Assembly (NCBI GenBank): GCA_965200875.1
Contig: OZ241456.1
Coordinates: 1,248,001 to 1,312,000, forward strand
From: Bdellovibrionales bacterium
GTDB lineage: Bacteria; Bdellovibrionota; Bdellovibrionia; Bdellovibrionales; UBA1609
Length of the DNA stretch: 64,000 bases
Reading direction: 5' to 3'
The notes below the pieces were generated by a model that saw only the letters and a program-made list of their open reading frames with translations, was not told the DNA's origin and made no database searches. A program made the position numbers and the translations under genes. Below, one piece after another: positions 1-64,000 of the stretch (position 1 is the stretch's first letter; every line of letters begins with the position of its first letter).

Positions 1-7
1 AAAATTA

Positions 8-1054
8 TTGAAAAAATCAAAGGCGAAAAAAATAATAGCAGTGTCGGCAGGTAAGACTTTGGATAATCTGCACGATAGATTCTTTAAAAGATTTTTTTCA
101 GAAATTGCATTTGCCAAAGAGATCTTTAAACTGGTCTTATCTCCAGAAGAATTTTCAGCCTGCGACTGGGATACTTTAAAAGTGGAAAAAGACAGTTTAA
201 AAGATAAAATGGCAGACTTGGTTTTTACAGTCGCTCTTAAAGACAACCCTTCTGCCAAGTTTCAGTTCTGTATCCTTCTGGAACACAAGTCCTCTTACAA
301 TAAAAACCTCTTCCGGCAGGTTTTATCCTATCAGACTCTTCTCTATGAACGGAAGTCAGACAACATTATAGCTGTTATTCCCATTGTGTTTTATCATGGA
401 AAAAAGCCTTGGAGCTGGCCTATTTCTTTTCAGGAAGCCATTTTTGGACTGTTTTTTAATAAAATTCCTGTTTCCTTTCGTAAAAGTATGTTAGATTACA
501 AGTTGAAATTGCTGGACACCCATGATCCACAAGTTCAAAAAGCTTTAAAGGATCCAAACATTCAAAGCCGTGGAGCATTAGCATTGTTAAGCAAGATATG
601 GTTTTTAAAGAAGAGTGTGCCGGAGTTGTTGGAGTTTGTGTCTGCGTTTTCAGGTTTTTCGGGAAAGCGAGAGGATTTGATATTAAGTGCAGTGGATTAT
701 TTGAAGTCAGCGGGTGGAGTGAGTGTTGAATTATGGAAAAGAGTTGAGCATTTGGCAATAGAAAGAAGTTTATTAAAAAGAGGAGGTTATATGGACATAA
801 GAGAAGAGATTAAATTAGTGGGCATACAAGAAGGCATGCAAAAAGGTCTAAGAGAAGGAATACAAAAAGGCCGACAGGAAGGTCGTCAGGAAGGTCGTCA
901 GGAAGGTTTACAAGAGGGTATGCAAGAAGGCATGCAGAAAGGTCGTCAGGAAGTGGTACTTAATATGTTACAAAGTAATTTTAAGTTTTCCGTTATTTCT
1001 GAGATGACAGGGCTTTCTGAAGAGGAGATCAAAAAGCTGAAAAACAATTCTTGA
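8..1054 (+). CDS. Rpn family recombination-promoting nuclease / YhgA-like PD-(D/E)XK protein
   Basis: N-terminal HDRFFKRFF, ADLVF and LLEHKS motifs; C-terminal GRQE/GMQE repeats (12-bp DNA repeats ~875-910) and ...MTGLSEEEIKKL tail typical of the family. Start codon (TTG) uncertain. Confidence 0.88.
   Translation: MKKSKAKKIIAVSAGKTLDNLHDRFFKRFFSEIAFAKEIFKLVLSPEEFSACDWDTLKVEKDSLKDKMADLVFTVALKDNPSAKFQFCILLEHKSSYNKNLFRQVLSYQTLLYERKSDNIIAVIPIVFYHGKKPWSWPISFQEAIFGLFFNKIPVSFRKSMLDYKLKLLDTHDPQVQKALKDPNIQSRGALALLSKIWFLKKSVPELLEFVSAFSGFSGKREDLILSAVDYLKSAGGVSVELWKRVEHLAIERSLLKRGGYMDIREEIKLVGIQEGMQKGLREGIQKGRQEGRQEGRQEGLQEGMQEGMQKGRQEVVLNMLQSNFKFSVISEMTGLSEEEIKKLKNNS
791..1054 (+). CDS. Probable internally translated small C-terminal Rpn protein (RpnS-like antitoxin)
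   Basis: AGGAGG at 781-786 followed by an in-frame ATG at 791, just before the repeat region. Confidence 0.6.
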   Translation: MDIREEIKLVGIQEGMQKGLREGIQKGRQEGRQEGRQEGLQEGMQEGMQKGRQEVVLNMLQSNFKFSVISEMTGLSEEEIKKLKNNS

Positions 1055-1113
1055 TTTTAATATTTCATCCTTCTGAGTTCGTCCTCCGTGAACAAACTGT
1101 TACAACACTGTGA

Positions 1114-1482
1114 TTACTTGATTTTTTTTATAAAAGATTTGGAGTTCTGTTCTCTTTGTTTTGTTATAGCCTCACGCTGTTTTGCTGATTCCTCAAGCCA
1201 ATTCGCCCGTTTCAAATTCGCCAATAACAAATCTGCACCGGTAAAATTCGACCCTCGAAGATATGCACCTCTCAAATTCGAAAAGTAAAAAGTCGCACCA
1301 CTAAAATTCGCTTCTGCTAAAAATAACTTGCTCAAATCCACACCTGATAAACTACAATTAGTCCGGCCAAGCTTATTTATATACTGTCTAAAATTATTAA
1401 TATTACAGGTAGACTCAGCCTCATTTTGGCCATAGCTCAAAGCACCTAAGCTTAAAAAAAGTAAAGCAATTATTAATCTCAT
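1114..1482 (-). CDS. Secreted pentapeptide-repeat protein (short, divergent C-terminus)
   Basis: Signal peptide MRLIIALLFLSLGALSYG; A(N/D)(L/F)xx repeats; start overlaps the upstream stop. Confidence 0.75.
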   Translation of the reverse strand: MRLIIALLFLSLGALSYGQNEAESTCNINNFRQYINKLGRTNCSLSGVDLSKLFLAEANFSGATFYFSNLRGAYLRGSNFTGADLLLANLKRANWLEESAKQREAITKQREQNSKSFIKKIK

Positions 1483-1906
1483 TAGTTACCTTCCTCATTT
1501 TCAAAAACAACAAAACCACTTACACCTTGTGAGGTTAAATAAGCACCCAAATCCGGATCAACTTTCGCATTGGTAAAATTCGCACTACGCAAATCCGCCC
1601 CAGTAAAAATCGCATTGCGCAAATTCGCACTACGCAAATTCGCTCTGTACAAATTCGCCCCGGTCAAATTCGCCCCGGTCAAATTCGTCGCCCACAAACC
1701 CGCATTACGCAAATTCGCACTACGCAAATCCGCATTACGCAAATTCGCTCTGTACAAATTCACTCTTTGCAAATCCGCACCTTGCAAATTCGCATAGCTC
1801 AAATTCATTCTGAACAAAAATGCCCCTTCCAAATCGCACTGATGATTTCCTAGCATATAGATATAGTCGCGATAATTATTAATATTACAGGTAGACTCAG
1901 CCTCAT
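1482..1906 (-). pseudogene. Pentapeptide-repeat paralogue lacking its signal-peptide region (residual ORF 1482-1856)
   Basis: Similarity to the paralogues (NEAESTCNINNY) extends to ~1906 and stops abruptly at a duplicated foreign segment; shared C-terminus AKVDP..YLTSQG.SGFVV. Confidence 0.7.
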
Positions 1907-2095
1907 TGACTTGTTTTCTGGGTGGAAGTCAGATCAAATGGTTACAGGGTAAAAGCATATATATTTGACTTTATGGCCTATTTTATTCACCATTCAGGGA
2001 GTTATGGAAAGTAATTTAACAAAACAACAGATCAATCACCTAACAGAAAGTGGCTTTACAGTCGAACAGGCAGAGGCTATTGTTCGAACCATAGA
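1907..2095 (+). repeat. ~190-bp near-identical direct copy of 4192-4382 (upstream region and first ~30 codons of the 4291 gene)
   Basis: Direct comparison, tgacttgttttctgggtggaagtc...gttcgaaccataga at both loci. Confidence 0.92.
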
Positions 2096-2133
2096 CAGGC
2101 TCTTCGTAAACCAAAAAGAGAGTTGTAGACATT

Positions 2134-2733
2134 CTACTGCATATTTGAGATAGCAGGAGCTTCTTCAACAACAACAAAACCACTTATACCTTGTGAGGTT
2201 AAATAAGTCGCCAAGGCCGGATCAACTTTCGCAGAGGTTAAAATTACCCCAGTCAAATCCGCCCCGGTCAGATTCGTATTACTCAAATCCGCCCCAGTCA
2301 TATTCGCATTGACCAAATTCGCCTCGTACAAATTCGCACCTCGCAAACTCGCATTGACCAAATACGCCACAGACAAATCCGCCATAGACAAATCCGCCAT
2401 AGACAAAATTGCCCTTTCCAAATTCGCCCCGAACAAATTCGCCCCGGTCAGATTCGTATTACTCAAATCCGCCCCAGTCAAATCCGCACTAAATAAATGT
2501 GCCACGGTCAAATTTGCATTACGCAAATTCGCATCGATCAAATTCGCATGACTCAAAATTGCATAAGACATATTCTCCTCTATCAAATCCGCTCCGCGCA
2601 AATCGCATTTATAATTTCCGGGAGTATAGATATAATCTCGATAATTATTAATATTACAGGTAGACTCAGACTCATTCTGTCCATAGCTCAAAGCACCTAA
2701 GCTTAAAAATAGTAAAGTAATTATTATTTTCAT
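2134..2733 (-). CDS. Secreted pentapeptide-repeat protein
   Basis: Signal peptide nearly identical to that of the 1114-1482 gene; long A(D/N)Lxx array; AAGGAGG RBS. Confidence 0.9.
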   Translation of the reverse strand: MKIIITLLFLSLGALSYGQNESESTCNINNYRDYIYTPGNYKCDLRGADLIEENMSYAILSHANLIDANLRNANLTVAHLFSADLTGADLSNTNLTGANLFGANLERAILSMADLSMADLSVAYLVNASLRGANLYEANLVNANMTGADLSNTNLTGADLTGVILTSAKVDPALATYLTSQGISGFVVVEEAPAISNMQ

Positions 2734-3000
2734 TAGTAACCTCCTTGTTTGGGTTTATTTGCATAATACAGGTGTTTATGAAAAACACTTAATAAAAAAA
2801 CAAGTCCGGGTAATATTTACACGAAAAAATAACTGGAATCATAAAGACATGGGGGACAATGTCCATCGCTTGGGTGGATGACCATTTTTTCTGGGATTTC
2901 AGTTTTTCGCTCTAAGCACTTGAAATAACAAAGCTTTTCACCATCAGAAACTCGATTTTTCTTATCAAAAAAGAAGCTGGCCAATATTTCTAAAAACGAA

Positions 3001-3029
3001 AAAGCCCGTCTGAGATAGACAGGCTCTTT
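3001..3029 (-). terminator. Rho-independent terminator downstream of 3063-3977
   Basis: Minus strand AGCCTGTCT-loop-AGACGGGCT-TTTT (one G-U pair). Confidence 0.6.
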
Positions 3030-3062
3030 CTAAACAAAGGAAGTTATGAAAATTAAGAGAAT

Positions 3063-3977
3063 TTAGAAAAATTTTACTAGAGGTGCTTCAACAACAACAA
3101 AACCACTTACACCCTGTGCTTCTAAATATTCCACTTGGTATGGTCTAACTTTCGCCCCGGTAAAATCTGCACCGCTCAAGTCCATTTCTTTAAAAATCGC
3201 TTCGTACAAAATTGCATTTGTAAAATTCGCATTGTTCACATTTGAATTTTGCAATCTCATATTAAACAAATCCGCATTGGTAAAATCTGCACCGCTCAAA
3301 TCTGCATTTACAAATCTTGCTCTAGGTAACTCCGCATCAGTTAAATTTGCACCGGACAAATTTGCCTCTTCAAAATTTGAATCTATAGCCTGTATATTTG
3401 ACATATTAGCACCGGACAAATCTGCCTTATAAAAAGTAGAAAAATTCAAAATCGCACCGCTCAAATCCTTTTCACGCAAATCTGCACCGCTCAAATCACA
3501 CCTAAATGGAACATCTGTCTTATATCTATATTCATCAAAATAATTATTAATACCACATGAATAATTAGTTTTATATCTCTTCCGATCGGCTTGCGAGCCC
3601 CTAACACTAGTAGTAAAACCAGTAAGAAATGTAAAAAGTCTCGATATGAATCCTTGATTATCTAAGTAATTACTGCTTACGCTATTAAGCTTTTGAATCT
3701 TGTACGCGTCCGGTTCTGTCGGCAGGCGCAGTTTAGTACCTTGAAAATTTGTACCTTGTAAATTTGCACCTTGTAAATTCGCATCTTTAAAAGTAGGGCT
3801 TTTTCTATACAAATCTATTCTTGCACCTTCATTTCTCCGGTCTTCTTCTGTACCATGATCACCAGCTGATAATTCTCTCTTAGTGATTCCAGCCCCTCCT
3901 ACAAAAAACAAGACAGCCGACAATAAAAAACCAAAACCAAAGCCAATTAATACATTTTTATTCATTATCTTTTTCAT
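3063..3977 (-). CDS. Membrane-anchored or secreted pentapeptide-repeat protein
   Basis: N-terminal hydrophobic segment, two blocks of pentapeptide repeats, shared ...QGVSGFVVVEA C-terminus. Confidence 0.88.
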   Translation of the reverse strand: MKKIMNKNVLIGFGFGFLLSAVLFFVGGAGITKRELSAGDHGTEEDRRNEGARIDLYRKSPTFKDANLQGANLQGTNFQGTKLRLPTEPDAYKIQKLNSVSSNYLDNQGFISRLFTFLTGFTTSVRGSQADRKRYKTNYSCGINNYFDEYRYKTDVPFRCDLSGADLREKDLSGAILNFSTFYKADLSGANMSNIQAIDSNFEEANLSGANLTDAELPRARFVNADLSGADFTNADLFNMRLQNSNVNNANFTNAILYEAIFKEMDLSGADFTGAKVRPYQVEYLEAQGVSGFVVVEAPLVKFF

Positions 3978-4018
3978 AAAATACTCCTTTTAAAATCTCA
4001 TTTAATCGAGATACCTCC

Positions 4019-4046
4019 AGACTAACGGGGGGGGGGTAAAAGTCAA
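4019..4046 (-). promoter_or_regulatory. Sigma70-like promoter with a C10 tract in the spacer
   Basis: Minus strand TTGACT-(TTTA C10 GT; 16 nt)-TAGTCT, ~40 nt upstream of the 3977 start. Confidence 0.6.
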
Positions 4047-4092
4047 GTATTTAAGGATTTTCACCTCGGATTTTAAAACTGAAGTCTTGTAA

Positions 4093-4120
4093 TGTTCTTG
4101 ACCCCAAAAATTTAGATACC
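4093..4120 (+). mobile_element. Orphan terminal inverted repeat of the IS2-like element
   Basis: TGTTCTTGACCCCAAAAATTTAGATACC matches the reverse complement of 15420-15447 at 25/28 positions. Confidence 0.65.
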
Positions 4121-4290
4121 ACGGAAGTGGATCACCATTTTTTCTCTGACCAAAATTACATAAAAAGACAGTTTTTAAGTTATTGAATCACTGACTTGTT
4201 TTCTGGGTGGAAGTCAGATCAAATGGTTACAGGGTAAAAGCATATATATATTTGACTTTTTGTCCTGTTTCATTCACCATTCAGGGAGTT

Positions 4291-4707
4291 ATGGAAAGTA
4301 ATTTAACAAAACAACAGATCAATCACCTAACAGAAAGTGGCTTTACAGTCGAACAGGCAGAGGCTATTGTTCGAACCATAGAACAAAGAGCTGTCAATAA
4401 AAAAGATCTGGAGCTTTTGAAAAAAGATTTAAAGCTTTGGACTTTAGGGGTTGTAATAAGTGGATTCGTTTTATTTGCAGGCTTTATAAGTTATCTGGAT
4501 AGCAAAACCAACGCACGGCTGGACAATATGGAATCTCAAACCAGCTCACGCCTTGACAACATAGAATCCCGATTCAACGAAAGATTTAATAAAATAGACG
4601 AAAGATTTAACAGAATAGAAGCAGACATAAAAACTTTATTACTGCTGAACTCTCCAAATTCACATAAGATAAAAACAAATAAAAACAAATCAGAAGATAT
4701 TAAATAA
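4291..4707 (+). CDS. Coiled-coil membrane protein (DUF1640-like)
   Basis: L.ESGFT.EQAEAIV motif, one TM segment, heptad repeats (RFNKIDERFNRIE); GGGAG RBS before ATG 4291. Confidence 0.7.
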   Translation: MESNLTKQQINHLTESGFTVEQAEAIVRTIEQRAVNKKDLELLKKDLKLWTLGVVISGFVLFAGFISYLDSKTNARLDNMESQTSSRLDNIESRFNERFNKIDERFNRIEADIKTLLLLNSPNSHKIKTNKNKSEDIK

Positions 4708-4939
4708 TCATCCGTGATAAAGGTGTTAACACATTTAATTAACAGCTTTTTTAAGAGAATGTGCCATAATCAACTAATCAAGCTTTGACTCTATCTTATC
4801 CATACGCTTTTTCATACGCGCTTGATTGGCTTTTACTGGTTGTATTTGCCAATTCATTTAATAGGTTTTTCACATCCAAATATTTAGTCGCCAGTGAACT
4901 TGTGAGATTTTTAATCCTTTGACTTTACACGGTGGCCTA

Positions 4940-5404
4940 TCATGGTAACAACTTTGAATGTTTTTTGTATTCTTGATATATTTTGCCTCGAGGTTTTTTT
5001 ATTATCTCAGAGTTTGTAAAGTCTTCATGTAACTTTTTATCACCTCCACTGCGACTAAATAACAATCTGGATTTTTCCTCCACTAAAGCTATAGCAATAA
5101 TATGTGTATCGTTAGACTTCAATGTTACATTGTTTATAACTCTGTTATTATTATCAATCTCCTTTTTCTTTTCTTTTGAAGAGGTTTGATAAGCTCCTCC
5201 ACTGTTCTTTAACAGACTCACCATCTTAAGCATACAACTATCCTTTTGTATTTCCTCTAAACTCTTTTCATCATCACCATATACTAATATTAATGTCTGT
5301 TTTTGAATACATTGATGAACAGGTTTTGAATCTTCATGCTCTGGATCCACAAATTTATGAAAAGCTTCCGCATCAACAAGTATTCCCTTTTTTGATAATC
5401 CCAT
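4940..5404 (-). CDS. PIN-like domain protein (putative ribonuclease/toxin)
   Basis: ILVDA at the N-terminus, EE, SNDTHIIAIA and SRSGGDKKL give the PIN acidic-residue pattern. Confidence 0.65.
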   Translation of the reverse strand: MGLSKKGILVDAEAFHKFVDPEHEDSKPVHQCIQKQTLILVYGDDEKSLEEIQKDSCMLKMVSLLKNSGGAYQTSSKEKKKEIDNNNRVINNVTLKSNDTHIIAIALVEEKSRLLFSRSGGDKKLHEDFTNSEIIKKPRGKIYQEYKKHSKLLP

Positions 5405-5435
5405 AATATTTCCTTAAAAGATAGTATTATACAGG

Positions 5436-6710
5436 TCAATCTTTCAAACCCAGAAGTTTGTAATCTTCTGATAGAAAAAAAGTCTGATAGCTGTCCGGTT
5501 GATTGTTCATGTTTCCATTTCGATCAATAGTGACAGGATAGATTTTTGCTTCTCCATTTTTCAGTTCAAAATAAAGTATTAAAAAATCTTCAGGTCGTAG
5601 CTTTTCTTCTTTGATTTCAATACGCGCCCTTTGAATGATATGATCACTATGAGTTTCACAAATAAATTTATATTTTTCTTTGTGTTTATTTATCATATTA
5701 ACCATAAGAGAGGCAAATTCAGCTTCCACTCTTGGGTGTAAATGAGTTTCTGGTTGTTGCATTAAAAAAGTGTTGTATTTTTCTGAATCTGAAATAAACA
5801 AATTTGCCAATACAGGTAAAAATTGGCTCACCCCATAACCAACATTTGTAATATCTGATGTTAATTCGTCAACTGTTATTTTTATTGAAAATGGTGATTC
5901 ACTATTATTCTTATCTAGGATATCTATATCCAAATTTTGAAAAAGTTTTGAATTTTTACCGAATTTATTAAACTCTTCGCGGATTTCATTCCAGTTATTA
6001 TTTTTCTTCATCTCTGCTAGTTTACATAAAACATAGGATGGATCTGTAGTTTTAACTTCTGTACGATCATATTGGACTTTCGGCTTTAAATGGATCGGAT
6101 CAAGTAGATTACAAGATATATTTTTTAAATTTCCACTTTCCTTAAACCTTACAAGAGAAGTTACTTTTGAATGTAAAACTTTATTTTTTTCAAGCTCTTT
6201 TTTTAGCTCGTTACACAAAAAAGAAATTACTCCAAAAAAGTGAATAGAGAAATGAGCAGGTGTTGTAGCGCTATAACTCTTTTGTCCATTTACAAGAATC
6301 TCCATCATACTGTATTTCTTTAAGTTTACTTCTATACTGTTTTCAGAGCAATGTATTAAAATTTTCTCGCAAGATTTTCCATTTTTTATTGAATATTCCA
6401 CATCCCAAATATTTTGTTCTCCAAGTTTTAAAGTGGCTCCTATGTTCACTATATCAGTATTACCTTGGTTTCTCACAATATACTTGGACCCTCCAAGATA
6501 TTTATAAGTTGTTCCTTTTAATAAATCTTCTATAGATGAAGGCTTTACTGGGTTGTCTGCATACAACAAATCATGGATAAGTTTATAAGCAGATAAGAAT
6601 GTTGTTTTTCCTGTATTATTTTCACCGACAATGATAGTGATAGGACAAATTGCGGTTTTCGATTCAGGAAAACATCTTAAGTTTTTTATCCTTACTTCAT
6701 TGATTTGCAT
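5436..6710 (-). CDS. ABC-type (AAA_15/AAA_21-like) ATPase with DUF3696-like C-terminus
   Basis: IKNLRCF, Walker A GENNTGKT, signature-like VGYGVSQ, Walker B/D-loop LMQQPETHLHP, H-loop ETHS; GGAGG RBS before ATG 6710. Confidence 0.88.
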   Translation of the reverse strand: MQINEVRIKNLRCFPESKTAICPITIIVGENNTGKTTFLSAYKLIHDLLYADNPVKPSSIEDLLKGTTYKYLGGSKYIVRNQGNTDIVNIGATLKLGEQNIWDVEYSIKNGKSCEKILIHCSENSIEVNLKKYSMMEILVNGQKSYSATTPAHFSIHFFGVISFLCNELKKELEKNKVLHSKVTSLVRFKESGNLKNISCNLLDPIHLKPKVQYDRTEVKTTDPSYVLCKLAEMKKNNNWNEIREEFNKFGKNSKLFQNLDIDILDKNNSESPFSIKITVDELTSDITNVGYGVSQFLPVLANLFISDSEKYNTFLMQQPETHLHPRVEAEFASLMVNMINKHKEKYKFICETHSDHIIQRARIEIKEEKLRPEDFLILYFELKNGEAKIYPVTIDRNGNMNNQPDSYQTFFLSEDYKLLGLKD

Positions 6711-6712
6711 AA

Positions 6713-8146
6713 CTACCTCCATAGTTTAAAAATCATATTCAATAAATTTCTTTTTTCAAATTTTACATCTTCTTGTAATACTTTAATACGACTGACATCC
6801 CCTTTTCCAACAATACTTAAAAAATAACACTCCCTATTGCAAGAGGATTCGTATTTATTCATTTGCCCTGATAAAAAATTATATTCCACTCTATCTAATT
6901 TTGGCCACCAGTCCTTAAATAATAAAAAACGTATCATCATTAACACTTCTATACTGGATAAATGTTGACTGAATGGAAAAACATTTTCATTTCCAAATCC
7001 TCGGCTTGAATGTAAATGTTCAATATAGGAAGGGTCTTCTAAAGAACCGTCAAGTTCCATAGATACATCTGAAGTTGTATACTGCTTTCTGCATAACATA
7101 CATTTGTGCCCATAAGTGACAATGTGAGCGTTCCATCGAGCATCAGAAAATTTATCATGCCGTTTGTTCACTGCAATGCCTCCATCAATAACAGGTATTA
7201 AGTGAGCATAAGCTATATGATTTAAAATATCTCTCGCCAGTGGTTTATCTACACAACTGAAAATAATATCACAATCCAAAGCCGCTTTGAACGCAGACCT
7301 TGATTGTATAGGTTGTATGAGAGATTTTACTTTCACATTTTCATTCACAGAATGTTTCAGCATCTTGGTTCTAAAGAATTCAGTCTTGAATTTTCCAATA
7401 TCTTTTTTGGTGGCATAAAGCAATCTGTCCAAATTATGCTCTTCAATTTTATCGTGATCTATTAAAACAACATTTCCGATTCCTATTCTCGCCAAATTCT
7501 CAACAACCATTGAACCCACACTGCCCACACCTACGATCCCCACTGTCATCCTGTTGATTTTTAATTGCTCATCCAATCCCCAAGTTTCAATAGTCCTCTT
7601 TAAAATATTTTTATTTTGAAATGTACTATATGCCTGCTCATTAAATGTAACTTTTAAACAACTTCCAATTACTTTCACTTTATTACACCAAAATCGCTTG
7701 AATGCTCTGTCCTTCTGTTTTATCCAAAATCTGGCACTCCAACTTTCATCTGTACCTAGTGTTAAACCAACCAAAGGCATATTTGTGCTGTTAGCAGGTG
7801 ATGCTATGCGATCTTTTTCCGCAATAATATCCGGTCCACTCATATCCTGCCATCCCTCTGTTGGATGACTATGCATAAAAGCAAGTCCCGCTTTCTTTTT
7901 TATAGCTATTCGTAATGAACGAGCTAAAAATTGTGGTAGAAAACTTGTATTGCCATGAAGTTCCCGTTCATCTTCTTCAGGGAGAATAATCTCAGAGATA
8001 AGAGCTGTTGTCTTACTCATACCATTACAAGGATACCAAAGCGCGAAACATAACTCTTCCTGATGCTCATTTTGCTTAAAATGAGACAACAAATGGTTGC
8101 AGGCAATGCTGTGAGCTTTTTCTGTTAAAGTAACTTCATATTTCAT
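6713..8146 (-). CDS. JAB/MPN peptidase fused to a ThiF/E1-like adenylating enzyme
   Basis: N-terminal E...HSHP-x6-S-x2-D JAB motif; C-terminal GVGSVG, DHDKIEEHNLDR, SCVD, CxxC and CxxxC; ATG 8146 overlaps the upstream TGA. Confidence 0.88.
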   Translation of the reverse strand: MKYEVTLTEKAHSIACNHLLSHFKQNEHQEELCFALWYPCNGMSKTTALISEIILPEEDERELHGNTSFLPQFLARSLRIAIKKKAGLAFMHSHPTEGWQDMSGPDIIAEKDRIASPANSTNMPLVGLTLGTDESWSARFWIKQKDRAFKRFWCNKVKVIGSCLKVTFNEQAYSTFQNKNILKRTIETWGLDEQLKINRMTVGIVGVGSVGSMVVENLARIGIGNVVLIDHDKIEEHNLDRLLYATKKDIGKFKTEFFRTKMLKHSVNENVKVKSLIQPIQSRSAFKAALDCDIIFSCVDKPLARDILNHIAYAHLIPVIDGGIAVNKRHDKFSDARWNAHIVTYGHKCMLCRKQYTTSDVSMELDGSLEDPSYIEHLHSSRGFGNENVFPFSQHLSSIEVLMMIRFLLFKDWWPKLDRVEYNFLSGQMNKYESSCNRECYFLSIVGKGDVSRIKVLQEDVKFEKRNLLNMIFKLWR

Positions 8147-8565
8147 AAGTGCTTCCAAAAATTTCTTAAATGAGACTCAAAAAAGGTATGCAAACTTTTT
8201 TTTGAATTATCCAAGCCATCCCATATATCTTGAGGTGGACGACTAAGTGTCATCCAGTTTTCTCCACTATGTTCATACTGTTCATGTATCTGACCTATTT
8301 TTTGTATTTCCTCTTCACTAAATTCCTCTGTTTTTAAATGTATAAAATGAGGTGGTAATCTTGGATAATCACTTAGTGGCAGTTCTATACCTATTGTGAT
8401 TTTCTTCTTCTCTAGGGAACCACAGGGAATGACATACTTAAATACACATAGGTAACCATCTCTTTTTGAAGATAAGTTCCGGTTTTTCATATCTTGTATC
8501 TGCTGTAACTCACAAGAGAGAATCTTTTTTATTTCTTTTTGGATTTGATTCGTTAAATTTTCCAC
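8143..8565 (-). CDS. Prokaryotic E2/UBC-like protein
   Basis: LP..DYP..PP motif followed by W..LSRP...W; lies between the Ubl and JAB-E1 genes. Confidence 0.72.
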   Translation of the reverse strand: MENLTNQIQKEIKKILSCELQQIQDMKNRNLSSKRDGYLCVFKYVIPCGSLEKKKITIGIELPLSDYPRLPPHFIHLKTEEFSEEEIQKIGQIHEQYEHSGENWMTLSRPPQDIWDGLDNSKKSLHTFFESHLRNFWKHL

Positions 8566-8569
8566 TGAA

Positions 8570-9037
8570 TTATGCTACAGGAGTTGGTCCAGAAGACAGA
8601 GCTAAAAACTCATCTCCAGTTTGAACGGTTATTTCTTCGTGCGAGTTTGTATAATCTGTGTTTGTTTTGGCATTAAATAGTTTGAATTTATCCACCGGAA
8701 CAAATTTTGCTTTTTCAAGTATTTGAGTAACTGTCAGCTTATTATCTGAAGCTGAAATTTCTTGTTTTTCCCCATTGACAGTATAATATATTTTTACATC
8801 CTGTATTTTATGTTCAATGGAAAATACATCATCATTTTTAATTTCCAACTTTTTATGCAAGTCATCCTTTGCTGGTCCATTCCATACTTCCTGTTTTTTA
8901 TCTCCTTGAATTTTAAAAATAACATAAGCAGGATAAGGTTCCTGTTTCTGTCCAAGCTCTAAAATATCTTTAGGAGTTATAAAAGACTCAGACCATAGCT
9001 TTTCTTGACCATCTATTTTTATATGTATTTCAACCAT
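8570..9037 (-). CDS. Multi-ubiquitin-domain protein (two beta-grasp/Ubl domains)
   Basis: Two repeats of the pattern I.IDG/Y.VNG...(I/L)T...ILE...(I/V)..(D/G)D.F; ends SSGPTPVA; alternative start 9085. Confidence 0.78.
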   Translation of the reverse strand: MVEIHIKIDGQEKLWSESFITPKDILELGQKQEPYPAYVIFKIQGDKKQEVWNGPAKDDLHKKLEIKNDDVFSIEHKIQDVKIYYTVNGEKQEISASDNKLTVTQILEKAKFVPVDKFKLFNAKTNTDYTNSHEEITVQTGDEFLALSSGPTPVA

Positions 9038-9180
9038 ACCAACAACACCAATGTATTTTTTCAGAGACTTCTGCCAATTTTCCATACCTTACAAGAATTT
9101 CCCTTTCAAGTCCAGAACGAGATATTTTTATTGACAATTTTTTGCTCTTTCACTGATATTTTTTGTAAGACAACAAGATT

Positions 9181-9261
9181 TTTGTTGTAAAATTTGCAAT
9201 TCCACCCAAACTGTTTATCAAAACATCAAGTGATAACAAGGTGTTAAAAGCTTTTTCGCGC
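9181..9261 (-). repeat. Dispersed ~80-bp intergenic repeat (similar to 56031-56113; partial copies ~1086-1135, 4707-4735, 24684-24730)
   Basis: Shared gaaaaag...ttaac...tgttat(c/t)acttgat...aattgcaa...ttttacaacaaa. Confidence 0.6.
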
Positions 9262-9297
9262 ATGTTGGTTAAAAAAAAGGTTGCGCTTTTAATTTTT

Positions 9298-10218
9298 TTA
9301 AGAAGGAGGCGGTTTTTTAACTTCCACCTGAAGAGGTGTTCTAAAGTGCAGATCTTTTTGAGGAAAAGCAATTACTATACCATGTTCTCTAAATAGCTCA
9401 TCTATGCGAAAACGAATATCACTGGGTATTTTTTTTAACTCCATAATGTGTTGCACACGTACCCAAAAAGAAACAGAAAAATCCAAAGAATTATTGCCAA
9501 ACTCCTTAAAAAACACAATAGGATTTGGAGATTTTAGAACCATTTTATGTTCGGTTACGGCTCGCAAAAGCAATTTCTCCACTTGTCGGGTGGGAGAACC
9601 ATAAATAACCCCCACATTTACCCTTCTTCTCACTACAGAATCTGAGAGTGTCCAATTCAAAATATTTTTCTCCAAAAAAGAGCTGTTAGGAACTACAATT
9701 TGAGTATTGTCTATGGATTTGATTCGGGTGGCCCGGGCACCAATTCGCTCCACTTCTCCTGTCAGACCTTCCACTTCCACTATATCCCCTGCCCGGATGG
9801 GTTGCTCCAAAATCACAATCAAACCACTGATAAAGTTATTCACAATATTTTGAGAACCAAGACCAATACCCACAGCCAGAGCACCACCAATTACCGTAAA
9901 AATGGTAATAGGAATATTTAAAAGCCTCATGGTAAAGAGACAGAGAATTATCATGGAAAAATAAAGTGTAAAAGTGGAGATAGCGTGCCCGACTGACTCC
10001 TGAACATCCAGTTTTCTTAAAATAATCCTCTCAAGCTGGCGCGTCAGCTGGCGCAGTATAAAATAACCAACAATAAGGAGAGTGATACCAATGATGAGAT
10101 CGCCTAAAGTAATATGATTTTTTCCTATTTTAAACAAATGCGAGTTCCAGATTCCGGGCACTTTTGCCCATATATCTGTAATAATAAGATCTATTTGATA
10201 CCAAATTGCTTTCCACAT
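9298..10218 (-). CDS. mscS: Small-conductance mechanosensitive channel (MscS family)
   Basis: GALAVGIGLGSQNIVNNFISG, PIRAGD, VPNS, VIAFPQ motifs; likely ATG at 10218. Confidence 0.9.
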   Translation of the reverse strand: MWKAIWYQIDLIITDIWAKVPGIWNSHLFKIGKNHITLGDLIIGITLLIVGYFILRQLTRQLERIILRKLDVQESVGHAISTFTLYFSMIILCLFTMRLLNIPITIFTVIGGALAVGIGLGSQNIVNNFISGLIVILEQPIRAGDIVEVEGLTGEVERIGARATRIKSIDNTQIVVPNSSFLEKNILNWTLSDSVVRRRVNVGVIYGSPTRQVEKLLLRAVTEHKMVLKSPNPIVFFKEFGNNSLDFSVSFWVRVQHIMELKKIPSDIRFRIDELFREHGIVIAFPQKDLHFRTPLQVEVKKPPPS

Positions 10219-10356
10219 AATACCTTTATGTTGGAAATAAGATCGGCACAGGTCAAGAATAATATGTTCAATCCGCCAGAAAAAACTACTTGTCTCCTCC
10301 CGAAAAATTTTTTGACTTATACCTCTCCCCTCACACGAGGTTCTGTTTATGGAATT

Positions 10357-10403
10357 TTGTAATAACCTTGGCAATGGTCTTGTAATAACCTTGGCAATGG
10401 TCT
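10357..10403. repeat. 23-bp tandem duplication in the mscS/sucA intergenic region
   Basis: ttgtaataaccttggcaatggtc x2. Confidence 0.85.
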
Positions 10404-10595
10404 TAAAAAGCCCTCTGGTTCATACCCCCTCCCGTTCCAATATTTTGGTTCAATCCTGTGCTTTCTCCAGAAAATCATAGGAAGTCTGGAAAATCTAGGA
10501 AGTCTGGAATAAAAGCAAATTCCCACTTGCAAGAAACTGATATTTTTTATATAAGTAAAGTATTCAAACTTCCAAAAAAAGAACAATTATAATCA

Positions 10596-13391
10596 ATGGC
10601 TCATTTGGATTATTTAAACAGAAGCAACCTGGACTATATTGAAAGTCTGTTTCAGAAGTATCGGGAACAGCCACACCAAACTCCTCCTGAATGGAAAATG
10701 TTTTTCAACGGAGTGGAATTGGCGCAAAATCTCTCATCCGGTTTCCTACCGGAAAAAGAGCTGGCAGTTTTTCAAACTATCTCTGCTTACCGCGAAGACG
10801 GACATCTGAAAGCCAATTTAGACCCTTTACAGCTAAAACAAGCTGGGAACTCAAAAAAAACACCTTCTTTTCTTTCCGCTTTTGGTCTGAATGAAAAAGA
10901 TCTAAAAAAGAATTTTCAAATCAGCTCTGTCTTAGGAATGAAATCGGGGGAATCTCTTAAAACCATTCTTGATTTTATGGAAAAAACATACTGTGGAACA
11001 CTCAGTCTTCAGGTTGGAGGATGCCAACCGGAAGTGAGAGAATGGTTTTTTAACGAGTTTGAAGGACGGGGGGAGCTTTTTCAGCTTTCCTCCGAACAGA
11101 AAAAAAACCTTTTTTACGAGCTGGCCAAAACAGAAGCTTTGGAAAAGTTTTTGCATTCCCGTTTCGTGGGAGCCAAGCGATTTTCCATAGAGGGGGGAGA
11201 CGCACTTATCCCCATGCTGGAATATCTGACAGAAAAAGGTGCTACAAAACTGAAAATAAAAGAGCTTATTATTGGCATGGCTCACCGAGGCCGGCTGAAT
11301 GTGCTCAACAACTTTATGAATCAAGCCACAGAAATTGTATTTATGGAATTTGACGGTGGAAAAGCCCTCAAGCATTTTGATTTTGAGGGGGATGTAAAGT
11401 ACCACGCAGGTTACTCTTCAGTTAAAAAGTTTGCCGATGGTTCCTCCTGCAATGTGTTACTGGCTTATAACCCCAGCCACTTGGAGGCAGTCAACCCTGT
11501 GGTGTGCGGAATTGCCCGCGCGCGACAAAGAGCTTTAAAAGATCATCAGAAAAGAAAAGCGGTTTTGCCAGTTTTGATTCACGGAGATGCGGCTTTCAGC
11601 GGACAAGGTTCTGCTAGTGAAACTTTGCAACTTTCTGAACTGGAAGGTTTTACCACTGGTGGGGTTTTACATATTATTCTGAACAATCAAATAGGCTTCA
11701 CGACGGATCCGATGGACTCCCGCTCTTCTGTTCACTCTTCTGATCTTGCAAAAGCCATTCAGGCCCCGGTCCTGTTGGTCAATGGGGACGACATAAATGC
11801 CTGTGTAAAAGCAATGGACATGGCTTTGCGTTTTCGGCAAAAATTCGGAAAAGATGTATTTATAGACTTAATATGTTATCGGCGGTTCGGCCATAATGAA
11901 GGTGATGAACCGGCCTTTACACAACCCATAATGTATCAAAAAATAAAACAGCATCCCACTGCCCGACATATTTACGCCAAAGAATTGGAAAAGGAAAAAC
12001 TCATGAACAATCAGGAGTCTCAAGCCTTTTATGATAGCCAAATTCAGGAATTACAAAGCATACTGGATAAAACCAGAAAAGAAAACAAAGTTCTCACGAA
12101 AGAGGATTTAAAAGGAACACTTTGGGAGCAGTACAAAAAAACCACTGAAAGCGATTTTTTCAAAGAAGTGGATACCTGCCCCTTGGATAGACACTTGGAC
12201 AAAACTCTTAAGGTACTTACTGAAGTTCCTGAAAATTTTAACCTGCATTCCAAAGTGAAAAAACTCATTCAGGATCGGCAAAAAAAAGTAAAGGAAGATA
12301 AACTGGATTGGGCTTTATGCGAACTTTCCGCATACGGAACACTTTGTCTGGAAAATCATCCTGTGCGTGTTTCCGGCCAGGATTCCAAAAGAGGTACTTT
12401 TTCTCATCGCCATGCTGTCTATTTTGACACGCAAACCGGAGCAAGTTATTCCCCTCTTTCCTTGCTAAACCCTGATAAGGGAGAATTTTGCATTTACAAT
12501 TCCCCTCTCTCTGAAATGGCCGTCTTGGGTTTTGAGTACGGAAACGCCTGTGCTGACCATTCTTTTTTTACAGTTTGGGAAGCTCAGTTTGGCGATTTTG
12601 CCAATGGAGCACAAATTATCATCGATCAATTCATCAGCAGTGGAGAGGAAAAATGGATGCAAAACTGTGGTTTGGTTTTGCTCCTGCCACATGGCTATGA
12701 GGGGCAAGGGCCGGAACATTCCAGTGCTAGGCTGGAGAGGTTTCTTCAGCTTTGTGCCCAAGGAAATATGCAGGTTTGCCACCCCACCACTCCCGCCAAT
12801 TTTTTTCATCTTCTAAGAAGGCAGGTAAAAAGACATTTCAGAAAACCCCTTGTGATAATGACACCTAAGTCTTTATTAAGACACCCTGAAGTGGTATCTT
12901 CCAAAAAAGATCTGATCCGCTCTTATGGTTTTCAGGAAGTGATTGCCGATCCAAAAGTCACAAAACCCAAAAATGTGGAAGTGTTAGTTTTATGTAGCGG
13001 TAAAGTGTATTTTGACTTAAAAGCCGAAATGGAGAAAGCTTTGAAAACTAACACCCACTCTTCTGTTGCAGGCCGTGATCATACAGCTTTTGTAAGAGTG
13101 GAGCAACTTTATCCGTTTCCTCGTTTGGCACTCACACCCTTTTTAAATGGCTATCACCGCCTAAAAAAGGTTTTATGGATACAGGAAGAGCCTGCCAATA
13201 TGGGTGCTGGTTCTTATATAATACCCCGACTTAGAGCTTTTATGGATGAAATTGGCTTAGGAAATATACCACTTACCTTCCTGAGCCGTAAAGAAAAAGC
13301 CTCTCCCGCCACAGGTTCTCATCAAGTCCATAAAAAAGAATATGAAGAACTTATTAAAAAGTTTTTTATTCAACTGGGAGTAGAAGTATAA
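10596..13391 (+). CDS. sucA: 2-oxoglutarate dehydrogenase E1 component
   Basis: GMAHRGRLN, GDVKYH, NPSHLE, HGDAAF, GHNEGDEP, WEAQFGDF, PEHSSARLERFLQL. Confidence 0.97.
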   Translation: MAHLDYLNRSNLDYIESLFQKYREQPHQTPPEWKMFFNGVELAQNLSSGFLPEKELAVFQTISAYREDGHLKANLDPLQLKQAGNSKKTPSFLSAFGLNEKDLKKNFQISSVLGMKSGESLKTILDFMEKTYCGTLSLQVGGCQPEVREWFFNEFEGRGELFQLSSEQKKNLFYELAKTEALEKFLHSRFVGAKRFSIEGGDALIPMLEYLTEKGATKLKIKELIIGMAHRGRLNVLNNFMNQATEIVFMEFDGGKALKHFDFEGDVKYHAGYSSVKKFADGSSCNVLLAYNPSHLEAVNPVVCGIARARQRALKDHQKRKAVLPVLIHGDAAFSGQGSASETLQLSELEGFTTGGVLHIILNNQIGFTTDPMDSRSSVHSSDLAKAIQAPVLLVNGDDINACVKAMDMALRFRQKFGKDVFIDLICYRRFGHNEGDEPAFTQPIMYQKIKQHPTARHIYAKELEKEKLMNNQESQAFYDSQIQELQSILDKTRKENKVLTKEDLKGTLWEQYKKTTESDFFKEVDTCPLDRHLDKTLKVLTEVPENFNLHSKVKKLIQDRQKKVKEDKLDWALCELSAYGTLCLENHPVRVSGQDSKRGTFSHRHAVYFDTQTGASYSPLSLLNPDKGEFCIYNSPLSEMAVLGFEYGNACADHSFFTVWEAQFGDFANGAQIIIDQFISSGEEKWMQNCGLVLLLPHGYEGQGPEHSSARLERFLQLCAQGNMQVCHPTTPANFFHLLRRQVKRHFRKPLVIMTPKSLLRHPEVVSSKKDLIRSYGFQEVIADPKVTKPKNVEVLVLCSGKVYFDLKAEMEKALKTNTHSSVAGRDHTAFVRVEQLYPFPRLALTPFLNGYHRLKKVLWIQEEPANMGAGSYIIPRLRAFMDEIGLGNIPLTFLSRKEKASPATGSHQVHKKEYEELIKKFFIQLGVEV

Positions 13392-13513
13392 AATTGGGAG
13401 TGTAAAATACTGAATATTTTTTTCTTTGGCAGATTTTGAAAGTTTGTTATATGAAAAACCCTATAAAGTTTTTGACATATCATACTAAAAACCTGAAGAA
13501 TAAGGAAAAACAT

Positions 13514-13589
13514 GACCCGCTAGCTCAGTTGGTAGAGCATCTCCCTTTTAAGGAGAGGGTCCTTGGTTCGAGCCCAAGGCGGGTCACCA
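13514..13589 (+). tRNA. tRNA-Lys(UUU)
   Basis: Cloverleaf: acceptor GACCCGC/GCGGGTC, anticodon arm TCTCC-CTTTTAA-GGAGA, TTCGA T-loop, encoded CCA. Confidence 0.96.
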
Positions 13590-13592
13590 CTA

Positions 13593-13667
13593 GTTCCCTT
13601 CGTCTAGCGGTCAGGATGTCACCCTTTCACGGTGAAGACACGGGTTCGATTCCCGTAGGGAACGCCA
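13593..13667 (+). tRNA. tRNA-Glu(UUC)
   Basis: Acceptor GTTCCCT/AGGGAAC, anticodon arm TCACC-CTTTCAC-GGTGA, TTCGA T-loop, encoded CCA. Confidence 0.96.
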
Positions 13668-14212
13668 TATATTTTGTAACTAATTGAAATAACTTGTAAT
13701 TTTTCTATCACTGATCACTTGGCAGAGGAAATTTAACTAATAGCGTCATAAATTCTCAAAAAAATGCCCCTTGAACCTTTATACTTTCAACCTTTATAGG
13801 AGTTGTCCGTGATAAACCTTTATAGGAAGTAGCTCGTGAAAAAACCTTTCCTAAACTGAAAGAATCTCTAAGAGCTTTCAGTCCCTTGAAAACGGGAATC
13901 TTGTTGAATTTTAGGGAAATGTTCAAAATAAATAACAGGCAGGTTGTATATAATGATGAAAAATAAAATTAATCAACTTTCTTTTTTTGAAGAAACAAAA
14001 TTATCGAATCATCTCTTCAAGAAATTTGAAGAGATCCATAATTATATATATGCCAATGAGGGGCTATCTGAACAACAAGTTTTAGAGGAGATTATAAAAA
14101 TTTTATTTATAAAGTTTTATGATGAACAAAAAAATAGTGACAGGTTTTACATTTCAAAAACAGATTTTTTAAATATAAATTCCAAAAAAACTGGAGTGGC
14201 CCCTATTTTTGG

Positions 14213-15100
14213 CTACCTCATTTGTGTTGATTTAATATACTCCACAGGTGACTTCATGCCAAGTGCTGAATGGGGAGCTTTATGGTTATAATCATATATC
14301 CATTCTTTTAATAATTTCATAGTGTCTTCAGCACAGGAGCAGTCATTCACATACACATAATCTCGTTTTATTGTCTTTACAAAAGCCTCTGCCATACCAT
14401 TACTCTCTGGACTGTAAGCCCTCGTAAAACAAGGCTTTAAACCCAGCTGGCGGGCCAATACCTGCACATTATACGCTCTGTAAATACTCCCTCGATCCGA
14501 TAAAAATTCAATCTCTCTATTTGTTCGACAAGCATCAAATCGCCCTTCTACAGCACTAATCATCAAACCCTGTATGTCTTCTTCTGATAAAAGAGGCTTT
14601 AACGACGCCGTAAAGCTTAAAATCTCCCTGTCACATGTGTCTAACACAAAAGAAACATACACCTTCTCTCCATTAAAACAATGAATTTCAAAACAATCAG
14701 AACACCACCTCGTATTGGAATACAATGTCATCACTTTTCCTGTACTCTTATGCCCTTCCCTTCTGCTGACAGCTTTGGGTAACAAAAGGCCATTTTCTTT
14801 CATTACACGATAAATACGCTTCTTATTATACTTGCTTAAACCCTTTAAAACCCTCTCCTTGTTGTAAAGAGCCGTTACACGCTTGTAACCATAAGTGGGA
14901 CGATCCTTTATCACAGCTCTTATCCCTGATAAAATTTGCTTATCTTTATCCTTTATCTTCATCTTAACACTTCTCCTCTCACTCACTTTGTAAAGAGACT
15001 TTGGATGAATCCCTATTAACTCACAAAATCTTTTTTTACAGCAGATCGCTGAGCAGTGGATGATAAACTCTTTTGCAAATTCAGTTTTTCTTCCCTCCAC
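14213..15100 (-). CDS. IS3-family transposase OrfB (DDE), reached by -1 frameshift
   Basis: YGYKRV, RWCSDCFE, LDTCDRE, LSDRGS, SPESNGMAEAFVKTIKRDY; A-AAA-AAG slippery site at ~15100-15106 in the orfA frame. Confidence 0.92.
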   Translation of the reverse strand: MEGRKTEFAKEFIIHCSAICCKKRFCELIGIHPKSLYKVSERRSVKMKIKDKDKQILSGIRAVIKDRPTYGYKRVTALYNKERVLKGLSKYNKKRIYRVMKENGLLLPKAVSRREGHKSTGKVMTLYSNTRWCSDCFEIHCFNGEKVYVSFVLDTCDREILSFTASLKPLLSEEDIQGLMISAVEGRFDACRTNREIEFLSDRGSIYRAYNVQVLARQLGLKPCFTRAYSPESNGMAEAFVKTIKRDYVYVNDCSCAEDTMKLLKEWIYDYNHKAPHSALGMKSPVEYIKSTQMR

Positions 15101-15402
15101 TTTTTTTTCATAAACTCATTCCATTGCTTAAGAGTGGTGATATCCAATGCTTGATCAGCTACAGTATGCTTTAAACGAGAGTTCTCCACCTTTAAACGAT
15201 TTATCTCTAAAAGCAATTCCTCTTGGTCTAATCCTGTTGCTTTCTTTTCTCTGCGCATTTTCTCTCTCCTCCATTGATAAATAGTTGCGGCTTGAATCTG
15301 ATACTTCCGTGATAATTCGGAAATACTGAGACCACCTTGAAAATGCTCTGAAAGTATCAAAAATCTTTGATTTTTTGAAATCTTTTTGGAAAATCTATCC
15401 AT
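15016..15402 (-). CDS. IS3-family transposase OrfA (HTH)
   Basis: SISELSRKYQI...IYQWRR HTH plus zipper; GGAGG RBS. Confidence 0.9.
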   Translation of the reverse strand: MDRFSKKISKNQRFLILSEHFQGGLSISELSRKYQIQAATIYQWRREKMRREKKATGLDQEELLLEINRLKVENSRLKHTVADQALDITTLKQWNEFMKKKWREEKLNLQKSLSSTAQRSAVKKDFVS

Positions 15403-16217
15403 TTTACCTCCTTTTAGAAGGTAGCCAAATTTTGGGGGTCAAGAACATAATCGATGAAGATTTTAGTGCAGTGATATCAGATTACAATCAATTTTTAAAA
15501 ACATCTTCTACAAAATCCAATTCATCCTTCTGCATTAAAGCACAGAAATTAAATAGAAGATTTGATTACACATATCATCTCCCTGCAAATCGCAAACTAA
15601 TAAAACAATTAAAACAATTAAACTCTGTTTATCTTTTTGAGCTAGCTGATATTGTAAAGACAAAATCAACATTTTTAAAAAATAAAATTGTTAACTACAT
15701 TGAACTTTCAGATGTATATACGAATTCATTTGAAATTATTAACTCAGCAGGAATAGCTGTTAATAAGCTACCCAGTAGAGCCAGTTATGAACTAAAAACA
15801 GGGGATATTATTACGGCTGTTGCGGGTAATGCCATAGGAACTCATAAACACACTACTGCCTATGTCACAGAGGAATTTAACCATTCAATTTGCACAAATG
15901 GTTTTCGTGTATTAAGAAACTTCAGAATTAATCCATTTTATCTTTTGTATTATTTTCAAAGTGATTTATTTTTGAAGCAGGTATTTATGTATCGGACAGG
16001 AGCAGCCATTCCAGCATTATCAGATGAAGATTTCAGTAAAATTTTAATATATATTCCACCTGAAAAGGAAATGAAACAAATCAGCTTGACTGTGAAAAAA
16101 AGTTTTTATTTAAGACAAAAAGCCAAAAATGAAATGAAGAATATCACCTTAACTGAAATAAACCCATAAACACAGCTATATTTATATCTTTTTTATTACT
16201 GCCCATCTTCATAGATA

Positions 16218-16339
16218 ATGGTCTGTGAAAAAGTTCTGTTTAAGTGAGTTACTTTCCTACTTATCGGAAGGCTCCCCCTTAGTACGTCATTCCCGTGAAA
16301 ACGGGAATCCAGAAAACCACATACTTTTTCACAGGCTAC
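16218..16339. mobile_element. 122-bp MITE-like element with CGTC-tagged palindrome (16285-16310)
   Basis: Ends ..CTGTGAAAAAG / CTTTTTCACAG..; internal CGTCATTCCCGTGAAAACGGGAATCC. Confidence 0.75.
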
Positions 16340-17357
16340 TAAGTACTAGAAGGCCGACTGGCAATCTGTTTCGTAAGCTCCACTCCTGGAGGCAGAGGCA
16401 CACCTTGAGCTTTATTAAAACCCGTTGAAGGATTGGAAAAAGCAGACGCACTGGCATAAAGCAAAACCTGATCTTTAATATTACCTTTTTCCGTTGCCTC
16501 AACAAAGGACCGAAAAGTTGTCAGAGTTTTGGCTTTATTGGCATTTACAGTTTCGTTGTGTTTTTCTGCATGAAAATTTTTATTACAAAAATTTATAGCG
16601 TAAATCCATAAGCTAAGTATTATTCAAGCAACAATCTCCAGATAACCCAGCACAAGGGCTTCTTTTCCTTTAAAATACGCAAAAAGCCCACCAGTAATGA
16701 ATAGGCAACCTATATCAAGCCAAAAAGTAAATTTCGCCCCCATTTATACCATCTTTGAGCTTTTTTTAAGTGATCAATTTGAGCATTTGAATAGTGAATG
16801 GCATTTTGAGATACTCCTGCTTCAGCAGAGGCAGTCCTCATGGATTCTAAAATAGATTCAGCAGATTTTTTTTGATTTTCTATCTGATTTTTTTGTTCTT
16901 CAGAATGAGCTTTAACTTGCTCTAAAGTTTGTCTTGCTTCTCTTTCAATTTGTTTAAAATCCGTTCCTGCTTGATTTGCAAAGTTAACTACTGAGGATAC
17001 AGCTTCAAAAAAACCATCATAGGAATCTTCTACATCCTGCACAATATTATCCCTTGTATCCTTAGGACTGCTGTCTTCTAAATTGAGAGATCTTGCTCTT
17101 TCAAAAATCTCTTTATATGCTTGTAGTTTCCCTCGTATGTATGAAGTTTTGTCTTGAGGAACTCTTTCAAAATGACATTTTGAAAGATCTTCTATTAGTC
17201 CGAAAACCATTTCAAACTGTTCTTTTCCTTTGCGGTTAAAACTAACATCATGCAATCGATCCTCTCCGTATAATTCATCACGATCAATTTTTAAAAATTC
17301 TTGTATTTCAGTCTGCAGAGCTTTAGCTTCCTCTTTCATAGATTCAAGTATTGACAT
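16339..17357 (-). pseudogene. Coiled-coil plus two-TM membrane protein, frameshifted (~16712) and with an in-frame TGA (16624-16626)
   Basis: After ORF 16710-17357, another frame reads IGCLFITGGLFAYF...IVA*IILSLWIYAINF...KHNETVNANKAKTLTTFRSFVEA...STGF to TAG at 16339. Confidence 0.7.
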
Positions 17358-17646
17358 TATAATCTTTCTCCATAATAAGGTTTAATAGTTCACAATCAGC
17401 TCAAAGCGAGAATGATCGTTTTTCAAGGTAACTGGTTACACCAAAAAACCTATTTTTTTGAGGTTTCAGTCACAGAATCAATGTATCATTTCTGTTCTGT
17501 TGTAGTAGTTTCGAGGACGATTATTAACCAAAAGCAGGATGTATGACAAGAAAAATAGGGTAAAAATGGTGTTTTAAAGTGTTTCTTCTTGATTTTCAGC
17601 TATAATTTTGTTGATTTTATATCCTAAAATAACGATAATATAAAAT

Positions 17647-17886
17647 ATGACTACTCAAAAAAAATCAAAACTGATAACTGAAGAAATCTTGGATCAATCT
17701 GGATTGGACGAAACTTCCAAAGCATTGGAGTTTTATAAGACATTTAAGGAAATTTCTGATATTACAGAAAAAATAGATATTGCTCTAGGCAGAAAAAAAA
17801 TATATACATATAGCTCTGGTTCAACAAAAAATTTTGAAATAGATACTGATGCAATCCCACCAACAATCCAATCGTATACGGTTTAA
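17647..17886 (+). CDS. Hypothetical protein
   Basis: 79-codon ORF with protein-like composition; no recognised motif. Confidence 0.45.
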   Translation: MTTQKKSKLITEEILDQSGLDETSKALEFYKTFKEISDITEKIDIALGRKKIYTYSSGSTKNFEIDTDAIPPTIQSYTV

Positions 17887-17993
17887 AATAACTCAAATAT
17901 AATATCTAAAATTATTAGAAAATTTTAGCTTTGAGTGGTTCTTCTTTTTTTCATTATCTGTGTTAATAACCATAAATTCTTGACAATATTTTA

Positions 17994-18009
17994 TTGACAA
18001 TGTTGTCAA
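17994..18009. promoter_or_regulatory. Palindromic putative operator upstream of the toxin-antitoxin pair
   Basis: TTGACAA-TG-TTGTCAA containing a TTGACA box, 22 nt before the toxin start. Confidence 0.45.
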
Positions 18010-18031
18010 AATCAAGTAAAAGTATTGAATA

Positions 18032-18307
18032 ATGTGGCAAATTGTCTTTACAAATAAAGCTCGTAAAAACTTTAAGAAGCTTCCTAGGCAGATCCAAGAG
18101 CAAACAGTTCTTTTAATAAATGAAATACAATTTGCAGGACCTATCAGAAGAAATTGGTCACATTTTTCAAAATTGATGAAAAATGAATATCATTGTCACT
18201 TAAAAAAAGGACATCCAACTTATGTTGTCTGCTGGAAAGTGATAAGTAAACAATTAAAAACTGTGGAGGTTTATTATGTCGGCACACATGAAAAAGCACC
18301 TTACTAA
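18032..18307 (+). CDS. RelE/HigB-like toxin
   Basis: W.IVFT.KA.K.FKKLP start, YHCHL, VEVYYVGTHE end; 91 aa basic protein. Confidence 0.78.
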   Translation: MWQIVFTNKARKNFKKLPRQIQEQTVLLINEIQFAGPIRRNWSHFSKLMKNEYHCHLKKGHPTYVVCWKVISKQLKTVEVYYVGTHEKAPY

Positions 18308-18653
18308 GGTAATGATAGGAAATGAAAAATTTAAATTGCGTTCCAAGGAGGTTAAAACTCTTTTGTCTTTGGTAAAAATTATGGAAAAATCGTACTCTCC
18401 GGGTAAAGATAACGCGAATTGGCCGATTGTTTATAAAGAAAATTTTGGTAATATGCCAGAGTGGGCTTTGTGTTTACGCTCAGCTCGCCGAAAAAAAAAA
18501 CTTTCTCAAAAAGAGTTAAGTAAAAAATGTCAGATTCCCATAACCACTATTTCAAAATATGAAAATGGAGAACGAAAAATCTCTGAACCTCAGGCTAAAA
18601 AATTAGCTAAAGCTTTACAAACACACTTTAAAGTGTTTTTGATTAAAAAATAA
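18276..18653 (+). CDS. XRE-family HTH antitoxin (HigA-like)
   Basis: LRSARRKKKLSQKELS...ISKYENGER; overlaps the toxin gene. Confidence 0.82.
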   Translation: MSAHMKKHLTKVMIGNEKFKLRSKEVKTLLSLVKIMEKSYSPGKDNANWPIVYKENFGNMPEWALCLRSARRKKKLSQKELSKKCQIPITTISKYENGERKISEPQAKKLAKALQTHFKVFLIKK

Positions 18654-18666
18654 AGAAATTATAATG

Positions 18667-19614
18667 TTAAATTTTTCCAACTTTAGCAAGATGCCAATAA
18701 AATTGACCTTTTTCTGTTAAACTACAACTTTTGTTATTCATAGTCGCATAATACATATGCTCTTCATCATCTGGTCTCACAAGACCATTTCTGCAATAAT
18801 CTTGTAGTATGTTCATTTTTTTTTCATTAGGATGATTTTTAGGTTCTTCGGTCGGTTCGTAACTTTTATCAAGTTTATGCTTTGAAGCTGGTTCTGGAAA
18901 AAAATTTGTTAGTTCCCTAAGTATTTGTCGCTCAATTTGCGGTTTACAAACTCTAATTGGTGTTGGTCTGGAAATATGTGTTTTAAATAAAGGACGTTGC
19001 TCCCATGCTCCAAAAATTGGTTCAACATGAGCATATATACTCGCAGTTGTAACTATCCCAAGTAAATCAGCGGCACTTCCTTTTAAAGCATCACAAACAA
19101 GTGATGTAAAAAGGCCTCCATTAATACCTTCCATTGCAACTTGATTGGGTCTGCTGGCAGTCAATATGGTAATACCTTCTCTAATGAAAGCTGAAGTACT
19201 GTCAATCTCAGGTAAAGAACCAAGTTTCCCACTAAAACAACAGTCCAACATTAGTATACATTCTTTAATTTGTGATTTGTTAGCAAGATGAAGAATCTCT
19301 CTCATAGCTACACCTTCATCATATTTTTTAGCATCCTGAGTTACAATATAACCTCCAAGATTGTTTGAGATCCCATGACCAGAAAAATAAAAGAAGGCCA
19401 TATCTGCTGGGTCTTTAAAAAGTTTTTCTATACAGGATCTTAAACCTGCTCTTGTAATTTCTGCATTATCTGAAGTTAATATTTTACACTCAAAGTTAGG
19501 AGTACCATCTTCATTTTTTGAAATCAATTTTTGGATATTTTTAGCATCTGTTATACAACCAGTTAAATGTGCTATTTCATAATCATCAATACCAACTACT
19601 AATGCTCTTTTCAT
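18667..19614 (-). CDS. Caspase-like protease (peptidase C14)
   Basis: ALVVGIDDY, FYFSGHG (His) and LDCCFSG (Cys) dyad, GLFT. Confidence 0.92.
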   Translation of the reverse strand: MKRALVVGIDDYEIAHLTGCITDAKNIQKLISKNEDGTPNFECKILTSDNAEITRAGLRSCIEKLFKDPADMAFFYFSGHGISNNLGGYIVTQDAKKYDEGVAMREILHLANKSQIKECILMLDCCFSGKLGSLPEIDSTSAFIREGITILTASRPNQVAMEGINGGLFTSLVCDALKGSAADLLGIVTTASIYAHVEPIFGAWEQRPLFKTHISRPTPIRVCKPQIERQILRELTNFFPEPASKHKLDKSYEPTEEPKNHPNEKKMNILQDYCRNGLVRPDDEEHMYYATMNNKSCSLTEKGQFYWHLAKVGKI

Positions 19615-20018
19615 CTATTTTTACCTTCTGTCATCATTTGCGAAATGACATTTGCAATCTTATCCCAATGCCAATATATACTTCTGTTTTCCTTTAAGCC
19701 AGAAGGTAAAGTGGAATAATGGTTAGCTCCATCAACATAAACACCAAAAAAGGGAACATCTTGTTTTTGTGCCATAATAATTTCCTTTTCCACACCAACA
19801 GCATTTCCCATATTTTTACCAACTAACACTATCATTAAGGTACATTTCTTAATTTTATCTTCTACTATTCGCTCCCATTGAGATTGAGGTAGTGAAGTTT
19901 TTGATGACCAATCAGTTATTGCAAAAGGTGTTTTGGAATTTTTCGATTGACCTACAAATAAGTTTTTTTCATTTTCATTGTGATCATAATCAAAACTTAT
20001 AAACACTCTGGGTCCCAT
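19611..20018 (-). CDS. TIR-domain protein (ThsB-like)
   Basis: RVFISFDY, DWS, MIVLVG, GVEKEI (catalytic Glu position); ATGA overlap with the caspase gene. Confidence 0.88.
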   Translation of the reverse strand: MGPRVFISFDYDHNENEKNLFVGQSKNSKTPFAITDWSSKTSLPQSQWERIVEDKIKKCTLMIVLVGKNMGNAVGVEKEIIMAQKQDVPFFGVYVDGANHYSTLPSGLKENRSIYWHWDKIANVISQMMTEGKNR

Positions 20019-20184
20019 ACTCCCCTCCTCTTTTTAGAGAGATATAACAGATAAGATAAATATGTCAATATATTTTCTATCTAACATCTCTTAAAACAAT
20101 TTATTTTCATACCGCCTTATGCCTTAACAAACTGTCCAAATATGAAAACTATATCAGGTTCAGAGCACATTTTTTTTGCAATTA

Positions 20185-20388
20185 CTCCTCTGTGAAAAAG
20201 TATGTTTACTTAAGGAAAAAGGATGAAACATCTTCCTAAAACTCAGCAAGATTCCCGTTTTCACGGGAATGACAGCTGTATGAAAAGAGGTTCAATTATT
20301 ACACCCTTCTTTCATGTACCTTCTCAAGGGACGTCATTCCCGCGAAAGCGGGAATCCAGTCAAAATAACATATTTTTTCACGGGCCAC
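20185..20388. mobile_element. Compound MITE-like element with two inverted ATTCCC-N8-GGGAAT palindromes (20250-20273, 20332-20357)
   Basis: Same GTGAAAAA ends and AACATA subterminal motif as the other copies. Confidence 0.72.
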
Positions 20389-20597
20389 TCATTATAATCA
20401 GTGGCCCTAAATATGAAATTAGATCAATGATCCCATTTTTTTTAATTTCTAAGATTGCACTGAAGTCGGGAACATTGTAAAATAAATAGATACAAATCAA
20501 AATAGTAATCCAACACAAATTTTAGAAGTCTGGAAATAAAAATGAAAACACAAGCTAAACCATATATATTCTGTGATCAAAATGTAATGGAGCAGAA

Positions 20598-21590
20598 ATG
20601 AATTTTAGTAAAAAACAAAAATCTGAAAATAATCGTTCAAAAGGTGAAGTATTCAAAATTGTCCAAAAATGTCTCAAAGACCCTCCCTTGATCATTTGGG
20701 GATCTGGAGCAACTATTCCTTACGGCTTGCCAAGTATGGAGAATCTAAAACAATGTCTAAAATCTGAAATAGGAAACCCAGAGGAGAATACTAACCTTGA
20801 AATAGAACTTGGAAAAATTGAAAGTCAGAATAAAATTGATAAAATTAAAAAGATTATCAGAAGTGAAGTTCTTCAAAAAAACTTGGAGTGTTTGAAAAAA
20901 TCCATACAGACACCAAATTATTTTGAAGCAATAGAAAAAATGATAAGAAAATTTTACACTGCTCACCCTCAAAAGCTGGATATTGTCACAACTAATTATG
21001 ATTGCATTTTAGAGTATGCTCTATCAAAGACTGATTATAATTTTACAGATGGATTTACCGGAAGACCACTATCAAAATTTAAGTCAGAAGTTTTTGGCAC
21101 AAAAGAAATTATCAATCTAATCAAAGTTCATGGTTCTTTAAATTGGTTTTCTGATAACAACGACAATATATTTTATTTACCCGGTGAATATAAATTTGAC
21201 AACTTGAAATATACGATGATTCCACCGGCCAGAGAGAGAAAATATCAAGAAGCTCTTTTAAAAGAACCATACAGAACTCTCATTAGAAAAACAGACAATA
21301 TAATTGAACATGCAAACAGCTTTTTGGTTGTTGGTTTTGGATTTAATGATGAACATTTGACACCAAAAATTGATGGTAAAATTAAAACAGGCACTCCCAT
21401 TGTGATTATCACTAAACAAGCCACTGATTCCTGTAAAAATAAATTGAGTAATGCTGAAAAATATTGTTTATTTGAAAGTAACGAAAATGGAACAAAAATT
21501 ACATTGAAAGAAAATAAAGATAATACTGAAAAATCCATTGAACTCAAGGGAAATTATTGGGAACTTAATAAATTTATGGAGGTTTTATGA
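20598..21590 (+). CDS. SIR2-like domain protein (SIR2-HerA defence system)
   Basis: WGSGA, TTNYD, KVHGSLNW, VGFGFNDEH. Confidence 0.9.
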   Translation: MNFSKKQKSENNRSKGEVFKIVQKCLKDPPLIIWGSGATIPYGLPSMENLKQCLKSEIGNPEENTNLEIELGKIESQNKIDKIKKIIRSEVLQKNLECLKKSIQTPNYFEAIEKMIRKFYTAHPQKLDIVTTNYDCILEYALSKTDYNFTDGFTGRPLSKFKSEVFGTKEIINLIKVHGSLNWFSDNNDNIFYLPGEYKFDNLKYTMIPPARERKYQEALLKEPYRTLIRKTDNIIEHANSFLVVGFGFNDEHLTPKIDGKIKTGTPIVIITKQATDSCKNKLSNAEKYCLFESNENGTKITLKENKDNTEKSIELKGNYWELNKFMEVL

Positions 21591-23293
21591 ATCCAAAAGA
21601 ACAAAAGCCGTTGGGAAAAGTGGAAAGCGTGGATACGGGTAATGTGATTATCAAAGTTATTGAAGATCAAAAACTCAATAGCATTCAGGTTAATAATTTG
21701 CTTCGTATTCGCTCCACAAAAACAGGAGAAGCCATTATTGGTCTGGTTGTAAAAATTATGCGAAAATCTTCTGATAAGCCAGAACCTGATAACCCTGAAG
21801 AAATTATTGTTGAAAATGTAATAAAAGCCTGCTTGGTTGGAACATTATTGGATAAACATGGTGAAAAATCCAATGTGTTTAAAAGAACACTGGAAACAGT
21901 GCCAAGCCTTGATGCTGATTGTTTTCTTATAGAAGGTGAGGAGCTTTCAAGTTTTATGCAGTCTTTGTCTGTTGGAGATAAAGAAAAAGAAAAGTCATTA
22001 AAAATTGGAAAATATGTGATATCAAAAGATGCTGAAACTTATCTGGATGGCAATAAGTTTTTTCAAAGACATGCTGTAATTGTTGGAAGCACTGGTTCTG
22101 GCAAATCTTGGACTGTCGCTAAAATCTTGGAAAAATCCTCTCAATTACAATCTGTGAACAGTATTATTTTTGACATTCATGGAGAATACAAGCCATTAAA
22201 AGAATTGGATAATACAACTTTGTTAAAAGTAGCTGGACCTATGGATAATGAGGATAGAGAAGAAACTATATACTTGCCCTATTGGCTTTTATCCTATGAA
22301 GAAATAATGGCAATGATGTTGGATAGAAGTGATCAGAATGCTCCCAATCAGTCAAGGGCTTTGTTTGATCTGGTGATCAAACACAAAAAGAAGAAATTGA
22401 AAGAAAATCAAAAACAAGATATTCTGAATAATTTTACCATTGATAGCCCTGTCCCCTACTCTATAGGTGAAGTGTTAAAAGAACTTGAAATCAAAGATAC
22501 AGAAATGGTGCCTGGTTCTGGAAATAGAGACAAACAAGGACCTCTATATGGAAAGCTAACCCGTTTTATACAAAGGCTTAAAAGCAAACAAACTGATAAA
22601 AGATTAAATTTTCTGTTTAATAATAGTTCAAGCTTACAAAAATATGAATGGCTTGAAACTTTGGTTGAAAAACTAATGGATTTTAATAATAAGAAAGGAA
22701 ACAAAATTATTGATTTTTCAGAGGTGCCCTCAGATATATTGCCATTGATAACAGGCTTAGTGACAAGGTTGATTTTTTCCATTCAGCAATGGACTGATCT
22801 CGCTAAAAGGCATCCTATTGCCTTGTTTTGTGATGAAGCGCATTTGTATATCCCTGTTAATATAGAGACTTCCAGTGTTGAGGAGCGAGGGCTTTATAAT
22901 TTTGAAAGAGTTGCCAAAGAAGGAAGAAAATATGGGGTTTCTCTTGTAGTAATTAGTCAGAGACCGGCGGATGTCAGCAAAACTGTTTTAAGTCAATGTG
23001 GGAATTTCGTATCAATGCGACTTTCAAACCCTGATGATCAAAATGTTATAAGACGGCTATTCCCGGATAGCTTGGGAAATTTTGCTGAATTATTGCCTAT
23101 TTTAGATATAGGGGAAAGTTTAATCGTGGGAGATGCCTGTTTGCTCCCAAGCAGAGTAAAAATTGATGAACCAAAAATTAAGCCAAAAAGTGCCACAGTT
23201 AATTTTTGGGACGAATGGAAAAAAGATAAGAAAGATAAAGGGATAAAATCAGCTCTTGAAGATTTAAGAAGACAAAGCAAATCTAATAAATAA
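21587..23293 (+). CDS. herA: HerA/FtsK-family ATPase (SIR2-HerA defence system)
   Basis: N-terminal barrel, GSTGSGKS, DIHGEY, CDEAH, KEGRKYG, SQRP; ATGA overlap with SIR2. Confidence 0.92.
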   Translation: MNPKEQKPLGKVESVDTGNVIIKVIEDQKLNSIQVNNLLRIRSTKTGEAIIGLVVKIMRKSSDKPEPDNPEEIIVENVIKACLVGTLLDKHGEKSNVFKRTLETVPSLDADCFLIEGEELSSFMQSLSVGDKEKEKSLKIGKYVISKDAETYLDGNKFFQRHAVIVGSTGSGKSWTVAKILEKSSQLQSVNSIIFDIHGEYKPLKELDNTTLLKVAGPMDNEDREETIYLPYWLLSYEEIMAMMLDRSDQNAPNQSRALFDLVIKHKKKKLKENQKQDILNNFTIDSPVPYSIGEVLKELEIKDTEMVPGSGNRDKQGPLYGKLTRFIQRLKSKQTDKRLNFLFNNSSSLQKYEWLETLVEKLMDFNNKKGNKIIDFSEVPSDILPLITGLVTRLIFSIQQWTDLAKRHPIALFCDEAHLYIPVNIETSSVEERGLYNFERVAKEGRKYGVSLVVISQRPADVSKTVLSQCGNFVSMRLSNPDDQNVIRRLFPDSLGNFAELLPILDIGESLIVGDACLLPSRVKIDEPKIKPKSATVNFWDEWKKDKKDKGIKSALEDLRRQSKSNK

Positions 23294-23328
23294 TTTTCTA
23301 ATTCAGGTATGTTGAAATGCAGGTATAT

Positions 23329-23994
23329 TTAAGAAAAAACTTTTGGTGTAAAGTCTTTCTCATTTTGAATGATAACATCATCTATCGCATCAACAACAAA
23401 AAAACCTTGCTTTTGAGCTAAATGGCTAGCCGATTTATTATTGGACTTTATTAAAAAAGCCATTGCTCCATAAATGGTTTTGTTTTTAAATACTGGCCAC
23501 CAGTTTGTAAAATTCTTAAGGTTTTCTGTAAATTCCTTCACATCGGAAGGATCTAAAGTGGCTTTCACTTCCACAACCACAGCCTCTTTCTCATTGATAG
23601 CGATAATATCAAACTCTGTAAAAGCGTTTTTGGCATTGGTAATGACTCTTTCCACTTCGATTCCTCTCTCCTTTAATTGCTGAGCCAGACTACCTTTGAC
23701 AAGGTTTTCACCCAGTTTGCCCCAACCATTTCCAGAATCTCCAATAACATCATTGATTTGTTTATCGATTTCTTTCATTTGTTGATTGGTTTCTTTGTGG
23801 CTGATGGTCAGCTCTTTCATTTGTTGATCGGTTTCTTTTTGGATGGCGCGAATCTCCTGCATTTCCTGCCTTGCTTCTTTATGGCTGTCTTGAAGCTCTT
23901 TTTGGTTGGCAGAAACTTCTTTTAAGTTTTTTTGTGTTTCCTTTAAAAGACTCCAGATTTCATCTGAAACAGGTACGGCTGATTGGTGACTCAT
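23329..23994 (-). CDS. Coiled-coil plus PD-(D/E)XK-like protein (DUF3782-like)
   Basis: KETDQQMKE repeats, WGKLGENLV, EFDIIA..VVEVK. Confidence 0.72.
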   Translation of the reverse strand: MSHQSAVPVSDEIWSLLKETQKNLKEVSANQKELQDSHKEARQEMQEIRAIQKETDQQMKELTISHKETNQQMKEIDKQINDVIGDSGNGWGKLGENLVKGSLAQQLKERGIEVERVITNAKNAFTEFDIIAINEKEAVVVEVKATLDPSDVKEFTENLKNFTNWWPVFKNKTIYGAMAFLIKSNNKSASHLAQKQGFFVVDAIDDVIIQNEKDFTPKVFS

Positions 23995-24124
23995 TTATGG
24001 ACTCCTTATGACTATTGATATTATCATACTATAAATGTTGTGAAAAAACCATTTAAAACTGTAGGAGTTTTTGTAAGCCTCTAAAACCAAACTTTGAAAT
24101 CATCTTATGAAAATAAATTGACTT

Positions 24125-24164
24125 TGGTTTTGACCTTGACAGTCAAAACCATAAAAATTATACT
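24125..24164 (+). promoter_or_regulatory. Near-consensus sigma70 promoter with an inverted repeat around the -35 box
   Basis: TTGACA(24136)-17 nt-TATACT(24159); arms TGGTTTTGAC/GTCAAAACCA at 24125-24151. Confidence 0.6.
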
Positions 24165-24170
24165 AAGTTA

Positions 24171-24224
24171 ATAGCCTGTGAAAAACCCTTTTTCCTTAAG
24201 AAAACATACTTTTTCACGGAAGAC
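24171..24224. repeat. Short (54 bp) MITE-like copy without the palindrome
   Basis: CCTGTGAAAAA...AACATACTTTTTCACGG; reverse complement similar to 20191-20222. Confidence 0.65.
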
Positions 24225-24280
24225 TAAATTAAACAGAATTATGTACCTCTCCAAAAAATAAATTCTGGAATTTTTATTTT

Positions 24281-24547
24281 ATGGAAATAAAGATACAACA
24301 TATTATGATTATAAGTATTATTATCAGTGCTGGGATTCTTATATCTTCTATTTTAAATTTACGTAAAACAAATACTATTATTTTAGATCAAAAAATTATT
24401 AAGGAAAGTTTAAAAACAGAGAAGGACCTTATCAGAAGCATTATATATGAGACTTTAACTCAAGAACAGTATAATCTTTTAAAAGAGAAGGGGAAATTGG
24501 ATGAGAACAAGTTATACCTGATATCTGATAAACATTCGTCTAAGTAG
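24281..24547 (+). CDS. Small membrane-anchored hypothetical protein
   Basis: N-terminal TM segment; C-terminal LTQEQYNLL..GKLDENKLYLI. Confidence 0.6.
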   Translation: MEIKIQHIMIISIIISAGILISSILNLRKTNTIILDQKIIKESLKTEKDLIRSIIYETLTQEQYNLLKEKGKLDENKLYLISDKHSSK

Positions 24548-24669
24548 TGGTCCGTGAAAAAGTATGTTATTTCCCTGGATTCCCGCCTGCGCGGGAATGA
24601 CGTACCAAGAGGGATTTTTCTTTTTAACAGACAAGTAACCTGTTTTATCAGAGGTTTTTCACGGGTGAC
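24547..24669. mobile_element. 123-bp MITE-like element with TAAGTA direct repeats
   Basis: Ends GTGGTCCGTGAAAAA / TTTTTCACGGGTGAC; TAAGTA at 24541-24546 and 24670-24675; palindrome 24577-24602. Confidence 0.82.
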
Positions 24670-24742
24670 TAAGTAGTTGGTGGCCATGAATAAATGATAA
24701 AATATTATTATCACTTGATTTTTTTATAATTTAGGTAAAAGT

Positions 24743-25954
24743 ATGAAAAGGCAAAAAGCATTAATTACCCCTTCTGTTATTAAGTGGGCCAGAGAAACAT
24801 CTCGCTATTCCCTTGATACTGTTGCAAAAAAAATAGGAGTCTCACCAGATAAACTGAAAGAATGGGAACAAGGTGTAAGCCTGCCGAGTCTTGCACAAGC
24901 CAGAAAAATGTCAGAGATCTATAGACGACCGTTAGCGACTTTTTATCTCCCTCATCCCCCAGAGGATTTTACTTTGCTCCAAGATTTTCGTACTATGGAA
25001 GGTAAAACTCCTGAATATAGCCCTCCCTTGGTATTCTTTATGAGGCAAATACAGGAACGCCAAGCTTGGCTCAGCCAATATTTACAGGAGCAAGGACATA
25101 ACAAGCTTCACTTTATTGGTTCATTGAGTGTTAAATCCTCTGTAAAATCAGTCGCAAAAAATATTATCAATACCATTTGGGGAAATGAAAGACAATACTC
25201 TGAAGTATGGGATAACACTCGCAATGTAGAAGTTCTTTTAACTCAATGGATTAACCAGTGTGAAAGGAAAGGAATTTTTATTTCCCGGACCAGTAATTTA
25301 AACTCCCACAATCCAATACCTGTCAAAGAAGCAAGGGGTTTTGTTATTTCAGACCCGTATGCCCCTTTTATATTTATCAATTCAAAAGATGCCGAAAATG
25401 CAAAGTTATTTACACTTTTACATGAGCTTGCTCACTTATGGTTGGATATCTCTGGTGTACCGGATCATTTTTTGTCCAGTAAAAAATCAAAAGTAGAGTC
25501 TTTTTGTAATCAAACAGCGGCTGAGATACTTCTGCCACAGGAGAAGATAAAAACTTTTTCAATAGTAACCAGCTTTAATCCAAAAGAGTTAAAAGAATTT
25601 ATAAACAAACATTGTAAAACATTAAAAGTGAGTAGTCTAGCCTTGTTGATTAGATTAAAAAGTCAGTCTTTTATAAAATCTCAGATTTTTGAATCTCTTA
25701 AAAAAGAATATGTCAAGGAATCTGAACAATACAGAAAGAGAAGAGAGGAACAAATGAAAAAAAACAAAGGCGGACCTCCTGCCACCCTCTTAAAAATTTA
25801 TGCCAATGGAGAAAGTTTTACGAAAATTGTTTTTTTCTCTTACAAAGAGGGAATTTTAACTGGTCGGGAAGCTTCGAATCTTTTAGACATGAAGCTTGGC
25901 AGTCTGGAAAAAGCCATAGAGGGTAAACTCATTAAAACGACAGGGGTAATATGA
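24743..25954 (+). CDS. XRE HTH fused to ImmA/IrrE-family metallopeptidase
   Basis: N-terminal HTH (WARE...VAKKIGV...WEQG), DFR, RGF, FTLLHELAH, E.FCN..AAE.LLP. Confidence 0.9.
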   Translation: MKRQKALITPSVIKWARETSRYSLDTVAKKIGVSPDKLKEWEQGVSLPSLAQARKMSEIYRRPLATFYLPHPPEDFTLLQDFRTMEGKTPEYSPPLVFFMRQIQERQAWLSQYLQEQGHNKLHFIGSLSVKSSVKSVAKNIINTIWGNERQYSEVWDNTRNVEVLLTQWINQCERKGIFISRTSNLNSHNPIPVKEARGFVISDPYAPFIFINSKDAENAKLFTLLHELAHLWLDISGVPDHFLSSKKSKVESFCNQTAAEILLPQEKIKTFSIVTSFNPKELKEFINKHCKTLKVSSLALLIRLKSQSFIKSQIFESLKKEYVKESEQYRKRREEQMKKNKGGPPATLLKIYANGESFTKIVFFSYKEGILTGREASNLLDMKLGSLEKAIEGKLIKTTGVI

Positions 25955-26424
25955 AAAAATACTGCCTAGATACCAATGTTTTTATAGAACCCTGGAAAAG
26001 GTATTATTCTCCTCAATTCACAAAAGGATATTGGAATTTGCTTAAACAATATGGTAAAAAAGGTATTATTTTTGCCACAATGGAAGTGAAAAATGAAATT
26101 AAAAAAATTGATGATGATCTTTTACAGTGGGTCAAAACTTCAGAACTGTTTAGAGAACCTGATGAATCTGTGCAAACCTTTTTGAGAAAAATTATGGAAA
26201 AATATTCCAGATTGGTGGATAATGTAAAAGGTAGATCTATGGCTGATCCTTGGGTAATTGCTCATGCTCAATCTGAGGGGGCCACAGTAGTCACTACAGA
26301 GCAAAAAGCTCCTAAGAAAATAAAAATTCCGGATGTGTGCGAAAAAGAAAATATACCTTGTATTGATATTCATGATTTTGTTAAAGAATTAAAAATAGAA
26401 TTTACAGCAAAAATTAAAAAATAA
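25951..26424 (+). CDS. DUF4411-family PIN-domain protein
   Basis: YCLDTNVFI, ADPWVIAHA, VVTTE, KIPDVC; ATGA overlap. Confidence 0.88.
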   Translation: MKKYCLDTNVFIEPWKRYYSPQFTKGYWNLLKQYGKKGIIFATMEVKNEIKKIDDDLLQWVKTSELFREPDESVQTFLRKIMEKYSRLVDNVKGRSMADPWVIAHAQSEGATVVTTEQKAPKKIKIPDVCEKENIPCIDIHDFVKELKIEFTAKIKK

Positions 26425-26485
26425 TGGCTTTATAGATTAAATAAATATAGAAAACATGAGGATTTTAACCTAAAGAGAATAAATT

Positions 26486-27748
26486 ATGAATTTGATTACG
26501 AGTCTTCTTTTACTGTTAATTTGTGCCCGTATTTTTGGTCGGTTGTTTAAGTCTATTGGCTTTCAGGAAATTATCGGCGAAATACTGGGGGGACTATTAA
26601 TAGGTCTGACCACTTTAGTATCTCCCAACGAAGAATTAAACGGCATTGTGGAACTGGCCGTGTTTTTGTTGATTTTTGCCGCTGGGCTGGAAATGAATTT
26701 GAAAGATATTTTTTCTGCTCTTAGAAAAAAAGCTCTGATATGCGCCCTGACCAGCTTTACTATCTCTTTTACAGCTGGCATTCTTGTGTCCCGCTTCATG
26801 GACTTAAAGCTGATTCCCTCATTAGTAGTGGGACTTTGTTTTGCTATCACAGCTATGCCAGTGGTCGTTGGGTTTTTACAAAATCTGAAAATAATGGACA
26901 CCCAAGTGGGACACCTTATCATGGGTTCCACAGTCCTGATTGATATAGTGGCTCTGCTCTTCCTAGGAATCACCTTTGATATGGACAAAACACATACAGT
27001 TTTTGAGTTTATAAAAATCTTTTCTTTCAAAACATTTAAGATGGCTTTTTTCTTTATAGCCATCATGTTGGTGAATAAGTTTTTGCGGTCAGAGATTTCC
27101 CGTGCCAATAAAACCGAAAAAGCTTTTAACAAGCTTATCAGCTATCTGGGAAAAGAAGCCATTTTTGGTTTGGGAATTGTTTTTGTGTTAGGCTTTTCCA
27201 CTCTCAGTGAAGTGTTGGGTTTTCATTTTATTATAGGAGCTTTTTTCGGAGGATTGCTTTTAAACAAAGATATTATTGGAACAACCGCTTTCCTTTCCAT
27301 GACCAGAACTTTAAACGCAATTACCAGCCATTTTCTGACGCCAATTTTTTTCGCCTATATTGGGTTACATTTTTCCATTGATGCCTTTAACGAATGGAAG
27401 TTGTTGCTACTTGTAATGTCCATTGCTTTCCTTAGCAAAATTCTAGGATCGTGGCTGGGTAGTCGCTTGGCTTGCTTCACCAGTAAAGAAGCCCTGCAAG
27501 TGGGTATCATTCTTAACTCCAGAGGAGTATTAGATCTTATCGTCGCCAACTTGGCTTACTCAAAGGGTTATATTAGTGCCGATATTTTTTCCATTCTCAT
27601 ATTCTTAGGTGTCAGCAGTGTTATTATAAACCCTTTTCTATACAGGAGATTTATTCCCTCTTCCTCCTCCCCTCCTCCTTCCTCTCCATCCGGGAAAGAA
27701 AACCACGACAAAAAAGAAGAGAACGACAAAGGCATTTATATCCGATGA
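26486..27748 (+). CDS. Cation:proton antiporter (CPA2/Kef-type)
   Basis: Many TM segments; IIGEILGG, IFAAGLE, IIGAFFGG, PIFFAYIG, NSRG. Confidence 0.88.
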   Translation: MNLITSLLLLLICARIFGRLFKSIGFQEIIGEILGGLLIGLTTLVSPNEELNGIVELAVFLLIFAAGLEMNLKDIFSALRKKALICALTSFTISFTAGILVSRFMDLKLIPSLVVGLCFAITAMPVVVGFLQNLKIMDTQVGHLIMGSTVLIDIVALLFLGITFDMDKTHTVFEFIKIFSFKTFKMAFFFIAIMLVNKFLRSEISRANKTEKAFNKLISYLGKEAIFGLGIVFVLGFSTLSEVLGFHFIIGAFFGGLLLNKDIIGTTAFLSMTRTLNAITSHFLTPIFFAYIGLHFSIDAFNEWKLLLLVMSIAFLSKILGSWLGSRLACFTSKEALQVGIILNSRGVLDLIVANLAYSKGYISADIFSILIFLGVSSVIINPFLYRRFIPSSSSPPPSSPSGKENHDKKEENDKGIYIR

Positions 27749-27794
27749 AAAGAGGACTCTTGTAATTTTGTGGAAAAAGTGCCATAAAGATAAT

Positions 27795-28367
27795 ATGAGA
27801 TTATCCAAGAATAAAACAGGATTTTCGCTGATTGAATTGCTTGTCGGGCTGATGATACTGGGTATCCTGTCCGGGATTGCTACTATTTCTTATAATAGCT
27901 ACAAAGTCAGTATAGCTAAAAAAGATATGAAAATGTCAGCAGAGTTTTTTGTCTCTGCTGTTCAAAATTGTATTACTGCATCGGGCGGATGGTCAATAAC
28001 CCCACCGGGCGGTGGCACACCAGTTTTACCGTGCAAGGCTACGGATTCCAATCAAGAGCAATTAAAGATCTACTTAAAACAAAAACTGAATTATAACTGT
28101 CCAGCGGACGCAACTTGCAACACACTTGCCAGATCAACCACCCTTGATTCAAGATTTAGATATTATTGTCTTAGCATTGAGAAAGAAGTATCAGGGAAAA
28201 AACTTCAGATTTTTATGCGCATACCTTATGAAAATCCTAGTGATTATCAATTATTTTGTAATGACCCAGACAGTGATTTATCTGCTTATAAAAGATTACA
28301 TGAACCAACCTGTGAAAAAGGAGATCATGCAATGACAGGGTTCATAAACCCCTGCCCTTGGAAATAA
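27795..28367 (+). CDS. Type IV pilin-like protein
   Basis: G|FSLIELL prepilin site plus hydrophobic helix; paralogue of 55069-55692. Confidence 0.85.
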   Translation: MRLSKNKTGFSLIELLVGLMILGILSGIATISYNSYKVSIAKKDMKMSAEFFVSAVQNCITASGGWSITPPGGGTPVLPCKATDSNQEQLKIYLKQKLNYNCPADATCNTLARSTTLDSRFRYYCLSIEKEVSGKKLQIFMRIPYENPSDYQLFCNDPDSDLSAYKRLHEPTCEKGDHAMTGFINPCPWK

Positions 28368-28533
28368 AAACAGTTACAAACAAAGTCGGATTAACCTCAC
28401 TTTTCCTTGCTATGAAAAAAAACCGCCATAAATTGCTTATGGTTTCTTTTTTTGCCATATTCTTTTTCTGTAATATGACAAAGGGCAGAAATTAAGTTGT
28501 CCTGTCTCTCCTGAAAAGCTATGATAAGCCATT

Positions 28534-30228
28534 ATGGATCTTCAAAACTATGAATCTCTTATTTTAAAATCCAGCACTTTGAGCGAAGCTCAATTACAGA
28601 CGATTTTGCGCTCCAAAAATAAAAGAGGCATTAGTCTTCAACAAGCTTTGGAAAAACGAAAAAAAGATTTTGCGGATGAAGAGTCAGCTTTGTCTTTTCT
28701 GTGTCAGCACCTGCAAGTACCTTTTATAAAAGAAATCCCTGTGCAGGACATAACAGAAGACTTAATTCAACATTTTCCCATCAGCTACGCCAGAACAAAC
28801 ACGATTTTGCCTTTTAAATCAGAAGAACATGTGATTCATGTTCTCAGTGCCAATCCGCTTAATTTACAGGTTTTTGCGGACTTAAAATTAAAATTTAAAA
28901 AGGAAGTTCGTCCTGTTATCAGTGTGGGTTCCAAAGTGCAATCCGCCATCAACAGTGTTTATGAAAGAAGTTCAGGCGAGCTGGATGAATTTGCCGACAT
29001 CAGCAAAGAAGACTACGACCTAGAAAGCACTGTTATTGATCTCCTAGACACAGAAGATTCTGCACCAGTTATTAAATTGGTGAATACCCTACTTTTTAAA
29101 GCTGTTAAAGAGAGAGCTTCCGATATCCACATCGAACCTTACGAAAAAGAACTGATAGTGCGATTTAGAGTGGATGGTGCATTGTATCCTGTATTTAAAC
29201 CTCCAAAAAGTCTGCAAAATGCCATTATCTCCAGAATAAAAATTATGGCTGATCTCAATATAGCGGAAAAAAGACTTCCCCAAGATGGAAGAATCCACCT
29301 GAGACTGGCAGGCAAGGATATTGATATTCGGCTAAGCTCTATTCCCACTTCCTTTGGAGAAAGACTGGTGCTTCGTCTGCAAGACCGCACTCAGCTACTT
29401 CTTGGACTGGATGAACTGGGCTTTTCCAAAAAAAATTTAAAAGATTTTAATAGTCTATTGGATAAAAGTTATGGAATTATTCTGATTACCGGGCCAACAG
29501 GAAGTGGAAAATCCACCACATTATACGCCGCTCTCAGTCAGGTTAACTCTGTAGATCAAAACATTATTACAGTGGAAGATCCTGTGGAAAGACGCATTAA
29601 GGGAATTGGACAAATTCAGGTTAACTCAAAAATTGGTTTAACATTCGCCAGTGGACTTCGTTCCATATTGCGTCAAGACCCTGACACTATCATGGTTGGA
29701 GAAATTCGAGACATTGAGACCATGAAAATTGCCATTAATGCTTCTTTGACAGGCCACCTCGTTCTCTCCACAATACATACAAATGACTCCGCTTCTGTTT
29801 TTCCTCGTTTAATTGACATGGGAGGAGAACCTTTTTTAATTGCCACTTCCATCTTAGGTGTTATGGGTCAGCGTCTGGTGAGAGTGCTCTGCCCTGATTG
29901 TCGCCATGCACAAAGTATTTCCAAACAAGATCTTAAGTTTCTGACAAGTGAAGACCCGGATATAAAATTGCCGACAAAAATATTTAAAGCAAAAGGGTGT
30001 AAAAACTGTGATTTTAAAGGTTATACAGGCAGAACCATGATACAGGAAATATTGGTAATGGACGAAGATATCCGCACACTTATCATGAATCAAAAAGACA
30101 GCCACACCATTAAAAAAACAGCCATCAAAAAAGGTATGGTGACTTTCCGGCAAAACGGTATAGAAAAAATCTGCAAAGGTGTTACAACAGTGGAAGAAGT
30201 TTTACACAACACACAGCTGGATGCTTGA
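28534..30228 (+). CDS. gspE: Type II secretion ATPase
   Basis: ASDIHIEP, RLPQDGR, GPTGSGKST, LRQDPD, TGHLVLST.H, CxxC...CxxC. Confidence 0.93.
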   Translation: MDLQNYESLILKSSTLSEAQLQTILRSKNKRGISLQQALEKRKKDFADEESALSFLCQHLQVPFIKEIPVQDITEDLIQHFPISYARTNTILPFKSEEHVIHVLSANPLNLQVFADLKLKFKKEVRPVISVGSKVQSAINSVYERSSGELDEFADISKEDYDLESTVIDLLDTEDSAPVIKLVNTLLFKAVKERASDIHIEPYEKELIVRFRVDGALYPVFKPPKSLQNAIISRIKIMADLNIAEKRLPQDGRIHLRLAGKDIDIRLSSIPTSFGERLVLRLQDRTQLLLGLDELGFSKKNLKDFNSLLDKSYGIILITGPTGSGKSTTLYAALSQVNSVDQNIITVEDPVERRIKGIGQIQVNSKIGLTFASGLRSILRQDPDTIMVGEIRDIETMKIAINASLTGHLVLSTIHTNDSASVFPRLIDMGGEPFLIATSILGVMGQRLVRVLCPDCRHAQSISKQDLKFLTSEDPDIKLPTKIFKAKGCKNCDFKGYTGRTMIQEILVMDEDIRTLIMNQKDSHTIKKTAIKKGMVTFRQNGIEKICKGVTTVEEVLHNTQLDA

Positions 30229-30242
30229 GCTAAAGGAATAAT

Positions 30243-31451
30243 ATGCCGGTATTTGAATATAAAGGCACAACCGCCGAAGGTAAACAAACAAATGGAACAA
30301 TACAAGCGGATAACCTGCAGAAAGCCAAAGCACAATTAAAAAAAGATAACATTTTTTTGTTTGATCTTAAAAACAAAGCAGAGAAAAAAAAAGATATCCC
30401 AACATTGCTCTCCAGCAAACGAGTGGATATAAAAAACCTGTGTATTATGACGCGATCACTGGCCACCTTAATTAAATCCAATGTACCTTTAGTGGATTCC
30501 CTCACTACTCTCACCAAACAAATTTCGCATCCTGTTCTCACTCCTGCCTTAATCCAAATACGAAACCAGGTCAACGAGGGAGAGCCTTTCCATAAAGTTT
30601 TAAGCCAATATCCTAGGATTTTTAACACCACTTATATATCCATGTGCAAAGCGGGAGAAAATTCCGGCACACTGGATATTATACTTTTAAAATTAGCTGA
30701 ATTTACAGAAAATCAGGCAGAACTGACTAATAAAATACGATCTGCTTTAGCCTATCCAACTCTTATGATATTTTTTACTTTTAGTATGGTTTTGTTTTTG
30801 TTTACATATGTCATACCAAAAATCACAACCCTGTTTGAAGATGAAAACACCATCCCTTGGCACACAAGTCTGATAATGGCCACAAGCCAATACATCATTA
30901 ACTCATGGCTCCAGCTGATTATAGCCACTGTCGCTCTCCTGTTTTTTATGTACCGATGGACAAAAACACAAAAAGGCAGACAGAAAATAGACACGCTGTT
31001 ACTTCAATTCCCCATTATTGGAAAAATTATCCGTGCTACAGCCATTTCCCGTTTTAGCCGAACTCTGGCTACCCTTCTAAAAGGAGGAGTGCCCATGTTA
31101 CAGGCAATGGATATTGTACAAAATGTAGCCAATAATATTGTGCTTAAAAAAGCCATCCAGTCAGCTCAAGCAAATATTCGGGAAGGAGAACCCATTGCGC
31201 GCCCTTTGCAGGAATCCGGGCAATTCCCCCCTATGACTATTCAAATGATAAAAATAGGTGAAAAAACTGGAGAATTAGAGGATATGCTTGTGAAAATCAG
31301 TGATACTTATGATTTTCAGGTTAATACAGAGGTAAACACCTTAACTTCCCTGCTGGCACCAATCATGATAATCATCATGGGAGGAACTGTGGGTTTTATT
31401 GTGTTTTCCGTAATAACCCCAATTATGGAAATGTACCAAAGTGTAAAATAG
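30243..31451 (+). CDS. gspF: Type II secretion inner-membrane platform protein
   Basis: MPVFEY start, AGENSGTL, ALAYP, GEKTGELE. Confidence 0.92.
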   Translation: MPVFEYKGTTAEGKQTNGTIQADNLQKAKAQLKKDNIFLFDLKNKAEKKKDIPTLLSSKRVDIKNLCIMTRSLATLIKSNVPLVDSLTTLTKQISHPVLTPALIQIRNQVNEGEPFHKVLSQYPRIFNTTYISMCKAGENSGTLDIILLKLAEFTENQAELTNKIRSALAYPTLMIFFTFSMVLFLFTYVIPKITTLFEDENTIPWHTSLIMATSQYIINSWLQLIIATVALLFFMYRWTKTQKGRQKIDTLLLQFPIIGKIIRATAISRFSRTLATLLKGGVPMLQAMDIVQNVANNIVLKKAIQSAQANIREGEPIARPLQESGQFPPMTIQMIKIGEKTGELEDMLVKISDTYDFQVNTEVNTLTSLLAPIMIIIMGGTVGFIVFSVITPIMEMYQSVK

Positions 31452-31582
31452 CCAAATAAGTTTTATTTTTCCCTGATTTTTGCCACGATTTTGCTTTTAC
31501 AATGAACCCACTTGAATTTTTAATTTTTTCATTTATTCTGACAAAAAAACATTGCTTTCCGAAAAAGTAAGGAGGAGAAAAA

Positions 31583-32101
31583 ATGTTATTTATACAGTTA
31601 ATCAACAGGAAAAAGGCCACATTTCCAAAATACTTGTACCACCGTGGAGGCCAAAAACTCCCGGCAGAAGGAAAAAAAGGCACAAATAATGTTAAAGGAT
31701 TCAGCTTGATGGAGATAATGATCGCCATGATTCTCGTGGTGGGAGTAATCTCCGGTCTTGTTTATGCGTTCAAGCCTGAATTATCCAAAGGCAAAATGCG
31801 ACAAGCTCGCATTACAATCAGTCAATTATCTCAAGCCCTTGACAGTTTTTATCTGGATTGCAATTTTTATCCTTCCAATGCAGAGGGTCTGGAAGCGTTG
31901 GTAGCCGCTCCTCAAAAATGTGAGTCATGGGGACCGAAACCTTACTTGAAAAAAGGAAAAATACCTAAAGATCCTTGGAGCAATGATTTCATATATGAAT
32001 ATGATGAAGCGAATGGGGAATATGAAGTCATCAGCAGAGGAAGAGGAGGAAAAGAAGGCGGAGAAGGTGAAGCCGCTGACATTTCCTCTAAAGATCTGTA
32101 A
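31583..32101 (+). CDS. gspG: Major pseudopilin
   Basis: G|FSLMEI, YP...GLEALV, W.PKPY, PKDPW; AGGAGG RBS implies a 39-residue leader. Confidence 0.88.
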   Translation: MLFIQLINRKKATFPKYLYHRGGQKLPAEGKKGTNNVKGFSLMEIMIAMILVVGVISGLVYAFKPELSKGKMRQARITISQLSQALDSFYLDCNFYPSNAEGLEALVAAPQKCESWGPKPYLKKGKIPKDPWSNDFIYEYDEANGEYEVISRGRGGKEGGEGEAADISSKDL

Positions 32102-32111
32102 AGTATTATTA

Positions 32112-32783
32112 ATGTCTACTCGGGTCAATTTGCCAATGTTATTTACAAAACCCGTTATAAAATCCAAAAATAAAAAAACCGCTGGTTTTACATTACTGGA
32201 GTTACTGATAACCTTGGCATTGATAACTGGTCTTTTAGTAACAGGAAGCTCTTTTGTTAAAAGAACAGACAACAAAATAAGAAAAACTTTCAGACAATTT
32301 ATCGCTCTTAATCGCCAACTGGACCAAATGGCACGTTTAAAAAGAGAAACTTACCGTTTGGTCATAAACCTCGGTGAAAACTTTAATTACAGCACAGAGG
32401 GAAATACCAAGGACAAAAAAAATACTTGGTGGGTGGAAAAAAAGCTCTCACAAAATCAAATACCAGATAGCACGAACAGTACACAAAGCACAAATAGTAC
32501 AAAAAACATTACCCCGGATGGTTTTATCAGGGATACAAATTTTTTTGAAAAACCTCAAAACCTGCCAACACAATTAACTTTTGAGAGCCTAGAATCTCTG
32601 AAAGATCAATCACCTGTAACTAAAGGGAAAGCCTATATTTACTACTTTCCAGAAGGACAATTCAACACAGCACTCTTAAAAATAAAAGGCAAAAGAGTTT
32701 ACTGGTCTCTTTTTATTGATCGCCTGAATGGAGAATTAACCATATTTAATGGAAATAAAAACTTAAAAGATTTTGAACAATAA
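32112..32783 (+). CDS. Minor pseudopilin (GspH-like)
   Basis: G|FTLLELL; position after gspG; start uncertain. Confidence 0.75.
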   Translation: MSTRVNLPMLFTKPVIKSKNKKTAGFTLLELLITLALITGLLVTGSSFVKRTDNKIRKTFRQFIALNRQLDQMARLKRETYRLVINLGENFNYSTEGNTKDKKNTWWVEKKLSQNQIPDSTNSTQSTNSTKNITPDGFIRDTNFFEKPQNLPTQLTFESLESLKDQSPVTKGKAYIYYFPEGQFNTALLKIKGKRVYWSLFIDRLNGELTIFNGNKNLKDFEQ

Positions 32784-32806
32784 ATGAATAAACTTTGGAA
32801 CACAAA

Positions 32807-33325
32807 ATGCACAATCCAGCAAACAAAAAAAAGGGATTTACCCTTATTGAAATTTTAGTGTCTTTGGTTGTTCTCACCGGAGCCAGTATTGTTATTTCTA
32901 GGATATGGACAGGCAATCGAGAAAGAGTTACAAAAATTGACGATTATCATAAAATTGTCCAGTTAATGGAAAATAAAATCTCCGAGCTGGAGTTTGAGTG
33001 GCGAAAAAAAAACTTTAACTCCATACCCAGAGAGGAAAAAGGCGATTTTAAAGAGGAAAAACATTTTTCATGGAGTGTGCGCACACAGCCCCTTAAACTG
33101 CCCGAACCCAAACAAATGCTAAGTCTGTTTGGACAAAGCCAAAGTCAAGGTCAGGGCGCATCCCTCCAAGTCGCCAAGGTAACCACTGATTTTTTATCCC
33201 AAGCTGTATTGGAGGCAAAACTCACAATCCATTATAAAAAAGGAAATCTGAAAAGTGCTTACTCAATAACCACTTATATTGTAGATCATACTAAAAGCAT
33301 CTCCATACCCGGCGGTGCACCTTAA
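32807..33325 (+). CDS. Minor pseudopilin (GspI-like)
   Basis: G|FTLIEIL; operon position. Confidence 0.75.
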   Translation: MHNPANKKKGFTLIEILVSLVVLTGASIVISRIWTGNRERVTKIDDYHKIVQLMENKISELEFEWRKKNFNSIPREEKGDFKEEKHFSWSVRTQPLKLPEPKQMLSLFGQSQSQGQGASLQVAKVTTDFLSQAVLEAKLTIHYKKGNLKSAYSITTYIVDHTKSISIPGGAP

Positions 33326-33349
33326 TTTTACTGATAGGAGAAGAAAATC

Positions 33350-34255
33350 TTGAAAAAATATATATACGACTTAAACATTTTGGTTATTTGTTTATTACAG
33401 TTAGTAATTTTAAAAACAAAACAAATTCCCTTAAACAAAAAAGGAATGACTTTATTGGAAGTGGTGATTGCTCTTATTTTGTTCACTTTTATGATCATAT
33501 CACTGACTCGTATGACAAGCAGTGCCATCAAATACAGGGAACAAGTCACGCGGAACACAAAAATCACAAAATTCAGCAGAAATGTTTTGCAGATTATTAG
33601 AAAAGATATTCAGAACATATTTTACACACAGGACATGAATAGCGTGGCGCATATATCATTCAGAAAACAGAACTCTCTACGCGAACCTCCGGCAGAACAG
33701 AAAAGCAAAAAAAAAATACCCACAGACAAAGAAAGAAAAAAAAAGGAAGTGGAAAAAGAACTCATTGAATTTGAAATCATGCAAATAGAACCTTATATGC
33801 TGAAGTTATCCAGCACTTCTGGAGGAGTGGTAGGAACAGAAAACAGTCTGCACATAAGCTCTCTCTCTTATATACGAAATCAGGATAATGAAAAAACCAG
33901 CGATCAAAATCTGATTGTTTATTATCTTAAGCCCTGCAAAAGCAGAGAAAAAAATAAAGAGGAAAGCTCCTGTCTATGGAGAAAATTCTCCACTATGATA
34001 AATCAACAGCTATCCGACTTAAAACACTACGATGAGTTTGTTCTCCTAGAAAGAGTAAAAATATTTCAACTCTCTTACTACAATATGTATAGCAATGAGT
34101 GGAAAAAAGAATGGAAAACAGGCCCCAACGATAACAACAATTTACCCTCTGCAATTCGTGTAAAAATGGAATTTGAGAATAAAAAAAAGCAAATCGTAAA
34201 ACAGGAAATCCATCTGCCACTTTATCAGCAGGTGTTAATTCCCACGAGTCCATAA
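33350..34255 (+). CDS. Minor pseudopilin (GspJ-like)
   Basis: G|MTLLEVV; C-terminal W..EW...LP.AIRV; start uncertain. Confidence 0.78.
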   Translation: MKKYIYDLNILVICLLQLVILKTKQIPLNKKGMTLLEVVIALILFTFMIISLTRMTSSAIKYREQVTRNTKITKFSRNVLQIIRKDIQNIFYTQDMNSVAHISFRKQNSLREPPAEQKSKKKIPTDKERKKKEVEKELIEFEIMQIEPYMLKLSSTSGGVVGTENSLHISSLSYIRNQDNEKTSDQNLIVYYLKPCKSREKNKEESSCLWRKFSTMINQQLSDLKHYDEFVLLERVKIFQLSYYNMYSNEWKKEWKTGPNDNNNLPSAIRVKMEFENKKKQIVKQEIHLPLYQQVLIPTSP

Positions 34256-34279
34256 AATTTTTGAGAAAGATAGGGCAAA

Positions 34280-35641
34280 ATGATATTAAATAAAAATCGT
34301 CTGAAAGATATAAAATATCCAAAGTACCAGCCGGCGAATAAGAAAAAAAAATCGCTGACTTTTCCAAAAAGCAATCAAAAAGGTATGGCTCTTATAATGG
34401 TTCTTTCAACCATAATATTTATTATCCTGTTAATACAGGAGACTGCTTTTGAAACACAAATAGAATACCGCTCGGCAGTGGCTGAATTAAATTCTCTAAG
34501 AGCATACTATGCCGCAAAAGCGGGAATGGAGGTAAGTCTGTTAAGAGTAAACACTTATGTAAAATTAAACAAAAAATACAAGGATAAACTAAAATCCTTT
34601 CGAGCTTATACAGATCTGATCTGGAAACTGCCGTTTATATGGCCTCCTCCCGTAATGAAAGACATGGACCACATAGGTTCCACAGAGCTGTTAAAACTAA
34701 GGGAAGATTCCTTCATGCAAACCAGCTTTATGACAACTATTGATCCTGAAAACAGTCGTATTGATATCAATGATCTGGCTTCTCCCATACCCTCTCTCAG
34801 AAAATGGACCTTTCAGGTTTTGTATCGCTTGATTTACCTCTTGCAAGCGCAGGACAAAAGGCTTGCTGATGCCATGAGCACACAAGATACTGCTGAAATT
34901 TTACAAAATATAAAAGATTGGGTAGATCCGGATACTCATCGAGGAACACAAACCTCCCTATCTGAAAGCCAGCTATATGACGAAGAGGGTTATCCCCCTA
35001 ATCGCTCTTTCGTTACTGTAGAGGAGTTAAATCAAGTGAAAGGAATGTCTGACATTCTCTATACGGCTATTGAACCTTTTATTACTGTATATGGCGAAAA
35101 GGGTATAAACATCAACACAGCCCCTGTGGAGCTGTTGCAAGCCCTGCATGATGAGTTTCCGGTAGAGCTGGCGGAGGAAATAACCACCCTCACACTCAAT
35201 CCGGCAATTCCTTTTTTATTTACACCAGCCACTTTTTCAACATTTTTAATGGAAAATGGAATGGAGGAATTGGAACAGGATTTATTTCCAGAACAACCGG
35301 AAGCACAGCCAAAAAATGAAGAATCCATTTCCTACATCAGATTTGATGCTCCGCATAATTTTCGGATAAAAAGTATAGGAATTGCTGGTACAAGTCAAAA
35401 AACCATAAAAGCGACCTACTTTAGTACATCTAAATTCATAACCCTTTTCAACGACTCGATGAAAGAAGAAAAAAAAAGGGAAGAAAAACGGATTTCCAGG
35501 CGAGATAGTCAAAATCAAGGGCTAGATAACACTCCAACAAAGAACACTCCAAAACCAGACACAGCTGACCGTCCTACCCCCTCCCGTAATTCCGATCAAA
35601 ATTTAGCACCTACTATAATTTACTGGAAAGAAAGTTTCTGA
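34280..35641 (+). CDS. gspK: Minor pseudopilin GspK
   Basis: G|MALIMVL (no E5), RIDIN, DWVDPD, EELNQVKG, ININTAP. Confidence 0.88.
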   Translation: MILNKNRLKDIKYPKYQPANKKKKSLTFPKSNQKGMALIMVLSTIIFIILLIQETAFETQIEYRSAVAELNSLRAYYAAKAGMEVSLLRVNTYVKLNKKYKDKLKSFRAYTDLIWKLPFIWPPPVMKDMDHIGSTELLKLREDSFMQTSFMTTIDPENSRIDINDLASPIPSLRKWTFQVLYRLIYLLQAQDKRLADAMSTQDTAEILQNIKDWVDPDTHRGTQTSLSESQLYDEEGYPPNRSFVTVEELNQVKGMSDILYTAIEPFITVYGEKGININTAPVELLQALHDEFPVELAEEITTLTLNPAIPFLFTPATFSTFLMENGMEELEQDLFPEQPEAQPKNEESISYIRFDAPHNFRIKSIGIAGTSQKTIKATYFSTSKFITLFNDSMKEEKKREEKRISRRDSQNQGLDNTPTKNTPKPDTADRPTPSRNSDQNLAPTIIYWKESF

Positions 35642-35682
35642 AAGGATAAGCTTAAAAAAAATACAAAAAACAGGGGGTTGCC

Positions 35683-37407
35683 TTGATTTTCGTGGGTGTG
35701 GACATAGGTTCCTGCGCCGTAAAAGCGGTTGCCATTAAAAAAAACAACAAAACTTTTGAAATTTTGCAAACACATTTTTTTTCGCTAAAAGCGGATGAAA
35801 ACGAGGAGCAAAAACAGCTTTTAATATCCACGCATTTGAAAACTCTGACTAACTTGTATCAAAATAGAGAAACAAAATATATTTTCTCTTTTTCTCAAAA
35901 TGAAGTCAGTTCGGAAAAGCTCAGCTTTCCTTTCAAAGAGCGGTATAAAATACTGAAAAGCCTTCCTTTTCAAATGGAAGACAAACTGTCCCTTTTTGAC
36001 TATAAACAGCTGATATCTGATATTAAAATGGGTGAGTTTTCTGCAGGAAAAAGAACTGTGCTGGTTTTTTCCGTCTTTAAAGAAAATATCTCCCGGTTAT
36101 TAAATGAAATCAAATCAGCGGGAACCAATCCTTTTATTCTTACTTGTGAAGCTTCCGCCACCGCCAATTTATTTGAAATCAAAAAAGAAAGCACAGTGAA
36201 ACCGCAAACCACCATCGAAACAGAAACAAAAAAAACACAACATACAGAAGAAGGCAGTCTGTATTTAAAAATAGGTCACACTCATACAATGGCCCTGTTC
36301 TTTCTACGGTCTGCTCTGCAAAATGTATATAGCTTTGAGTGGGGTGTCTCCGACTGTATAAGAAAAATATCCCTAAAATATGAAATTTCATCTCAGAAAG
36401 CTATGGAGCAGTTTCACGATAAAGCCTTCGTTTTAACGCAAACAAAAGGATACACTGGAAGTCAAATTGAGTTTTCGAAAGTTATTCAAGAATCCTTTGA
36501 AAACCTTATCGATAAATTGCGTCTGCTTTTATTACAAATGGAAGGAGAGGGAGACTGTATAAACAAAAAAATACTTCTCTGTGGAGGAGGTTCTCAGGTG
36601 CGAAACCTTCAGGCTTTATTATCCACTCGTCTGAATATCCCTGTCGCTCGTGTGGAGGAAGTACCTAATTATCCTAAATGGAACTTGAGAGCCAACGATA
36701 TAAAACAAAATAACCTTATTACCGCCTTAGGGGCGGCTATGGAAGGATTAAAAAAAACTAGGAACCCGGCTGTTAACTTTTTAAAAGAGGAATTTGCCGT
36801 TCAGTTTAACCCTCTTTCCCTTATACTGAACCAATGGAGGCAACCCATTGTTTTGGCCGTAATTATTTTGACATTTCTCTCCGCTTATTCTGCTGTGAGA
36901 AACTATAAGTCTAGGGAGTTATCTGAAAAAACAGACAAGATTTTCAGAAAGTATTCCATGCGAGTTGCCAAATTACGCCCAAAACAGATTAATGTGGAAA
37001 GAGTGCAACATTTTGTCAATAGTAAAAAGCAATGGTTGCAACAGGTTCAGTTAGCGGAAGAAATTAGCCGTATTCCATCCGCTTTGGATAAAATAAAAAA
37101 CCTGAGTGTCACTATCAAAAAACAAACTTCTTGGAATTTGGAAATTCAGGATCTGAATATCACAGGTAACAACATAGAAATACAAGGTAGTATTTCCGCT
37201 CTCTATCTTGAACTGTTGGAAAAAAAACTAACAGATTTGGCAGTCAGCGGAAGTTTAAAAAAATCACCTCTGGCCATAAAACAAAACCACCTAGCAAAAA
37301 AACAACAAGCGAATACAGACGAAACACCTTTGGAAAAAAAATCACCAAAAGTGAAAGAACGCAACATAGTGTTTTTTAAATATTCGTTTATTCAGAAACA
37401 AGGTTAA
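35683..37407 (+). CDS. GspL/PilM-like assembly protein (actin-like domain plus TM and periplasmic part)
   Basis: VGVDIGS..VK, LLCGGGS, VNFLKEEF followed by a TM segment. Confidence 0.78.
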   Translation: MIFVGVDIGSCAVKAVAIKKNNKTFEILQTHFFSLKADENEEQKQLLISTHLKTLTNLYQNRETKYIFSFSQNEVSSEKLSFPFKERYKILKSLPFQMEDKLSLFDYKQLISDIKMGEFSAGKRTVLVFSVFKENISRLLNEIKSAGTNPFILTCEASATANLFEIKKESTVKPQTTIETETKKTQHTEEGSLYLKIGHTHTMALFFLRSALQNVYSFEWGVSDCIRKISLKYEISSQKAMEQFHDKAFVLTQTKGYTGSQIEFSKVIQESFENLIDKLRLLLLQMEGEGDCINKKILLCGGGSQVRNLQALLSTRLNIPVARVEEVPNYPKWNLRANDIKQNNLITALGAAMEGLKKTRNPAVNFLKEEFAVQFNPLSLILNQWRQPIVLAVIILTFLSAYSAVRNYKSRELSEKTDKIFRKYSMRVAKLRPKQINVERVQHFVNSKKQWLQQVQLAEEISRIPSALDKIKNLSVTIKKQTSWNLEIQDLNITGNNIEIQGSISALYLELLEKKLTDLAVSGSLKKSPLAIKQNHLAKKQQANTDETPLEKKSPKVKERNIVFFKYSFIQKQG

Positions 37408-37408
37408 A

Positions 37409-38557
37409 ATGGATATAAGCAATTTTAAAGAAATACTTGTCAACGGATATAAAAATCTTCATAACTCGATTGTGAACAGCTCCGCTTTTTATTTCTTAAA
37501 AGAAAAGTATGATCATTTAAACCCTCTTTATCGCAAAATAATTCATACGGGCGGGCTGATTTTTTTGGTATGTGCTCTTTTGTATTATCCCTTTTCCAAC
37601 CTGTACTCTTCATGGAAAAATATGAAAGATTTTAAAGAAAGAAACACCCTTACGAAGGATTTAATCGACCTTTCTACCGCCAGTGCATTCAATGTTTCGA
37701 GATCTTATACTGTGAATCAAGATCCAGTTCGATTCATCCGGCAAAAAATGCCCACCCTCCGAATACCAAAAGACCAAATTGAAGAGATAAAAGCAGACCG
37801 GCCCATTCCCATTCCAGCAAGCCTTTCTTTGCCTGTTAAAGTTAAAACAGTGTCTGTAAAAATAAAAAATCTTACTTTAAAAGAGGTTATTCAATACGGA
37901 TACCAGATGGAACAAATGTCCAAAAGCATTAAACTCATGGATATTCGTATCACAGAAAATCCAAAAAAAAACAATTACTTTGATGTTTCCTATATTTTAA
38001 GCTTTTTTAATTTAACAAAAAAATCACCAACGAATGAAAAACAAAAAGCAAAAAGCCCGAACCGAATCGCCCGGAAGAATAAAAATTCCAAAAAAAAAAC
38101 AATGCGTGAAAAAACTCAGATTCCAAGCCAAAGAAGAAAAGCAAAAAAGCCTGCTCCCACTTCACATTCTATAAAATATAAACCCGGTGAACCACAAAAT
38201 CAAAAGAATAAAAAACCTGAAACTCTCTTATTGGATTTGAAAAAAGAAAATGTTCCAACAGATGATACAACTTTTAAAAACCAACCCTCTTCAGTAAAAA
38301 GAAAAGATCTCCTGCCACCACCTCCGCCATTAACTCCTCCCCACTTTAATAACTCTTCTACTGAACCTGCCCGCCCTTTAAGTCACCCCACGGGGGATTC
38401 TCCCAAGAACAAACTGCCACCTGCAACACCGGCGGAAAAAACTGCTAAACCTGACAAACTGCCACCTGCAACACCGGCGAAAGAAATACCCGCTCCTCCC
38501 ATTATTGACAATGTTTCCCCCTCTTCAAAGGAAGAATCACAATCAAATGAACAGTAA
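37409..38557 (+). CDS. GspM-like protein with a long Lys/Pro-rich tail
   Basis: Single TM segment, operon position; KLPPATPA duplicated (38409-38434, 38454-38479). Confidence 0.6.
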   Translation: MDISNFKEILVNGYKNLHNSIVNSSAFYFLKEKYDHLNPLYRKIIHTGGLIFLVCALLYYPFSNLYSSWKNMKDFKERNTLTKDLIDLSTASAFNVSRSYTVNQDPVRFIRQKMPTLRIPKDQIEEIKADRPIPIPASLSLPVKVKTVSVKIKNLTLKEVIQYGYQMEQMSKSIKLMDIRITENPKKNNYFDVSYILSFFNLTKKSPTNEKQKAKSPNRIARKNKNSKKKTMREKTQIPSQRRKAKKPAPTSHSIKYKPGEPQNQKNKKPETLLLDLKKENVPTDDTTFKNQPSSVKRKDLLPPPPPLTPPHFNNSSTEPARPLSHPTGDSPKNKLPPATPAEKTAKPDKLPPATPAKEIPAPPIIDNVSPSSKEESQSNEQ

Positions 38558-38574
38558 AAAAAAGGAAATTAAAA

Positions 38575-39624
38575 ATGGAAAAGCTGAATACATATATTAA
38601 AAAGTTCTATAATTTTTTAAAAACACATAAGAATAAATGGCTTGTTTTAATTACTTTTTCGCTGTTATTTTTTCTTGTTTTATTTCCTTACGAATCAGCC
38701 GTATTGTATTTAACAAATCAGCTAAACAAACAAACAAAATCTTCAGTTCAATTACAATATGACAGTTTCTTCATCAATCCATTAGGTCCAAGCCTTGTTT
38801 TCAGAAATCCTAAAATCTTCATGGCAGGAAATCAAAACGCTTTTACTGCGAAAAAGTTAACTCTTCAACCTTCTTACAAATCCCTGTTACAATTAAAACC
38901 GGGAGGGATCATCACTCTACAGTGGTTACAAGAAGCCTCTCTTAGTTTAACTGTCCGAAAAACACAAATTAAAAAAAAGACAACAGGTTGGCTATTTCAT
39001 ATAAAAGCACAAAATTTCAACCCGTTTTTTCTTAGCACTTTTTTTCCGGTAATGTCAAAAGTGAGTGGAAAAATAAATATCTCTATAGAAATGCTTTTAG
39101 ATCCTCTTTTTGAAACTCAACCAAAAGGGGTTTGGAATATAAGTGGACAAAATATTCAAAGTCGTTTCTCATCCTACACAATTCCCAATAATCCCACTTT
39201 TGGTGCTATCACGCTTCCTTATTTTAAATGGAACCAGATCCATTCAAATGGCAAAATACAAAATGGTGAAATCATCATTTCTGATTTTTCTCTGGGGGAA
39301 AATAAGGACACTTCTCAAATAAAAACCAGAGGGGTTTTACGAATCGACTTTAAAAAACATATTGCCTCAAAACGAATCAAAACACAGCTAAGGCAATATG
39401 ATATAGGCTTGGATATGTCACTAAGTGAAGATATGAAAAATCAGTTTTATCCTTCTTTGGACATATTGTTATCCAATATTGGTTCCAAAACTCCGCAAGG
39501 ATGGCGCTATTTGGGTCTTGTAAAAGGTGCCAGTTTTTCCATTCCCCGCTTGTCTCCTGTTTCAAAACTACCCACTTTACAGGAAATACAAAACCCCAAA
39601 GAACCGGAACTGGAAAATTTTTAA
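38575..39624 (+). CDS. GspN-like protein
   Basis: N-terminal TM ending LFPY, beta-rich body, last gene of the gsp operon. Confidence 0.62.
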   Translation: MEKLNTYIKKFYNFLKTHKNKWLVLITFSLLFFLVLFPYESAVLYLTNQLNKQTKSSVQLQYDSFFINPLGPSLVFRNPKIFMAGNQNAFTAKKLTLQPSYKSLLQLKPGGIITLQWLQEASLSLTVRKTQIKKKTTGWLFHIKAQNFNPFFLSTFFPVMSKVSGKINISIEMLLDPLFETQPKGVWNISGQNIQSRFSSYTIPNNPTFGAITLPYFKWNQIHSNGKIQNGEIIISDFSLGENKDTSQIKTRGVLRIDFKKHIASKRIKTQLRQYDIGLDMSLSEDMKNQFYPSLDILLSNIGSKTPQGWRYLGLVKGASFSIPRLSPVSKLPTLQEIQNPKEPELENF

Positions 39625-39744
39625 AGGTTTTGTTGTAAAACCTTTTATTTTCCTGCAAAATAAATAATGTAAAAAGCAGGAATAAATATTAAAATATTGC
39701 TTTTTAAAAACTTTGCATTTATTTTCAGGAAAAGGAGAAAATCA

Positions 39745-40005
39745 ATGATGACTAAAATAAAAATCTATTCCAAGACCACTTGCCCAGCCTGTGTTATGGC
39801 AAAAAATCTCTTGGATAAAAAGGGTGTGAAATATGAAGAAATCATATTGGATAACAAACCCGATGAAATTCAAGAGCTTATGAACAGTACAGGTATGAAA
39901 ACTGTTCCGCAAATTTTTATTAATGGTGAATTAATAGGTGGCTGTTCTGATTTAATAGACCTAGATGAACAAAAAAAACTGGATCCTCTTCTTAATTGCA
40001 AATGA
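39745..40005 (+). CDS. grxC: Dithiol glutaredoxin (Grx3-like)
   Basis: CPAC, TVPQIFI, IGG; AGGAG RBS. Confidence 0.9.
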   Translation: MMTKIKIYSKTTCPACVMAKNLLDKKGVKYEEIILDNKPDEIQELMNSTGMKTVPQIFINGELIGGCSDLIDLDEQKKLDPLLNCK

Positions 40006-41135
40006 AAAACAGGCTTTCAAAGGTCAGACTTGGCATTTTAGGGGGTGGGCAATTAGCCAGAATGATGGCTTTAAAAAGTCATGAAATGGGCATCCAACCT
40101 TATATTTTAAGTTCTCATCCTCAAGATCCTGCCGCTCAAGTCACATCCCACTTCATTCAAGGGAATTTAAACTCCAAAAAGGATCTTAAAAACTTTTTAA
40201 ATAAAGTGGACCTGGTTATATTTGAAAATGAATTTGTGGATATGACTCTACTATCTTCAATCGTCGCGAAAAGCAAAACACCTGTACATCCCAAACCAAA
40301 AACCATGCACCTTCTGCAAGATCGCATGAAGCAAAAAAAACTACTCAAAAAACACTTTATACCCACCTCAAATTTTATTGAAATTCACTCCCTTAAACAA
40401 ATACAGAATTTATCCAAAATGTTTCCTGAAAAAATCGTCTTGAAAAAGAGACTACAAGGCTACGATGGCACAGGAATTTTAATCATAAAAGACATCAAGA
40501 AAACCAAAGAGATCCAACAGTTTTTCGGCAAAAATATACAGCTGATTGCCGAAGAATATATACCTTTTAAAAAAGAACTGGCCATTATTTTAGTAAGAAA
40601 TAGAAAAAAACAAATTGTTGAGCTTCCTCTGGTGGAAACACATCAAAAAGACGCTTGTTGTCTCTGGGTGAGAGGTCCTGTGCAACACGCACAAAAAGAC
40701 AATTTGGTTAAGAAATTAAAAGTCATGATGAATGAAATTGATTATGAAGGTGTAATGGCCTTTGAATTGTTTGAAACTAAAGAAGGCTCCTTGATGGTAA
40801 ACGAGTTGGCACCACGGGTTCATAATTCTGGACACTACTCTTTGGACGCCCTCAGTGAAGATCAATTCTCACTGCACATTAAAGCTGTTTTGAATTTGGA
40901 TATTCAAACATCCAAAAAATTTACCGGCGGATTTGCCATGCTAAACCTTTTAGGAGAGAAACAATCAAAGAAATGGCTGTATCCCCCTGGAACAAAGCTA
41001 TATTGGTATGGTAAAAAGGAAAGCCGGCCTGGAAGAAAAATGGGACATATAAACAACTTGGACAGCTCTCCGAACAAAGCACTTGTTAGCCTTTTGGATT
41101 TTTTAAACAATATGAAAAATAAAAGGGTAGTATGA
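40002..41135 (+). CDS. purK: N5-carboxyaminoimidazole ribonucleotide synthase
   Basis: [32 protein letters not shown]. Confidence 0.95.
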
Positions 41136-41635
41136 AAAAAAAAACCAGTAGTAAAAACAAACCCGTAGTGTCTGTAATTATGGGAAGTGACTCAGATTGG
41201 CCAACTATGCAATCTGCCATTCCTGTATTAAAAGAATTTAATATTCCTTATGAAGTAAAAGTGGTGTCTGCCCATCGAACACCAAAACTCATGCAAAAGC
41301 ACGCTGAAGCTTGCCAAAAAAGAGGAATTAAGGTGATTATAGCCGGGGCGGGAGGAGCGGCCCACCTTCCGGGAATGATTGCTTCTCTTACTCCTCTGCC
41401 TGTTATTGGTGTACCGATCATGACAAAAAAGCTTAAGGGTCTCGATTCTTTATTGTCCATAGCACAAATGCCAAAAGGAATACCTGTCGCTACTGTGGCT
41501 GTGGATAACAGTTATAACTCGGCTTTATTGGCTCTGAGAATACTATCCGTTGGAAAATCAACGCTTATTAAAAAAATGACTGAATACATGAATCAACAAA
41601 AAGAAAAAAGCAAAACCAAAAAAATACCTGTTTGA
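41132..41635 (+). CDS. purE: N5-CAIR mutase
   Basis: [26 protein letters not shown]. Confidence 0.97.
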
Positions 41636-41858
41636 AGAAAAATCTCCTGACTTCCATATTATAAACCATATTAAATAAGTGATTTCAAAGGTTTACAAAG
41701 CCAAAGTGGCGACTAATGACATAGTTGATTTACAGGACTTATGGTGCTATTGTCCAGAACAAATGTTATCGTTTAACAACATACAATGTTTTTCAAAAGT
41801 AGCTGTTTATTATCCAACATTCTGAAAACAAAACTATTTAAACTGGAGAATACAAAAA

Positions 41859-42848
41859 ATGAACTATTGTCGTATCAGCGGAATAGGATGTTATTTGCCG
41901 AAAAAAATATTAACCAACCAGGATCTGGAAAAAATAGTGAACACTTCAGATGAATGGATTAAACAAAGAACCGGCATTGAACAAAGACATATCTCTAATG
42001 AAAACGAATTACCCAGTGATATGGCACTGAAGGCTTCTTTAAGTGCTTTGGAACAAAGCCAGCTGAAACCGGAAGATTTGGATTTTATCCTCGTCGCCAC
42101 TCTTTACCCCGATCAACTCATGCCAAATACAGCCTGTGAGTTACAAAAAAAAATGAATATTTCCAGTATTCCCTGCCTAGATATTTCCGCCGCTTGCAGT
42201 GGTTTTGTATATGGTCTGAGTATAGCCAATCAATATATTCAAACCGGAACTTATAAAAATATTCTTTTAGTGGGAACAGAAACTTTACACCATGTCACCA
42301 ATTATGAAGATCGCTCCACCTGTATCCTTTTTGGAGATGGAGCAGGTGCTTTTGTGTTATCACAAAACAAAGAACCGGAAAAAGGCAAAGTGTATCATCA
42401 AGCCTTAAATGCGTACGGAGAGCTGGGACCAGCCCTTTTTATCCCTTCACCGGGAGCAAAACACGCTGAAAAAACAAGCTCCCAACCAAATAAAGCACAA
42501 ACCTGCATCCAAATGGATGGACAAAAAGTATTTAAAAAAGCTTTGCAAATTATGTGTGAATCCTATCAAAAAACATTGGAAGACACTCAATTTTCCCCGG
42601 AACAAATTGACTGGATAGTGCCCCATCAAGCCAACGAAAGAATTTTAAAAAAGTTTTGCAAACTTATTGACTTTCCTGAAGAAAAAGTAGTTTTTGATAT
42701 CAGAGAAACAGGAAACACCTCTTCCGCTTCCATTCCTTTATCTATGGCCCGTGCTGTAAAAAAAGGAAAAATCAAAAGAGGGCAAAATATTTTAATGATT
42801 GCTATGGGAGGTGGAATGACAAGCGGTTCTCTCTTATTAAGATATTAA
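41859..42848 (+). CDS. fabH: Beta-ketoacyl-ACP synthase III
   Basis: DISAACSGF, LFGDGAGA, PHQAN, GNTSSAS. Confidence 0.95.
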   Translation: MNYCRISGIGCYLPKKILTNQDLEKIVNTSDEWIKQRTGIEQRHISNENELPSDMALKASLSALEQSQLKPEDLDFILVATLYPDQLMPNTACELQKKMNISSIPCLDISAACSGFVYGLSIANQYIQTGTYKNILLVGTETLHHVTNYEDRSTCILFGDGAGAFVLSQNKEPEKGKVYHQALNAYGELGPALFIPSPGAKHAEKTSSQPNKAQTCIQMDGQKVFKKALQIMCESYQKTLEDTQFSPEQIDWIVPHQANERILKKFCKLIDFPEEKVVFDIRETGNTSSASIPLSMARAVKKGKIKRGQNILMIAMGGGMTSGSLLLRY

Positions 42849-42901
42849 AAGGAAAGGAGACGGGGCCGGCAGAGTAAAATCAACCAGCCTCAAAGAAAAA
42901 T

Positions 42902-43867
42902 ATGTGGGCAGTTTTATTCCCAGGACAGGGTTCACAAACCATAGGTATGGGAAAGTTTTACTATGAACAGTTTCAAACAGCCAGAGAGCTGTTTGAATCC
43001 GCTTCTGACGAACTGAAAATAGATTTTAAAAAATTGTGTTTTGAAGGGCCAGAAGAGGATTTAATACTGACTCAAAACACGCAACCTGCTATTGTGTTGG
43101 TTTCCTGCACGGCTTGGTTTTGCCTCGCCAATGAAATAGATCTAAGTTTTATCAAATATTGCGCAGGACACTCTGTGGGGGAATATTCCGCTCTCGTGTC
43201 CGCAGGAGTTCTTTCTTTAAATTCCGCTCTGAAAGCCGTTCGGCAAAGAGGCTTGTATATGAGTGAATCATGCCCTCCTGGAAAAGGAGGAATGAGTGCT
43301 CTTATCGGCCCATCCCCTGAATCCGCTAAAAAATTTTGCAAATGGGTGGAGAAAAAAAGTGGCAATACACCTTTGGAAACTGCCAACTTTAACAGCCCCG
43401 GGCAAACTGTTCTCAGTGGCTCATCATCAGCCTTAAACTGGGCCAAAGAGCATTATCAGGAATATTTTTCTTCGGAGGAAAAAACACGAATAATTCCCTT
43501 AAAAGTATCCGCACCATTCCATTCTTCTCTTATGGATCCTGCATGTAAAAAAATGGACAGATTTTTAAAAACACTTCCCTTTAAAAAACCAAATAAAATG
43601 ATAGTGCAAAACACCATCGCATGTGCCAAACGCAATCCCAGTACCATCCGTACAAACTTAATTGCACAGGTAAAAGCCCCCGTTTTATGGCTTCAATCCA
43701 TGCAGTACTTATTTGAACAAGGATGTAGCTGTTTTTTAGAACTGGGAGAAGGAAAAATACTGGCCGGATTGATGAAAAAAACAAACAGCTCAAAATCCCT
43801 GTTCCATTTCCATTCCCTGAAAGATATACAAATATTGCGTAATCAAATAAGCAATGGTAAGGTTTGA
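42902..43867 (+). CDS. fabD: Malonyl-CoA:ACP transacylase
   Basis: FPGQGSQ, GHSVGEY, VSAPFHS. Confidence 0.95.
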   Translation: MWAVLFPGQGSQTIGMGKFYYEQFQTARELFESASDELKIDFKKLCFEGPEEDLILTQNTQPAIVLVSCTAWFCLANEIDLSFIKYCAGHSVGEYSALVSAGVLSLNSALKAVRQRGLYMSESCPPGKGGMSALIGPSPESAKKFCKWVEKKSGNTPLETANFNSPGQTVLSGSSSALNWAKEHYQEYFSSEEKTRIIPLKVSAPFHSSLMDPACKKMDRFLKTLPFKKPNKMIVQNTIACAKRNPSTIRTNLIAQVKAPVLWLQSMQYLFEQGCSCFLELGEGKILAGLMKKTNSSKSLFHFHSLKDIQILRNQISNGKV

Positions 43868-43906
43868 TCTTATAACTCTTACAAAAGAAACTTTAAAGGA
43901 TTAACC

Positions 43907-44641
43907 ATGCAATTATTAAAAGATCAATGTGTGATGGTTACTGGATCCTGTCGTGGAATTGGATCTGCTATTGTAAAATATCTGTCCCAATGTTCAGCAC
44001 GAGTGGCTGTTACTTATGTGTCCTCAAAAGAAAAGGCTCAAAAAACTTTTCAGGAACTTAGTGGTTCAGGACATTTATTGTTGCAAATGGATGTCACAAA
44101 CCCGGAGTCTGTGAAAAAAGCTTTCGAACAATTTATGAATCACTTTGGCACTTTATCGGCTTTAGTGAATAACGCGGGAATCACTAAAGATGGACTACTC
44201 CTGAGAATGAAAGATGAGGATTTTAGCACCGTCCTTAAAACAAACCTCTATGGAAGCTTTTACTGCTCTAGGACAGCTACCAAATACATGATTAAGGCAC
44301 GCAAAGGACATATTATAAATATATCTTCTGTTGTGGCTCAAACAGGAAACCCAGGACAAACCAACTATGTAGCCAGTAAAGCAGGCATTGAAGGGCTGAC
44401 CAGAGCAATGGCCAATGAACTGGCCGGAAGAAATATCAAAGTAAATGCCATTGCCCCAGGATTTATTCAAACTGATATGACAGAGAAACTAAGCGCCCAG
44501 CAAATTCAGACTATTACGGAAAGAATACCTCTCAAAAAATTGGGCTGGCCAAAGGATATCGCGGAAACAGTAACTTTCCTGCTTGGTTCTGAATATATAA
44601 CAGGGCAAGTCATTTCTGTAAATGGGGGCCTGGCTATGTAA
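43907..44641 (+). CDS. fabG: 3-oxoacyl-ACP reductase
   Basis: TG..RGIG, NNAGIT, YVASK, APGFIQTDMT. Confidence 0.95.
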   Translation: MQLLKDQCVMVTGSCRGIGSAIVKYLSQCSARVAVTYVSSKEKAQKTFQELSGSGHLLLQMDVTNPESVKKAFEQFMNHFGTLSALVNNAGITKDGLLLRMKDEDFSTVLKTNLYGSFYCSRTATKYMIKARKGHIINISSVVAQTGNPGQTNYVASKAGIEGLTRAMANELAGRNIKVNAIAPGFIQTDMTEKLSAQQIQTITERIPLKKLGWPKDIAETVTFLLGSEYITGQVISVNGGLAM

Positions 44642-44732
44642 GAGGTTTGTTGACCTCTTTAAAAAAGTATTTTTTAATAAGCGCGAATCAAAAAAACACA
44701 ATTTTTAACACAGTGGAAAGACAGGAGGAAAT

Positions 44733-44978
44733 ATGAGTATCGAAGAAAAAGTAACTTCCATTATTGTAGAACAGCTGGGAGTGGAAAAAGACAAAGTGAA
44801 ACCGGAATCCTCTTTCACAGATGATTTAGGAGCGGACAGTATGGATATCGTGGAGCTGGTTATGGCCTTTGAAGAGAATTTTTCCATTGAAATACCGGAT
44901 CAGGAAGAAGAGAATATTCGCACTGTTCAAGATGCTATTGATTACATAAAAGAAAATCAAAATCCGCAAAACGGGTAA
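44733..44978 (+). CDS. acpP: Acyl carrier protein
   Basis: [14 protein letters not shown]. Confidence 0.96.
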
Positions 44979-44981
44979 AAG

Positions 44982-46217
44982 ATGAGAAAAGTTGTTGTCA
45001 CGGGTTTGGGAGCTGTTACCCCTCTTGGAACTGGAGTCAAAAAAAGCTGGTCTGCTGTATTAAACGCCTTATCAGGAATTGATACTATTCAGGCTATTCC
45101 AACAGATTCTCTGAATATAAAAATTGCTGGAGAGGCCACTGATTTTTCTGCTGATAATTGGCTCTCCCCAAAAGAGCAAAAAAGAACAAGTCGCTTTATC
45201 CATTTAGCCATCAGCAGTGCTGGTCAGGCTATTCAATCTTCCGGGTTAAACTTTGAACAAGAGGAAAACTTAAAAGAAAGAACTGGTGTCTTAATAGGAG
45301 CTGGCATAGGTGCTCTTCCCATCATCGAAGAACACTCTATACGGCTCAAACAAAATAAACGGCTTTCCCCTTTTTTCATTCCCGCTGTTATTGTCAACTC
45401 AGCTTCAGGACAAATAAGCATTAAATGGAAATTAAAAGGGCCTAATTTTTCCACTGTATCTGCCTGTGCTTCCGGTGCTCATGCCATTGGTGAATCCTGC
45501 CGATGGATTAAAGAAGGTATTTGTGATGTCGTGGTCAGTGGAGGAACAGAATCTGTTATCTCTCCTTTGGCCTTTCAGGGTTTTCACGCTATGCGTGCAC
45601 TTTCCACGAGAAACAATGAACCGAAGAAAGCTTCACGCCCCTGGGATAAAGAAAGAGATGGTTTTATTCTCAGTGAAGGTTCCGGGGTTTTAATCCTAGA
45701 AGAAGAACAAAGAGCGAAAAAAAGAAATGCACCCATTTACGCAGAACTTATTGGCTATGGTTCTTCCTCTGACGCCCACCATATTGCCGCACCAGAACCT
45801 AATGGAAAAGGTGCGCAGATGGCTATGCTGACAGCCTTAAAATCCGCAAATATATCTCCAGAAGAAGTGCAGTATATTAATGCTCACGGCACAAGCACCC
45901 CTGCTGGTGATGTGGCCGAAGCCAAAGCCATTCAATCCGTTTTTAAAGATCATAGCCAAAAAATCTGGATCAGCAGTACAAAAAGTATGACTGGACACAC
46001 TTTGGGTGCGGCGGGAGCTATTGAAAGTGTATTCTCCATTTTAAGCCTTTGCAATCAAACAGCACCTCCCACTATCAATTTAGACAATCCTGACAATGAA
46101 TATAAGCTGGATTTTGTACCTCACAAAGCACGCGAAGGGAAAATAAACATAGCTTTGAACAACAGCTTCGGTTTTGGTGGCACAAATGCCTGTTTGCTGT
46201 TTAAAAAATATTCATAA
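44982..46217 (+). CDS. fabF: Beta-ketoacyl-ACP synthase II
   Basis: SACASG, NAHGTST, KSMTGH, NSFGFGGTN. Confidence 0.96.
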   Translation: MRKVVVTGLGAVTPLGTGVKKSWSAVLNALSGIDTIQAIPTDSLNIKIAGEATDFSADNWLSPKEQKRTSRFIHLAISSAGQAIQSSGLNFEQEENLKERTGVLIGAGIGALPIIEEHSIRLKQNKRLSPFFIPAVIVNSASGQISIKWKLKGPNFSTVSACASGAHAIGESCRWIKEGICDVVVSGGTESVISPLAFQGFHAMRALSTRNNEPKKASRPWDKERDGFILSEGSGVLILEEEQRAKKRNAPIYAELIGYGSSSDAHHIAAPEPNGKGAQMAMLTALKSANISPEEVQYINAHGTSTPAGDVAEAKAIQSVFKDHSQKIWISSTKSMTGHTLGAAGAIESVFSILSLCNQTAPPTINLDNPDNEYKLDFVPHKAREGKINIALNNSFGFGGTNACLLFKKYS

Positions 46218-46290
46218 AACGAAAGTGCTTATCATATACCGACAAAAAAGCTATAAATAATGAAATCACCAAAATAAATGGAGAATAAAA

Positions 46291-46773
46291 GTGAACGAGT
46301 CAAAAAAAATTTTTATCGCCAATGATCACGCCGGTTTTCAGCTTAAAAAATTTTTAATGAATAAAAATACAACACAAAATTGGAAAGACTTGGGAGTATT
46401 TAATGAGAAAACAAGCGACTACCCCGAACAAGCAGAAAAATTATGTTGCCACATTCTGGAAAACATATCTTCTGACGAACCACCTCTCGGTGTTTTGATA
46501 TGCGGAAGCGGACAAGGAATGGCCATAAAAGCCAACCGTTTTCCCGGTATTCGAGCTATACTGGCCTGGGATGAGCAAAGTTGTCGCCTAGCGAGGGAGC
46601 ATAATAAAGCCAATGTATTATGCTTGGGAGCGCGGTTGATTCCTTTTGAAACCGCTGACAATATATTTAAAGTGTTTATTAGCGCAGTCTTCACAGGTGG
46701 ACGCCATAGCGACAGAATAAAAAATCTGGATAAAAACATCCTTTGCCAAACAACAGAAAAAAATTGTTTATAG
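46291..46773 (+). CDS. rpiB: Ribose-5-phosphate isomerase B
   Basis: DHAG, DYP, CGSGQG, AREHN, GGRH. Confidence 0.92.
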   Translation: MNESKKIFIANDHAGFQLKKFLMNKNTTQNWKDLGVFNEKTSDYPEQAEKLCCHILENISSDEPPLGVLICGSGQGMAIKANRFPGIRAILAWDEQSCRLAREHNKANVLCLGARLIPFETADNIFKVFISAVFTGGRHSDRIKNLDKNILCQTTEKNCL

Positions 46774-46782
46774 GAAACTACA

Positions 46783-48036
46783 ATGGAAGAAAAAAACACA
46801 ATTCTTAAAAATAATGATGAGCAGATTTTCTCTGCCATAGAACGGGAAAAAAGGCGACAAAAAGAAGGATTGGAGCTAATTGCCTCTGAAAATTATGTAT
46901 CTCCAAATGTACTGAGAGCACAAGGATCCATCCTGACCAATAAATACGCTGAAGGCTACCCAGGAAAAAGATATTATGGCGGATGCGAATTTGTAGATAT
47001 AGTGGAATCTCTCGCCATAGAGAGAGCTATAAAATTATTTTCTGCAGAACATGCTAATGTACAACCCCACTCTGGTTCTCAGGCCAATATGGCTGTATAT
47101 TTCGCAATAGCACGACCTGGAGACTCTATCATGGGAATGGACCTATCTCATGGTGGACATCTCACTCATGGATCACCTGTCAATTTCAGTGGTTCTGTTT
47201 TTCAATCTGACTTTTATCAGCTAAACCCAAAAACAGATCTCTTGGACTATGATCAAATTGAAGCTAAAGTGAAAACAAGAAAACCTAAAATCCTTATCGC
47301 CGGGCATAGTGCCTATCCTCGTATTCCCGACTTCAAAAGTTTTCGAGAGATTGCCGATCGCGTGGGAGCAACTTTAATAGTGGATATGGCGCACTTTGCT
47401 GGATTAGTGGCAGGAGGCGTACACCCTTCTCCCGTACCTTATGCAGATTTTATCACTTCCACCACTCATAAAACTTTAAGAGGTCCACGAGGGGGGTTAA
47501 TTTTGTGCTCAAAAGAAAACAGCAAAAAACTGGATAAGGCTATTTTCCCAGGCACTCAAGGGGGACCTTTAATGCACATCATTTCTGCCAAAGCCGTTTC
47601 TTTTCAGGAAGCCTTACAGACTTCCTTTAAGCAATATGCTCAACAAATTGTCTCTAACGCGAAAACTCTGGCTGAAACCTTAACGGAATACGGCTTTTCT
47701 CTCGTAACAGGAGGAACAGACAATCATCTTATTTTAATCAATTTATCCAACAAAAATATTACCGGTAAAAAAGCAGAAACGGTTTTAGGCCAAGCAGGGA
47801 TTACCGTAAATAAAAACACTGTGCCCGGGGAAACTTTATCCCCTTTTATCACCAGTGGCATTCGCATTGGTACACCTGCCATAACCACAAGGGGAATGGG
47901 TGTGGAAGAAATGAAACAAATCGCTAAGTGGATTCAACAAACTTTGGAAAACCCAAACGACGAAAAACACTTAAGTAAAATAGCCAACGAGGTAAAAGAG
48001 CTATGTTTAAAGTTTCCTGTCTTCTCCTCAAAATAA
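46783..48036 (+). CDS. glyA: Serine hydroxymethyltransferase
   Basis: [27 protein letters not shown]. Confidence 0.97.
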
Positions 48037-48038
48037 AT

Positions 48039-48518
48039 ATGCTCGGCTCAAAACTTCCAGAGCAGGTGCTTTCTTTTGCAAAAAGAAAAAAAATAACAGG
48101 CTTGGCTTTAGCTCTTTTGTTAAGCGCATGCGCTTCCCGAACAAATCAACCCGATTTTACCTGGCCAGTGAATCCGCCACTAACTTTATCCAGAAAACAC
48201 TCTATTTACCATGAAGGTATTGATTTTCCCAAAACCACCGGGCAACCCGTGTTCTCCTCGGCAGGAGGGACAGTAATATATGCCGGCTCGCAATTTTCCG
48301 GATACGGAAAAGTGATTATTATTGAGCATCAATATAATTGGGCCAGCCTATACGGACATTTAAGCAAAATACTGGTTAAAAACGGTAGTTCTGTCAGGAA
48401 ACGGGAGAAGATAGGAGAAGTTGGAAATACTGGACGATCCTCCTCCCCTCATTTACATTTTGAATTAATACACAAAAAACAACCTGTGAACCCTGTTCCC
48501 TATTTGCCAAACCCATGA
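48039..48518 (+). CDS. M23-family peptidase lipoprotein
   Basis: Lipobox LSAC, HEGID, PHLHFE. Confidence 0.88.
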   Translation: MLGSKLPEQVLSFAKRKKITGLALALLLSACASRTNQPDFTWPVNPPLTLSRKHSIYHEGIDFPKTTGQPVFSSAGGTVIYAGSQFSGYGKVIIIEHQYNWASLYGHLSKILVKNGSSVRKREKIGEVGNTGRSSSPHLHFELIHKKQPVNPVPYLPNP

Positions 48519-48596
48519 ATAAACTTTTCTTCCAGAATAGAATGGAAAGAAGTTTAAGTCTTGTGTTTATGGCACAGAGCTGATAGTATTTTAAGC

Positions 48597-50594
48597 ATGC
48601 GTTTGTATCTGCCAGATTCCCTTCCTATAGATTTACCGGAACAAACAACCGTCTTTGAGCTGGCAAAAAAACTCAAAAAAGATTCTTCGGTTGTTGGTGC
48701 TTTTATTAATAAAAGCCGTCAAATCTCTGATCTGAGAACTCTCCTAGAAAACGGAGATCATGTAAAGCTGGTTCTTCTTCCTTCTGCGGAATCTTTGGAA
48801 GTAATTCGACACTCCTCTGCTCATGTGATGGCTCAGGCAGTTCAGGAACTTTGGCCAGATGTTAAAGTCACTATCGGCCCTGTTATTGAAAACGGATTTT
48901 ACTATGATTTTGATTCTCCCCGGCCTTTTCATCCTGAAGATCTGGAAACTGTAGAAAATAAAATGAAAGAAATTATAACGCGCGATTTAACAGTTATAAA
49001 AGAGGTGTGGCCGAAAGAAAAAGCCATTTCCGTTTTTAAGAAAATGAAAGAAACTTATAAAGTGGAAATCATAGAAGAACTAAATGAACAGGAAGTCAGT
49101 GTTTATCGGCAAGGAGAGTGGTTCGACTTATGTATAGGTCCTCATGTCAGAAAATTATCTCAAATCGGAGCAATTAAAATTTTACATCAATCTGGTGCTT
49201 ACTGGAGAGGTGATGAAGAAAACACTAGGCTGGTGCGAATTTATGGAACAGCTTTTCATACGGAAAAGGAAATAAAACAGTATCTCAAAAACTTGGAGGA
49301 ATCCGCTAAAAGGGATCATCGAAAACTGGGAAAAGAAATGAGTCTTTTTTACTTTTCAGATCTTTCCGCCGGCAGTCCTTTTTTTACAGGAGCTGGAACT
49401 TGTATTTATAATGAATTACAGAGGTTTTTGCGGGAAATATATGTGCAATACGGCTATGAGGAAGTTATTACGCCTCAGGTTTTCAACTCTTCGCTTTTTC
49501 ATCAGTCTGGCCACACTCAACATTTCCTGTATAATATGTATCCTGTTTTACAAAAATCAACACATACGGAACAAAGTATGGCTCATTTACTCAAGAACAA
49601 AAAAGCCAATGTGGAACAAAAAAAGCTTCATAGTTCAAATCTTTCTTTTCTCAAACCAATGAACTGTCCGGGGCATTGCGTGTTATATTCCTTTCAAAAG
49701 CGATCCTACAGGGAACTGCCTTGGCGGGTGGCAGATTTTGGACGCCTGCACCGAAAAGAAAAAAAAGGGGTTTTGCATGGTCTTACCCGTGTCAGCAGTA
49801 TGTGTCAGGATGATGCTCATGTATTTTGCTCCCCGGAGCAGTTACAACAGGAAATAGAGAGTATTTTAAAAATGTTTCAGGAGGTATATGGCCAGCTGGG
49901 TTTAAGTGAATATAAAGTTGCTTTATCCACCCGCCCAGCGGATTCTATGGGAGAAGACGCAATTTGGAACAAAGCAGAAGATGTTTTGTCTTACACTCTG
50001 AAAAAATCAAAGATTCCGTTTGAAATTCACGCTGGAGAAGGAGCTTTTTACGGACCAAAGTTAGATTTGCTTTTTGTGGACGCAATGAAAAGATCCTGGC
50101 AACTGGGCACTCTTCAATGTGACTTTAACATGCCTCATGCCTTTAATTTGAAATATGTGGATAATGACAATAAGGAAAAAACCCCTATTTTGTTACATAG
50201 GGCCATTTTAGGTTCTTTGGAGAGGTTTATAGGTGTGTATCTGGAGCATAGAGGAGGTCATTTGCCTTTGTGGCTTTCGCCGGTACAGGTGTTATTTATC
50301 AATATTTCAAAAGATCAGGAAAAGTATGTTAAAGAATGTGCCGATAAGATGAAGGGAAAGGGAGTTCGAGTGGAAACAGATTTAAGAGGAGAAAAACTGG
50401 GCTATAAGATAAGAACAGCTCGCCTGCGTCGCATTCCCTGTATGGCTGTAGTGGGAGAACGGGAAACTCAGGTTCAGTCTGTAGCGGTGCGTTTGCAGGA
50501 CAAAAAAACTTTTTTGATAAAAACAGATATTTTTATAGAAAAAATACTAAAAATCATTCAAAAAAGGAAGTTAGATATATCTACTAGTTTTTGA
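48597..50594 (+). CDS. thrS: Threonine--tRNA ligase
   Basis: RHSSAH, RDHRKLG, KPMNCP, AFYGPK, LGSLERF. Confidence 0.97.
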   Translation: MRLYLPDSLPIDLPEQTTVFELAKKLKKDSSVVGAFINKSRQISDLRTLLENGDHVKLVLLPSAESLEVIRHSSAHVMAQAVQELWPDVKVTIGPVIENGFYYDFDSPRPFHPEDLETVENKMKEIITRDLTVIKEVWPKEKAISVFKKMKETYKVEIIEELNEQEVSVYRQGEWFDLCIGPHVRKLSQIGAIKILHQSGAYWRGDEENTRLVRIYGTAFHTEKEIKQYLKNLEESAKRDHRKLGKEMSLFYFSDLSAGSPFFTGAGTCIYNELQRFLREIYVQYGYEEVITPQVFNSSLFHQSGHTQHFLYNMYPVLQKSTHTEQSMAHLLKNKKANVEQKKLHSSNLSFLKPMNCPGHCVLYSFQKRSYRELPWRVADFGRLHRKEKKGVLHGLTRVSSMCQDDAHVFCSPEQLQQEIESILKMFQEVYGQLGLSEYKVALSTRPADSMGEDAIWNKAEDVLSYTLKKSKIPFEIHAGEGAFYGPKLDLLFVDAMKRSWQLGTLQCDFNMPHAFNLKYVDNDNKEKTPILLHRAILGSLERFIGVYLEHRGGHLPLWLSPVQVLFINISKDQEKYVKECADKMKGKGVRVETDLRGEKLGYKIRTARLRRIPCMAVVGERETQVQSVAVRLQDKKTFLIKTDIFIEKILKIIQKRKLDISTSF

Positions 50595-50639
50595 GTTTTA
50601 TAATTTTATCAAGTAAAAAACCTAAAAAGGAGGTGTTTT

Positions 50640-51359
50640 ATTCGTAAGTTCAGAAAAAAATTCAAGGGTACAGTCAAAAAGGAAGAGAAGTTCAGAATAA
50701 ATGAAAAGATTATTGCGGAACAAGTGCGTGTGATAAATGAAGATGGTGATATGATGGGTGTGTTACCGCCCTCTCAAGCTGTGACTATGGCTCTGGAAAA
50801 AGGTTTGGATTTAGTGGAGATTGCCCCTAAGGCTAATCCACCTACCTGTAAAATAATGGATTATGGAAAATGGAAATTCAAGCTCAGTAAAAAAGAAAAG
50901 CTATCCCGGAAAAATCAAATTAAAATTATTATTAAGGAAATTCAATTACGCCCGCGCACGGATGTACATGACCTAGAAATCAAAATGAGAAAAGCAAAAG
51001 AGTTTCTTAAGGATGGTTGTAAAGTGAAAATACATTTACGCTATTCCGGGCGGGAGATGGCTCATAAGGAGTTGGGTTTAAAAATGTTAGACAAAGTAAA
51101 ATACGCTTTACTTCCTTATGCCATGCTGGAAAAGGACACTCCTCAAATAGAAAAAAGATCTGTTTTTTTGTTTTTTGCTCCTGATCCTGCAAAGCTTAAA
51201 GAATGGCAAAAAAAGAAAAAAGCAGGGACTGACACAATAGAAAGTAAAGAAGAAGACACAATAGAAAGTAAAGAAAGTGAACCTTCAAAAGGAGGCAGTC
51301 AGAACGAGCAAGAAAAATTTTCTGCGAAGTCCGCCTCTCCGCCGTTCAGAGAAGGGTAG
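50640..51359 (+). CDS. infC: Translation initiation factor IF-3 (AUU start)
   Basis: AAGGAGGTG RBS then in-frame ATT at 50640, adding the conserved RINEKI.A.QVRVI; LDLVEI, CKIMDYGK. Confidence 0.93.
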   Translation: MRKFRKKFKGTVKKEEKFRINEKIIAEQVRVINEDGDMMGVLPPSQAVTMALEKGLDLVEIAPKANPPTCKIMDYGKWKFKLSKKEKLSRKNQIKIIIKEIQLRPRTDVHDLEIKMRKAKEFLKDGCKVKIHLRYSGREMAHKELGLKMLDKVKYALLPYAMLEKDTPQIEKRSVFLFFAPDPAKLKEWQKKKKAGTDTIESKEEDTIESKESEPSKGGSQNEQEKFSAKSASPPFREG

Positions 51360-51443
51360 TAACTTGGTCCTGAATAAGTCTTTTTAGGGATTGCCCTATT
51401 GTGATGAATGATATTGTCTTAATGCTTTATCTTCAAAAGTGAA

Positions 51444-53941
51444 TTATCTATCAATACATTTACTTCCATTTTGAGTACCCTCAGAATTAATAAAATACCA
51501 CCATTTTTTCTCGGCAGGACAGTCACATCGACCGGTTGTTTCATTCCATGTTGCATCTTGTGGACACCATATACATTTGTTAAGTGTATGACTGTAATTT
51601 CTCTGGAAGGTTTGCCCTCCTGGGAATTGAATAGGACCACAAGCATCAATACATTGACTTCCATCTTGAATGCCAGAATCAGAATCAATAGTATACCACC
51701 ATCTTTTTCCGGCAGGACAGTCACATCGACCGGTTGTTTCATTCCATGTTGCATCTTGTGGACACCATATACATTTGTTAAGTGTATGACTTAACTTTCT
51801 ATGGCGTAGTTGCCCTCCTTGAAATCTAACAGAACCACAAAGGCACTTTATGGTTAATCTTTCGTTTTTTACAAAAACTTGCATAATACCACCTTGGATT
51901 TGCTGTTCTCCTGGGATATCACAAGGACATTTTGACCCATCCCAAGGTACGCCAGCAGGGCATGCGCCACAGTAACCTTCCCGACTTCTCGTGTTCCGAT
52001 TAAAAATAGCATGGAAAGAAGGAAATGCTGGGTTGTTGCATACACATCTATGGTTACCATTATCTGTGTATTCAAAGGTTACATCTCGACTAGAGCAGTG
52101 TACACATTCCAAGTATCTATTACTAAAATACTGTCCCCTAGGACATCGGTGACATTTGTTATCGTAATAATGTTGCCCTTCAGGGCATCGGTTACATTCC
52201 CTAGAACCCAAATGCCAATGTGGTTTTGCAGTGGGGCATTGACATTTTTGTATTGTGGTAGACCATTCTTTCCCACCAGGGCATCTTTGACATTTATCTT
52301 CGTAAAAATATATGTTAGGACTACGGCATGTAATACATTGTTCTCTTGTAGTAGACCAATATTGATCACCACGGCATCTTCGACAAATGCCGTTAAAAAA
52401 ATGTATGTTAGGATGAGAACATGTAATACATTGTTGTCTTTGGACAGAATAATGTTGCCCACTTTGGCATGGAGGATATATACATTCGTTCCTTATATGA
52501 TCAAATGTTTTATCTGAATCCAGACATGTACATTTATTGACAGACCAAGTCCATTTTGACCCACCACCGCATGTTGTACATTGATTATTATGCCAAATGG
52601 GGTTTGAGGGTGATAAACATTCACATCTCCCTTTAATTTCTCCCTCCCCCCCCGGCCAGTTCCAAGCTCTACCCCCAGTGCAATCACATCGACCGGTTGT
52701 TTCATTCCATGTTCCGTCAATGCATGGTACACAAGCCCCACTGAAAAAATATTTTCTAGGAGGACAATCGCACTTATTGACTCTGTCAGGTTCATAAATC
52801 CATATATATTTTGAATCATCACATACACATTTACCATTACTCCAATGTGACCTTGAATAACCGCTAGTGGGGCATGTGATACATCTGCAACCCCGTTTTT
52901 AATATAAAGGTGATGATTACTGGGGCAATCACATCCTGGTCCACCTTCTAAATCGGGATTCCATATAAAACTTGTCGGACACCTCTGACATACACCTTGC
53001 TTGTATATTGGTTTGTCGTCTGGGCATACACAGAGTGGTGGGTTTGTGTTTGTTAAAATGCTACCTCCTGTACACATAATCTGACACACAGTTGTTCCGT
53101 CTGTTTTTCTTACAGGATATTGCCCTTCAGGGCATGTTTTAGATACTTCTATTGCATCAGGTTTTATCCTGGACTCACTTGTCTTGAATCCGGTAAAAGC
53201 TTTAATGGTTTGTGTGGTATCAGGATTGAGCTGTCTCATTTCATCAGAATTAAAAATATTGGCTGGTATAGTGTCACAAGGTGTTATGCCTGTTTTGATT
53301 TCGTTAGGGTCACAAGAGCTTATTTTAGGTTCTGGTTTTTTCGGGAAACAATTTGCTGGTGCACATGAGGTTATTATATTGCTTGGATCATCATCATTAC
53401 TACAATCTGTATTAGAGTTACGATCAGCTTTACTGCATGTATAGTTTATTTCACAGGAAACATGGTAACAGCCTCTTTTGTCTCCTTTTTTATTGCTATT
53501 CTCGTCATCAGGTTCGCATTTATAAGGTTGATTATTATCATGCTTCCCTTGCCTTATCTCATTAGCACCTAAAGCAGGCTTTTTGTAATATACATAAAGA
53601 GTCTTTTTTTTTGGAAAAGGTGGGGCATTAGTGGGAAGGACATCTATATCAATAATATTAATAAAACCCTCGTTCTTAAAATTTCCAACATTCAGAACAG
53701 ATATTCTTTCCTCCGGTTTTCCAGTTAAATACTGCCTGCAATAATCGTCATTATTTAAAATATTTATTAATGTTTTTCCTAAGGCTTTTTCTGAAGAGGC
53801 CACACTTTCAACATTGGTACTATTTATTGACCTTGTGTTTAGCTTATAATTCCCCATAGCAATAGTAAGGCCAACAAGAGAAAAGCCCAGTACGCCAAGA
53901 AGGCCACCACCAACAAAACCAGTTTTACTTTTTATCCTCAT
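51444..53941 (-). pseudogene. Large pilin-like-leader, Cys-rich repeat protein (~830 codons) split by one frameshift at ~52890-52900
   Basis: ORF 52493-53941 loses its Cys pattern after HHLYIKNG; the alternative frame is stop-free from ~52898 to 51444 and Cys-rich throughout. Confidence 0.8.
51512..51791. repeat. Internal ~80-bp exact repeat with 198-bp (66-aa) period; partial third copy at ~52684-52712
   Basis: Encodes SHTLNKCIWCPQDATWNETTGRCDCPA twice. Confidence 0.9.
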
Positions 53942-53967
53942 GCGAAATAGCCTATTTGTTTTAACTA

Positions 53968-54089
53968 CTCACCCGTGAAAAACCCATAGTGCTTTAATTA
54001 TCACACTCTTTTTTCAAGTACTTTCCCAAGGGATGTCATTCCCGTGAAAACGGGAATCCAGGAAAATAACATACTTTTTCACGGACCAC
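53968..54089. mobile_element. 122-bp MITE-like element with TAACTA direct repeats
   Basis: Inverted relative to 24547-24669; TAACTA at 53962-53967 and 54090-54095; palindrome 54035-54059. Confidence 0.82.
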
Positions 54090-54103
54090 TAACTACTTTT
54101 TTA

Positions 54104-55066
54104 CTAAGGAGAAGTACAATTCCCGTTATTATCTAAAGTCATACTTGAAGGACAATGACATTTTTCCTCTCCATTTATTACTTTGAGTCTTTGTCCACCA
54201 TGACAAATTGTTTTACATTCCATTTCACCAGTGACAGTGTTTAATACTTTATGTTGGCTTGTGCTTGGACATGCCACTAATTTACAGTCCATTTCTATTA
54301 CATGTTTTCCGTTGGCACTGGTCATTTCAGTTTCCGGGTTTATGCCAATCGCGACCTGTCCAGCTGGGCATGCTCTCTTTAAGCATATAGGTTCTAGTTT
54401 GTTTTGGTTGTTCGGTTTCGTCCCTATTAAGGTCTCCTCTGCACCACATCCAACACAATTATCAGGCCCAGCTAAAAATTTCCCAGGCGGACAAGTGGGA
54501 GTTAAAACATTGCTTGCACTATCATCCAATACACAATCCAAAGGATTGCATATATCATCGTTCTCAGGTGGATTATCAAGATTCTCAGCATGAATGTTAC
54601 AGGTAATATGATAACAACCTTTTTTATCTGTTTTTGTGCAGGCATTTCCCAGCTTTGTCTGCATGTTTCTTAAAGCTGTGGCTTTATCACTATATTTGTA
54701 ATATAAATTGAATTTATGTATATTATTTTGACTTGATACAGTTATATCCACAGTCTCAATAAAGCCTTTAAATATACTTTCACTTTTGTTAGACCTATTA
54801 AAAATATAGGGCATCTTATTAATCTTTGCAGGATTATTTTGATCATAGTAGGCTGGTTCTGTGTTAGGAAAAAAATTTTTGCAATTATTATTAAAAATAT
54901 GATAGACGCTGTTTTTAAATTTTCTAGTTATCTGCTGTGTTTCTATTACATTAGAAGTTACATAAGATTTTTCTATAGCTTTTGAAAGGCCGGCAACAGC
55001 AACACTACTCAAACTGACCACCAACAACAGCTCAACAATACTCATTCCTTTATTATTTATTTTCAT
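54104..55066 (-). CDS. Minor pilin-like protein with Cys-rich C-terminal repeats
   Basis: G|MSIVELL; shares LY/VYYK and GCYH.(S/T)C.I with the downstream gene; CP.G repeats. Confidence 0.8.
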   Translation of the reverse strand: MKINNKGMSIVELLLVVSLSSVAVAGLSKAIEKSYVTSNVIETQQITRKFKNSVYHIFNNNCKNFFPNTEPAYYDQNNPAKINKMPYIFNRSNKSESIFKGFIETVDITVSSQNNIHKFNLYYKYSDKATALRNMQTKLGNACTKTDKKGCYHITCNIHAENLDNPPENDDICNPLDCVLDDSASNVLTPTCPPGKFLAGPDNCVGCGAEETLIGTKPNNQNKLEPICLKRACPAGQVAIGINPETEMTSANGKHVIEMDCKLVACPSTSQHKVLNTVTGEMECKTICHGGQRLKVINGEEKCHCPSSMTLDNNGNCTSP

Positions 55067-55068
55067 AT

Positions 55069-55692
55069 TTATTTCCAATGGTCGCATTTTGCTAGATTCT
55101 GCCCTATCTGGAGAGGCGCACCACCTCTACATATATTTGATTGTGTTACATCTACATAATCAGCTAGATCACTACCTTTTTTGTTACACCATATATCGTA
55201 TGGGTGAGGTTGACTCCACTGAACACGGGTAATAATTTGAAGTTTTTTTCCTGAAACTTCTTGCTGTATGCTTAAACAATAATATTGGTGTTTTGCAGGA
55301 TCATTTTTGTTATTACTGCGGGTTTGAGTAATACAAGTCGCATCTGCCGGACAGGTAAAACCCAGCTTTTTTTTTAAATCCTTTTTTAAGGCTTCTTGTG
55401 TTGTGCCTGTTGCTTCGCAAGGTTTTTTTAAATATCGTGTTGAATCAGATGATATATCTGCATTAGTGGGAACAGTGCCGTCTGTTTTCAATAGTGTAAT
55501 CTCCCAACCTCCATTTATGGAAATACAGTTTTTAACAGAACTAGCAAAAAGCTTGGCGTGGGTTTTAAAGTCGTTTTTACTGGCTCTAAGTGTCTGGTCT
55601 CTATAGGAAACATAAGCGACACCGCTTATTATAGAAAGAATGCCTATTGTTACCAGAATCTCAACAAGCGTATAGCCTGCATTTGCTTTCAT
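55069..55692 (-). CDS. Type IV pilin-like protein
   Basis: G|YTLVEIL; shares CPADATC and YYCLSI..EVSGKKLQI with 27795-28367; start uncertain. Confidence 0.85.
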   Translation of the reverse strand: MKANAGYTLVEILVTIGILSIISGVAYVSYRDQTLRASKNDFKTHAKLFASSVKNCISINGGWEITLLKTDGTVPTNADISSDSTRYLKKPCEATGTTQEALKKDLKKKLGFTCPADATCITQTRSNNKNDPAKHQYYCLSIQQEVSGKKLQIITRVQWSQPHPYDIWCNKKGSDLADYVDVTQSNICRGGAPLQIGQNLAKCDHWK

Positions 55693-56445
55693 ACTATTGC
55701 CCCTGAAAACAAAGGGGACACCTACAACATGCGGGGCAGATTGCGAAGCGGATTCAACAGAGAAGAACATCTGATTTAATCTGAGTAATCGTGTAAGGTA
55801 TTTGAACAATCCTGCTATTTTTGCAAAAGCAAAAAACTGCTTAAAATCTGAGAATATCTGGATCAGCTTATAACGCAGTGCATGAGGGGGGGGGGGTAGA
55901 GGGGGTTTTTCTTTGGATTTCTTTCACATTTACTTCCTTATTAAAATTTATGAAAGTTAATCGGCCTTTATCGTAAAAAACTTTAATTTTTTTTTAATAT
56001 TCTAATACTCTGTAAAAGGAGATTAGTTGGGCATGAAAAAGGTGTTAACGCACTGTTATTACTTGATTTTTTTATAATTTTGTTTGAAAATAATTGCAAG
56101 ATTTTACAACAAAGCCCTTTGTTATGATTCCACTTAAAATCTGAAATTTTTTATTGATTGAACTGGCCTGAAAGGCTGACTTTTTACCATGTAAATTTAC
56201 AGTATACTTTTAAATTTACATGGTTATAATATAAGGACTTGCTGGCAAGGTGTACTTAAGGAGAGGGCTTTTCTCTAAAACAGATGAAACAATGGATAAT
56301 TAAAAAGTTCACTTTCCTATGTGTGCAAAATGAGAGGTTTTTTCTCCATAGCAGTTTTTGGTTTTAAACTGATTTGATAACAGCTTTGATAACAAGAAAG
56401 TTATACACTTACACTACGACTGTAGCTTATAGAGAGGTATCAAAA

Positions 56446-57597
56446 ATGCGATATATAAAAAGGTTTTCTTTTGAGAGAATATTGTATCAACTAAAGCGGT
56501 ATCCCGTGGTGGCTTTGTTAGGTCCGAGACAAGTTGGCAAATCCACTTTGGCAAAGGCCGTGTTGCGCAAAATCAAAAAAGCGGTTTATTTTGATTTGCA
56601 GTCTCCAAGTGATCTTCAGCGAATGGAAGACCCTGTGGCTTTATTTGAACGACACAAAAACCAGCTTGTGATTATAGACGAAATTCAAAAAGCACCGGAA
56701 CTGTTTTCCATTTTAAGAAGCCTTATTGACAAAAAGAGAAGAAACGGCCGGATTTTGGTTTTAGGTTCTGCGAGTCGAGATTTAATAAAGCAAAGCTCAG
56801 AAACTTTGGCCGGGAGGATTTGTTATATGGAGATCATGGGTTTTCAAAGAGAAGAAATCAAATCTATTTACAACTTTAATACCCATTGGACAAGAGGAGG
56901 ATTGCCACTTAGTCTTTTAGCCGGAAGTGATGAAGACAGCTTTGATTGGAGAAAAAACTATATTCAAACTTTTTTGGAAAGGGACATTCCTTTGTTGGGG
57001 TTTGGTTCACTTCCACCCACTCAAATGAGACGGCTATGGAAGATGCTGGCACATTATCATGGTCAGATTTTAAATATTTCCACATTAAGTCAGTCTCTGG
57101 GACTTTCAACCCCTTCTTTAAAAAAACATATCTCCCAGCTGGAGCAAACATTCATTATCAGAACTTTGGAACCTTATCACCACAACTTAAAAAGACGACT
57201 GATAAAATCCCCAAAAGTTTATATAAGAGACAGCGGATTACTTCATGCTCTTTTGGATATAGAAAACATAGAGGCTCTTATGGGTCATCCTGTGTGTGGA
57301 ACCTCTTTTGAAGGCTTTGTTATGGAAAATCTTTTGTCTCATTTTCCTTTGTGGACACCCTCTTTTCTTAAGACATCAAATGGAGCGGAGGTGGATTTGG
57401 TCCTCAGCAAGGGCCAAAAAACAATTTTTTTTGAAATGAAGCTCAACTCAGCACCCAAGGTTTCCAAAGGTTTTCACCTACTGGTGGAAGCCATAAAACC
57501 TGATAAAACTTTTGTAATAGCCCCTGTAACTTCTTCCTTTAAAATAAAGAAACTTACATATACCTGCCTCGATGAATTTTTATCTTTAAAAATTTAA
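56446..57597 (+). CDS. AAA_14-family ATPase with DUF4143 domain
   Basis: GPRQVGKST, IIDEIQ, ETLAGR, GGLP, KSPKVYIRDSGL, EVDLV..EMK. Confidence 0.9.
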   Translation: MRYIKRFSFERILYQLKRYPVVALLGPRQVGKSTLAKAVLRKIKKAVYFDLQSPSDLQRMEDPVALFERHKNQLVIIDEIQKAPELFSILRSLIDKKRRNGRILVLGSASRDLIKQSSETLAGRICYMEIMGFQREEIKSIYNFNTHWTRGGLPLSLLAGSDEDSFDWRKNYIQTFLERDIPLLGFGSLPPTQMRRLWKMLAHYHGQILNISTLSQSLGLSTPSLKKHISQLEQTFIIRTLEPYHHNLKRRLIKSPKVYIRDSGLLHALLDIENIEALMGHPVCGTSFEGFVMENLLSHFPLWTPSFLKTSNGAEVDLVLSKGQKTIFFEMKLNSAPKVSKGFHLLVEAIKPDKTFVIAPVTSSFKIKKLTYTCLDEFLSLKI

Positions 57598-57673
57598 TAG
57601 AGGCGGTTTTGTGAGATTTTATCTCCTCTGGAAAACTGTGACCCACCTAACTTTTTCAATATGAAATATAGAT

Positions 57674-57802
57674 CTATACAAAACGCTTTAAGATGGCCAT
57701 TACAATAATGAATAAAAATATCCAGAATCCCAAAAATCGATAAAGAACATATCCCAGTATCAAAATCCCACACAGTAAAAAAAATATACCAATACTTTTC
57801 AT
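57674..57802 (-). CDS. Small hydrophobic membrane protein (42 aa, below the ORF-track cutoff)
   Basis: MKSIGIFFLLCGILILGYVLYRFLGFWIFLFIIVMAILKRFV. Confidence 0.45.
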   Translation of the reverse strand: MKSIGIFFLLCGILILGYVLYRFLGFWIFLFIIVMAILKRFV

Positions 57803-57899
57803 ATTTATACTACCCAGTAATCCTAACACGGACTATTAATAAAACCACCTTGAAGCATAAGCATAATTTACATCTTTTTTTTACGACTACTCAATATTT

Positions 57900-58487
57900 T
57901 TACGCACCAAAAATTTGCATGAATGCTATACTTATACTGTACAACAGGTATTTTGGATAAGAGACTTTTTTGCATATATACCGGCTTCCGTCCCACCCAA
58001 ATTTAACAAAATCTTTTGGAAGTTCTTTGTTGATAAATTGCAAAGGTTTTGAGCTAAGGGGGGCAGAGTAGGGATTTCCTGCAGTATCTGCTTTAAACTG
58101 TTCATAATACTGTTGGCTGGCGTACTTAACATGAGATTGAATCAAAACATTGGTTTTTGTGTTTAGCCGGTAAATATTGTATTCCTCACGATAAAGTTCA
58201 TTTTTTTTTCGCTTTCCCGCAAAAGTTTGAAAGTAGCCGAACAAAAAATCACCATTTTGTCTCATTTCAAAAGGAGGGTCTATGTGCAAAGGAAACTTGG
58301 CAGTATAAAAACCTTCCCGATCAAGAGATTTTGTAATAAGTAACAGACGATCGAAGTATTGGGAGGCTCTTTCCCCATTTCTCAAATGGGAGGCGCAAAA
58401 ATACCTTTTTCCTGGCAAAGTTGCTTGCCCTCCGGTGGAGACAGAACATAGTAAAAGAAGAGATAGAAAAAAACAAGCCTTCAACAT
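57900..58487 (-). CDS. Hypothetical exported protein
   Basis: N-terminal signal-like segment and hydrophobic C-terminus. Confidence 0.6.
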   Translation of the reverse strand: MLKACFFLSLLLLCSVSTGGQATLPGKRYFCASHLRNGERASQYFDRLLLITKSLDREGFYTAKFPLHIDPPFEMRQNGDFLFGYFQTFAGKRKKNELYREEYNIYRLNTKTNVLIQSHVKYASQQYYEQFKADTAGNPYSAPLSSKPLQFINKELPKDFVKFGWDGSRYICKKVSYPKYLLYSISIAFMQIFGA

Positions 58488-58639
58488 GTATATCTATCAT
58501 ATATTTGAAATTTCTAGTTTGTAAAGATTTTTATATGTTCCTGTTGTTGAAATTTTTGATTTAACAGGGGGCTTTCTTACAAGAGTTTTATTGTAAAATC
58601 TTGCAATTATTTGCCGAACATTTTATAAAAAAATCTATT

Positions 58640-59788
58640 ATGAATAAAAAGGTTAACTCTACACCTCTGTTGCTCACTCCTGGTCCTGTTACAGCTCCTT
58701 CAAATGTTTTGAAACAGCTTTCTAAACCAATGATTCACCATCGTAGCCAGAAGTTTGTCAATATTTTAAAAGAAACAAAAACTTTATTAAAAATAATATT
58801 TCAAACCAAGCAGGATGTTATCATTTTAAACTCTTCTGGCACGGGTGCTATGTCCTCAGCTCTTTTAAATACACTTTCACCTAGAGACACTGTGTTAGTG
58901 CTCTCAGCCGGAAAATTCGGAGAGCGGTGGATAGAAATGGCAAAAGCCTATAAATTGAAAGTTATCTCCTTAAAAGCTCCTTGGGGTAAAGCTATTTCTG
59001 TGCAAAAAACCCATGATTTACTAAGTAAAAACCCTCAAATCAAAGCTGTTTTGGCTCAAGTTTGTGAAACCAGCACAGGAGTGTCACACCCTATTAAAGA
59101 GCTGGCCAACCTTACTAGAAAAAAATCTGACACTTTATTTATTGTAGACGCCATATCTGCTCTGGGAACTATGGATATTAAGATGGATCAATGGGGAATT
59201 GATGTAATGATAGGAGGTTCTCAAAAATCTTTTTGCCTCCCAGCGGGTATGTCTTTTATTGCTTTTTCCAAAAAAGCTTGGAAGTTTAATGAAAAAGCTC
59301 AGCTCCCCGTTTATTATTTTGATCTTAAAAAAGAAAGAAAGGCACAAGTAAAAGGACAAACCGCTTTTAGCTCCAATGTAAGCTCCATTCGCGCTTTACA
59401 CTCCTTTCTTCTGCCTTTAAAAAAGAAAGACAGCTTAAAGAAAATGATCCAAAAAAGCGAGAAATTATCTCGATTCACTTTACGATTTTGTAAAATCACA
59501 GGGCTTGATGTGTTGGCTGATTCAGCTTGCCTTACCAGTATTGCATTGCCAAAGCATATTGATGGCATAAAACTTAAAAAACAAATTGAAAAAGATTATC
59601 AAGTGTTTTTGGGAGGAGGACAAGGCCAATTAAAGGGTCGTATTATACGCGTAGGACATCTGGGAGCTATTTCCCTCAAGGATCTAAAGAAAGCCTTAAA
59701 AAGTCTTGCCCTTGTTTTACACTCTTTGGATTCCAATCTCATCAAGAAACAAGATCTGAAAAAAGCCCTTGCTGAAAGCAAGTATTAA
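58640..59788 (+). CDS. Class V PLP aminotransferase (alanine-glyoxylate/serine-pyruvate family)
   Basis: LLTPGP, SGTGAM, ETSTG, VDAIS, GSQK, IRVGHLG. Confidence 0.92.
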   Translation: MNKKVNSTPLLLTPGPVTAPSNVLKQLSKPMIHHRSQKFVNILKETKTLLKIIFQTKQDVIILNSSGTGAMSSALLNTLSPRDTVLVLSAGKFGERWIEMAKAYKLKVISLKAPWGKAISVQKTHDLLSKNPQIKAVLAQVCETSTGVSHPIKELANLTRKKSDTLFIVDAISALGTMDIKMDQWGIDVMIGGSQKSFCLPAGMSFIAFSKKAWKFNEKAQLPVYYFDLKKERKAQVKGQTAFSSNVSSIRALHSFLLPLKKKDSLKKMIQKSEKLSRFTLRFCKITGLDVLADSACLTSIALPKHIDGIKLKKQIEKDYQVFLGGGQGQLKGRIIRVGHLGAISLKDLKKALKSLALVLHSLDSNLIKKQDLKKALAESKY

Positions 59789-59798
59789 ACAATCTGAT

Positions 59799-60944
59799 CT
59801 AAAAAACTAAGTTGTTTGCAAAATATCCTTCCAGAAAAAAATCCTTTCCTATGGAGGATACTTTTACAGAATCCAAATTCAAACTTTGGGAAAGTTTTTG
59901 AATGGAAAACTCCCCAGACCAACTTTGTCCTTTTCCTATAATCCGCGGAGCCATATAACAATAAAGCCTTTGCGCTATGTTTTCTTTCAGAAACTGAGAG
60001 TGGCAAAAAGCACCTCCTTCCACTAAAACAGATTGTATCCCCTCTTCCTGATATAAGTGCTGTAAAATATCTGTTAGAGGAAAATAATTTTCGAAAGTCT
60101 TAAAAAACTTTACTTTTACCCCTATAGAGGAAACGAGTGCGTTTGTCTGAAAGGTGTTAGTCTGTGCAGAACAAATAACAATTATCTGATCTGGAAAATG
60201 AGCTTGAAACAGTTTGGACTTAGGTAAAGCCGAAAAACTTTTTCCTTTTGGATCTAAAATGATCACTTTATTTTTTTTCTCTTTAAAGCGATTTAGACGA
60301 ATATCAAGACAAGGATTATCTTTTAAAAAAGTATTCACTCCGACTAAAACCGCAGAGTGGGTGGCTCTTAAAAACCGTGCATGCTGGCGGGCTTTTTCAC
60401 TGGTGATCCACTGACTTTCTCCGGTTTTAAGTGCTGTCATTCCGTCCAGACTGATCGCTGTTTTCAAACTCACAAAAGCTTTTTTATGGAGAATGGAAAA
60501 CTTAAAAGGTGCGACCAGTTTTTCTGTTTCCTCCAGAAAATCGGAAGTTTGAGTAATTCGTACGCCTTTTTCCTGTAAATGTTTCAAACCTTTTTTTGAA
60601 GTAAAAGGATCTTCTGCTCCATAAGTTAAAGACTGAATCTGGTATTTGGCAAGCTCTCTTGAACAGGGTGGTGTTTTACCCGTATGATGACAAGGTTCCA
60701 AAGTGACAAATATCCTTGCTCCTTTTAGTTTTTTTTTGTTTGTTATTTTTTTTAAAGCCTGAATTTCCGCATGGTCGCCACCATATCTTTCGTGCCAACC
60801 ACTGGACAGGAAGTTATACTTGGAATCCAAAATTACACATCCTACGGGTGGATTAGGCTCCACCCAACCCAAACCTTTTTCCGCCAGCTTCAAGGCCAAT
60901 CGCATGGCTTGTTTTGGAGAAAGTTTTTTATTTTCTTTCACCAT
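59799..60944 (-). CDS. ribD: Riboflavin biosynthesis deaminase/reductase
   Basis: PNPPVGC, HAE, TLEPC.H.GKTPPC, SQWIT, VEGG. Confidence 0.95.
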   Translation of the reverse strand: MVKENKKLSPKQAMRLALKLAEKGLGWVEPNPPVGCVILDSKYNFLSSGWHERYGGDHAEIQALKKITNKKKLKGARIFVTLEPCHHTGKTPPCSRELAKYQIQSLTYGAEDPFTSKKGLKHLQEKGVRITQTSDFLEETEKLVAPFKFSILHKKAFVSLKTAISLDGMTALKTGESQWITSEKARQHARFLRATHSAVLVGVNTFLKDNPCLDIRLNRFKEKKNKVIILDPKGKSFSALPKSKLFQAHFPDQIIVICSAQTNTFQTNALVSSIGVKVKFFKTFENYFPLTDILQHLYQEEGIQSVLVEGGAFCHSQFLKENIAQRLYCYMAPRIIGKGQSWSGEFSIQKLSQSLNLDSVKVSSIGKDFFLEGYFANNLVF

Positions 60945-61119
60945 TTTTAAGCTCCTTCAGTTTAGGTTTTCACAGTTGTTTATACAGATAGTTGATAAGA
61001 AAAAATCATGTATTCAACAGGAGTAAAATAGTCGAGCGTGAAAAAGTTTTTACATGTACAGCTTATTGCTCATACCTCAGCACTCGGTCTCAAACATGCG
61101 TTTTGCCACATACGCGTCT

Positions 61120-62322
61120 TCACGAATTTTCAGAGTTCCAGGATCTCCAATAATCTTTAAGCTCCACTTTTGAAAGATTTTCAGAGACTTTAAGTGGGTG
61201 AAGAGAATCCACCATAACCGCGTATTCGTCTGTTTTTGTTTTTTCTTTTGCTACATGAAAAGCTCCCGGATGTGGCCCGTGCGGAAAACCACTCGGGTGC
61301 AGACTCATCATACCACTTTCCAGATTGTCTCTACTGAAAAAACCTCCAGCATGATAAAACAACACTTCATCATAGTCTATATTTTGGTGGTAAAAAGGCA
61401 CTTTCAAACTGTCTTTGTCCATCTCCAACGGACGGGGAGTAAAAGAGCAAACGACAAAATCCTGCGCCAAAAAAGTGGTGTGTACGCTGGGAGGTAAATG
61501 CGCCCGATGACTCATTACAGGCATGATTTTTTTTATATCCAATATAAAAGGAAACAGATTTCCCTTCCAGCCCACAATATCATAGATATCGCTATCGTAG
61601 GAAAAAGAGGTAATGTCTCCTAACTTTCGTACTTCAATTTCCCGGATATTCAACTTTAATTCCTTTTGCCTTTCCTGCTGAAGTTTTAAGTCCGGTTTTT
61701 GTAAATTTTGCAGATCATACACTGCATGTTTTCCAAGCATTCCTCTTTCCGGTTCTCGAAAATATCCCTTCCGACTTTCAATCACAAAAAACTCAGAATC
61801 CTGTTTAAAGAGAAAAGAATGTGTAAGGCATTTTGGCATGACAATGTAATAACCTTTATGAAAAGGCAAGAGACCATACTCCGTAAAAATCTCTCCTTCT
61901 CCTTTATGGCAAAAATAAATTAAATCTCCGTCTGCGTTTCTAAAGCCTTTTATTTTGTTTAAGTCCTGAGATTTTTCACAGATTAAATAAAAAATTTGCA
62001 AACATGAATTATAAACCAAACTTTGCCAACCTTTTTCAGGGAAGGCACTTTGTTCTGGTTTTTTTATGCTGTTTTCTGGGGCTACTGAGAGGTTTTGTGG
62101 TTCAGAACTTTCCAAACCAGTTTGGTGTAACAGATGGTTTAAGTTGTACATTCTGGGTTTAAGAGAACCTTTAATATTTTTCCAACGAGCACTGGGTGCT
62201 TTTCTAACCAAGTGAGAAACCGGTCCGTAAAAACCATCTCTCCCCTGCTCCTCTTCGTAACATCCTTCCTGAATGCCCTTATGAGCTTGAGAGTGGACTT
62301 TTCCTTGCCAATAATGGTGCAT
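61120..62322 (-). CDS. hmgA: Homogentisate 1,2-dioxygenase
   Basis: NADGD, HLPPSVH, PFYH.N.D.DEV, HGPHP; downstream of hppD. Confidence 0.88.
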   Translation of the reverse strand: MHHYWQGKVHSQAHKGIQEGCYEEEQGRDGFYGPVSHLVRKAPSARWKNIKGSLKPRMYNLNHLLHQTGLESSEPQNLSVAPENSIKKPEQSAFPEKGWQSLVYNSCLQIFYLICEKSQDLNKIKGFRNADGDLIYFCHKGEGEIFTEYGLLPFHKGYYIVMPKCLTHSFLFKQDSEFFVIESRKGYFREPERGMLGKHAVYDLQNLQKPDLKLQQERQKELKLNIREIEVRKLGDITSFSYDSDIYDIVGWKGNLFPFILDIKKIMPVMSHRAHLPPSVHTTFLAQDFVVCSFTPRPLEMDKDSLKVPFYHQNIDYDEVLFYHAGGFFSRDNLESGMMSLHPSGFPHGPHPGAFHVAKEKTKTDEYAVMVDSLHPLKVSENLSKVELKDYWRSWNSENS

Positions 62323-62348
62323 TTTTACACTCCCTTCATACTCACTTT

Positions 62349-63422
62349 TTAAGTGATATAGCCTCTTTGTATTTGATCTTGTTCAATCGCGTCAAAAAGA
62401 GCTTGAAAATTTCCTTCTCCAAAACCATCATGATTATATCTTCTGATTAACTCATAAAACACGGGGCCTATAACATTTTTGGTAAAAATCTGAAGCAGAT
62501 AACCTGTTTCATCTCCATCCGCTAGGATTTTATTTTCCTGCAAATCGTTTAGGTTATTTTTTACTTGAGGCACTCTTTTTGGAAGATTTTCATAATAGAT
62601 GTCCGGTACATCCAAAAAATTAATGCCTTTGGCTCTAAGTTTCTTTACGGAATCCACAATATCTTCAGATGTTAAAGCGATATGTTGAATACCTGGCCCC
62701 TTGTATTCCTCTAAAAATTCCTGGATTTGTGATTTCTTTCCTCTTTCTCCTTGAGCAGGCTCATTAATGGGAATGGTGATTGTATTGCAGGGAGAGCGCA
62801 TCACCTTTGAAACAAGGCCGGTTTTACTTCCCTTAATATCAAAATAGCGTCTTTCTGTAAAATTAAAAACCTCCTGGTAAAAATCACACCACTTTTGCAT
62901 ATCTCCCACCTGCACATTATGGGTGAGATGATCCACCGACAACAACCCTGATGATTCTTTCGCCGGATGAGATGAACCCTTTGATCCTGCTTGAATGTCA
63001 GCAGACAAAATGTCAAATTCTTTTTCAAAATGAGAAGTATTTTTTTCCACGAAGTAAATCAGAGATTCGCCCACTCCATATATGGCTGGAAAGCTATGGC
63101 TTTGTTTATCAGGAGGTACGGCTTTAGCACCTTTGGAACAAGCATATTCAAAAGCTTTCTGAGCAGAGTGAACACAAAAACCCAAAGCGCAAACAGAAGG
63201 CCCATGCTGAGAGGAAAAATTTTCCGCAAAAGTGTTTTTTCCTTTATTTAAAATAAAACAGGTATGTCCTTGTGAAAATAAATCCACTTGTTTGCTCTTG
63301 TGTTTACCCTTTTGAACAAAGCCCATAGACTTCCAAAGCTGAGCCAGCTTTTCCGGTTCGGGACTGCTGTACTCAATAAAACCAATTCCGTTTAATCCTG
63401 CCGGATTTTCTTTTGCGTTCAT
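62349..63422 (-). CDS. hppD: 4-hydroxyphenylpyruvate dioxygenase
   Basis: DHLTHNV, IPINE, GIQHIAL, LLQIFT, GFGEGNF.ALF. Confidence 0.96.
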   Translation of the reverse strand: MNAKENPAGLNGIGFIEYSSPEPEKLAQLWKSMGFVQKGKHKSKQVDLFSQGHTCFILNKGKNTFAENFSSQHGPSVCALGFCVHSAQKAFEYACSKGAKAVPPDKQSHSFPAIYGVGESLIYFVEKNTSHFEKEFDILSADIQAGSKGSSHPAKESSGLLSVDHLTHNVQVGDMQKWCDFYQEVFNFTERRYFDIKGSKTGLVSKVMRSPCNTITIPINEPAQGERGKKSQIQEFLEEYKGPGIQHIALTSEDIVDSVKKLRAKGINFLDVPDIYYENLPKRVPQVKNNLNDLQENKILADGDETGYLLQIFTKNVIGPVFYELIRRYNHDGFGEGNFQALFDAIEQDQIQRGYIT

Positions 63423-63566
63423 TATTTTTTCCTCCGTTACTTTCTTCTGTGACTTTCCACGCTCATTGCTTCACGAACTGCACAGTATTGGAAATTTATC
63501 AAATGTTTGTTAAAAAAGTCAATCTCATATCTAACCTGATTAAAGGAATATGAGTTATATAAAATA

Positions 63567-64000
63567 TTATATTCCAGAAGGCACATCAAAATCACATTCA
63601 TGCAAATATCCTTTTTCTTCAAATAAAACCAAACGCTTTCTGTATTTTTTTAAAAACTCCTGATAATTTTTTGTTCGTCTGAAGCTTTTAAGCTGGCCCT
63701 TTGCAACCAATATTTTAAGAACCTCGTCCTGTTCTTTCGCTAAGTCTTCCCACTCCTCCCAAGGAATGCGTTTATTTCCAAAAAAATGGCAACAACTATA
63801 TATATATTCCTGAAAATACTTATATATTGATAAAAAATCACAATACTTTTTTTTGTAATCTTGATCTCCTAATCTACTGACTATAATCCAAGCCAAGCAA
63901 ATTAATTTCTCTCTTTTTTTGCGACTCCATTTTAGATTTAAAAGAGATAATAACACCTTGTCATTTGTAAAAATATGTCTATCATTTTGTTTAAAAAACT
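63567..64000 (-). CDS. Hypothetical protein, probably 5'-truncated by the window edge
   Basis: Frame of 63567-63956 stays open to the end of the window. Confidence 0.5.
   Translation of the reverse strand, partial: FFKQNDRHIFTNDKVLLSLLNLKWSRKKREKLICLAWIIVSRLGDQDYKKKYCDFLSIYKYFQEYIYSCCHFFGNKRIPWEEWEDLAKEQDEVLKILVAKGQLKSFRRTKNYQEFLKKYRKRLVLFEEKGYLHECDFDVPSGI

Follow-up and report, generated by a model that had tools for sequence, protein, structure and literature searches.

A Bub-like ubiquitin-related operon joined to an ABC ATPase and PIN-domain pair in a cassette shared by several bacterial phyla

Results

A Bub-like operon and an ABC ATPase/putative RNase pair have travelled together between several phyla, and the make-up of the resulting cassette suggests that tagging by a ubiquitin-like protein (Ubl) may control a cell-suicide antiviral response. 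The window analysed here, a 64,000-nucleotide stretch of DNA from a Bdellovibrionales bacterium, carries all five genes intact and on one strand (Table 1). An earlier note on this DNA had described five co-oriented genes, and reading of the ORFs and junctions agrees with its spacings: 4 nt between Ubl and E2, an ATGA overlap between E2 and JAB-E1, 2 nt between JAB-E1 and the ATPase, with GGAGG at 6720-6716 within the 3' end of the E1, and 31 nt between the ATPase and PIN. Longer starts given by the ORF tool (9085, 8158 and 6722) are without support among homologues. The dN/dS ratio was 0.12-0.33 for each of the five genes (three comparisons per gene), and all five are under purifying selection. 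DNA similarity to six Bdellovibrionales copies stops at 4938-4998 and 9032-9123, beyond which the flanks are unrelated; alignment of these flanks revealed no conserved repeat or att-like end. Scans for promoters (14 promoter-like sites versus 19.7 expected) and terminators (4 terminator-like sites versus 1.5 expected, including two within genes on the minus strand) were uninformative.

Table 1. Genes of the cassette and its extent in the window
Feature	Position	Strand	Description
Ubl	8570..9037	-	155 aa; BubA-like; two predicted beta-grasp domains
E2	8143..8565	-	140 aa, GTG start; BubB-like UBC fold
JAB-E1	6713..8146	-	477 aa; JAB peptidase fused to E1 adenylation domain
ATPase	5436..6710	-	424 aa; ABC-clade (AAA_15/AAA_21, OLD-like)
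PIN	4940..5404	-	154 aa; VapC-fold putative RNase
Mobile cassette extent	4938..9120	-	limits of DNA similarity to Bdellovibrionales copies

The two halves of the cassette recur together

The five-gene order was found at 12 loci, comprising the window and the G470 locus together with 7 of the 80 genome loci and 3 of the 80 metagenome loci, which come from Bdellovibrionota, Acidobacteriota and Pseudomonadota as well as from metagenome contigs, so that the ATPase-PIN pair does recur beside JAB-E1 homologues when their neighbourhoods are compared, as the earlier note had proposed to check. Across these loci E1 identity to the window falls to 43%, and the E1-ATPase junction lies within -19 to +3 nt in all 12; the L075 and L224 versions are higher in GC. 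In seven close copies the flanks are unrelated and the neighbouring genes have turned over completely while the five genes stay. Because of the 12 loci and this flank turnover, chance adjacency of the two halves was rejected. The linkage of the Bub-like core with the ATPase-PIN pair is old.

Our preferred interpretation, to which we give a little under an even chance, is that the cassette encodes one antiphage system of the abortive-infection type whose effector, the ATPase-PIN pair, is coupled to the Ubl pathway. It is also quite possible, if somewhat further from even, that two independent defence layers share one mobile, co-expressed cassette: the core would tag a phage protein, as Bil does, while a HEC-03-like pair would sense phage alone, and selection for their joint transfer and control, or for complementary protection, would keep them together. 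The persistence of the five genes through full flank turnover and the retention of the E1-ATPase junction down to the lowest E1 identity speak against independent layers.

In favour of independent layers, however, each half exists without the other. Neither partner was found beside 66 of 80 metagenome three-gene cores (35 of these 66 with at least 1.5 kb downstream), and the three-gene core is widespread without a fixed partner. The ATPase-PIN pair occurs alone twice more in the window's genome, a stand-alone paralogue lies at C1:936480-938251, paralogous ATPase-PIN loci are without Ubl genes in 12/12 cases, which argues against one system, and at 25 further ATPase places a PIN gene was present in 20 and an E1 within 1.5 kb in none; the pair is a complete module by itself and began as one. 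Two further observations also count against one system: a frameshifted PIN in the L005 cassette, and an orthologous ATPase (77%) that stands alone in the L099 genome. The earlier note had left a choice between one system and two fused modules, and both sides keep something, since the pair was free-standing in origin and has long been kept, and changed, within the Ubl lineage.

Restriction-modification, TIR, HTH/ImmA and Abi genes lie in the neighbourhoods (of 53 downstream ORFs, 40 were scanned), which again suits independent layers. Presence is patchy, with 5 of the 15 genus genomes positive and 1 of the 401 members of a phylum sample. This patchiness, together with the many phyla, the defence-type neighbours, the toxin-like partners and the presence of an E2, makes it very improbable that the cassette serves something other than phage defence, be it a stress response, symbiosis through tagging of host-animal or prey proteins, or sulfur carriage. 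Sulfur transfer needs no E2. A role outside defence would fit the many hosts whose names are those of lineages that we take to be sponge-associated, the near-identical pieces in sponge metagenomes (three runs, all from one study), and the fact that Bub targets are stated as unknown.

In an E1 tree rooted on environmental operons, the ATPase-PIN lineages make up the two basal branches of a clade with support 100, inside which the DUF2971 operons described below nest (support 97); the E1 trees leave out L068 and L080, whose E1 is broken, and metagenome E1s that are split or shorter than 400 aa. One tree also leaves out two thirds of the DUF2971 rows from genomes, and for another 38 rows were picked by hand. 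Two pairs of the five loci from outside Bdellovibrionales, L075+L117 and L129+L191, group together in the E1, ATPase and PIN trees alike. In free trees the Ubl-linked ATPases and PINs each fall into two groups, against the one-system interpretation, while a single origin of the Ubl-linked lineages was unrejected (p-AU 0.60 for the ATPase and 0.44 for PIN); all of these trees are uncertain owing to long branches and base composition.

A sister branch carries a DUF2971 gene in the same slot

At the 80 genome loci the slot after the E1 holds a DUF2971 gene in 66, ATPase-PIN in 7 and neither in 7. The sister branch thus swaps the ATPase and PIN for a predicted ADP-ribosyltransferase-fold protein in the same slot, with a weak match to DUF2971 (E about 0.002, below the cut-off, in three of four tested); a PDB sequence search with the DUF2971 profile returned nothing significant, and the window's genome is without such a slot gene. 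In 57 of the 66 loci the DUF2971 gene is encoded on the opposite strand, so this is not the same kind of linkage as that of ATPase-PIN. In most cases the gene shares an identical 35-nt overlap with the end of the E1; one ancestral join therefore accounts for part of its frequency, a point in favour of independent layers.

The core has conserved residues consistent with Tyr/Ser chemistry

The JAB-E1 matches ThiF and, over positions 6-404, the BubCD profile (E 2.7e-38). It has JAB residues E30, H92, H94, S103 and D106, E1 adenylation residues G206/G208/G211, D230, R241 and K254, and Zn cysteines C349/C352/C436/C440. Among 141 unique E1s, E30 is present in 138 and H92, H94, D106 and the crossover-loop Tyr374 in all, with a Cys within residues 353-390 in only two. 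In the HMMER alignment Y374 falls, within a gapped stretch of this loop, opposite a BubCD Tyr that precedes the catalytic one by 8 residues, and an Ile follows both Y374 and BubCD Y370. A search of viral contigs with the single E1 gave eight pattern matches, none of them confirmed.

A wide VIA structure search with the E2 model gave BubB as the best match (Z 9.1, rmsd 3.5, 119 aligned), with E2/UBC-fold chains making up most of the next matches, so the E2 fold assigned earlier to this gene holds; Foldseek with the same model gave no match at E 0.001, and a PDB sequence search with the E2 profile nothing significant. The protein is without a catalytic Cys and has Ser108 in the motif W-x-x-x-S-R-P-P. 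This Ser is invariant in 81/81 E2s (SRPP in 79, SRAP and SFPP in one each), as is S-x-P, while the S-x-H that, together with an Asp, marks the Bub E2 is absent and the invariant His residues (H73, H76 and H132) lie away from its position.

The Ubl matches Multi_ubiq weakly in the window (E 0.014), and a match was found in 7 of 12 homologues (best 1.3e-6) and also in Atlas clusters; PDB sequence searches with the Ubl profile returned nothing significant. Its C-terminus reads G150-P-T-P-V-A155. As T-x-[VI]-A ends 77 of 78 family members and only 25 of 78 have a Gly at the sixth position from the end, the mature end is probably Ala155, and a Gly-terminated tag is probably not made. Cleavage after Gly150 was rejected as a family rule on the same count; it is possible at the five-gene loci because the Gly is invariant across those 12.

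The Ubl-linked ATPases have lost a motif of their stand-alone relatives

The ABC ATPase + PIN pairing recognised in the earlier note was borne out: the ATPase matches AAA_15/AAA_21 and the PIN model matches VapC (E 4.8e-4, prob 1.0), which also upholds the PIN assignment. The acidic residues D11, E51, D99, D122 and D128 of PIN are invariant in 11 Ubl-linked homologues, a set without the frameshifted L005. In the ATPase, Walker A K35 and H354 accompany a degenerate Walker B, Q318-Q319-P-E, suggesting that it may bind ATP more than hydrolyse it. As expected, it has no similarity to the E1 profile.

The window ATPase is without the R-S...T...E-G motif of its stand-alone relatives. Residues kept in 31-35 of 35 stand-alone ATPases are missing from 13/13 ATPases of the Ubl-linked lineages, which supports one system, and a regular-expression count found the motif in 0/13 Ubl-linked versus 30/35 stand-alone proteins, with L199 (divergent) and L220 (duplicate) left out of the count. 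In the structure alignment the Walker regions alone were aligned, and the lost motif lies outside them. The Ubl-linked ATPases sit on long stems in the tree. Loss of a near-invariant motif in both Ubl-linked groups is a further argument against independent layers.

The columns specific to the Ubl-linked ATPases or PINs (G, F, L and A, F) include no lysine and no other acceptor. This bears on an improbable alternative in which the ATPase or PIN is itself the conjugation target, silenced by a constitutive Ubl tag and unleashed when the tag, or the JAB/E1 balance, is lost on infection; it is the one-system interpretation with its polarity reversed. The absence of BubE, a negative regulator of Bub, from the window's genome and the sharing of one slot by two different putative toxins would suit such silencing, but the missing acceptor and the existence of the core without any toxin weigh against it.

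Discussion

If the cassette is one system, the E1 would, by analogy with Bub, adenylate the Ubl C-terminus, probably at Ala155, and the Ubl would pass as an oxyester to Tyr374 of the E1 and on to Ser108 of the E2, which would join it to a target with no E3 involved. The JAB domain would trim Ubl tails, remove tags, or both. The ABC ATPase would hold the PIN RNase off and sense the state of the Ubl pathway, either as conjugates appear or as a phage blocks it, and the freed PIN would cut RNA so that the infected cell stops; in the sister branch, the DUF2971 protein would be plugged into the same slot. A narrower proposal, which we consider rather unlikely as a whole, is that the pathway is a signalling switch and not a direct block of phage assembly. 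An Ala-ended two-domain Ubl carried on Tyr/Ser oxyesters would be read by a re-tooled, hydrolysis-poor ABC ATPase, which would let the PIN RNase go, and the effector slot would be exchangeable. The slot would hold ATPase-PIN ancestrally and DUF2971 in a large sister branch across sponge-type microbiomes.

The conjugation targets and consequences of Bub and type II Bil are stated as unknown. A core joined to a toxin-like module offers a read-out, PIN-dependent arrest or phage protection, and candidate partners, and so makes the question of Bub targets directly testable, with the natural swap between ATPase-PIN and DUF2971 as a built-in control. An Ala-activated beta-grasp modifier and a Ser E2 without the S-x-H dyad would extend ubiquitin chemistry. 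Should the signalling switch be true, it would parallel ubiquitin-triggered cell death in animals and provide candidate readers for Bub-type tags; should the halves be independent, this would still be an undescribed composite cassette.

Relationship to known systems

No description of the five-gene combination was found in the parts of the published literature available to us; Krishnan et al. 2020 and older operon surveys from the Aravind group may mention the pairing. By their residues, which point to Tyr/Ser chemistry, the first three genes are Bub-like, without BubE, and not Bil-like, so the Bub side of the Bil/Bub frame in the earlier note stands and the Bil side does not. Type I Bub (6E.1) is represented by Citrobacter BubAB-BubCD-BubE (Ye, Gong, Chambers, Corbett; 10.1101/2024.11.21.623953; PDB 9ea4, 9eav), and BubE (DUF6527) is described in "all Bub operons". 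Shared with it are the JAB-E1 fusion with the same Zn-peptidase residues, an E1 crossover loop with an invariant Tyr and no Cys, a UBC-fold E2 with an invariant Ser and a predicted multi-beta-grasp Ubl. The window operon differs in that it is without BubE/DUF6527, its E2 has S-R-P-P and not S-x-H, its Ubl ends in T-x-V-A and, once mature, probably not in Gly, its E1 keeps CxxC Zn ligands of which BubCD has none in the alignment, and its family is coupled to ATPase-PIN or DUF2971. BubE (PF20137) was not found in the window's genome (94.5% complete) or in G065; of the other 5 cassette carriers, 4 do have it, though not linked to the cassette.

In Bil types I and II, which are bacterial ISG15-like systems, JAB and E1 are separate genes and a C-terminal Gly and the E1 Cys are needed (Millman et al., 10.1101/2022.05.11.491447). 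The window shares with them a predicted two-domain Ubl and E2, JAB and E1 functions in one operon, but its fused JAB-E1 without a crossover-loop Cys led us to reject membership, and its Ubl probably ends in Ala. Aristaios is a DUF2971 protein reported as a single-gene antiphage system (PMC11381338, PMC12522546); the slot gene of the sister branch resembles it through its weak DUF2971 match.

For the other half, the earlier note had pointed to PARIS- and Septu-type pairs. The partner of the ATPase is a TOPRIM protein in PARIS (AriA-AriB) and an HNH nuclease in Septu (PtuA-PtuB). The window shares with both an ABC-clade ATPase with a nuclease partner, and AriA and PtuA models or structures were matched, but its partner folds as PIN and matches no PADLOC model, and membership was rejected. 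The closest design is instead HEC-03, reported as an antiphage ABC ATPase + PIN system in which both genes are needed (Payne et al., 10.1101/2024.01.29.577857). The window ATPase matches PADLOC HEC-03B over residues 249-408 (E 5e-26), as the fourth best model after NsnB, PDC-M55A and AriA, whereas no HEC-03 model is matched by the PIN (0 of 9 PIN members). While the QQ Walker B and the junction to a Ubl operon set the window pair apart from HEC-03, the two have in common the two-gene design of an ABC ATPase with a VapC-like PIN.

Gene content and surroundings of the cassette

Re-reading the sequence bore out exactly what the earlier note claimed for the five ORFs, for their strand and for the four junctions between them. 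Purifying selection acts on each of the genes (dN/dS 0.12-0.33 against three relatives), and the genome that carries them measures 1.87 Mb with 37% GC. An MscS gene lies 260 nt upstream of the cassette, and downstream comes an ORF in convergent orientation, further copies of which occur in the genome. Three sponge metagenome runs, all of a single study, have contigs that match pieces across the stretch almost identically; a second cassette copy in the sponge run X1 presumably represents a related strain or species.

Coordinates of features in the window, elsewhere in its genome (contig C1) and in homologous loci (L-numbers)
Feature	Location	Strand	Remarks
YhgA-like/Rpn gene	window 8-1054		Adjoins the four ORFs of the next row
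Four ORFs, three with pentapeptide-type repeats	window 1114-3977	minus	Pfam-confirmed for 3063-3977
166-aa ORF	window 4207-4707		Full copy (97%) at C1:850477-850975 and partial ones at other places in the genome, including window 1922-2095
Second cassette copy, run X1	window 5180-9000		About 83% identical; depth above the window's own copy
tRNA-Lys, tRNA-Glu, then ORF similar to the beginning of a type I restriction-modification gene	within window 13514-16169		
IS-like element	window 14213-15402		Interrupts the restriction-modification-like ORF; IS3-like by eye
Methylase_S gene	within window 13514-16169		After the IS-like element
Stand-alone ATPase-PIN pairs, own genome (L001, L002)	C1:936480-938251; C1:471190-469475		
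Ubl-E2 fusion	L015:7294-8004		
DUF2971-like gene after the JAB-E1, example from the four-gene Ubl-E2-JAB/E1 plus DUF2971 cassette	L033:9463-10467	minus	
Orthologous ATPase alone	L099:8586-9991		Retains short remnants of the two neighbouring genes; an rRNA-like region adjoins
First third of a PIN gene	L110:7464-7608		Near an IS-like ORF

The first three genes form a Bub-like core

The first three genes are Bub-like. A profile search with JAB-E1 ranked Citrobacter BubCD well above other E1s. H92, H94, S103 and D106 of the JAB domain, the adenylation residues and Tyr374 were invariant across 141 unique homologues of full length, only 2 of which had a cysteine in the crossover loop. A conserved cysteine beside the ATP site, Cys298, is common to BubCD. 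The accessible part of Ye et al. (10.1101/2024.11.21.623953) reports that BubCD Y370F abolishes conjugation; in the alignment, the register of Tyr374 relative to Y370 is uncertain. The E2 model (pLDDT 85) had BubB as its best structural match (Z 9.1, with 119 residues aligned at rmsd 3.5), most of the next matches were E2/UBC-fold chains, and Ser108 of this protein was kept in 81/81.

Among 78 Ubl ORFs picked by C-terminal pattern from the 81 loci examined, 77 ended in T-x-[VI]-A, with a short tail beyond the alanine in 13 and a glycine six residues from the end in only 25; outside the clade, Ubl sequences close with V-S or V-A. Judged from sequence, Ala155 would be the activated residue, with the caveat that G150 is invariant in all 12 five-gene loci. 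Cleavage after the alanine is supported by locus L015, since its E2 is fused directly after T-P-V-A, which is the BubAB arrangement. A second E2-like match was seen near some operons, either upstream as a tandem Ubl-E2 repeat (L010, L014, L059) or downstream on the opposite strand (L043, L077, L079, L081). Genes for an HTH protein and/or an ImmA/IrrE-type peptidase, which together we take to be CapH/CapP-like, lie upstream of L011, L042, L043, L077-L079, L081 and L082 and of the plasmid loci L113, L114 and L116, and are absent from the window.

The last two genes form a HEC-03-like pair

Together, genes four and five resemble HEC-03. The ATPase belongs to the ABC clade and has an intact Walker A; its Walker B reads QQPE in 43 of 49 family members and, because both acidic residues of this motif are lost, general ABC chemistry suggests that ATP hydrolysis may be weak. 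The last protein has a VapC/PIN fold (model pLDDT 94; match E 4.8e-4) with five invariant acidic residues; the window copy had no Pfam match, and the PIN of the stand-alone family matched no PADLOC model. Two further copies of the pair stand alone in the same genome, all 12 paralogous loci have the pair and lack a nearby Ubl gene, and the stand-alone pair was also found in 20 of 25 further places. This family, which likewise carries the QQPE Walker B, is widespread and often present in several copies per genome (L101-L110 and L200-L223 among them).

Two kinds of partner follow the E1 gene

Among the best 80 of 142 genome loci, E2 preceded E1 in every case and the slot after E1 held the ATPase-PIN pair in 7, a DUF2971-like gene in 66 (within L009-L082) and neither in 7. 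The best 80 of 90 metagenome loci, many on short contigs, gave 3, 11 (several identical) and 66, respectively; within this last class, the 35 loci with at least 1.5 kb downstream showed no recurring partner. Searching 45 genomes with the ATPase of locus L075 added one five-gene locus, from a Paracoccaceae genome, bringing the order to 12 loci in three named phyla. The closest cassettes are in Bdellovibrionales MAGs, and in the seven copies of this type DNA similarity spans the five genes only, between unrelated flanks. In a genus sample, a close ATPase and a close E1 occurred in the identical 4 of 15 genomes, and no E2 match was found among 400 other genomes sampled from the phylum.

The DUF2971 cassette is the commoner version and occurs in many phyla of sponge-type MAGs; two genomes carry both types (L006/L041 and L058/L224), and no DUF2971-like gene was found in the window's genome. 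Its slot gene has weak DUF2971 Pfam matches and the conserved motifs H-Y-T, S-F, W-x-x-Y-G and E-x-E. It is transcribed convergently with E1 in 57 of the 66 loci, usually with a 35-nt overlap with the E1 end, and is co-oriented in 9. DUF2971 is described as ADP-ribosyltransferase-like in the accessible text of PMC12522546, and that of PMC11381338 presents its member Aristaios as a system of abortive infection. In this cassette the Ubl may conceivably be linked to ADP-ribose or be a modification target itself.

History of the linkage

With environmental three-gene operons as the root, the ATPase-PIN lineages of the E1 trees form two successive basal branches and the DUF2971 operons are nested; the simplest history is that the pair was captured once and exchanged later. 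The Ubl-linked sequences fall into two groups in the ATPase and PIN trees, and two separate captures are possible, as long branches and biased base composition affect these trees. A single origin was not rejected for either protein (p-AU 0.60 for the ATPase, 0.44 for PIN), and for the ATPase the tree constrained to one origin scored higher. Independently of topology, R, S, T, E and G residues lacking in all 13 ATPases of the Ubl-linked lineages are kept in 35, 32, 33, 31 and 35, respectively, of 35 stand-alone ATPases.

One system or two

The E1-ATPase junction measures -19 to +3 nt in all 12 five-gene loci. Our preferred reading, at slightly less than an even chance, is a single system whose ATPase-PIN pair serves as the read-out of the Ubl pathway: conjugation would proceed as in Bub, by analogy, the Ubl may contact the ATPase, and the ATPase would restrain PIN. 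Tight coupling is opposed by locus L005, where PIN is frameshifted, and by the lone orthologous ATPase of L099, and it is only a little less likely that the operon instead joins two independent layers that travel together.

Comparison with described systems

Our analysis establishes the anatomy, folds, conserved residues and history of the five-gene operon, which is conserved and genuinely combines two known kinds of system. We found no published description of the combination or of the DUF2971 link in the mainly open-access literature searched, and the accessible text of Gong et al. and Millman et al. (10.1101/2022.05.11.491447) describes Bil and Bub only. HEC-03 is, according to the available part of Payne et al. 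(10.1101/2024.01.29.577857), an antiphage ABC ATPase and PIN pair in which both genes are required; the design is the same here, although in profile comparison the HEC-03 models did not match the cassette PIN. The core, unlike described Bub operons, has no BubE, and, as far as the accessible part of Ye et al. goes, it also departs from them in the E2 motif, S-R-P-P rather than S-x-H, and thirdly in the T-x-[VI]-A end of the Ubl. Separate Ubl and E2 genes are no such departure, as Table S1 of the same paper, in its accessible part, includes type I operons with the same separation.
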